Shown here piece by piece: positions 1 to 64,000 of a DNA stretch of 64,000 nt (position 1 is its first letter; every line of letters starts with the position of its first letter). The notes under the pieces are model-generated. The model did no database searches. It worked only from the letters and a program-made list of their open reading frames with translations, and was not told the origin of the DNA. The stretch spans positions 496,001-560,000 of the forward strand of contig NIVC01000415.1 of assembly GCA_002269645.1 (NCBI GenBank). The letters are read 5' to 3'. A program made the translations under genes and the position numbers. This DNA is from Macrostomum lignano (lineage: Eukaryota).

Positions 1-125
1 TGTCTACAATCTACTGAATCTATCTGCAATCTACTGAATCTATCTGCAATCTACTCTATCTATCAGCAATCTACTGCATCTAGCTATCTGCAATTCACAG
101 CATCTATCTGCAAGCTACATCTACT
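1..125. repeat. Degenerate ~20-bp tandem repeat in PISD intron
   Basis: Recurring ctatctgcaatctactgaat-like units directly beyond the PISD donor at 146. Confidence 0.7.
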
Positions 126-146
126 CTATCCAAGCACCCTGACTAC

Positions 147-765
147 CTGCAGTGTATAATCGACACCCTTGACTTGTTCCAGGCGTCCATCAGGTTCGGC
201 CCGACCCAGATGCAGCACCAAGCCATCAGCGGGCGCCACCAGGCCCACTTTCGCTGCCACAGGTCTTGCATCGGGTCGCAGCTCTCGCCTGAAGAATTCT
301 GACAGATTCCTGTACCCAGTCAAGTCACTGTTAGCCACTTCAGTTAAATTGCAATGGAACAATCGGGCATACAGGCTGTAGGCTGGTTGGCGAGCGAATT
401 CAGGCAGCTCGACATGCTGGCAGCGACCCCACAGTCGGGATAGCGCATTTAATGGTAGACGACGATAAACTCGAAGCTTTTTGTACAAAAAGGGTAAAAG
501 GCGGGAGCAACTTTTTCTTTATGATGAGTGTTAGATGACTTGCTATCTAATTAGTAAGTTATTAAAAATGTAGTTCAAATATCACTCATACCCTAATAGA
601 TGAGTCCTCCATGTAGATCGCATTCCAATTAGCCTTCTCTTCATTAGTCAGTGGTCGAAAAGCTAGCCAAGAAGAATATGCAATAGTGCCACTAGCACTA
701 GCTATTGTCATCATTTTAATAATTCTCATTGCACTTTGGACTGGAATAAGCATATATTTGAACAT
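147..765 (-). CDS. PISD: Phosphatidylserine decarboxylase, first two coding exons (765-592, 510-147); continues off the window
   Basis: Exon 2 encodes LPLNALSRLWG...YRNLSEFFRRELRPDARP...APADG...EQVKGVDYTLQ, matching PISD motifs. Donor AGG|GTATGA at 591, acceptor AG at 512-511, donor CAG|GTAGTC at 146, all phase 0. The start ATG at 765 is inferred. Confidence 0.85.
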
Positions 766-1360
766 ACTGTAATGAGAAATATATATGCATTTTAGTTTCA
801 GAAACAAGAGTTTATACATAATTGTGCCCTACAAAAAATTAAGAAACTGATTAAATAAAAACATTATATTTTCTCACCTGTCCTAAGTTATCCTTAACAC
901 AAATAAATTGTTACTAAATTAGCTTTTGTTATAGTAGAGGACAACTATACTATGTCTCTAGAGGATAGTTGTCTAGAGACAGATAGACAACTATCTATAG
1001 CCATATAAGCATAGTTAGAAGCAAAACTAGGGTTTTTTTCTAAATCGAAATCATTATATTTCTATAGGGCTAATCATAGCTATATTTTGAAAAAAATATT
1101 AAGAGCCAGTTTCTATGCATAACAGTTTCTATATATATATTTTTTACCAGTTTCTATGCATAACATTCCAAATGAAATTATAGCAAAACCAAAGTTCTTA
1201 GCAACTATAATTACTAAATAGGATAATTACTAAGTTATTATAAGCTTTTTGACCTCTTACAATATTCTTAAGACTAAGTAAGTGTCGATTTTTTAAATTT
1301 TCTACTGCTTTAACATTCAAAACTATAGAAATAGATAGGAAATATTTGATGGTAGCACTA

Positions 1361-1610
1361 CAATTGCCTGCACACAACTGCCTGCGCAACAACTGCTTTT
1401 GTTCAAGTTATAACATACTTTGAATTCATTACACAAAAACCTGTTTTTTCGCTGTTTGATATTTTAGTTTTTCTTCTAATTACTGATAATAACTATGATA
1501 ATACGCTCTGAGTTATTAAACAAGCTCAGCTAGCATACGTTTGTCTCCACACTCCACAGTCGTCGCAGGCAGTTGTCGTGCAGGCAGTTGTCGCGCAGGC
1601 AATTGTCGTG
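1361..1610. mobile_element. Degenerate MITE-like inverted-repeat element
   Basis: caattgcctgcacacaactgcctgcgcaacaactgc (1361-1396) is inversely repeated by gcaggcagttgtcgtgcaggcagttgtcgcgcaggcaattg (1565-1605). No TSD found. Confidence 0.5.
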
Positions 1611-2064
1611 GAAGTATACTTAGGACTCAGGACTTGGGTTATACGTGCAGCAGGAAAATAAGCGTTCTTAGAAAATATAGTTTTCAAAATATACTTTCTG
1701 CCATTTGAAGAAATAGATAGATTTTAAGTAAAAACTTTTTCTTCAACCAAAAAATTGTTTAATTTAGTTCTAATGTTTTTCTGCATTAAAACACTTTTAA
1801 TATCGTTATAGTAGGTGTTTTTGATGTTTTTGGGACGAATTTAAAACTTCCAAATAAACCATTTCGACTTTTGAACAAATACTAAATACATCGGATTATA
1901 CTGGCAAAACAGGCTCCTTAAGCCTGAGCCAAATTTACTACTACTACTACTACTACGACTTATTTAAAAAATTTAAAGTAAATCGATTGTGTCAAACTGC
2001 ATATGTAGGCTCACAGTGCCTCACACTCACATGGCTTAAAAAGCCAGCCAGTTGCTTCTAGTGT

Positions 2065-2712
2065 CCATAGTCAGGAAGGTGTCCAGTGTACGCCGGAATG
2101 AAAATTAAGAAAAAATGTTGTGTACGCCAAAATTGAAAAGCCCTAAAAAAGCGCTTTTTGACGTACGCCAAAATTGAATAGCCCAAAAAAGCGTACGCCA
2201 AAATTGAGGACCCAAAAAAACTGCAAATGCGCGAAATTTGCAACTTAAATCTTAACTTACCTGTATGTCATCTGTTGTAACGTGAAGAAATCTAAAATAC
2301 TAAAGTAATTATTGTACAGAATTAGTTAATAAGTTAAAATAAATAACTGACTTACACAAAACTTTAGTAAAGTTTTGTTAACAATAAATTAGATTCAAAA
2401 TTTACGTAATTTCAGCGTTTTAAAGATGAAAATAGATTTACCATTTCACTAAAATTGAACGATATACAATACTTTGTCGAAGTAATTGGGTTGTTTGCAG
2501 GTTTTTTAAACGTTTGTTCTTACGCCAATCACATGCAAATATTGTAGGCCGATTTTTGGACAGATTTTTGCATGCGAAAACTGTGTTGTGTACGCCAAGA
2601 ACTCTGTACGCCATTTTTCGGACCGCGTGTACGCGAAACTGTACGCCATTTTGGGGGGGGGGGCTGATGTACGCCGGAAAATTCCGGCGTACGGACACCT
2701 TCCTGACTATGG
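2065..2712. mobile_element. Non-autonomous DNA transposon (MITE) with ~32-bp TIRs and 8-bp TSD
   Basis: TIR ccatagtcaggaaggtgtcc is a perfect 20-bp match at both ends, plus gtacgccggaat. TSD tctagtgt at 2057-2064 and 2713-2720. Many internal gtacgcc subterminal motifs; no ORF. Confidence 0.9.
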
Positions 2713-2846
2713 TCTAGTGTTTCTCAAAGAGTTTCTTTGGCCTATAATGTCATGCTGAAAAACACACAGTAGAAACGAATTTTTTGGCCGAGTGTTTTTT
2801 ATACTTAGAGACGCGTAGTCCTACTCCTACGTCCTACCTAGGCGGT

Positions 2847-2896
2847 CGAGGTGCAGACTTTCCTGGAAGAGCATCTTACCCTCGTGGAAGATGGCA
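2847..2896 (-). mobile_element. 50-bp internal fragment of the LOA/R1-type LINE (RNase H region)
   Basis: 47/50 identical to 62268-62317 by manual alignment. Confidence 0.8.
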
Positions 2897-3795
2897 TTAA
2901 AAAATATAGCATTTAAGCTACTTTACAATTGGAGTAAATTTTTTTATTTATGTCTGCATATAGATTGAAAAACTAGAAATTTCATTTTTTTGCACATGGG
3001 CCATGAATTTTTAAGAATCCCATTTTTTGCCATTTTCAATATTGTCAATTTTTTACTTTAGTTTCTTTTTTTCCTCCTATTACTAAATTAGTAAACATTT
3101 TTAACATTAAAAAAAGTAAATATAAAGCTTTATTGTCAAATGCCAATCCTAATTGCTAGCAATAAAGCTAATTTAACAAGATAAAGTATTATATTTTTAT
3201 TAATACCTTATTATAATAGCAAGAAACCATGATTACCATTAAAAAGTACCATTAAAGGTATATACCATTAAAAGGTGTATTTTATATTATATTAACTAAT
3301 TTATAGTTTTTTGTTATAAGTTTTTTTTGTTTAAATCTACCATTTGTTTAAATGCATACTAGCTAATAATAGCCTTTTTGAATGGCTGATGGCTCTTTCC
3401 AACTAAGATATATAAATAAAGCCTACATCTACTAAGTAAAATAAAATATACCTTTTAAAACCTATGTTCTATTTGTTCCAATACTTAACTAATTTTGCCA
3501 ATTAGGTATCTTATCAAAATATGAAAGTTTTCAAGATCTAAGACTAGAACATTAGTCATTTCAAAAGTGTTAAGTAGAAGAAAAGCTTGAAAACCCAATT
3601 AGATACAAGTATAGAATTTTTAAAGAGAAAAAAGTAATTAGAATATATAAAGTCATAAATAAGAAAAAGAAGCTTTAAAAACTCAAACAATAATTAAAGA
3701 ATCATTAAATACTTAAATAGGAATAAAATGTCATGAATACCTAAAATAAAAATTTAGATAAGCTATAACGGGCTAATGAATAGGGTTAGGAATTA

Positions 3796-5245
3796 CTAGT
3801 GTGGCCCCCCTTCGGGGTGCCCAATAAGCAAGGAGCAAAAATAGTTCATGGAAAACAATTAAAAAGCACATATTCTTAAGAACCAATTCTTTCTTTAATT
3901 TTAAAAATTACCTTATTCATGTAAAATTGTCACAGACAAAGATGTTTGCTATAAATCTCTTTTTTCTTAAATTAACAAACAGACAACAAAATATAGCTTT
4001 CACAAAGCTAACAGGCTCATTCCATATAAGATGGACATATTTAGAAAATAAAAAAGTCAATATTTTTGCTTGCCATTGCCTTATTATCCTATTTTTTACC
4101 AAATGTTTTTTATGTACAATATATACAATCTAAGAATATAAAGGAATGGTAAAATGTTGGATTAGTATGTTATCAAATGGCAAAAAGTCATTTTTGTAAA
4201 AATTTTGTAAAGATTTTGTACCTTTTAAAAACAAATAAAAAGCTTTTGAAGGTTAAAACAAACTATAGATAAAAGTATAGTACTTGCATCATCAGATAAA
4301 AGCATTGGTGACCAAATAATCTATTATATTTTTAATGTATTAGTACCTCAAAGTTACTGAATTGACAGAAAAAATATGTTACGACCATAATGTTAGGACC
4401 ATAAGGCTGCCTTTTCTTTTGTATCTTTGTTGCCTTTGAGTTTATATATTCTAATAAAAGAGTATGATTTCTAAAGATGTTCTTAGTCAAATTTTAAAAA
4501 TGTATTGCAAAATATAAAAAATGAAAAATGTTATGACTTTTACCTTTTAGTTTTTATATGTCAAAAATCCTGTCGTTATGACCATAAGTGTCATTTAAGG
4601 TTTATTAGCATAGTCTATACTAATGATGACATTTATATGAAACTCTATAAATATATTATAGACAAAATAATCTTTCATTTAAAATATTGGTTTATTATAT
4701 TCTATTATTAGATTTCATTTTATAAGTAAAAGTAGCCTGTCATGTTACGACCGTGCTTATATGGAATGAGCCAACAGACATTCTTCCTAAATAAAAAATA
4801 TTCCCAAGACAGCAAGCATCCCCCAGATAGCAAGCATCCACCCAGATAGCAAGTATCCACCCAGATAGCAAGCATCCACCCAGATAGCAAGCATCCACCC
4901 AGATAGCAAGCATCCCCCAGATAGCAAGCATCCCCTAGATAGCAAGCATCATCCCAGATAGCAAGCATCATCCCAGATAGCAAGCATCCCCCAGATAGCA
5001 AGCATCATCCCAGATAGCAAGCATCCACCTAGATAGCAAGCATCCACCTAGATAGCAAGCATCCACCCAGATAGCAAGCATCCCCCAGATAGCAAGCATC
5101 ATCCCAGATAGCAAGCATCCACCTAGATAGCAAGCATCCACCTAGATAGCAAGCATCCACCCAGATAGCAAGCATCCCCTAGATAGCAAGCATCATCCCA
5201 GATAGCAAGCATCCACCCAGATAGCAAGCATCATCCCAGATAGCA
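3796..5245 (-). mobile_element. Helitron-like non-autonomous element, copy 1, with internal 19-20-bp minisatellite
   Basis: The minus strand ends GGCACCCC-GAA-GGGGGGCC-ACA-CTAG|T (hairpin + CTAG followed by T). About 200 bp are homologous to 60509-60720. The cccagatagcaagcatcca array (4805-5245) is shared with copy 2. 5' end not defined. Confidence 0.6.
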
Positions 5246-6239
5246 AGATAGTAAAACAGAGCCTATTATTCAACACCATTGATCCAAGGGAATTCCATAA
5301 CTTTTTGGTTTAAATTAAGTAGTGTTTTACTACTTTATAGCTTTATTATCTTTACTATCTTAACAATTAAGCTAAAAATTAAAAATGATAAATATTGTCA
5401 GTTTTTTAAAAAGTTTATTTTATTAACTTTGCATTATCTAATATAATAGCTTTATATGTTTGATTTTTGAATTTTTGTTTAATTTTAAAAACACGGAAGT
5501 CCTATTTTTTTTATAAATCTGCCTTTAAACAAGTTATTTTTATGCAAAAAGGATGATGTAATTTATTATCATGTAAATAAAAATGAAGTATACATTTATA
5601 TCAGGTTTTTTATTAAAAGTTTTTCCTTAAGTTATATAATAGTTTGTAAATCAAATAAATATATGAGTTGTTTATATATATGCAAAATTGCCAGCCAATT
5701 TGTCCACTCTAGCTAATATAAACTATTGTGGACCAAAGGTAAATCACAAAATTGATGACTTTTTCTAGACAATTTTTACCTCTTTGGCAAAATTTCACAA
5801 AAAATTTAAGTTTCTAAGTACTTAGCTTTTGGGTAAGATCTGGTCAAAATTAAGTTGTGTATATGTTCATCCTCTAACATAGTTGGCATTGGTTAATAAG
5901 AAGCATGATTATTGTAGACAATAAATATTGTATTTAACTGGTTCAATATTTAACATGATTGTCATAGCCAGATAATGTAATTTTCATAGTCTTTAATAAT
6001 AATCTTATTTTCATATTTCTGTAAAACCAAAAATATCACTCTATAGAATCCTGCTGTGTTATAAATAACATAAAATCAATTAACTGCAAAGTTACAGCAC
6101 ACAGACACAGAAGTCCTAAAGAATCAAGCTTGATCACTACTTAACAGCTGAAACAAAGACTTGAAAAGAGCATCGCATACTGGAATATTGCTTAATAAAT
6201 ACTGGCTGGCAGTGATAGTAGATATTATAAATTGTATTT

Positions 6240-11042
<4,803 letters not shown>

Positions 11043-11225
11043 AGCTTCTCATTTTGCAATAACTATTTTAATTAGTTCATAATTAATTGGGGCCAAGGGG
11101 CATTCGCTTCTTCAAGACAATGTTTCCCTATAGAGTTACAGTGTAAGACGCTGATTCGGGTTTTACAATCTCTGCCGAATTTCACAGTTGCAGGTTGCCT
11201 GAATAAGAAAGCCGTTGATTTCGTA

Positions 11226-12085
11226 TCCCTAATCTCTATATCCCAATCTTCATATCCCCAATCTCCACATCCCCAATCTTCATATCACCAATCTCCACAT
11301 CCCCAATCTCCACATCCCCAATCTTCATATCCCCAATCTCCACACCCCAATCTTCATATCCCCAATCTCCACACCCCAATCTCCATATCCCCAATCTCCA
11401 CATCCCAATCTTCATATCCCCAATCTCCACATCCCCAATCTCCACATCCCCAATCTTCATATCCCCAATCTCCACACCCCCAATCTTCATATCCCCAATC
11501 TCCACATCCCCAATCTCCACATCCCCAATCTTCATATCCCCAATCTCCACACCCCAATCTTCATATCCCCAATCTCCACATCCCCAATCTCCACATCCCC
11601 AATCTTCATATCCCCAATCTCCACACCCCAATCTTCATATCCCCAATCTCCACATCCCCAATCTCCACATCCCCAATCTTCATATCCCCAATCTCCACAC
11701 CCCAATCTCCATATCCCCAATCTCCACATCCCAATCTTCATATCCCCAATCTCCACATCCCCAATCTCCACATCCCCAATCTTCATATCCCCAATCTCCA
11801 CATCCCCAATCTCCACATCCCCAATCTTCATATCCCCAATCTCCACACCCCAATCTCCATATCCCCAATCTCCACATCCCAATCTTCATATCCCCAATCT
11901 CCAAATCCCCAATCTCCACATCCCCAATCTTCATATCCCCAATCTCCACACCCCAATCTCCATATCCCCAATCTCCACATCCCCAATCTTCATTCCTTAA
12001 TCTCCATATCCTTAATCTCTATATCCTTAATCTCCATTCCCCAAAGCCCAAACTCCACACCCCAAAGTTCATATCCCCAAACTTT
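11226..12085. repeat. 15-bp minisatellite (ccccaatct[c/t]ca[t/c]at), locus 1, just 3' of DYRK1
   Basis: Same unit family as 26630-30836 and 32085-33866. Confidence 0.95.
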
Positions 12086-12934
12086 ATAGATTGCTGTTAA
12101 ATTATTGGCGTCTAAAACTCGTGGAAATTTCCCCAAATGGACCGGCTCCTTAGGTTGGCTTCAGTAATCCAACTTTTATTCTGATTCTTATAAGTCCATT
12201 TGTATAATCTCCACAGCCTTAATATTGTTCTTGAATAAAGTCAAAATTTGCATACAAAATAGTTTTGATGTTTATTTCTCTATATATATTTATATCTTGT
12301 TACTAAAGCCTGCTAGCGATTGCTTTTCGTTTATAATTTAATAATTGAACACAGTTCATATGTAAAGCAATGTTTTGCTCATCAGAATCGATCCGTGTCC
12401 ACTTTGCTTTCACACTTATAGTTTGTTTGCCTTTCTCTGCTTAAAGGTCAGTTTTGCGGGTTGCAAAAAAAGCAATTGTCTATTTATCGCAAGCAAGCAT
12501 TATTAGAACATTTGTCTGATAATATTCAATATGCACTACTTACTACAGACACAAACTAGTAGCCTCTTGCTCATCTGTTTAACTTTTTTTTCAAATTCCA
12601 CCGTTCATTAAGTATCTAGTTTAGCAAAAAATAGTCTTCAACTTGTGCTCAACACTGAACATAATACTTCAGTGTATGCTTGGCGTGAAAAGGCCTATCT
12701 ATCTGTGTGTTTTTCGAAATTTATTATTGCCTATTTTTGTGCTTTTTTGCGCTTTGATTGATAGCGGAAGCTTATATTAATCTTTAGGCACGCTTTCACC
12801 CTTGACAAGTCTGAAGTACCGGCTAGACAGTTAGGTAAAAGCCACTGGTAAACAGTGCTCAGCTTGTCTCTTGAACAACCCTCAACTCACTCTTCCCTTA
12901 AGGGAATTTAAAGCCTTAAATACAGCCCTAACAA

Positions 12935-14722
12935 TCAGCAATTAAACAGCCCTAACAATTGCCATTAAACAGCCCTAACAATTGCCATTAAACAGCCCTA
13001 GCAATCGCCATTAAACAGCCCTAACAATTGCCATTAAACAGCCCTAACAATTGCCATTAAACAGCCCTAACAATCGCCAATAAACAGCCCTAACAATTGC
13101 TATTAAACAGCCCTAACAATTGCCATTAAACAGCCCTAACAATCGCAATTAAACAGCCCTAACAATTGCCATTAAACAGCCCTAACAATTGCCATTAAAC
13201 AGCCCTAGCAATCGCCATTAAACAGCCCTAGCAATCGCCATTAAACAGCCCTAACAATTGCCATTAAACAGCCCTAACAATTGCCATTAAACAGCCCTAA
13301 CAATCGCCAATAAACAGCCCTAACAATTGCTATTAAACAGCCCTAACAATTGCCATTAAACAGCCCTAACAATCGCAATTAAACAGCCCTAACAATTGCC
13401 ATTAAACAGCCCTAACAATTGCCATTAAACAGCCCTAGCAATCGCCATTAAACAGCCCTAACAATTGCCATTAAACAGCCCTAACAATTGCCATTAAACA
13501 GCCCTAACAATCGCCAATTAAAGGGCTCTAACAATGGCTATTAAACAGCCCTAACAATTGCCATTAAACAGCCCTAACAATCGCAATTAAACAGCCCTAA
13601 CAATTGCCATTAAACAGCCCTAACAATTGCCATTAAACAGCCCTAACAATCGCCATTAAACAGCCCTAACAATTGCCATTAAACAGCCCTAACAATTGCC
13701 ATTAAACAGCCCTAACAATCGCCAATTAAAGGGCTCTAACAATGGCTATTAAACAGCCCTAACAATTGCCATTAAACAGCCCTAACAATCGCAATTAAAC
13801 AGCCCTAACAATTGCCATTAAACAGCCCTAACAATTGCCATTAAACAGCCCTAGCAATCGCCATTAAACAGCCCTAGCAATCGCCATTAAACAGCCCTAA
13901 CAATTGCCATTAAACAGACCTAGCAATCGCAATTAAACAGCCCTAACAATCGCCAATAAACACCCCTAACAATTGCCATTAAACAGACCTAGCAATCGCA
14001 ATTAAACAGCCCTAACAATCGCCAATAAACAGCCCTAACAATCGCCATTAAACAGCCCTAGCAATCGCAATTAAACAGCCCTAACAATCGCCAATAAACA
14101 GCCCTAACAATCGCCATTAAACAGCCCTAACAATCGCCATTAAACAGCCCTAGCAATCGCCATTAAACAGCCCTAGCAATCGCCATTAAACAGCCCTAAC
14201 AATCGCCATTAAACAGCCCTAACAATTGCCATTAAACAGCCCTAGCAATCGCCATTAAACAGCCCTAACAATTGCCATTAAACAGCCCTAACAATCGCCA
14301 ATAAACAGCCCTAACAATTGCCATTAAACAGCCCTAGCAATCGCCATTAAACAGCCCTAACAATCGCCATTAAACAGCCCTAACAATCGCCATTAAACAG
14401 CCCTAACAATCGCCATTAAACAGCCCTAACAATCGCCATTAAACAGCCCTAACAATCGCCATTAAACAGCCCTAACAATCGCCATTAAACAGCCCTAACA
14501 ATCGCCATTAAACAGCCCTAACAATCGCCATTAAACAGCCCTAACAATCGCCATTAAACAGCCCTAACAATCGCCATTAAACAGCCCTAGCAATCGCAAT
14601 TAAACAGCCCTAACAATCGCCATTAAACAGCCCTAACAATCGCCATTAAACAGCCCTAGCAATCGCCATTAAACAGCCCTAACAATCGCCATTAAACAGC
14701 CCTAACAATCGCCATTAAACAG
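12935..14722. repeat. 23-bp minisatellite
   Basis: Unit gccattaaacagccctaacaatt, ~1.8 kb. Confidence 0.95.
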
Positions 14723-16343
14723 CTGTTCCAAGTCGCACAATTCTTTAAATTTGCCTTAGTAATTTTGGTCGTTAAGCTACTTACAGTAGTAAATTATACA
14801 AGCTAGCTGTATTGGGTTTCATTGGCTTAGCACTCAAGTTTATTAATTTTAATTTAGTTTCTGTAGTACCCGCAGCCCATAAAATGCATAATTTCGCTTT
14901 GCCGTGCCCGCTGTCTAATTTACCTGTTACTGCAATTTACCTACTATTTACTAATTCTATTGTGTTTCATTAATTTTGCCTTTCTCCAACTGCAAGTGCT
15001 GAGAGCTCTGTAAATCTGATGATCTGAATGCTTTTTCTGCACTGTCGCTGCTTCTCCTCGTAGCTCGCCACTGAAATCGCTATATAAAGAGATTCGCTGT
15101 AATCTGTTAATTTGCAAATACGTGTATTTACGTATACATACTGCATATATGCGCAATGAACATAATAACTATTAATAGACCATAGCTTACTAGTTCTTTG
15201 GCATAATTAATGATACAATTTTTCAAACTTGCAATCTGCATCATCTATAAATACTTTTACTATTTATGTTTAGTAAATTTTTGTTGCATATAGCTGTTTT
15301 AATATTTAACAAGTTGATATATTTGCATAAACTTCAAGCTTGTAAACGCTAAGCTATGTCCTATAAATATAAACTGAAACAGTTAGTTCGCATATTTATT
15401 TAATAATTGCCACGATTCATAAGTTTAAAATCTATTAATAATTAATTTTATAGCTTTGCTTAATAATTTTCATATACTCATGGCCGGCAAGACAGACAGG
15501 CAGGCAGACAGGCAGGCAGACAAACATACAAACAATATCGGAACTGAATATTGCTTATCTACTCGTAATCTGTTCGAGAAACCAGATATAATTACATGTA
15601 AGTATATATAGCGCTCGCAGTTTGGGCTACCGTAAATGAAATACATGTACATATTAAGCAGTGTTCTGTCAAAATTAAACGCGTCCGGAGTGAGTCACAA
15701 AATCGTTATATCACAAAAAGCATTTTTAACTTATTCCTGTTTGCTGTTTTGTTCGACTCAATTATAACTAATTTTTAAAATACATTTAATTGCCAAGGTG
15801 AGTCCTGTCTCTGCTATGTGCAGAATACTCGTATCAGTTTAAGTTACAACATTTAATGCTCGTGCCGTCCCGTGCGCATGTTCAAATGTATGTGGTACAC
15901 GTTCCTCTACACAGTACGTGTCAGCGTGAATTAAAAACTGCCAATTCGCATTCTAGCCATCTCCATCACACACGTCGGGTCGATCATTTTGGACAACTGA
16001 AGTAAAAAATAAGCAATCAGTTACCCCTTGATTTTCTTATTACATAAGCTACATTTTTCATATCACAGTGCATATATTCTAGAGAACGCCTGCATGTGGG
16101 GGTGCATTGGGGTTTCGCACCATACATGTTTGAGAAATCCGATCTGCATGTAAGCGCATACAGTGGGTAAATTCAGGCGTAGAAAATTTATAAATATGCT
16201 CGTGCACCTGGATACCGTGTACGAGCTATATATAATACAAGCAGCAGCTTACACATACATACATTTACATACATGTATGTGCAAAAACTCAATGTGGCAC
16301 GTACGTCCACTGCAGTCGCCATTCACAGCTTCTCGCAAATAGC

Positions 16344-17521
16344 CAATGGTGGGCACCGCTAAAAAATATTTTTGTAGCGCCGCTATATAGCGTTTCCGCT
16401 ATCAAATTTTTAAAAAAAGTTTGCGCCGCTATATGTAGCGGCCGCTATTTTAGTTTCAAAATTAGCGAATTTAGCGCCGCTAAATGAAATTCGCTAAAAT
16501 TCAAAATTTCCTAAAAACATGAAAAAAAAACTTAATTTTTACCGTTTCTTTTCTTTAGTTTAAGCAGTGTGTGAATATTTGAAAGATTTTACTTTATATT
16601 TATTAAAATAAAAAACGCAAATTAGTTAAAATTCGTCAAATTAAAAAAAGTAAATTGTTGTACTCATACCATGCAAAGCCAAAGGATAAGGTAAGATGAT
16701 AACCGGTCCAGTACACTAACATGACAGACAGTAAGTACCGTAGTAAGTTTAGTAACTTTACTTAGTAAGTTGCCACTGCCAGTCGCCAAGTCGGTCACCG
16801 TTGCTGGTTGGCAGTCAGTGATGGTAATTGACGTGACTATTTAAATTTTACTATCGAAATTGCTTGAATTACTGATTTACGGAATTGTATTTACTTACGG
16901 CACTCGCAATTGAATCAATTGAATAAACTAGAAATTAAAATGAACATTTATAGATTTATTTAGGAGATAAAATAATTATTCAGACAAAAAACAAACAGCA
17001 AGAACAACAGCAGCAAAAAATGAGACAAGTAACAAAAACAAAAAAGAAAAATTAGACTCATCACTCGATCATCAGTTATCACTATCGTCTATCAGGCATC
17101 AGCATCAGTCTATGATCTATCTATGAGTCCTATATGACTATGAGTATGACTGACTATCAATTTATTTTATTTCTTTCCCTATTAGTATCAGTATGACAGT
17201 ATCAGCACAGTATACATGACTTGATTGTAAATTCTAAAAACCGTTACGTTACGTACGTTAAAAAATGATTTAAAAAATTGAAATCAGTAAAACAAAATTG
17301 TTTTGAAGACTAAAAACCCTAGAGAACGATGTAAAAGAAAATTAGTTGCCTAAAATTTAACGAATTTCAATTTTTGGCGAATTTAAGCGAAACGTAGCGG
17401 CGCTTTTGCAGCGTACGCTAAGTCAAAATTTAATTTAGCGATATTAGCGAATTTCAAAAATCGTAGCGGCGCCAAAAAAATAAGCGAATTTCAAATTTAG
17501 CGCCCGCTATGCCCATCACTG
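16344..17521. mobile_element. hAT-like non-autonomous element (1178 bp)
   Basis: TIRs CAATGGTGGGCA / CAGTGATGGGCA (10/12 match). 8-bp TSD caaatagc at 16336-16343 and 17522-17529. Subterminal tagcg/cgcta motif clusters at both ends. CA.. termini plus 8-bp TSD fit hAT. Confidence 0.85.
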
Positions 17522-17868
17522 CAAATAGCTAGCATAAATAACTTTAATAGGACGTAAATAAGGACGAGTTAGGCCTATAAATTGTGTGGTTTTGTACTTG
17601 ATGATTTTATTTCTTGTGGTGATTGCTTATTGCAATTGCAATTGCAACGAAGGCTAGAAACATGGGTCTTCCTTGATCGTAATTTAATTGATGCGATTTA
17701 TTAAATGCTAGAAAACCCAATTGATTCTGTTAAAATCAAGCAGTAAAAAATAAAATACACGTAGCATCAGCATATAATTAAAAAAACGCAGGATGAACCG
17801 ATAAAATTGATTGGATTTTTCTACGATTTGTTAGATAGTGCACGAAAAAATTTTCAATTAGAAAGATA

Positions 17869-18303
17869 AATCAGCTCCTGCACTGCAGCGATGTTTTCCT
17901 CTATCACTGCTGTCGGAGGTCTCCCGGGCCAGGGGTCATCAGAAAAGCTGGTCCTGCCAGCCTGGAACTCGCGGTACCAGCGTGTAACTGTAGCATATAA
18001 CGGCGCTTGAGCCTCCAATGTTGCTAGTAGCTCGGCATGAGTCTCAAGCGCTATGAGCTTTTGCTTGTGGCAGTACCAAATTAGTAGCCGATTCTGCTCA
18101 TGATTCAATTCCATGGCTGCAGCTGTACAGTTAAGGAGCTCTGACTTTGACTGGAGGCTGAGCAGATGTATATGTATGAATTCACTTGAAAATAAGGTGG
18201 AGACTAGGCCTATGTACATGTTTATTATACAGAGAGTTGGTTTTTAAGATTGTGGGACTTGCGCAAGTGGTTGAATTGCAAAACTTTTGGAGTATCCCTC
18301 ATA
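17869..18303 (-). mobile_element. Mariner remnant: 5' TIR plus N-terminal transposase HTH fragment
   Basis: MELNHEQNRLLIWY...TVTRWYREFQAGRTSFSDDPWPGRPPTAVIEENIAAVQELI (18114-17869) is a typical mariner N-terminus. TA|TGAGGGATACTCCAAAAGTTTTGCAA at 18303-18276 resembles mariner TIRs. No WVPHEL, DD34D or 3' TIR seen. Confidence 0.8.
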
Positions 18304-19980
18304 TTAGGCCTAGCTTGTCTTGACAATGTCAATGACATATAGTCATGCTCATGTCATATCATAGTATAGCTTATACTATAGGCCTAGGTTATAGTCTCTA
18401 ACAAAAGCAACCAATAAATAAAGCAGCTTAGCGGCTAAAGCCTAGTGCTAATAAAAGCTAAATGGTGTTTAAGTCAATCTAATTGTAATTATTGAATTTT
18501 AGGCCTACCTTATTCATAGTCTGCCAGTCATTTATGTATATGATTTCATTTATATATTCTATTAAACTTTAGTAGTTAGCTAAAAATAGTAAAGTTTTCT
18601 TTCTTGCCAAATAATTTTGGTATGACTAGGTGTATTTGCCTCTAGCCTTGGCCCTTGGCTTAGGCCTAGCCAGAAATTTCTGGCATGAATTTAGATTTTA
18701 GGTTAGGCCCTAGTGATTGCAAGTTGGTATATAAGCGTAAGCCTAGTTTAGGCCAATAATAATTATGTTAGATAATATTTTAAGCATTGATTAGTGTAGA
18801 GAGCAGTGTCCCATGTGTAATTCAATGGTCTCTTATCATTTCAATGGTCTTCCATTAGTAATTCCATTGGCATTAGTAAGTCTATCACTTATGGGTTTAT
18901 TATAGAAAGTATTAGGCCTATAAATATTATTGATAGCCTACATATTAATCCAATGACTAATGGAATTTGGAATATCTAACAAAACTATGTGATAGAATAG
19001 GCCCTATATAATGAAAAAAGTCACAACAATCATATATGCGCAACCTCCAAAATTCAGTTGACCATGTGACTTAGTTTTAACAAAAAATGCAACAGTTTTT
19101 AGCCAAAGTGCGACTTACATATAAAGGAAACCCTAAAGCAAAATTAATAAAATTTTGGGTAAATGGTAAGAATAACTTTGACTGTCTTGTTAAGGCAAAA
19201 TGCCTTATCTACATATAAGCTCCACTATCCATAACTTATATTGTTTAAAAATCAAAAACTTTTATATTCTTTATATATTCTTAATCATTAAAAAACTTTT
19301 TTATATTTCCTAGAATGGTAGGCTATAAAATTATATAATGTTAATAATGCAAAATTTTGTTTATGAGATATATAATCATATATAATATCAATTATTTAAG
19401 TATAATTGCCTTGGTCTAGTGTCTATATATAAGATAAACATATATATCTCATAGTATTTATATTTAATCAGTTTATGTTTTTGAGTATATGTAAGAAAAT
19501 ATCTTGGCTATGGCTTATATCCAATATATAGCTTAATGCTAAAAATTAAATATCTCTTAAAGTAAGTTTAAAATGTGTAGATACTTTGTCAAATATACAA
19601 GTTTGTAGACAAAGTTTAGTCTTAGATATAGAGCATATAGCTATATAGGATTATAAGAATATATTTTTATAGTTAGCTCAACTTTTTCAGTTTTCTTGTT
19701 AGCATAATTGTAAAAAAGGAATTAAAGTAAGCTTTTTTATAATTTAAATTTGATGCTTTCTCAGTTTGAAGATTTAAAATATTTACGATTGTAGATTTGC
19801 CAGTTGATTTCTTTATTGATATAGGATGCCATGCTATCTGCATAGGTTCCCATTTATTTTATGATATTCATATAGATTAAATTAAATTTATTTTAAATTC
19901 CAATTTTAAAGTGTTGAAATTTTACCAATGTTTTAAGGTATATAAGTGGTACTATTTAGATGAATTTGTATCATTATATT

Positions 19981-20325
19981 AGCGGTAGTGTAGCTGCTCT
20001 GGTGTGCCAGCGACCCAGGCTCAATTCCAAGTGCAGTCACATTAATTTGGGGCTGATTTGGAATCTCGGCTTGGCTCTGCTTGTGCAATTAACAGCCTTG
20101 AGAGCCAACCCCCCCAAGGCGCAGTGAAGTGTACATGCCTAACGATAAAATAAAGTTAGGGCCGCTGTATACTCCTGTGTATGTGCCTGCGTACGTATCC
20201 GCATGCTTGTATGCCTGCTCAGGGGAGTTGGCAGAATGGGCAGTAATGCCTCTTGCCGGTTGTGTGCCTATGTCGCTTAAAGTGTGCCAATGTGCACACA
20301 ACCCCCCTGCCTCTAATAAAAAAAT
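19981..20325 (+). mobile_element. tRNA-derived SINE, copy A
   Basis: B-box-like ggctcaattcc; body homologous to 35169-35439 and 34105-34154 (opposite strand); A-rich tail aataaaaaaa. Confidence 0.75.
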
Positions 20326-20409
20326 TATTATATTAAATAAAAATATTTTTACTGTTAATATTAAAATTTATGACATTAAAATTTAGTAGGCATAAAAGCA
20401 AGTGCCTAA

Positions 20410-21985
20410 GGGAGTGCTTGGGGTGCTAATGCTAAAGAGTGCTTGTTATGATGCTAAAGAGAGTGCTTCGGGTGCTAAAGAGAGTGCTTGGGGCACTTAA
20501 GAGAGTGCTTTGGTGTTCTAAAGAGAGTGCTTCAGGTGCTAAAGAGAGTGCTTGGGACACTAAATATTGCTTGGGATGCTAAAGAGAGTGCTTGGAGTGT
20601 TAAAGAGAGTGCCTGGGGTGCTAAAGAGAGTGCCTGGGTGCTAAAGAGAGTGCTTGGAGTGCTAAAGAGAGTGCTTGGGATGCTAAAGAGAGAGCTTGGA
20701 GTGCTAAAGAGAGTGCTTGGAGTGCTAAAGAGAGTGCTTGAAGTGCTAAAGAGAGTGCTTGAAGTGCTAAAGAGAGTGCTTGGAGTGCTAAAGAGAGTGC
20801 TTGAAGTGCTAAAGAGAGTGCTTGAAGTGCTAAAAGAGAGTGCTTGGAGTGCTAAAGAGAGTGCTTGGAGTGCTAAAGAGAGTGCTTGGAGTGCTAAAGA
20901 GAGTGCTTGGAGTGCTAAAGAGAATGCTTGGAGTGCTAAAGAGAATGCTTGGAGTGCTAAAGAGAGTGCTTGGAGTGCTAAAGAGTGCTTGGGGTGCTAA
21001 AAGAGAGTGCTTGGAGTGCTAAAGAGTGCTTGGGGTGCTAAAAGAGAGTGCTTGGAGTGCTAAAGAGTGCTTGGGGTGCTAAAAGAGAGTGCTTGGAGTG
21101 CTAAAGAGTGCTTGGAGTGCTAAAGAGTGCTTGGGGTGCTAAAAGAGAGTGCTTGGAGTGCTAAAGAGTGCTTGGGGTGCTAAAAGAGAGTGCTTGGAGT
21201 GCTAAAGAGTGCTTGGGGTGCTAAAAGAGAGTGCTTGGAGTGCTAAAGAGTGCTTGGAGTGCTAAAGAGTGCTTGGGGTGCTAAAAGAGAGTGCTTGGAG
21301 TGCTAAAGAGTGCTTGGGGTGCTAAAAGAGAGTGCTTGGAGTGCTAAAGAGTGCTTGGAGTGCTAAAGAGTGCTTGGAGTGCTAAAGAGTGCTTGGAGTG
21401 CTAAAAGAGAGTGCTTGGGGTGCTAAAGAGAGTGCTTCGGTTTGCTAAAGAGAGTGCTAAAGAGAGAGCTTGGAGTGCTAAAGAGAGAGCTTGGAGTGCT
21501 AAAGAGATAGCTTGGAGTGCTAAAGAGTGCTTGGGGTGCTAAAAGAGAGTGCTTGGAGTGCTAAAGAGTGCTTGGAGTGCTAAAGAGAGTGCCTGGGGTG
21601 CTAAAGAGAGTGCTTGGAGTGCTAAAGAGAATGCTTGGAGTGCTAAAGAGATTGCTTGGAGTGCTAAAGAGAGTGCCTGGGGTGCTCGGCGAGGCCGCCG
21701 AGCTGCTAAAGGTTCTTGGGGTGCTAAAAGAGAGTGCTTGGAGTGCTAAAGAGAGTGCTTGGAGTGCTAAAGAGAGTGCTTGGAGTGCTAAAGAGAGTGC
21801 CTGGGGTGCTAAAGAGAGTGCTTGGAGTGCTAAAGAGAGTGCCTGGGGTGCTAAAGAGAGTGCTTGGAGTGCTAAAGAGAATGCTTGGAGTGCTAAAGAG
21901 AGTGCTTGGAGTGCTAAAGAGAGTGCCTGGGGTGCTCGGCGAGGCCGCCGAGCTGCTAAAGTTTTTGGGGTGCTAAAAGAGAGTG
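20410..21985. repeat. ~21-bp minisatellite ending ~100 bp upstream of XPB ATG
   Basis: Unit gagtgcttggagtgctaaaga with 19-22-bp variants. Confidence 0.95.
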
Positions 21986-22081
21986 ATTTGGGCGCCAGAG
22001 GGTTTGGTTTTTAATGAGAGTCAAAATTTTCAAATATTTTATTTTCATGCAAATTGTTTCAACGCCACTCGCACAGTAAAA

Positions 22082-25000
22082 ATGGGCGGTGACAAGCGTA
22101 AGAAAGCCGGAAAATCTAGCGGCGCCAATAAAGAGTCTTCAAGTTCTGGCCGACCGTCGAAGAAAGTCCGGATAGAAAAACCGGCAGCCAAAGACGATTC
22201 CGATGTGGATTATCAGGCGTCTGATTTTGAAGACGACGCGGCGACAGATGCCGCCGCCGAGGCCGCTGTGCCCGCCGCGGCTGCTAAAGGCGCGCCAGGC
22301 GCCGAGGCTGGCGCCGTCGAAATGGACGAATATGGCGCTAAAGACTACAGTAAATCGTTGACATTGAAAACCGATCACGAGTCCAGGCCATTGTGGGTAG
22401 CGCCTGATGGGCACATTTTCTTAGAAGCATTCAGTCCGGTCTACAAGCAGGCGCACGATTTTCTAATAGCAATCTCAGAGCCAGTCAGTAGGCCAGAGCT
22501 GATTCACGAGTATCGACTGACTTCTTACAGTCTGTACGCTGCTGTTAGTGTCGGTTTAGAAACTGACAATATTATTGAATACCTGCGGCGGCTGTGCAAA
22601 ACCTCTTTAGATCCCGGCATTGAGCAGTTCATTAGGATTTGTACGCAAAGCTACGCTAAGCTTAAATTAGTGCTAAAAGATGGCCGCTATTTTATTGAAA
22701 GCCAGCATTTGACAGTTGTGAAAACTGTACTATTGGATCCTGTAGTCATGGAGTGCCTGCTCAATCCTACTGAGTCTCAGTCAATGCTGGAGGCGGCTGT
22801 GGCAGCTGCACAGGTGAGACTGCGTGTGCTGTGGTTTTTTTCAAGGTTAGGAATCCCGATTAAAACGTCACCGTGATTCTAGCGACTCTGGGATGACTGT
22901 TGAGTCACGGGCGCATCGCGTGTGTTGTAAAATCACGAAAAAGAAAAAGTCGTCCAATAGTCTTTGTGTTAGCGTTTTAACTTTCTACCAAGCAACTCAA
23001 GTAGACTGAACTGTACTGTAGCACGCCTCAGGTACGACTCTACGGCACCAGAGTGAGTCACTTGCGTTGCCTTAAGAGTCGTTTCAGAGTTGCAGCCAAT
23101 CAAATTGACTCTTTGACGACGTTTTTTGGCGACTTGTTACCGTCACATCTCGTCGTTCTAGGGTCGGCAAGTTCCGGCTCGCGAGCCATATGCAGCCCGC
23201 AAAGCCTCTCTATCCGGCCCTCGGGTTCTTTGAAACCTCACAATAGCAGTCCCTCCCGCTCAAGGTTTTTGTCTCTTCTCTCCTCTTCCCTCCTGTTTCT
23301 CTCCATTCTTCAAATAAAAAAGTTTGTCGACCCCTGGTGTAGTCACTTCTGTCCTATTTTACCTTCAACACGACTCTAGGGGCGCCCAATAAACAAGGGA
23401 CAAAAATTATTTATCCAAATCCTATTTGCCTTGACACTGAAGCAATATGAATACAAAATATAAACTGCGCTATTATCCATTGCTTGTTACTATAAGAGCC
23501 TAAATAAAATAAATACCCATGAAAATGTGATTGACAGGGCCGCACTGTGCCAGCCGCAGCGGCTGAACAGCAGGCTGACTCAGCCGCCGCCGCCGCATCG
23601 ACAACCGACACTCCTAGCGACATCCTTGACCTATACGATCGGCTGGACCGAGAGGACGCCACCGCGGAGGACTTGGCCGCATCGGCCAGCCGAGTATCTC
23701 TAGAAGTGCAACAGAGCATGATTGAAGTGCTGCAGAAGCGCTGCACTGAACTGGATTATCCTCTGATGGCCGAGTACGACTTCCGTCAGGATACGAAGAA
23801 TCCGAATCTGTCTATAGATTTGAAGCCGCTAACTACACTGCGGCCGTATCAGGAGAGATCGTTGCATAAGATGTTCGGCAATGGCAGAGCTCGCAGCGGT
23901 GTCATTGTGCTGCCATGCGGAGCTGGTAAAACTTTAGTAGGCGTTACGGCCGCTTGCACTGTGCGTAAGCGATGCCTGGTGCTGTGCACTTCCGGCGTAG
24001 CCGTTGAACAATGGCGCAGCCAGTTCCGGCTCTGGTCGACTATCGAAGATTCTCAGATATGTCGATTCACCAGCGAGTCTAAAGAGCGACCGGGTAGCGC
24101 AGGGATTTGCATATCCACTTATTCTATGATTGCTCACAGCAGTAAGCGATCCTTTGAGGCTGAACAGGTGAGGATAATGAGCTTGCAGTTCATCAATCCA
24201 CCAGTAACCCACTTGCTACTGAGGACCCACTTCCGGTTAATAAACAGCAAATAATCTACTTCCGGTTTATAAATAGCTACTAACCCACCCGGTTAAATAG
24301 CTACTAACCCACTTCCGGTTAAATAGCTACTAACCCACTTCCGGTTAATAAACAGTTAATAATTTACTTCCGGTTTATAAATAGCTACTAACCCACCCGG
24401 TTAAATAGCTACTAACCCACTTCCGGTCAATAAACTGCTAATAATCCACTTTCGGTCAATAAAAAGCTAATAATCCACTTCCGTTTCATAAAGTGCTAAT
24501 ATCTCCACTTCCGGTTAGTAAGCTACTTATATTTTCACTTCCGGTTAGTAAACTGCTTCTAACTCATTTCCAGTTCCCTTAACCAACTGCGAATAATCCA
24601 CTTCCGGTTATTTCAATATTCCCAATATCAATTGTTTAAAAAGCCACTGTTCTATCTCATTTCCGGTATATTGCACTATGCACTAGTAACAGGCTTTACA
24701 ACTATTGGCATTATAATTAGAATATATTCAATTCTTACAATCTCCTTACCACCCATAGGTTATGTTCTGGCTTCGCGACCAAGAATGGGGCCTAATGGTG
24801 CTAGACGAGGTGCACACAATCCCGGCCAAGATGTTTCGGCGAGTGCTAACCATAGTACGCTCGCACTGCAAGCTGGGCCTGACAGCCACTTTAGTACGCG
24901 AGGATGACAAAATCGCGGATTTGAACTTTCTAATTGGACCGAAGCTGTACGAGGCTAATTGGTTAGAGTTGCAGCGCGGTGGCTACATTGCCAGGGTTCA

Positions 25001-26478
25001 ATGCGCCGAGGTCTGGTGCCCAATGACGCCAGAGTTTTATCGGGAATATTGCAGCCAGAAATCCTGGGCTAGGCGTACACTGTTGTATCAGATGAATCCC
25101 AATAAGTTTCGCGTCTGTCAGTTTCTAATTAACTATCACGCTAGACGCGAAGATAAAATCATCGTATTCTCTGACAACGTGTTCGCTCTGAAGTACTACG
25201 CCAACGCTTTGAATAAGCCGTATTTGTACGGGCCGACTTCTCAAACTGAGAGAATGTACGTGTTGAAAAACTTTCAAAACAATCCCCAAGTGAATACGAT
25301 TTTCGTATCCAAGGTGGCGGATAATAGCTTCGATTTGCCTGAGGCCAACGTGCTGATCCAGATCACCAGTCACGGCGGCTCCCGGCGCCAGGAGGCCCAG
25401 CGTCTTGGCCGGATTCTTCGGGCCAAGCGCGGCACCGGGCCGGGCGACGAGTACAACGCGTACTATTATAGCTTGGTGTCGCAGGACACGGCTGAGATGT
25501 ACTTTGCCGAGAAGAGGCAGCGGTTTCTGGTTAATCAGGTTCGTTTCAGACCGATATTTGGAATTCCATCTATTAGTGACGATTTGTTGATGGGGAATTT
25601 CATCTATTAGTGACGACTTATCAATGGGGAATTCCATCTATTAGTGACGACTTATCAATGGGGAATTCCATCGATTAGTGACGATTTGTTGATGTGGAAT
25701 TCCATCGATTAGTGACGGTTTGTTGAGGGGGAATTCCATCTATTAGTGACGATTTGTTGAGGGGGAATTCAATTCCATCGATTAGTGACGATTTGTTGAT
25801 GTGGAATTCCATCGATTAGTGACGGTTTGTTGAGGGGGAATTCCATCTATTAGTGACGATTTGTTGAGGGGGAATTCCATCTATTAGTGACGATTTGTCA
25901 ATGGGGAATTCCATCTATTAGTGACGATTTGTCAATGGGGAATTCCATCTATTAGTGACGATTTGTTGAGGGGGAATTCAATTCCATCGATTAGTGACGA
26001 TTTGTTGATGGGGAATTCTATCGATGAGTGACGATTTGTTGAGTGGGGAATTCTATCGACGAGTGACGATTTGTTGATGTGGAATTCCATCGATTAGTGA
26101 CGATTTGTTTGCAGCACCTTACCGCCGCTCCCTCCCGCCCAGGGCTACGCATTCAAAGTGGTCACCAGGCTGCCCGGCATGGAGTCCGAGGAGGGCCTCG
26201 GCCTGTCAACCAAGGAGTCGCAGCTGCAGCTGCTCCAGCAGGTGCTGGCCACCTCCGAGTCGGACGCTCGCGACGAGGAGGAGCCCGGCCAGACGGCTTC
26301 GTCCGGCGGCGGCGCAATGAAGAAAGTCCAATCGGCGCCCGCATTCCAGCGCCGCTCGGCCACAATGGCCAGCCTGTCCGGCGCGGACGAGACCGTGTAC
26401 ACCGAGTTCCGCTCGGGACAGTCGGCCGCCAAGCGGTTGCAGGAGCGGCACCCGCTGTTTAGGAAGTTTAAACGTTGA
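22082..26478 (+). CDS. ERCC3: TFIIH helicase/translocase XPB (exons 22082-22813, 23538-24167, 24759-25538, 26143-26478; ~825 aa)
   Basis: [45 protein letters not shown], Walker A PCGAGKT, DEVH, RED motif (LVREDD), [19 protein letters not shown]|GYAFKV, C-terminal HPLFRKF. All three introns are GT-AG, phase 0. Confidence 0.97.
24205..24665. repeat. Degenerate ~28-bp repeat with ACTTCCGG cores in XPB intron 2
   Basis: Nine exact acttccgg cores plus variants. Confidence 0.85.
25555..26110. repeat. ~35-bp minisatellite filling XPB intron 3
   Basis: Unit ggaattccatctattagtgacgatttgttgagggg; runs almost from donor to acceptor. Confidence 0.95.
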
Positions 26479-26600
26479 TTGATTTGCTGACAATGAGTTG
26501 AAATTCAATAATAGCATCCTGCCTACTTGTAGTAGTTAAATAAGTCTGACTGACCTTGTTTATTTAAGATGCTTTCACAACTAATTTATTTTTTATATGA

Positions 26601-30836
<4,236 letters not shown>

Positions 30837-31124
30837 AATTGAATAACTATTCGGGTTGTATGAAACTCGAGGGCTGATGCCATTGATGAAGGACACGCCT
30901 TCTTTAAGGTGTATTTGCATATATCTTATCTTAATCTCAAGGTAATTCTTTAATAAACCCGTTTCCGTTTCGCCATCGTTCGTTCTGCTTTCGCATTTAT
31001 CAATATTTGTTAAACTTCTATAAAACTCTATTAAAAGCTGCAGCTATTTTTGATTATTTGTGCCTTTCAGTTTGTTGGACCAGTTAAAGTCAGGGGGCTT
31101 TGTGCACCCTTGCGCACTTCAAGC

Positions 31125-31716
31125 GGGTCTACGACGCTTGCCTGCCGACGTTTGCCTGCGGGATGTTTGCCTGCGGGATGTTTGCCTGCGGGACGTTTGC
31201 CTGCAGGACGTTTGCCTGTGGGATGTTTGCCTGTGGGATGTTTGCCAGCCGACGTTTGCCAGACGACGTTTACCAGCGGGACATTTGCAGGCGGCAATTG
31301 GTTAAAGAAGTAATGCCCTCTCTAGGCTTACATGTACTTGCATTTGAAAACTGTCGGCACAGCACTAATCTAATTTCACCTCGCTCCCTACTACTGCTAT
31401 TAAATATATACAGGTTACTAACAAACTACTGTTCAGGCTTATTGAAGTTATTGCTCTTGTCTGCCTAAAAAGAAAGGTAAATTAAAAATACAAAATAGGA
31501 GTTTCCATCGTCATAGTTGATGTCTATGTATGCCATGGAATGGCCTTTTCCATCTCATGTGGCCAAACAGGCTAAATGGGAAAAGACTGAGACATCCATA
31601 ATGGTATTGGCTTAGTCTCGCATATATATACTTAACTCAAAAGCCAAACTCTGCTTAACGGAGTTTGGCCATGACAGCGTGCACTTGACAAGCTGCACTG
31701 GAATTAATTCGCTTAC
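31125..31716. mobile_element. Duplicated left half of the 34155-35160 MITE
   Basis: Identical to 34155-34746; truncated at the duplication junction. Confidence 0.85.
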
Positions 31717-31923
31717 GACGAGGAGGAGCCCGGCCAGACGGCTTCGTCCGGCGGCGGCGCAATGAAGAAAGTCCAATCGGCGCCCGCATTCCAGCGCCGC
31801 TCGGCCACAATGGCCAGCCTGTCCGGCGCGGACGAGACCGTGTACACCGAGTTCCGCTCGGGACAGTCGGCCGCCAAGCGGTTGCAGGAGCGGCACCCGC
31901 TGTTTAGGAAGTTTAAACGTTGA
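31717..31923 (+). pseudogene. ERCC3: Duplicated 3' fragment of XPB last exon
   Basis: Copy of 26272-26478 (DEEEPGQ...HPLFRKFKR*), with an in-frame TAA three codons upstream and no acceptor at the junction. Confidence 0.8.
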
Positions 31924-32045
31924 TTGATTTGCTGACAATGAGTTGAAATTCAATAATAGCATCCTGCCTACTTGTAGTAGTTAAATAAGTCTGACTGACC
32001 TTGTTTATTTAAGATGCTTTCACAACTAATTTATTTTTTATATGA

Positions 32046-33866
<1,821 letters not shown>

Positions 33867-34104
33867 AATTGAATAACTATTCGGGTTGTATGAAACTCGA
33901 GGGCTGATGCCATTGATGAAGGACACGCCTTCTTTAAGGTGTATTTGCATATATCTTATCTTAATCTCAAGGTAATTCTTTAATAAACCCGTTTCCGTTT
34001 CGCCATCGTTCGTTCTGCTTTCGCATTTATCAATATTTGTTAAACTTCTATAAAACTCTATTAATTGCTGCAGCTATTTTTGATTATTTGTGCCTTTCAG
34101 TTTG

Positions 34105-35439
34105 TTGGACCAGTTAAAGTCAGGGGGCTTTGTGCACCCTTGCGCACTTCAAGCGGGTCTACGACGCTTGCCTGCCGACGTTTGCCTGCGGGATGTTTGC
34201 CTGCGGGATGTTTGCCTGCGGGACGTTTGCCTGCAGGACGTTTGCCTGTGGGATGTTTGCCTGTGGGATGTTTGCCAGCCGACGTTTGCCAGACGACGTT
34301 TACCAGCGGGACATTTGCAGGCGGCAATTGGTTAAAGAAGTAATGCCCTCTCTAGGCTTACATGTACTTGCATTTGAAAACTGTCGGCACAGCACTAATC
34401 TAATTTCACCTCGCTCCCTACTACTGCTATTAAATATATACAGGTTACTAACAAACTACTGTTCAGGCTTATTGAAGTTATTGCTCTTGTCTGCCTAAAA
34501 AGAAAGGTAAATTAAAAATACAAAATAGGAGTTTCCATCGTCATAGTTGATGTCTATGTATGCCATGGAATGGCCTTTTCCATCTCATGTGGCCAAACAG
34601 GCTAAATGGGAAAAGACTGAGACATCCATAATGGTATTGGCTTAGTCTCGCATATATATACTTAACTCAAAAGCCAAACTCTGCTTAACGGAGTTTGGCC
34701 ATGACAGCGTGCACTTGACAAGCTGCACTGGAATTAATTCGCTTACTTTTGGATCTCCAAATGAACTGGGAAATAAATATATAAGCCAGAATTATCGTTC
34801 AGCAGGTCTTTTATTTGCCCAAAACTTTGCTCGCTGGAGATTCCGGTTTAAATTTGCGTGTCTTGATTCGCAAATCAGAAATCAAACATATCAAACTGGG
34901 AAAAGCGATACAAAACTGTCAGAAGTAAACTTTATAATGTTTTCACATTCAAAGAAATTGTTGTTAAACTAGATGCTAGATTGATGAACTGCATAATTTG
35001 TATAGATTTTGTTTTCGAATTTTTATACGTGCGAATAACCGTCAAAAAGTTGGACTAGAAAAACTTTTTTTCAATCCGCTAAACTGCGAATATTTCAGTA
35101 TTTTCACTCACTGACTTAATGTTGGCTGGCAAACGTCCCGCAGGCAAACGTCGCTATCCCCTTCAAGCGACATTAAGTGACACGACCGGCGAGAGGCATT
35201 ACTACCCATTTTACCGACCTACCTGCCCAGGCACAGTGTACAGCGGCCCTAACTTTATTTATTGTTAGGCATGTACACTTCACTGTGCCTTGGGTTGGCT
35301 TTCAAGGCCCTTAATTGCACGAGCAGAGCCAAGCCGAGATTCCAATTTAGCCCCAAATTAATGTGACTGCACTTGGAATCGAGCCTGGGCCGCAGGCACA
35401 TCATAGCGCCGCGCTCGATCACTGGGACTGAGCTACCAG
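34105..35439 (-). mobile_element. tRNA-derived SINE, copy B, interrupted by a MITE
   Basis: Head ggtagctcagt (A box) ... ggctcgattcc (B box, 35385-35375). Body matches copy A on both sides of the MITE. Confidence 0.8.
34155..35160. mobile_element. MITE with GGG termini, gacgtttgcc subterminal repeats and 8-bp TSD (superfamily unresolved; Merlin/MULE-like)
   Basis: Ends GGGTCTACGACG / GGGATAGCGACG. TSD cttcaagc at 34147-34154 and 35161-35168. Confidence 0.85.
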
Positions 35440-35534
35440 GACAATACAGACAGTGACATACATGTACATAAAACGGTGGAAATCTCATTAAATCTACCCA
35501 TGTACGCTCGTATACATACCATATAAAAGTGCAG

Positions 35535-36150
35535 GGAGTGACTCACTAGTGTAGGGAGTGATACACCAGTGCAGGGAGTGACACACTAGTGCAGGGAGTG
35601 ATACACCAGTGCAAGGAGTGATACTACACTAGTGTAGGGAGGGATACACCAGTGCAGGGAGTGACACTAGTGCAGGGAGTGATACACCAGTGCAAGGAGT
35701 GATACTACACAAGTGCAGGGAGTGATACACCAGTGCAGGAAGTGACACACCAGTGCAGGGAGTGACACACCAGTGCAGGGAGTGACACACCAGTGCAGGG
35801 AGTGACACACCAGTGTAGGAAGTGATACACCAGTGCAGGGAGTGACACCAGTTGCAGGGAGTGACACACCAGTGCAGGGATCATGACACTAATGCAGGGA
35901 GTTACACATCAATGCAGGGAGTGATACACCAGTGCAGGGAGTGATACACCAGTGCAGGGAGTGATACACCAGTGCAGGGAGTGACACACCAGTGCAGGGA
36001 GTGACACACCAGTGTAGGAAGTGATACACCAATGCAGGGAGTGACACCAGTTGCAGGGAGTGACACACCAGTGCAGGGATCATGACACTAATGCAGGGAG
36101 TTACACATCAATGCAGGGAGTGATACACCAACAGCGAGTGACACACGAGT
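35535..36150. repeat. 20-bp minisatellite
   Basis: Unit cagtgcagggagtgacacac. Confidence 0.95.
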
Positions 36151-36904
36151 GACCGGCCTCCAAATAATTTCTAAGAAAATGCAGTTTAGCGTCCTTCTGC
36201 TTCAGTTGTCGCTGTGTACATGCGGTTTATAATTTGCTCCCTCAATTTTGCTCATGTACGAGCATAGGCCAAATGTTTTTGGAATAGTTTGCCTATTTTA
36301 TCGCATACTGCAAGTCTAACTAAACTACAAAATGTGTTCACTCTCGTTTCCCTTTAATTCTTCGTATGAGTATAACTATTCTGCAACTTTATCTCCGTAT
36401 TTGCTAAGTAAAATTCGTTTTCGTTTTGGCCAGATCCTCGGCCTAGCTGATCTCTATAGCTTGTCGCTATAATGCATTTGACGCTACAGTTAATCCATGC
36501 GATTATTTATCCTTTCTCCTCTTTCTCGCGCGGATTAGATGAGCACTTTTCAGTCTGGAAATGCTAGGCAAATCCAGGGCATTTGACTTCGGCTTAACTG
36601 CAGCTTGCGCGGTCTGTTGGAAGCCAGCTGGCTCGATTCTTAAGATGGAGCGTGGGCTGCTGCTGTAATTGAGGATTGGGAAACTCCCAGATCCGAGGAT
36701 CACTGGGTCTATATTAGCCCTGCTAAACATGTAGCTATAGCTGAAGTATGCCCTCTCGACCTTGGAGTCCAATCTATCTAGCATTAGCTATTGCCAGTAT
36801 TGTGAGCGAGTGTGTACGTGTGCTGGTGGGCATTGCAAACGTTTACAATGCATAACAATCTGAATAAAATCGGGCAGCAGAAAATAAAGACAGGTCCATC
36901 GATT

Positions 36905-36906
36905 TG

Positions 36907-36941
<35 letters not shown>

Positions 36942-36966
36942 GTGTCTGTCTGTCTGTCTGTCTGTG

Positions 36967-37002
<36 letters not shown>

Positions 37003-37012
37003 GGTCTGTCTG
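36905..37012. repeat. (CTGT)n microsatellite
   Basis: Direct inspection. Confidence 0.9.
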
Positions 37013-37359
37013 TCTAGAGAACGTAGAGGCTCAAATAAAAGTATTGTTGATTGATCAAGACCAAGTGAGCAGTTTTACATTTTAATTACCTATTGACTGT
37101 GGTTTACCCTAATAAATCTCTCGAAAAGCCCACTGCCCAGTCCGATTTTATTGCCACCGCATTTAGGAATCGGGCTTCTCTTGGTCGCAATGTTTACTTT
37201 GCTGCTGTCGACTTTTTATTTATTTGGTATACCGCCCGGGCTTTAAATTATTGGTTAAGACTGAAGACACCCGCCCACGCAAAGTCAAACAGGATTTGTT
37301 TCAATATGTTCAGCTTCTGAAAGGTAACTAAAGTGTTTAGAGAATACCTACAAGCTATT

Positions 37360-38515
<1,156 letters not shown>

Positions 38516-38974
38516 GTTCAAATAGTCATCAGCAGTAGGTAGATACGCACATTCTTTGATTATTATTCATCATCAAATTTCTATGCAAAAATTAACCAAA
38601 TCCAAAAGGCTGGTAATTTTGGACTTAGCGACGAGGTCTGGAGCTGTTTGCTTTAGCAACAAAATTGATGTCATTGCGTGGGCGGTGTCACTGGGAAGAG
38701 CTTTAATCAATGCGGCAATAAATTTTCCCTGGGTAAAAAGCTCTTTTTGAAAAAGCTACCTGAGTTAGGAAAATTGATTTAAACACCAGGTGCATGAACC
38801 TCGCCTTTTTGTGCACTTGTGGCATGGCGCTGCAAATACTACGCACAGCTTTCTGAAAGTTGAATTCATCAATAAAAACATTCCTTTCTTGTAAAATATC
38901 GATATCTTTATGCTCATAAAAATGCTTACTCATGTCCGTATTTAACCCTCAAAGCAAAGCCGATGCAGACATAA

Positions 38975-39890
38975 AAATACATGAATAAACACCCCTTCGG
39001 TAAAGGCACAAATTCATTAATAAACACCCCTTTCGGCAATAACATAAATTCATGAATAAACACCCCTTCGGCAAGACACAAATTCATGAATAAACACCCC
39101 CTTCGGCAAGACATAAATTCATGAATAAACACCCCCTTCGGCAAGACACAAATTCATTAATAAACACCCCCTTCGGCAAGACACAAATTCATGAATAAAC
39201 ACCCCCTTCGGCAAGACACAAATTCATTAATAAACACCCCCTTCGGCAAGACACAAATTCATGAATAAACACCCCCTTCGGCAAGACACAAATTCATGAA
39301 TAAACACCCCCTTCGGCAAGACACAAATTCATTAATAAACACCCCTTTCGGCAAGACACAAATTCATGAATAAACACCCCTTCGGCAAGACACAAATTCA
39401 TGAATAAACACCCCTTCGGCAAGACACAAATTCATGAATAAACACCCCCTTCGGCAAGACACAAATTCATGAATAAACACCCCCTTCGGCAAGACACAAA
39501 TTCATTAATAAACACCCCCTTCGGTAAAGGCACAAATTCATTAATAAACACCTCTTTCGGCAAAGACACAAATTCATGAATAAACACCCCTTTCGGCAAG
39601 ACACAAATTCATGAATAAACACCCCCTTCGGCAAGACACAAATTCATGAATAAACACCCCTTCGGCAAGACACAAATTCATGAATAAACACCCCTTCGGC
39701 AAGACACAAATTCATGAATAAACACCCCCTTCGGCAAGACACAAATTCATGAATAAACACCCCTTCGGCAAGACGCAAATTCATTAATAAACACCCCCTT
39801 CGGTAAAGGCACAAATTCATTAATAAACACCTCTTTCGGCAAAGACACAAATTCATGAATAAACGCGCCTTTCGGCAAAGACACAAATAC
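38975..39890. repeat. 35-bp minisatellite
   Basis: Unit aataaacacccccttcggcaagacacaaattcatg. Confidence 0.95.
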
Positions 39891-40089
39891 ATTTATAAGA
39901 CCATCAGCAAGACAACAATACATAGATAAACATCATCGGCAATACACAAAGACGCAAATAAGCTCTTCTATCGAAACAAGACACACAAAGCTTGTGGACA
40001 CAATGCACTCATAAAACTATAATATTTGAATGCAGCTAAGCAATTAATTATTAGCATGTAATATATGCGTAAATCCCATTCTCAACTCT

Positions 40090-40168
40090 CTCAACTCTCT
40101 CTCTCTCTCTCTCCCCTCTCTCTCTCTCCCTCTCCCTCTCTCTCCCTCTCTCTCTCTCTCTCCTTCTC

Positions 40169-40222
<54 letters not shown>

Positions 40223-40224
40223 CC

Positions 40225-40255
<31 letters not shown>

Positions 40256-40259
40256 CCCT

Positions 40260-40337
<78 letters not shown>
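40090..40337. repeat. (CT)n microsatellite
   Basis: Direct inspection. Confidence 0.95.
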
Positions 40338-40339
<2 letters not shown>

Positions 40340-41257
40340 CCTCCCTCATTCTCAAGCATACGCCAAACGGTGTCTCCTTGCAAGAGTGCCGATATTTTAA
40401 GGTTAGCGGGATTGCATGGATCAGGGCTATAGTGGGGGAGAAAAGGAGAGTTTTTTAGCGCAGCTCCGTGGCCTCTCAGATTTTGATCGGGTCCTGGCTG
40501 TTCCTGCCCACCCCCGCTCACAGTCTCCGCCGCCTTTTGTCTACCTTGTACCCGGATGCAAGGAATCTCGGCAGAGGGGGTCGGGATAGGCTGACGGTGG
40601 CTGATTGAGCGCACAATAGTAGAGAGGGTAGGGTACTCAAGCCTAGCACTCAACTCAGCCGTTTCATATATTGACGGCCGACCGCATTGTGAAGTCTTGA
40701 TGGGGATCTGAGCAAGAGAGGGGAGCGGGCGGTGAGAATGGGAAAACTGTCTCGCCTCACGGGGGCCAACCCCAGGACTGAGCCACCCCTCTTCCACCTC
40801 GCTCCCCCTATCCCAGCCAGCCCATGCTGCCAGGCTGGGAGCTGCATGGGAGCCGCAGCTGCTGCCCGCATCAAACTGCAATCCTGCATCTAAGGCTACA
40901 AAAGGGGTTGCAAGCGAGTTGAGAGAGAATGAAAGAGAGACAGGCAGGCAGGCAGCAGCCAGAGCAGAACGGATAGACTGAGCCAAAATACTAGTAGAAG
41001 GCCACCCACCACTTATACCTGCAAGGTGAGCAGGAAATTATCGATTTCGCCGAGAGAAAGAGAGACCCAGAGGCAGAGCCAGGGAGAGAGAGAGAGGTGT
41101 AGGCGGGTTCGAGACGGGCCCGAGTCAGACCTCGCATTCCACTCGATTCAACAAAACTGAAGACGCCCACTCGTCTTTCGTTGAATAAATCTGTCTAGCT
41201 ATATATATATAGAGAGAGACCAGAGTCGATTGAAAATCAAAGACAATTGCGGAAACG

Positions 41258-43147
41258 ATGGAAGTCGAAGAGGAAAATTGCGACGATGACCAGCAGCTTC
41301 AGCGTCGCCATCAGCAGGATCAGCGCCAGTCTTTCCTCACTGAGGACGACCTTCGCGAGCTGCTGTCGGAGCACCTCACCAGCCGGTGGTGCTGCTGGTG
41401 CTACCCAGCCGGGGCGGCGATGAAGTCGCTCAGCCTCACCGGCATCGGCTATTCGGAGGCGTTCGTGTACACCTTGGCCAGCTGGTTCGAATGCCACACC
41501 GTCCAGGACCGATTCATGCCCTACATGGGCGGCCGCCTCGACAGTCGGCTGGAGGGCGACCCGCCGGACACCTGGGACCTCAAGCGCCCGCTGCCGGAGC
41601 CGTTCAGCGAGGCCGAGTGCCTGCTGTCGCTGCCGCACAGCGAGGAGGCCTTCGCCTGTCCGCGCTGCTACGGCGTCGGCTACACGGCTTGCCGCAGGTG
41701 CCGACGAAAAGGCAGCATCGCCTGCTACGGGTGCCGCGGCGGGAGCGGCGGCGGTGGCATCGGCGGCGGTTGCGGCTTCGGCCGAGCATCGTACAGCAAT
41801 CATTCCTCGTCAACGTCGACTTGCTCGTCTGTTCGACGCTCATCGTCGACGATCGACGACCCGCTGCGCTGTCTGGTCTGCTCCGGCCGCGGATCGATTC
41901 GTTGCCCGGCCTGCCGCGGTCGCGCAGTCGGCGTTGAATGTCTGGAATGCGCGGGCTCTGGCCGGCTGAAGCGCTACCAGCTGGTGCACGTGACCTGGAC
42001 ACTGGCCGTGGACTACGTGGTGCTCAATGGTACAGAGCTGCCGTCTCACAAGCTCACTGAAGCCGACGGGTGCATTGTCCATCGTCAGGTTAATGAAGTG
42101 CTTGCTCTCATACTTTTCGTCTGTGGGTGTGCTTACGCCTGTACGTATGTGTCCTTGTGTCCTCACTGAGGGCGTCTGTCTGTAGTTGTGTCCTCGCTGA
42201 GGGCGTCTGTCTGTAGTTGTGTCCTCGCTGAGGGCGTCTGTCTGTAGTTGTGTCCTCGCTGAGGGCGTCTGTCTGTAGTTGTGTCCTCGCTGAGGGCGTC
42301 TGTCTGTAGTTGTGTCCTCGCTGAGGGCGTCTGTCTGTAGTTGTGTCCTCGCTGAGGGCGTCTGTCTGTAGTTGTGTCCTCGCTGAGGGCGTCTGTCTGT
42401 AGTTGTGTCCTCGCTGAGGGCGTCTGTCTGTAGTTGTGTCCTCGCTGAGGGCGTCTGTCTGTAGTTGTGTCCTCGCTGAGGGCGTCTGTCTGTAGTTGTG
42501 TCCTCGCTGAGGGCGTCTGTCTGTAGTTGTGTCCTCGCTGAGGGCGTCTGTCTGTAGTTGTGTCCTCGCTGAGGGCGTCTGTCTGTAGTTGTGTCCTCGC
42601 TGAGGGCACCAGCACGCGCTACTTTTTATTCACTTTCGAGGCCGTTAAACCAATGAAAAATTGCATTGCTCCAAAATCCTGCCGATACCCATTCGACCAA
42701 GACGGGCCCAACAGTCCGCCTGCCGGCCGGCTGTCCACCGGGCCTGTCGGTCGCCAGCGACTTCCTACTCGCCCGACATCGCCTCCTGGCTTCCGGCTGC
42801 CGATCGGCCAGCACCCGCCTGCTGCTTCAGCGGCATTCGGTTCGCCGCATTCCCGTCTGCTGCTGTGACTTCGGCTGGCTCGAGTCCGCGCCGACGCCAC
42901 CGACCCGACCGCGTCATCGAGAATCGGTTTAGAAGAAGATCAGAGAATTCGACCACCGCTGCCGCCGCCACCGATGCGCCGACACCGGCTGCACGTGTAC
43001 GGCTTGAACAGGCGCGTGCACCTGGAGAAGAGCGGCAAGGCGATGCTGTGCGGCCTGCGAGCCGCCGCCGCCGAAAAAACTCGAGCAGCTGGCGTCGCTT
43101 CGAGTCGGCGATTCGAACTCGCGACTTCGGCGTGCTGTCTGCTGTGA
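41258..43147 (+). CDS. SSUH2: SSUH2/ssu-2-like protein with DnaJ-type CxxCxGxG zinc fingers (exons 41258-42088, 42702-43147; one frame shift at ~42882-42929)
   Basis: LTEDDLRELL..WCCWC, PDTWD, LPHSEE, CPRCYGVG/CLVCSGRG/CPACRGR/CLECAGSG. Exon 2 TGPTVRLP..SVAS..RLLLQRHSVRRIPV, then in another frame RLHVYGLNRRVH...SACCLL*. Donor CAG|gttaat at 42089, acceptor ccaag| at 42701. Similarity is judged from recalled SSUH2 motifs. Confidence 0.75.
42165..42606. repeat. 31-bp minisatellite in SSUH2 intron
   Basis: Unit gtcctcgctgagggcgtctgtctgtagttgt, ~14 perfect copies. Confidence 0.97.
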
Positions 43148-43324
43148 TGCTGATAATGTAATAATTTCCTCCTCACTTGGTTGATTTCAGTTGCTGTGCA
43201 ATGAAGGACACTAGATTAAAGATTTCGCATATTTTTATGTTGTCAATTTTTCTTTTGCGATTGTGCTGGGAATCAAGTTTAGAAGATTATTATTCAGTCA
43301 TGCAGCTCAGATTCCGCTCTTGGT

Positions 43325-44590
43325 CATTAAGATCGGTTACTCTCTGGTCATTGAGGTTATTTCCTCTCTGGTCATAAGGTTCCTCTCTGGTCATGAAGAT
43401 TGGTTCCACTCTGGTCATGAGGGTTGGTTCCGCTCTGGTAATTGAGGTTAGTTCCTCTCTGGTCATAAGATTCCTCTCTGGTCATGAAGATTGGTTCCTC
43501 TCTGGTCATTGAGGTTATTTCCTCTCTGGTCATAAGGTTCCTCTCTGGTCATGAAGATTGGTTCCACTCTGGTCATGAGGGTTGGTTCCGCTCTGGTAAT
43601 TGAGGTTAGTTCCTCTCTGGTCATAAGATTCCTCTCTGGTCATGAAGATTGGTTCCTCTCTGGTCATTGAGGTTATTTCCTCTCTGGTCATAAGGTTCCT
43701 CTCTGGTCATGAAGATTGGTTCCACTCTGGTCATGAGGGTTGGTTCCGCTCTGGTAATTGAGGTTAGTTCCTCTCTGGTCATAAGATTCCTCTCTGGTCA
43801 TGAAGATTGGTTCCTCTCTGGTCATAAGAGTTGGTTCCGCTCTGGTAATTGAGGTTAGTTCCTCTCTGGTCATAAGATTCCTCTCTGGTCATGAAGATTG
43901 GTTCCTCTCTGGTCATAAGAGTTGGTTCCGCTCTGGTCATGAGGGTTGGTTCCTCTCTGGTCATTGAGGTTAGTTCCTCTCTGGTCATGAGGTTAGTTCC
44001 TCTCTGGTCATTGAGGTTAGTTCCTCTCTGGTCATGAGGTTCCTCTCTGGTCATGAAGATTGGTTCCTCTCTGGTCATGAGAATTGGTTCCGCTCTGGTC
44101 ATGAGGGTTGGTTCCTCTATGGTCATGAGGATTGGTTCCTCTCTAGTCATTGAAGTTGGTTCCTCTCTAGTCATTGAGGTTGGTTCCCTTCTGGTCATGA
44201 GGATTGGTTCCTCTCTGGTCATGAGGATTGGTTCCTCTATGGTCATGAGGGTTGATTCTTTTCTGGTCATGAGGATTGGTTCCTCTATGGTCATGAGGAT
44301 TGGTTCCTCTCTGGTCATGAGGATTGGTTCCTCTCTGGTCATGAGGATTGGTTCCTCTATGGTCATGAGGGTTGATTCTTTTCTGGTCATGAGGATTGGT
44401 TCCTCTATGGTCATGAGGATTGGTTCCTCTATGGTCATGAGGATTGGTTCCTCTCTGGTCATGAGGATTGGTTCCTCTATGGTCATGAGGATTGGTTCCT
44501 CTATGGTCATGAGGATTGGTTCCTCTATTGTCATGAGGATTGGTTCCTCTCTGGTCATGAGGATTGGTTCCTCTATGGTCATGAGGATTG
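43325..44590. repeat. ~21-24-bp minisatellite with higher-order blocks
   Basis: Unit tcctctctggtcatgaggattggt and variants. Confidence 0.95.
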
Positions 44591-45019
44591 GCATCAATTC
44601 AAAACACAGTAAATAGGATTATGCAAGTGTGCGAATTATCTGACAATTAGTTCAACGCTGGTTAAAGTATTGTACTTTTTTCTAAAGCTTTTTGCTCACC
44701 ATGCTGCGACCTTTTGTCCGTTTTTTCAAAATAAGTAAGATGCTTACCTATTATCACATCAAGGGCATTGCGCTTTATTTTTTAGAGGTCACCACAGATT
44801 GTTTCAGAGCATATATCTGTAGATGTATTCTTGACAGACTTATAAAAGTGAAAGTATACAACACTTTGCTAATTTACAAATTCGACTTTGCAGGTATAAG
44901 CGCTTTGTGACACTAAAGTACAAAACAAGTCTGCAAAGATAGGCTTCTGCTTACTAATGCTTTTGTTTCATTAAATTTACTCATTTTTGCTAGATATTTT
45001 AGACAATTTAGTTATTGTT

Positions 45020-45420
45020 GTCATGATGTCTAACAGATTAGATGCTTTTGTATCGAACAAGTTTGATGCTGTTGTATCTAACAGGTTTGAAGCTGTTGTA
45101 TCTAACAGGTTTAAAGCTGTTGTATCGAACAGGTTTGATGCAGTTGTATCTAACAGGTTTGATGCTGTTTTGTCTAACAGGTTTGAAGCTGTTGTATCTA
45201 ACAGGTTTGATGCTGTTTTGTCTAACAGGTTTGAAGCTGTTGTATCTAACAGGTTTGATGCTGTTTTGTCTAACAGGTTTGAAGCTGTTGTATCTAACAG
45301 GTTTGAAGCTGTTGTATCTAACAGGTTTGAAGCTGTTGTATCTAACAGGTTTGAGGCTATTGTATCTAACAGGTTTGAAGCTGTTGTATCTAACAGGTTT
45401 GATGCTGTTTTGTCTAACAG
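45020..45420. repeat. 24-bp minisatellite
   Basis: Unit gtttgaagctgttgtatctaacag. Confidence 0.95.
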
Positions 45421-46837
45421 ATTGGAAAACACAATTTTTGAAAACAATTCAAAAAGAACAAAATAGGAAGGAACAGAAATCAGATTATGAGCATTATATT
45501 ACGCGAATTCATGGTTCATAGTAAACTATGCTTACTATATAACATTACATTTGTTTTTCACTATCCAAGCGCGAAGCGATGGCAAATGAAGTAAATTAAT
45601 ACACTTGATGGCGCGCAGCAGCTGAGTCTACACTAAACTACACAGGGACGCAACCGGACGGCCTGAGCTGTAATTTAATTTTCCCAATTCTGCAAAGGTA
45701 GTCAGGCAGTTCGTTAGAGAGGGACTGCCCACTCTCCCTTTCTTTTCATCATTCACCTCTCTCGTTTGGGACTCCTTGAATCTGCATTCAACGCTGGCAT
45801 GGCAACTGTAAAGTGCTTTTTGCCCCCTGTTACTACTGTAAGTCGAGTACTTATGCAATGGTTACTGCTAGCTACAGAGTTTTGCTGGCTTAGCTGCGAC
45901 GACCTACACACATCTCAATTCTCTCTCCCCTCTCTACCTTCTCTCCTTCTCTCCTCTCCCTATCCGCCCTCTCCCCTCTCTATATCTTCTCTTCCTCCCC
46001 CATCTCTACCCTCTCCCACCTCTCTCTTCTCTACCCTCTCTCCCCTCTCCCCTCTCCCTATCCACAATCTCCTCTCTCTACCCCTTCCACTTCAATACTT
46101 CGCTCCCTCTTCCTCTCTCCCTCTGAAACTTTCTAACTTCACACGTTTTTTATCCTTATCCGTTTTCTTTGCCTTCCTCTCTGCTTTCTCTGCTCTCCTC
46201 CTCTCTCTTTCTCACCTCTTAATCTCCAACCTCTCTTTATCAAGACCACCAGCGAACAAAGTCCTGCTTCTAGCGCTCTTTTTATCTCACAACCCTGTCT
46301 CCCTCTTCCCATAATTTTTTACCAAATTCCTCTGTATAAATTTGCATGCACTATATATGCATGTAGAAAAGGCATGTATGCGCAATATACTTTTATGATA
46401 GCCAACTATAAGTATGTTGGATCAGTTTAGCGACATGAAGAAACAAGAGCAGGTAGCAAGCATTGTTTTACATTGTAGCGCTCATGTAGTACGGGTATAT
46501 TGATCTACAAAAAAATGATTTGCTCCCAGTCCAGCGGAGCGTGGTAACTGACTGACAGGTGCAAGTGCTCACTCCGGCAGAAATGGAACACTGGACGATG
46601 GACAGTCCAACTAACTCGTACAGGAACAAAAATGTGCGGGGCCCGCAAGCTTTAATTAGCGAAATAGAAGCCGCAAGACACATGAGCACCCTGAGATGGA
46701 CAGGAGAGAGGCCTGTTAGTTTACTGACGTCAAGGACACAAGAGTATGATTAATTCCTTGCATACTGTAATTCTTCTTTGCTAGTTTGAGTCACATTACC
46801 AGCATGAGCTGCAATTACATTAGCAAACTCTCTGCAT

Positions 46838-47580
46838 CAGTGCTTGAGATTGAGTCACCCAGCTGTCAGTTACCGAGGTACCTGCTTCCGAATCAGTGCT
46901 TGAGATTGAGTCACCCAGCTGTCAATTACCGAGGTACCTGCTTCCGAATCAGTGCTTGAGATTGAGTCACCGAGCTGTCAATTACCGAGGTACCTGCTTC
47001 CGAATCAGTGCTTGAGATTGAGTCACCCAGCTGTCAATTACCGAGGTACCTGCTTCCGAATCAGTGCTTGAGATTGAGTCACCGAGCTGTCAATTACCGA
47101 GGTACCTGCTTCCGAATCAGTGCTTGAGATTGAGTCACCCAGCTGTCAATTACCGAGGTACCTGCTTCCGAATCAGTGCTTGAGATTGAGTCACCCAGCT
47201 GTCAATTACCGAGGTACCTGCTTCCGAATCAGTGCTTGAGATTGAGTCACCCAGCTGTCAATTACCGAGGTACCTGCTTCCGAATCAGTGCTTGAGATTG
47301 AGTCACCCAGCTGTCAATTACCGAGGTACCTGCTTCCGAATCAGTGCTTGAGATTGAGTCACCGAGCTGTCAATTACCGAGGTACCTGCTTCCGAATCAG
47401 TGCTTGAGATTGAGTCACCGAGCTGTCAATTACTGAGGTACCTGCTTCCGAATCAGTGCTTGAGATTGAGTCACCGAGCTGTCAATTACCGAGATACCTG
47501 TTTCCGAATCGGTGCTTAAGATTTCTTCCGAGCTGTCAATTACTGAGGTACCCATGCTTTCGAATGAATCAGTGCTTGAG
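46838..47580. repeat. 56-bp minisatellite overlapping the Syt7 stop codon
   Basis: Unit cagtgcttgagattgagtcacccagctgtcaattaccgaggtacctgcttccgaat. Confidence 0.93.
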
Positions 47581-49363
47581 AGTGTGCCAACGAGCCACCT
47601 GTTGTCTCGGCTTGCTCAGCACCTCAGTCCAGTGAGCCGTCTCGCTGGGACAGGATCTGGTACCTAATCTAATCCTGCCAATAGTTTCAGAGCCAAGAAA
47701 GTCTTTGTCCTTAACCACCAGTTCAAGATGATACTCGTGCACTTTGTCAGCAGGCACGCCGAAGGTAAAGGACTCGTTCCACTGGGGCGAGAGCGAGCGA
47801 CGCACTACGGTGCTCCTTCGTCGCTGGCAAACTCTTCTAGTCTTGCTGTGCACCAGCTTGGCCACGCAATAAGGATCGGAGGTCCGACTTAGATCCATCG
47901 CTTTGAGATCCTTTGCCCGCATCAGCACCAGATTGAGCTGATTGGAATGCGGATTATAGCTCAACGCTAGCAGCAGTTCGCCAACGAATCCGCGAGTCTT
48001 CCGGTTTGGCTGCAGATTGCGCCAAAGAGTCAGCGATCGGCGAGCACCGTCGACTGTGTGCAGAAACACCAACGGGAACTGCGCATCCCCGATGGGGTCG
48101 TCACGACTGAACCTGTCGTAGTCCAGCACCTGGATTAGCAGAGTCCGATCTAGCAGGCGTTCGCCGGGAAAATTCTCGAATAAAAACACTTCATTCCAGG
48201 TTGGATTCAGTTTTCGTGATCGTACTTTGGTTTGCACACGATTTGCTTTGTCAGGCAGGATGCTCACCTGTAATTTGTGGTTGAGAAAACATTGTCCTTT
48301 GTCACTTTAGCTACAGTCTGCATTCAGCCGTTCGGTCAATTATCTACCGGTATTAAGATCGACACAAAACAAGACGCTTCCTTTTCCATTCCTATGGAGT
48401 CTGCCTTCTTAAGACGGTCTTGGTTGTGCCGCTCTTTAACGATTCTATTACAAAGGCTCAGTTGTTCCATTTTACATTTCCCGCAAGGCTTAAGAAACCT
48501 ACAAAGAACCTAAAGAACAGCATGGCCTTTATTTTGGAATCTTCACTAATCTCTAAATTAGAGCATCTGATGTAAAGCCCCAAATATCCTGCTCAGAACC
48601 TTGCAAATCCTCGTACCTTGCAGTAGGGATCGGAAGTTCCCAACGGGAAGTCCATCGCTGGCAGGCCTCTGGCCTCGCAAATTTTCACGCTCAACTGCCT
48701 GCTGGTCCAATCGTAGGTCAACGAGAAACGAATCCGGCCCAATCCGTGGTCGCGACCTTCGTCGTTTAACTCGTCGCGGATTAGCGGATCATCTGCGTCA
48801 GCTTGGTTGGCATCCGGGTTGTCAGCGGCGGTGACGCCAACTGCACCGACAATGGGCGGAGCTGGATGGGCGCTGTCTGCAGAGCCAGACGCACCTGGAG
48901 GAGCAGCTGAAGCAGGAGCAGCAGCCGGTGGCTGAACCGGTTTGGTCTCAGAGGTGAGAGTTGACACCAGGCTCGGATTCGACAGGCCGACTCGAACACT
49001 TGATGGCCGACTCGGTGGTGGATGCAGCAAATGAGGCGACGGCGGCACCGAGGATGGCGGCGGCGGTCGCGGCGGCGGCGGCTGCTTTTGAGCGGTGGCG
49101 TCACTTGGACTGTCGCTGTCGCTGCTCGATGTGTCGCTGCTGCAGCATCTTGACTGACAGCTCAACGGTAAGCAGCTACAGATCGATCGCTTGGCTCGAT
49201 ACTGTTTTCTCCTAGTAACTGCTGTCGATCGGCGTCTTCTCCTCTTAAAACAGCAGCCAAGGCCGGCGTCGCACAGCGGCGTGTAAAACGACAGCACCAG
49301 AATGAAAAGTACAGCAACAAATGCGCAGAGCACGACAACCAGCACTGCTTGAGTTTGCTCCAT
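47569..49363 (-). CDS. SYT7: Synaptotagmin-7-like (exons 49363-48617, 48267-47569; ~481 aa)
   Basis: N-terminal TM (AVLVVVLCAFVAVLFILVLSF) followed by Cys residues and a basic patch. C2A: GRIRFSLTYD..AMDFPLGTSDPYCK|VSILPDK..LNPTWNEVFLFENFP..VLDYDRFSRDDPIG. C2B: GELLLALSYNP..AMDLSRTSDPY..HWTEVLSKPRQQVARWHTLK. Phase-0 junction AAG|gtacga..acag|GTG. Confidence 0.92.
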
Positions 49364-49789
49364 GATTATGAGCTGTGAGTATAGTATCTGCTCTTGAACT
49401 GGGCTCCTTTTTGTAGTAATAATAAGTTCCTCGCTAGCTACATATGTATCTACGAATTATCTATCCTACGCAAAGATAGTTACGAGTAGATAGTAAGAGA
49501 ATAAGAACCAACGGTGAGTTTATCGAAACGTGAGAACCTTGATAACACTGGCACTGTCAGGCAGCGTATTATTATGCTGCGATATTAAGCAACCGATAAG
49601 TTTCGACCGCAAATGAGTATTATTATGCGTGTATTATTCAATCTGAACCAGGTTGCCAGGCTGATTTTCACTACCATAATGCATGCTTACTTCTCTGTGT
49701 AGAGTTTCTTACTTGCTCATCAAGTTTTTGTTTAAGGCACATAGGGTCAATAAATCACTTACGAGTAATAGTCTCTGTATAGTTACATG

Positions 49790-50380
49790 ATATAGACTCT
49801 ACAGTCACGTGATGGTCTCTGTATAGTTACATGATATAGACTCTACAGTCACGTGATGGTCTCTGTATAGTTACATGATATAGACTCTACAGTCACGTGA
49901 TGGTCTCTGTATAGTTACATGATATAGACTCTACAGTCACGTGATGGTCTCTGTATAGTTACATGATGAACTCTACAGTCACGTGATGGTCTCTGTATAG
50001 TTACATGATATAGACTCTACAGTCACGTGATGGTCTCTGTATAGTTACATGATATAGACTCTACAGTCACGTGATGTTCTCTGTATAGTTACATGATATA
50101 GACTCTACAGTCACGTGATGTTCTCTGTATAGTTACATGATATAGACTCTACAGTCACGTGATGGTCTCTGTATAGTTACATGATATAGACTCTACAGTC
50201 ACGTCATGGTCTCTGTATAGTTACATGATATAGACTCTACAGTCACGTGATGGTCTCTGTATAGTTACATGATATAGACTCTACAGTCACGTCATGGTCT
50301 CTGTATAGTTACATGATATAGACTCTACAGTCACGTGATGGTCATTGTATAGTCACGTGATAGACTTTGTAGTCACGTGA
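49790..50380. repeat. 44-bp minisatellite carrying GTCACGTGA, upstream of Syt7
   Basis: Unit gtgatggtctctgtatagttacatgatatagactctacagtcac. Confidence 0.93.
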
Positions 50381-51039
50381 TGAATATTATACATGTATAG
50401 TAACATGATGAACACTGTATAGGAACGTGGTTAACACTATAGCCATGTGCCACAATTTTTGTCAAGTCACGTTATATACACTTTATTGTTGCTAGAAAGA
50501 CACTCTAGTCACGTGATTTGCTCTCTAATCCATCGAGTCTTTGCCTCCCTACTCGAATGAAACTTGTGTCATTGTAACATGTAGAACTATTTTATCAATC
50601 AGTGAAAGTCAAGATACTCGTACCGGAGTCAGGATAGGGACGTTTGTCTTTGTAGTAGAAGTGCTTCCTCTGCTATCCATGCGGCGACATTCTATTTTTA
50701 GAATTTCCTGCTATGCAGCCTCTTGTTCGCCAAAGATATTTGAAGTAGCTCGTAGAAGAAGAGGAACACGAGTCGCGGTAGCATCCTCAAAAATTCGACT
50801 AAGCCTTTGATGACTTTCATTTGAGCCATTTTGCATTGGCGAAAGAGGCAAGACTGCATTTTGGCGCTAAACTTTGCATCTGTGTTAGATTGCTACTTTG
50901 ATTTTCGAATAAGCTTCCTTGCATCTCCACTGGTTTGCGCTGATGGGCCAAGTCTATAGTAACAGGAGATCCCATTATACATGCTGGCACTCCGACATCT
51001 CCTCATTCTGACGTCAATCAAACAGTTAGTAGATACAGC

Positions 51040-51975
51040 GCCACTCTCAACTCCCAGATTATGCCAGCGCCACTCTCAACTCCCAGATTATGCCAGCGCC
51101 CCTCTCAACTCCCAGATTATGCCAGCGCCACTCTCAACTCCCAGATTATGCCAGCGCCACTCTCAACTCCCAGATTATGCCAGCGCCCCTCTCAACTCCC
51201 AGATTATGCCAGCGCCACTCTCAACTCCCAGATTATGCCAGCGCCACTCTCAACTCCCAGATTATGCCAGCGCCACTCTCAACTCCCAGATTATGGCAGC
51301 GCTACTCTCAACTCCCAGATTATGGCAGCGCCACTCTCAACTCCCAGATTATGCCAGCGCCACTCTCAACTCCCAGATTATGCCAGAGCCACTCTCAACT
51401 CCCAGATTATGGCAGCGCCACTCTCAACTCCCAGATTATGGCAGCGCCACTCTCAACTCCCAGATTATGCCAGCGCTACTCTCAACTCCCAGATTATGGC
51501 AGCGCCACTCTCAACTCCCAGATTATGCCAGTGCCACTCTCAACTCCCAGATTATGGCAGCGCTACTCTCAACTCCCAGATTATGGCAGCGCCACTCTCA
51601 ACTCCCAGATTATGGCAGCGCCACTCTCAACTCCCAGATTATGGCAGCGCCACTCTCAACTCCCAGATTATGCCAGCGCCACTCTCAACTCCCAGATTAT
51701 GCCAGCGCCACTCTCAACTCCCAGATTATGCCAGCGTTACTCTCAACTCCCAGATTATGGCAGCGCCACTCTCAACTCCCAGATTATGCCAGCGCCACTC
51801 TCAACTCCCAGATTATGGCAGCGCCACTCTCAACTCCCAGATTATGCCAGCGCTACTCTCAACTCCCAGATTATGGCAGCGCCACTCTCAACTCCCAGAT
51901 TATGCCAGCGCCACTCTCAACTCCCAGATTATGGCAGCGCTACTCTCAACTCCCAGATTACGGCAGCGCCACATC
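51040..51975. repeat. 29-bp minisatellite
   Basis: Unit cagcgccactctcaactcccagattatgc. Confidence 0.97.
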
Positions 51976-52364
51976 AAAATCCGTCACATCATCTATGAGC
52001 AACAATTATCAACAAAGCTGTGGAACAATCTGAAAAAAATGCAAAGTATATGCATTACTAGTGGAATGTTTGGCTAGTGGGACAGTTAAATCTCTGTTCC
52101 CCGATAATCCCTAGTTGGATTGGGACACAACCGCAATGCGCGGAGGTCCAACCAGCGCATGTTTAAGCAAGCTGAAAGATATCAACTGCCCTAACGATGG
52201 CTCTCATCAAACCGGGGCTGTCAAGTGCATACGTCATGGCATGCCCGGACATGACATGTCACGCAGTTTACAATTTGACGGCCGCCCAGCGACCACATTC
52301 TGCACTCAGTTGGCCTGAATGAATGCAAACAATGTATATTGGATTCGTGAATTTGTGATACTGC

Positions 52365-52552
52365 ATAGTCACGTGATAGATATTGTTTAGTCACGTGATA
52401 GATATTGTATACTCACGTGATAGATATTGAATACTCACGTGATAGATATTGTATAGTCACGTGATAGGTATTGTATAGTCAATTGATAGATATTGTATAA
52501 TCACGTGATAGATATTGTATAATCACGTGATAGATATTGTAAAGTCACGTGA
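52365..52552. repeat. 22-bp repeat carrying TCACGTGA, related to the 49790-50380 array
   Basis: Unit gtcacgtgatagatattgtata. Confidence 0.85.
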
Positions 52553-53194
52553 TACGAGCGTAGATATATTAAGTTTCACGAAAGAACATTACGTACTGTT
52601 TATAATATGACTTCTAAAACTATAAAGTAGTTTCAAGTTGTCCTTCCGTGCTTCTTCTTTAGCTTTCCCGATCTTATTTATCAAAGGATGGCTTTTTTCT
52701 AATTTGCTTGATTAAAAGAAGAAAATGGTGGCCTTTAGTGAACCGAAATTTCTAGACTAGGCTGAAGACGAAAAGAAGGACAAAAGTTAATTATTTCTTC
52801 AGTAGCGTTCGGGATAGACGGCTTGCAGGTTACAAAGGTTACAAAGGAGGCACGGAAGCGGTGGCGGCTTGCTCTGAAATGAGCCTAGGATTTGCAGAGT
52901 AAGCCCCGGTGTTTACTTTGGGCATGCAGGAAATTTCAATTGCTTTGATTGGGCAATCTTGAGAAATTGCAACAGACTTCTCCATCCTGCTCAGACTCAA
53001 AGCTGTTTGTTTTAAAAAAACTGAACTGAAAAAATCTAAATATCTAAAAATTTAAGAAAAATTGAACCTTATTGCACTACTTCTGTAGTCAAATAAGTAG
53101 AATGGTAAGCTTTTTATAACTCCTCCAACAAACTGATTTCCTAGAACGTTTTAGATCACAAGCGCAGACGCAGTGGGTGGGGGAGGATGGGGTG

Positions 53195-54140
53195 GAATCA
53201 TTCGGAGCGAATGGGTTGGGGTGGAATCATTAGGAGCGGATGGGTTGTGGTGGAATCATTAGGAGCGGATGGGTTGTGGTGGAATCATTAGGAGCGGATG
53301 GGTTGTGGTGGAATCATTAGGAGCGGATGGGTTGTGGTGGAATCATTAGGAGCGGATGGGTTGTGGTGGAATCATTAGGAGCGGATGGGTTGTGGTGGAA
53401 TCATTAGGAGCGGATGGGTTGGGGTGGAATCATTAGGAGCGGATGGGTTGTGGTGGAATCATTAGGAGCGGATGGGTTGTGGTGGAATCATTAGGAGCGG
53501 ATGGGTTGGGGTGGAATCATTAGGAGCGGATGGGTTGGGTTGGAATCATTAGGAGCGGATGGGTTGTGGTGGAATCATTAGGAGCGGATGGGTTGTGGTG
53601 GAATCATTAGGAGCGGATGGGTTGGGGTGGAATCATTAGGAGCGGATGGGTTGTGGTGGAATCATTAGGAGCGGATGGGTTGTGGTGGAATCATTAGGAG
53701 CGGATGGGTTGTGGTGGAATCATTAGGAGCGGATGGGTTGGGGTGGAATCATTAGGAGCGGATGGGTTGTGGTGGAATCATTAGGAGCGGATGGGTTGTG
53801 GTGGAATCATTAGGAGCGGATGGGTTGTGGTGGAATCATTAGGAGCGGATGGGTTGTGGTGGAATCATTAGGAGCGGATGGGTTGTGGTGGAATCATTAG
53901 GAGCGGATGGGTTGTGGTGGAATCATTAGGAGCGGATGGGTTGTGGTGGAATCATTAGGAGCGGATGGGTTGTGGTGGAATCATTAGGAGCGGATGGATT
54001 GGGGCGGAATCATTAGGAGCGGATGGATTGGGTTGGAATCATTAGGAGCGGATGGATTGGGTTGGAATCATTAGGAGCGGATGGGTTGTGGTGGAATCAT
54101 TAGGAGCGGATGGGTTGTGGTGGAATCATTAGGAGCGGAT
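53195..54140. repeat. 29-bp G-rich minisatellite
   Basis: Unit ggaatcattaggagcggatgggttgtggt. Confidence 0.97.
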
Positions 54141-55107
54141 AAGAGGGTTGGAGCTTTGGGCGGATGTGATGACGGATGAGAGGGCGGATATATGGGGAGG
54201 ATAAGGAAGCGGATAAGGGCAGTTTAATTTCCACTCTCAGATACTGAAAGCCGTAAAATTATTCGATATTCAGAGTTTTATTATTTAAAAATCCCAAAAA
54301 ATTGTCACGTACAAGAATAATCTTAAGAATGCTTTTATCATTAGCTTCTCCATTGTCTATAGCGTTAGCTTGTTCGCCTCTTCAGAAACTCAAAATTGTA
54401 CAAGCAGAGGAGCATCTGCTAAATTTCTCAAGCACAAGAAGCGAATGGGACCACCGTGTAGGTAAAATTATCTATTGGTGACGTGTGTTTATTTCATATC
54501 GGCACACACAATACAAGAAGGGTTTGACCACATTCTCAGGTTTTGTATACAGATTTTATGCTACTCTTACGATAGATTTGAAGCAATTTGTATTGTAAAG
54601 TATTTAGTATACTCTATTGAAATATTTTGCTTTGCTTAATAAGCCTTTGATATTTCCATTGTATCCTTGCATAATTTATTTTGTTTAAATTTAGATGCTC
54701 ACTATTTAAAAATAAGTCTCATCTCTACCTGATCTCCTCTCTACCCCCCTGGTCTCATCTCTACCTGATCTCCTCTCTACTCCCTGTTCTCATCTCTACT
54801 CTCTCCATCTTCTCCCTGATCTCATCTCTACTCTCCCCATCTCTCCCTGTTCTCATCTCTACTCTCCCCATCTCTCCCTGGTCTCTCTTCCTATCTCCTC
54901 CCTATCGGTCTAATTTATATCTCTTTGAGCTCGCCAATTTACAGCGCAACATTTCGATAGCGAACAGTTTATTAATTTTTGTGAGGAAGAGAGAGAGAGC
55001 ATTAGGAAGTTAATTTTACTAGCCTAGCTGTACGAGTAACTTATCCAAAAAGTTAACTCTCTTCAACAAGCGATGAAGATGACTCTCTGATTTTGCGTTG
55101 TCGATTT

Positions 55108-57439
55108 TTACAACTCTTGCTTGGCGTCGGTGTCTTCCTCTGACTTCACCTCCCCTTCATCGTCTGTTTTATCCGACTTCTCCTCTTCATCTTTGGTCTT
55201 GTCAGAATCCTCGTTGTTTCCAGGCTCATTTGGCTCTTTGAAGTCGTTAATTCCCTGAAATTTGCATTAGATTTGTTCAATACAGTTTAAAACAAATCTT
55301 AAGAAGTCTAATAGCTACGGCTGTTCAGTCCAAGGACTGGGGGTCACCACACACACCCTCAATTACCCCAGCTAAGTGAACTGAAGCAATGCAGAAAGAA
55401 GTGTCTTGGTCAAAGAAATTTTTCCGAGAGGGTCGAGAATCGAACCCCCGACCGTACAGTCGTGAGTCCGACGCTCTAACCGCTAGGCTACAACCCCTAC
55501 CAAGGATGTCTAAAAGAAACGTATATATACATAAGTTGTCCTTCCTTGCAGTAAAAGTTATGATACGATATACTCGTAGTTAAGAACGCTCACCGGTTGC
55601 TTTTTGCCGTTGGAGTCGAGGAAAATCTTTAAACTTTCCAGCTTACGATCAACTCCATAGTAATCAATGACGTCGTTAGAGTTCGCTGGGAACAGTTTCA
55701 GCGTTGGAAAGCTCATGACCTTCATGTCCGGCAGCTCGTTCTCTGAGCTGTCCATCTTGGCAATCATAATCGTGTCGTTGTGAGCATAGTCCTTAGCCAG
55801 CTGCTCCCACACCGGCGCCAGCTCCTTGCTGTGATCGCACCAGGGAGCGTAGAACATGACAAAGACTGTCTTGTTTTGGTCCATCGTCACTTCGTCGAAG
55901 TTCTTTCTAACTAGAACTTTCACCGGCTCCTTGTCCCAGTCGTCAGGCAGTTCCTGCGAAGCAAGATGCGGATCAATCTCATTGTCCAGCACGTCTTGGA
56001 CAAACTCGGTGACCCCTTCGGTTGTGACGCTTTCAAAAGTTGGTCGAAACTTGGACATGTTCCTGTCCAGGGCAATCACCCTGACTGACGGCGGATCCGA
56101 CGGTTTGACGCCGAAGAACTGCAAGATCTTCTCGTTGTCGCCATTGTCTACGTCAATGTAGATGAAAATCACGCGATCTTTGAAGCTCTTGGCTGACTCG
56201 CGGAACTGGCTGAACGAAGATTTGAACTGTTGCTCCTGCGACTTGCGGACAAACAGCAGCGCGTGTTTGGCGATGTCGCCACCAAAGATGTCCGGGGCGC
56301 TGTGGTGGGTGAACTCGACAACCAGCGGTAGTTTGTTTGCTTTAACAAACGCAGCGATACTGTCAACATCGAACGGCCCCTCATAACTTAAACGTTCTTT
56401 GTCAACATTTTTAAACATCAAGATGGTGTCCCTGGCAACTTGGTAGTGTGCCATCAGTTCTTCGTTGTCGGTCACACCACATGGTACTTCGTTAAGTCGA
56501 GTAAACGCAGTATCTTCTAGAAGCTTGGACATCTCTGTGAAGTTATCTTTTGAGAACAGACCTAACAGGGTGACACTATCAGCCGTTGTAAATTCTTCAG
56601 CCTCTTTGATAGTCGTAATAGCAGTGGTTGCCTGCTTCATCTTCGTTTCAATCCACGATACAACGGATTCACCAGTTTTTCCACCGTTGTAGCCAATGAC
56701 TAAGTCGCCTTTAAAGAACTTCAATGTTGGGTAACCTTTGACGTCGTACTTTTCGGCAAACTTCTTTTCAACAGAAGCGTCGACTCGAGCCAGTCTGACT
56801 GGGGAATTCTTTTCTTTGAGAATGAAGCCGGCCTTCACAAATTCTGGAGCAAACTCGCGGCTGTGAATGCACCACGGAGCGTCTGAAAGATGTGGAATAT
56901 GCATGTTTATCGAGTGGGATCTGAGGGATATTTCGTAGCTACATTGTAGTAGTTTATTAGATTATGGCAATTGAACGTGTTAGGTTTAATACATTTCATT
57001 CTACGCTCGTAGCTCATCAACTTGATCAGATGGACGTACTTGTACAAATAAAATACCATTCAATATTTATTTAACATTCATATATTTAATTTAAGTGATG
57101 TTCGAAACTTTTGACTATTTGTAAATTAAAAATCATGGTAAATATTACAATATCATAACAATATTATGGACCACAACATGTATATTATAATATGCACAAT
57201 AACTTACAAAACTTAATTAACATTGCTGGATATGACTTAATTACTTCTTCGTAGTTTTGATCCGTCAAAACCAAGATTCCAGCCTCTTCATGCTGTCGAT
57301 CAAATTCATTTAGTTCTTCCTTCTTCTCTTCCTTCGAATTCGCAGAGGGATCTCCACCAGTCGCTTTTGATTCATCCGAGGCGGTCAGAGCGACGACAGC
57401 CGCCGATGCAAACAATATTATGAAGTAAACAAGCCGCAT
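55108..57439 (-). CDS. PDI: Protein disulfide isomerase family protein, a-b-b'-a'-c architecture, both active sites CXXS (exons 57439-57208, 56882-55594, 55254-55108; ~555 aa)
   Basis: Signal peptide MRLVYFIILFASAAVVALTAS; ILVLTDQNY; F|YAPWCIHS; VARVDA; GYPTLKFF; LPLVVEF; FIYIDVD; WDKEPVKVLV; FYAPWCDHS; IAKMDS; SFPTLKLF; acidic tail ending KQEL*. Junctions T|gtaagt..tcag|AC (phase 1) and CCG|gtgagc..tcag|GGA (phase 0). Confidence 0.93.
55424..55498 (-). pseudogene. tRNA-like sequence (SINE head or tRNA pseudogene) in PDI intron 2
   Basis: Minus strand GGGGTTGTAGCCTAGCGGTTAGAGCG...GGGGGTTCGATTCTCGACCCT has A and B boxes, but the anticodon and T stems do not pair. Confidence 0.65.
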
Positions 57440-59059
57440 TTGGTAGTTAAAATCCTAGGGACTATGTTCGAGTTTAGTATTAAGTAATTGTATCTTTTTC
57501 TGACCGTTGTATTTTAGGTGAACACTATAATTGGATTTATACAGAATTTAATTAAAGTCTGCATGCTTTATCGCGCAAACTGAGTATAACAAAAAAAGAA
57601 AAAATTCTTAAAAATTAGTATCCTTTAGAATGCAAAAGCGTTGAATAAAATTTTTCCATGATATAGTTTCTTTGTCAAAATTAAATTAAATATTTTTTGG
57701 GGACATTATTAAATATTTCCAACTTTTCAACTTTTTGCACTTTCTACGAAGCAATTGAAAATATACAGTTCTGGCTAGGTTGGCCAATGAACAAAGTGTT
57801 TTTGCCTGAGCATAAAGCTTATGCAAAAAATATATATTATAATATATATAGCATACCACGACAAAGGCATTCAACCTATGGTATTTACTGTAAAAATAAT
57901 GAGATATGCAAGCTAACCTGAGGAAGGCAAAGATTAGGAAAGGAAACAAGAAGGCCTAATAATCAGTGATCACCTAATCAATCATGATTCATACTCATTG
58001 TTGTAGACATGTTTTCTTATCATTATGAACTCATAGAAATAGGGACTGATTAAAACTTTAATTTGACAAATTTTAACAAAATTCCTAAACTTAAAGTTAC
58101 TAAACATATTATTTAGTATAGTATTTTAGCATTTAGGCCCAATCTAATTGAATTATGTTTCTAAGGCTACAAAATAGATAACAGTATAGCATCTATAGGA
58201 ATACCCATATGGCTATATAATTTCCTTTTATAGGTCCATTCTAAACAAGTCTTTCTTCATTAAAATATATAATATAGAAGACAAATAAACAAATATATAT
58301 TTGTATAAATATTATAAATAGTATTACTTATTACTATTAGTCTAAATAATGAAAAATTATTTTTGTTGTTAAATAAATTGCAAAACTAAATCATATCTTT
58401 TTTCAAAACAAAATTGGTACATTTTTTATTTGTACAATACCTCTAGGCCTATGTTTTATAAATATGTTTAAGCAAATTGAAATATTAGTTCCTTAATTAA
58501 TAATTATTTTTATAGGCCCCTATTATTTTATATAAAAATATTTTTATTAATAAACAAATACATACTATTGCTAAGTCCAAAACTTTATATTTATAATATA
58601 GTCAAGGTATGTAGCTTTATCAATTTTTTATAAAATAAATATTTTTACAGAATAAATATTTTTATTATATGTTTATAGTTGCTAAGAATAAGATAATAAC
58701 TACTTAGTGATATTGCATTTAAGCCCAAAAAGCCTAATATATATTAACAAAATTTTTTTTCATCTAAAACTATATTAGCCACAGCTTAAAAAAATTTTAT
58801 ATTCTAAAAATTTTATGTTATATGTACTTCTTTGTCTTTTATAAATAAGACCTTAAGCTTGAATTGAAGCTATAATTTAAATTCTTTTAAATGAAAAGTT
58901 GACTTTAGTATGTTAATATTTTTATATGGTTTGCAGATATGTTTTTATAGAGAAGTTGCTATGACCATAGCATATTCTATAAACTAATATATATAGAAAG
59001 CTTTATAAAATAGTTCATCTAAATTTTATTCCAGAATTTTGCCAACAAAACTTTTTACA

Positions 59060-59790
59060 ATGGATGGACTAACTAAACTTCAAGATGAGCTTACAATTGA
59101 GGTAATAATCCATTAAATAAATTAATTTTTTATTAAAGTAATGATTCATAATAATATCCCTACCTCACATGTTGGCAATATCTGGCCTCCCTATTTGTCT
59201 TCAACTATTTATCATAAACTTGTAGTTGAAGTTGCTGCATGAGCACCTAATTTTTTTCGAAGCATATAAATTTATCACTTGCTTGTTGCTTTGCCCTCTT
59301 CTTTTGTCCATCTCGTGTTGTCTCCTTTCTCCTCTCCCCTTTCCATCTCCTCTCCTCTTCTCTTTCCTCTTCTCTCTCCCCCCTTTCCTATCTCCTTACC
59401 TCTCTCTTTACAGTGTAAATACACAGAAGGAAAAGCTATTTTTGTCAATTTATTTTGTTATATAGCTACTGAGTACAGAAGGTTTCAAACCCCTGCCCTA
59501 TCTGATTGATTAACCGACTGCACAATTCCTACAACTAATTAAAGGACTTCGACTGTCTACACTTTGTTGACACCCAAGCTTTGAAGGAGCTCAGAGAAAA
59601 TCCAGCTCGCCAGAAACCCGGAGCATTCGATCCAGACAGACTCACCGCCTGTTTTGAGCGCGTTGTAGCCCAGCTAGACGAGCTGAGAGCGGCTCTGCAT
59701 CAGGACCAGAGCAGGCTGATTGAGCGGGCCAAAACTGAGGAGAGTCGATGCAGAGACGAAGTGGCTAGTATCTATGCCACGTTTGAGCAG
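59060..59790 (+). CDS. EXOC5: Exocyst component 5 (Sec10), first two coding exons (59060-59101, 59545-59790); continues beyond the window
   Basis: MDGLTKLQDELTIE|DFDCLHFVDTQAL...PGAFDPDRLTACFERVVAQLDEL..coiled coil..EQ matches the recalled Sec10 N-terminus (EPF..E(Y/F)(I/V)ERL...FDPKRL..F). Junctions GAG|gtaata, aaag|GAC and CAG|gtgaga are phase 0. Confidence 0.72.
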
Positions 59791-59974
59791 GTGAGATTGT
59801 TGATAACTGCAGCCTCGTCTGGGTTAGTGGACACTGTAGAATTAGTTTAGTTTGGAATCATAGGATAAAATTCATATATTGACGTTGGTGTTATAATAAT
59901 CATCTAAATAAGTTTAGGTTAACCAACTAATGAATTTAGGTCAACCAATCTAATTAGCTTAGCTTAGGTTAGCC

Positions 59975-60500
59975 ATCGAATGAGTTTAGGTTAAACTACC
60001 TAATGAGTTTAGGTTAAACTACCTAATGAGTTTAGGTTAAACTACCTAATGAGTTTAGGTTAAACTGTCTAATGAGTTTAGGTTACACTACCTAATGAGT
60101 TTAGGTTAAACTATCTAATGAGTTTAGGTTACACTACCTAATGAGTTTAGGTTAAAATGTCTAATGAGTTTAGGTTACACTACCTAATGAGTTTAGGTTA
60201 AACTATCTAATGAGTTTAGGTTACACTACCTAATGAGTTTAGGTTAAACTATCTAATGAGTTTAGGTTACACTACCTAATGAGTTTAGGTTACACTACCT
60301 AATGAGTTTAGGTTAAACTGTCTAATGAGTTTAGGTTACACTACCTAATGAGTTTAGGTTACACTACCTAATGAGTTTAGGTTACACTACCTAATGAGTT
60401 TAGGTTAAACTGTCTAATGAGTTTAGGTTACACTACCTAATGAGTTTGGTTAAACTGTCTAATGAGTTTAGGTTAAACTACCTAATGAGTTTAGGTTAAA
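59975..60500. repeat. 23-bp minisatellite in EXOC5 intron
   Basis: Unit ttaggttaaactacctaatgagt. Confidence 0.95.
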
Positions 60501-60508
60501 CTAGCAAT

Positions 60509-61140
60509 CTAGTGCGGCCCCCTTCGGGGCGCCCAATAAGAAAGGAGCAAAAATAGTTCATGGAAAACAATAAAAAAACACATTTTCTTAAACACTAATT
60601 CCTTCTTCACATTTTAAAAATCACCTTATTCGTGTAAAATTGTCACGGACTAAGATGTTTGCAAAATAAAAAAATCACTTTTTCTCTAAAATTAACAAAC
60701 AGTCAACAAAATATCGTTTCCCTAAATAGAAAATATTCCCAAGATAGCAAGCAACCCCCTCCAAAAGTGAACAATCGCAGATACTGTAGCAAGCATCCTC
60801 TAATGCTCATAGCAAGAATCACCACAGATAGCAAGCATCTGCAGATTAGCAAGCACCCCCCAGATATTATAGAAGCATCCACCCAGATAGCAAGCATCCA
60901 CCCAGATAGCAAGCATTCTATAGATAGCAAGAACCCCCCAGATATTATAGAAGCATCCACCTAGATAGCAAGCATCCTGCAGATAGCAAGAATCCCTAAA
61001 TAGCAAGCATCCTGCAGATAGCAAGAATCCCTAAATAGCAAGCATCCCTGGATAGAAAGAATCCCATGCATGTAGCCAGTACCCCCTCTCCCAAATAGCA
61101 AGTATCCCCCCTCAAGAGCAAGCATCCACGAGACAGCAAG
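60509..61140 (-). mobile_element. Helitron-like non-autonomous element, copy 2
   Basis: The minus strand ends GGCGCCCC-GAA-GGGGGCC-GCA-CTAG; homologous to 3796-3998 and 4787-5245, including cagatagcaagcatcc repeats. Confidence 0.6.
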
Positions 61141-61169
61141 TAGCTAGTGCAAATGTTACTTCCGCTAAT

Positions 61170-61375
61170 GCAATAATCGCTTTCTCAGGTTGTGCAACAA
61201 TCCACGTCTCAGCGAGCGCAATAATCTCTTTTTTAGACAGCGCAGTAATCAGCTTCTCAGCTAGTGCAATAATCCTTGGTTTATTAATAGCAATAATCCT
61301 TGATTAATCAAGTGCAATAATCCTTGGTTTATCAAGTGCAATAATCCTTGGTTTATCAAGTGCAGTAATCTTTGG
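61170..61375. repeat. Degenerate ~24-bp repeat next to the LINE tail
   Basis: gcaataatccttggtttatcaagt-like units. Confidence 0.7.

Positions 61376-64000
<2,625 letters not shown>

Follow-up and report, generated by a model that had tools for sequence, protein, structure and literature searches.

The 64,000-nucleotide stretch of Macrostomum lignano DNA analyzed here (contig NIVC01000415.1; hereafter the window) contains a gene for a full-length protein disulfide isomerase (PDI) in which both catalytic motifs are of the CXXS type. This CXXS protein is a fast-evolving, lineage-restricted paralogue of the canonical PDI of M. lignano itself. We consider it moderately probable that it is an endoplasmic reticulum (ER)-resident monothiol (CXXS/CXXS) PDI, which would not shuttle disulfides and would act through mixed disulfides. 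CXXS versions of PDI are a classic tool, by which isomerase and oxidase activities have been separated and clients have been trapped, and yeast Eug1p is, to our knowledge, the sole natural full-length double-CXXS PDI to have been studied. M. lignano has a transparent body and is amenable to RNAi, transgenesis and in situ hybridization; with a double-CXXS PDI in this animal, the purpose of a monothiol PDI could be tested directly. The advance is incremental, since the family, its chemistry and the yeast precedent were already known.

The gene lies on the minus strand, with its start codon at 57439-57437 and its stop codon at 55110-55108, which are exactly the limits (55108-57439) given to it in an earlier note on this DNA. 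That note also described an intact open reading frame. The frame is indeed intact, but it is not one continuous open reading frame, being split into three exons. The features are the following:

Exon 1, 57208-57439, minus strand: ATG, hydrophobic leader (aa 1-19), Lys/Glu-rich extension and start of domain a; its 3' end codes up to LIKF and the first base of Tyr78
Lys76 codon AAG, 57214-57212, minus strand: in exon 1, takes the place of the buried Glu
Intron 1, 56883-57207, minus strand: phase 1, GTAAGT...TTTCAG, interrupts the Tyr codon of FYAPWC
Exon 2, 55594-56882, minus strand: remainder of domain a, b, b', x-linker and a'
Active site of domain a, 56860-56874, minus strand: TGG TGC ATT CAC AGC, W81 C82 I83 H84 S85
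Lys146 codon AAA, 56677-56679, minus strand: Arg in 70/70 canonical PDIs aligned
Met420 codon ATG, 55855-55857, minus strand: stands for the buried Glu of domain a'
Active site of domain a', 55828-55842, minus strand: TGG TGC GAT CAC AGC, W425 C426 D427 H428 S429
Intron 2, 55255-55593, minus strand: phase 0, GTGAGC...TTTCAG
Exon 3, 55108-55254, minus strand: long disordered acidic/Lys-rich c tail, KQEL and stop TAA
KQEL codons, 55122-55111, minus strand: C-terminus, directly before the stop TAA at 55110-55108
AATAAA polyadenylation-like signal, 54968-54973, minus strand: about 135 nt past the stop, a sequence match only

Both motifs had been read correctly, with slightly shifted positions: the a-domain motif, first placed at ~56872-56860, occupies 56874-56860, and the a' motif, first placed at ~55843-55829, occupies 55842-55828. 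A tRNA-like relic can also be recognized inside intron 2, at ~55425-55500; neither ARAGORN nor Rfam called a tRNA in this stretch.

The encoded protein follows the order a-b-b'-x-a'-c and contains three cysteines only (82, 212 and 426). Domain a reads FYAPWCIHS and domain a' reads FYAPWCDHS, and the two cis-Pro loops reported earlier were both found, GYPT (P129) and SFPT (P470). The a-b-b'-a'-c layout that had been proposed agrees with the Pfam domains, with the end-to-end alignment to human PDI and with the AlphaFold model. Pfam places Thioredoxin domains at 55-156 and in a', on either side of Thioredoxin_6 at 199-374. In a search of PDB sequences, human PDI/P4HB is matched from end to end (E 1e-132), the matches to PDILT (2e-56), PDIA3 (7e-49), yeast Pdi1 (1e-44) and ERp44 (2e-14) being weaker. 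The AlphaFold model contains four thioredoxin folds, with a mean pLDDT of 87 and a core mostly above 90; residues 21-43 at the N-terminal end (pLDDT below 50) and the C-terminal tail (512-555) are predicted to be disordered. The N-terminal Lys/Glu-rich extension (aa ~20-50) is missing from all relatives. The best Foldseek matches are structures of human PDI (TM up to 0.77), either free or as the beta-subunit of the collagen prolyl 4-hydroxylase C-P4H-II and of MTP. The protein is thus of the PDIA1/P4HB type, nearer to PDIA1 than to PDILT, PDIA3, PDIA4 or ERp44; in this family comparison, PDIA2 was represented by one unnamed sequence, P0142, taken as PDIA2-like. The features read from the sequence as ER-targeting are the hydrophobic leader (aa 1-19) and the C-terminal KQEL, which presumably fits the PROSITE ER-retention pattern. 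A literature search on KQEL and the KDEL receptor returned no relevant paper.

Such a pair of motifs is very unusual in this neighborhood. Among the 119 closest 90% clusters, all 118 complete relatives have CGHC in both domains; the remaining entry, the 119th, is truncated and shows a single CGHC. In an exhaustive HMMER search of 1.84 billion representatives, the CXXS protein is alone in its 50% cluster; no protein closer than the canonical PDIs was retrieved, nor any orthologue in another species. The description of the gene as lineage-specific thus holds, in the sense of an intact gene restricted to its lineage. A profile of the two active-site segments, with which other CXHS proteins were sought, returned 10 short fragments only and no useful match.

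Among 149 diverse representatives, CXXS at both sites recurs in only one other a-b-b'-a' protein, P0195 from an ENA contig, which combines CGPS and CNIS with a KDEL end and whose nearest relatives are arthropod canonical PDIs. In two firefly proteins, P0133 and P0167, CXXS is confined to domain a (CKHS/CKYS), a' having C-x-x-C, and a few others among the 149 show different degenerate motifs; in two lone offshoots, P0160 and P0147, the motifs are wholly lost. P0195 and the firefly offshoots are 29-33% identical to the Macrostomum CXXS protein, and since canonical PDIs are the nearest relatives of each offshoot, ahead of both the Macrostomum protein and the other offshoots, they are independent and do not form a family. 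The earlier note had left room for the protein to group within an already described double-CXXS family; no such grouping was observed. The Macrostomum CXXS PDI is not a unique animal case, lone double- or half-CXXS PDIs being present in other animals too. P0160 was considered as an orthologue (common VFVMFY, LDSxGKK and long acidic tail) and rejected, with 36% identity to the CXXS protein versus 42% to a canonical PDI.

Several observations bear on the origin of the gene. The nearest proteins are canonical PDIs of the Macrostomum type (~49-51% identity). Intron 1 is common to the CXXS and canonical M. lignano PDI genes, with the same position, phase and GTTTT|GTAAGT donor, and the C-terminal phase-0 intron also corresponds, while the middle intron of the canonical gene is missing from the CXXS gene. 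The gene is therefore a duplicate made at the DNA level, not a retrocopy. Two one-residue insertions and the PCG cysteine are common only to the CXXS protein and the Macrostomum canonical PDIs. In addition, 9 of the 31 states fixed in the Macrostomum canonical clade and rare elsewhere are also found in the CXXS protein, compared with 35/556 (6%) for control clades, which were defined by identity. A neighbor-joining tree of 128 PDIs placed the CXXS protein among the long branches of P0160, P0147 and a Helobdella protein. This placement is attributed to long-branch attraction, because each of these long branches is nearer to canonical PDIs than to the CXXS protein or to the other long branches, and the origin was judged from the rare shared states and the gene structure instead of this tree.

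The CXXS branch is indeed long, 2.4-3.8 times longer than the canonical one by three-taxon distances. The identity to the parent is 51% in domain a and 58% in a', whereas the parent and its scallop counterpart share 67% and 75%, respectively. Since the two proteins are ~50% diverged, synonymous sites must be saturated between the CXXS gene and the parental gene.

The spliced product of 555 aa is identical to PAA83560.1 (P0121, BOX15_Mlig027687g1) of M. lignano, whose GenBank entry reads hypothetical protein. Literature searches with Macrostomum and disulfide isomerase, with the gene identifiers and with related SRA runs yielded no paper about this protein, which is deposited but unnamed and undescribed. 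PAA59556.1 and PAA81435.1, encoded by two more copies in the genome, share 99% identity with it, and both paralogous loci (L001 and L010) were compared with the copy in the window. In none of the three is the frame broken, and the two motifs are the same throughout, with AGC as the serine codon at both sites. A sequencing error is excluded because the same two motifs are carried by 3/3 genomic copies. The 39-aa Logan "members" of the 90% cluster were also considered as transcript contigs; these proved to be unrelated peptides, none of which maps to the window, and their membership is a clustering artefact. The GenBank annotation of the M. lignano assembly was built from transcript assemblies only (PMC5730564). 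The deposited model has the same splice junctions as those described above, which in a transcript-only annotation (PMC5730564) amounts to indirect evidence of transcription; the gene is real and, by this indirect evidence, transcribed.

Comparison of the three CXXS copies shows 4 synonymous and 4 nonsynonymous differences, besides a few in the introns. The resulting omega is ~0.27, with too few events to decide; when neutrality was assessed by a binomial estimate, p was ~0.07. P0129, the canonical PDI encoded in this genome, likewise has three copies, which differ from one another at 5-6 synonymous and 0 nonsynonymous sites. Because both genes are triplicated, the CXXS gene predates the genome multiplication of the sequenced line; the 4 nonsynonymous differences, against none in the canonical gene, indicate that it is under looser constraint than its parent. 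This excess over the parent gene, the long branch, the failure of the 1.84-billion-representative HMMER search to find an orthologue in other species and the presence of a fully canonical PDI in the same genome are what could be expected of a redundant recent duplicate drifting to loss, in which the CXXS motifs would be a functionless early stage of decay. We regard this explanation as highly improbable. The duplication is older than the genome multiplication, frames and motifs have stayed intact in three copies that diverged at synonymous and intronic sites, and the gene models are derived from transcripts. The pattern of conservation in the protein, with its predicted leader peptide and putative ER signal kept, argues in the same direction.

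To examine this pattern, we took the 132 alignment columns in which 70 canonical PDIs show a conservation of 93% or more. At 28/132 of them the CXXS protein departs from the consensus, whereas canonical PDIs do so at a median of 2 and at most at 14; 104/132 highly conserved positions are thus kept, which again speaks against drift. The deviations are unevenly distributed: 17/46 in domain a, 4/10 in b, 2/24 in b', 0/6 in x and 5/44 in a'. In a', three of the five are E420M, G427D and C429S. Domain a has E76K, G83I and C85S among its non-conservative deviations, accompanied by R146K and K110R. The same three functionally linked positions are therefore altered in both domains, a coincidence hardly expected from decay. 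The buried Glu ahead of the motif is lost twice (Lys in a, Met in a'), and the a-domain Arg has become Lys146, at a position which we take to be that of R120 in human PDI, while Arg490 of a' is kept. The hallmarks of PDIA1 that are absent are thus the two CGHC sites, both buried Glu residues and the a-domain Arg. At the codon level, the parental TGC and GAG are replaced by AGC, AAG and ATG; as noted earlier, both serine codons are AGC, one step from TGC, and TGC is what the canonical parental gene has at both sites. Both catalytic domains still have their nucleophilic cysteine, Trp, His and cis-Pro loop, and b', the principal substrate-binding domain, is conserved about as in the canonical protein.

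The second, resolving cysteine of PDI owes its deprotonation and tuning to the Glu before the motif and to the loop Arg, as established by PDI enzymology. Domain a' is almost unaltered except for three residues that govern this second cysteine, which suggests retuning and not neglect. Overall, the pattern of changes looks like retuning rather than decay. The parallel change of the two domains had been read earlier as a directed shift, and this reading gains from the loss of Glu at both sites, from the redox triad of a' and from the near-canonical b' and x. Several of the lone CXXS offshoots described above also have Lys at the buried-Glu position. Co-loss of the Glu proton relay is seen both in this protein and in other lone CXXS PDIs; it amounts to a natural experiment, in support of the role assigned to this residue.

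The same distribution of changes could also be explained by a redox-inactive chaperone or structural subunit, in which b' and the PDI shape would be used and the two cysteines would be evolutionary leftovers. Possible models are a holdase of the PDILT/ERp27 kind or the beta-subunit of a prolyl 4-hydroxylase-like or MTP-like complex; the catalytic cysteines of PDI are dispensable in these subunit roles. It is indeed b' and x that are best conserved (2/24 and 0/6 deviations), the catalytic domains have evolved fastest (51 and 58% identity to the parent), and the closest structures include human PDI as a subunit of C-P4H-II and of MTP. The complete loss of motifs in P0160 and P0147 indicates, moreover, where other lone offshoots have gone. 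Yet the nucleophilic cysteines, Trp, His and cis-Pro loops have been kept twice despite ~50% divergence, and the changes of a' are nearly confined to the three residues governing the second cysteine. PDILT, the model for this explanation, has itself lost its N-terminal cysteines. A redox-inactive role is thus rather unlikely in our view.

A monothiol PDI would account for both the residues kept and those lost. The protein would enter the ER by its hydrophobic leader and be retrieved by KQEL. Cys82 and Cys426 could attack client disulfides, giving mixed disulfides. Lacking the resolving cysteine, the active sites would form no internal disulfide, so that oxidizing equivalents from Ero1 would not be relayed, and there would be no intramolecular escape route. 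The mixed disulfides would then be resolved by a client thiol, which amounts to isomerization, or by glutathione. Such a PDI would shuffle disulfides or hold its clients in long-lived covalent complexes, working beside the canonical CGHC PDI. Since the Glu relay and the a-domain Arg serve to activate the second cysteine, their loss agrees with the monothiol reading. Eug1p itself is a poor isomerase: it does not oxidize clients alone, its shuffling activity is weak and it depends on CXXC paralogues. It nevertheless provides a precedent, in that two CXXS sites cannot carry oxidizing equivalents and are suited to shuffling (PMC2195995). Points to be set against the monothiol reading are the departures of domain a at 17/46 conserved positions, the long branch, the looser constraint, the lack of an orthologue among the HMMER matches and the poor isomerase activity of Eug1p. 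Asp427, the second residue of the a' motif, could also raise the pKa of Cys426.

A covalent mechanism would equally be at work in ERp44-like thiol-mediated retention, in which partners with exposed cysteines would be captured as mixed disulfides and retrieved through KQEL, in order to control the secretion or assembly of oligomers. The CXXS sites, the KDEL-type end and the charged disordered N- and C-terminal tails, which are lineage-specific additions, would be compatible with such a role, and mechanistically it overlaps with the monothiol reading. However, the relation to ERp44 lies only in the shared fold (E 2e-14, a-b-b' only), and the architecture of ERp44, a single a domain with a regulatory tail, is not found. 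We hold this kind of retention to be very unlikely. As for client trapping, retention or a specialized secretory cell type in the case of the CXXS protein itself, these can at present only be conjectured.

A broader proposal may be formulated, to which we give little credence: the co-loss of the resolving cysteine and of the activating Glu in both domains might be a recurrent, selected animal route, as in yeast Eug1p, toward a dedicated monothiol PDI, by which a narrow range of clients would be bound in long-lived covalent complexes in specialized secretory cells (in Macrostomum, for example, adhesive, rhabdite, shell-gland or prostate cells). If this were true, the Macrostomum gene would be the first case in a genetically tractable animal, and P0195 and the firefly proteins would be independent replicates.

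Among known systems, the closest is the canonical PDI of M. lignano (P0129; Mlig011389), with ~49% identity and the same domain order, fold and intron 1 position and phase; mammalian P4HB orthologues are 43-44% identical to the CXXS protein. The likeness to canonical PDI extends to FYAPWC, both cis-Pro loops, the DWDK x-linker, b', the leader and the KDEL-type C-terminus. In contrast to it, the CXXS protein has C-x-H-S twice, no buried Glu and Lys for the a-domain Arg, together with an N-terminal insertion of ~26 aa, a tail longer by ~30 aa and one intron fewer.

PDILT, from vertebrate testis, is likewise a PDIA1-like a-b-b'-a' paralogue with non-canonical motifs and a restricted distribution. 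Its motifs, SKQS and SKKC, have lost the nucleophilic Cys and it is specific to vertebrates and to testis, whereas the CXXS protein keeps both N-terminal cysteines; the match to PDILT (5xf7; E 2e-56, TM-score 0.32-0.37) is far below that to PDIA1. ERp44, an ER protein, likewise has a CXXS thioredoxin fold (CRFS) and a KDEL-type signal, and it works via mixed disulfides. Its a-b-b' build includes a single active site and ends in a regulatory C-tail, whereas the CXXS protein has a second catalytic domain, a', and the similarity is limited to residues 51-379 of the latter.

The functional comparison with Eug1p of Saccharomyces cerevisiae, put forward in the earlier note, is apt: both are full-length PDI paralogues, of the ER in yeast and presumably so in M. 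lignano, with two CXXS sites, found beside a canonical CXXC PDI (PMC2195995). The motifs are CLHS and CIHS in Eug1p, CIHS and CDHS in the CXXS protein, with His at position 3 in both, and neither protein can form an internal active-site disulfide. Common descent with fungal EUG1 is another matter: the likeness is one of convergence only, since it was from the canonical PDI of the flatworm that the gene arose, the separate origin being judged from this derivation and from the match to yeast Pdi1 (E 1e-44), far weaker than that to animal PDIA1 (E 1e-132). The Macrostomum protein thus stands outside the Eug1p, ERp44 and PDILT families, and is a convergent animal instance of a double-CXXS PDI.

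The PDI gene has ordinary genes as neighbours in the window, recognized as the following exon-sized ORFs:

8266-9057, plus strand, exon-sized ORF of a protein kinase
~21983-25610, plus strand, exon-sized ORFs of an ERCC3/XPB helicase
47569-49363, minus strand, exon-sized ORF of a C2-domain protein

Dense minisatellite arrays are found throughout the window:

12922-14723, minisatellite array
20452-21936, minisatellite array
26624-33866, 7.2-kb minisatellite array with a 15/45-bp unit
37362-38515, minisatellite array
51036-51972, minisatellite array
53191-54140, minisatellite array
59902-60503, minisatellite array

Two of the arrays, of the 29-bp type, lie a short way downstream of the PDI gene, and the arrays flanking this gene are also present, with 92-97% identity, in L001, one of the two paralogous M. 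lignano loci that carry further copies of it. At L001 as well as at L010, the PDI gene has a Sec10/EXOC5 gene upstream of it. The homology shared by the window and L001 ends at ~60239, short of a retroelement pol fragment:

61690-63909, minus strand, 739-aa ORF encoding reverse transcriptase and RNase H domains

Another feature lies inside the PDI gene itself:

~55425-55500, minus strand, tRNA-like stretch in intron 2, bearing motifs that resemble an A box and a B box

These motifs read GTAGCCTAGCGGTTAGAGCG ... GGTTCGATTCTCG, and the stretch occurs only once in the window. Neither ARAGORN nor Rfam returned a tRNA call for it, and the intron containing it is nearly identical in both paralogous copies. 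This stretch probably represents either the relic of a tRNA-derived SINE or a tRNA gene that has decayed.

At the protein level, the 90% cluster of the 555-aa PDI (P0001) in the protein collection also groups six 39-aa Logan peptides. These neither show similarity to the PDI nor map to the window, and their membership was thus rejected as a clustering artefact of the database.

Outside the window, public proteins from other animals or other eukaryotes include lone PDIA1-like offshoots, unnamed and with degenerate active sites (P0195, P0133, P0167, P0278, P0160 and P0147). P0195, of arthropod affinity, carries CGPS and CNIS active sites, and the firefly proteins (P0133 and P0167) have CKHS or CKYS in domain a, together with a C-x-x-C motif in a'. 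Several of these offshoots, like the M. lignano CXXS PDI, have a Lys in place of the buried Glu that precedes the active-site motif, pointing to a possible recurrent co-substitution.
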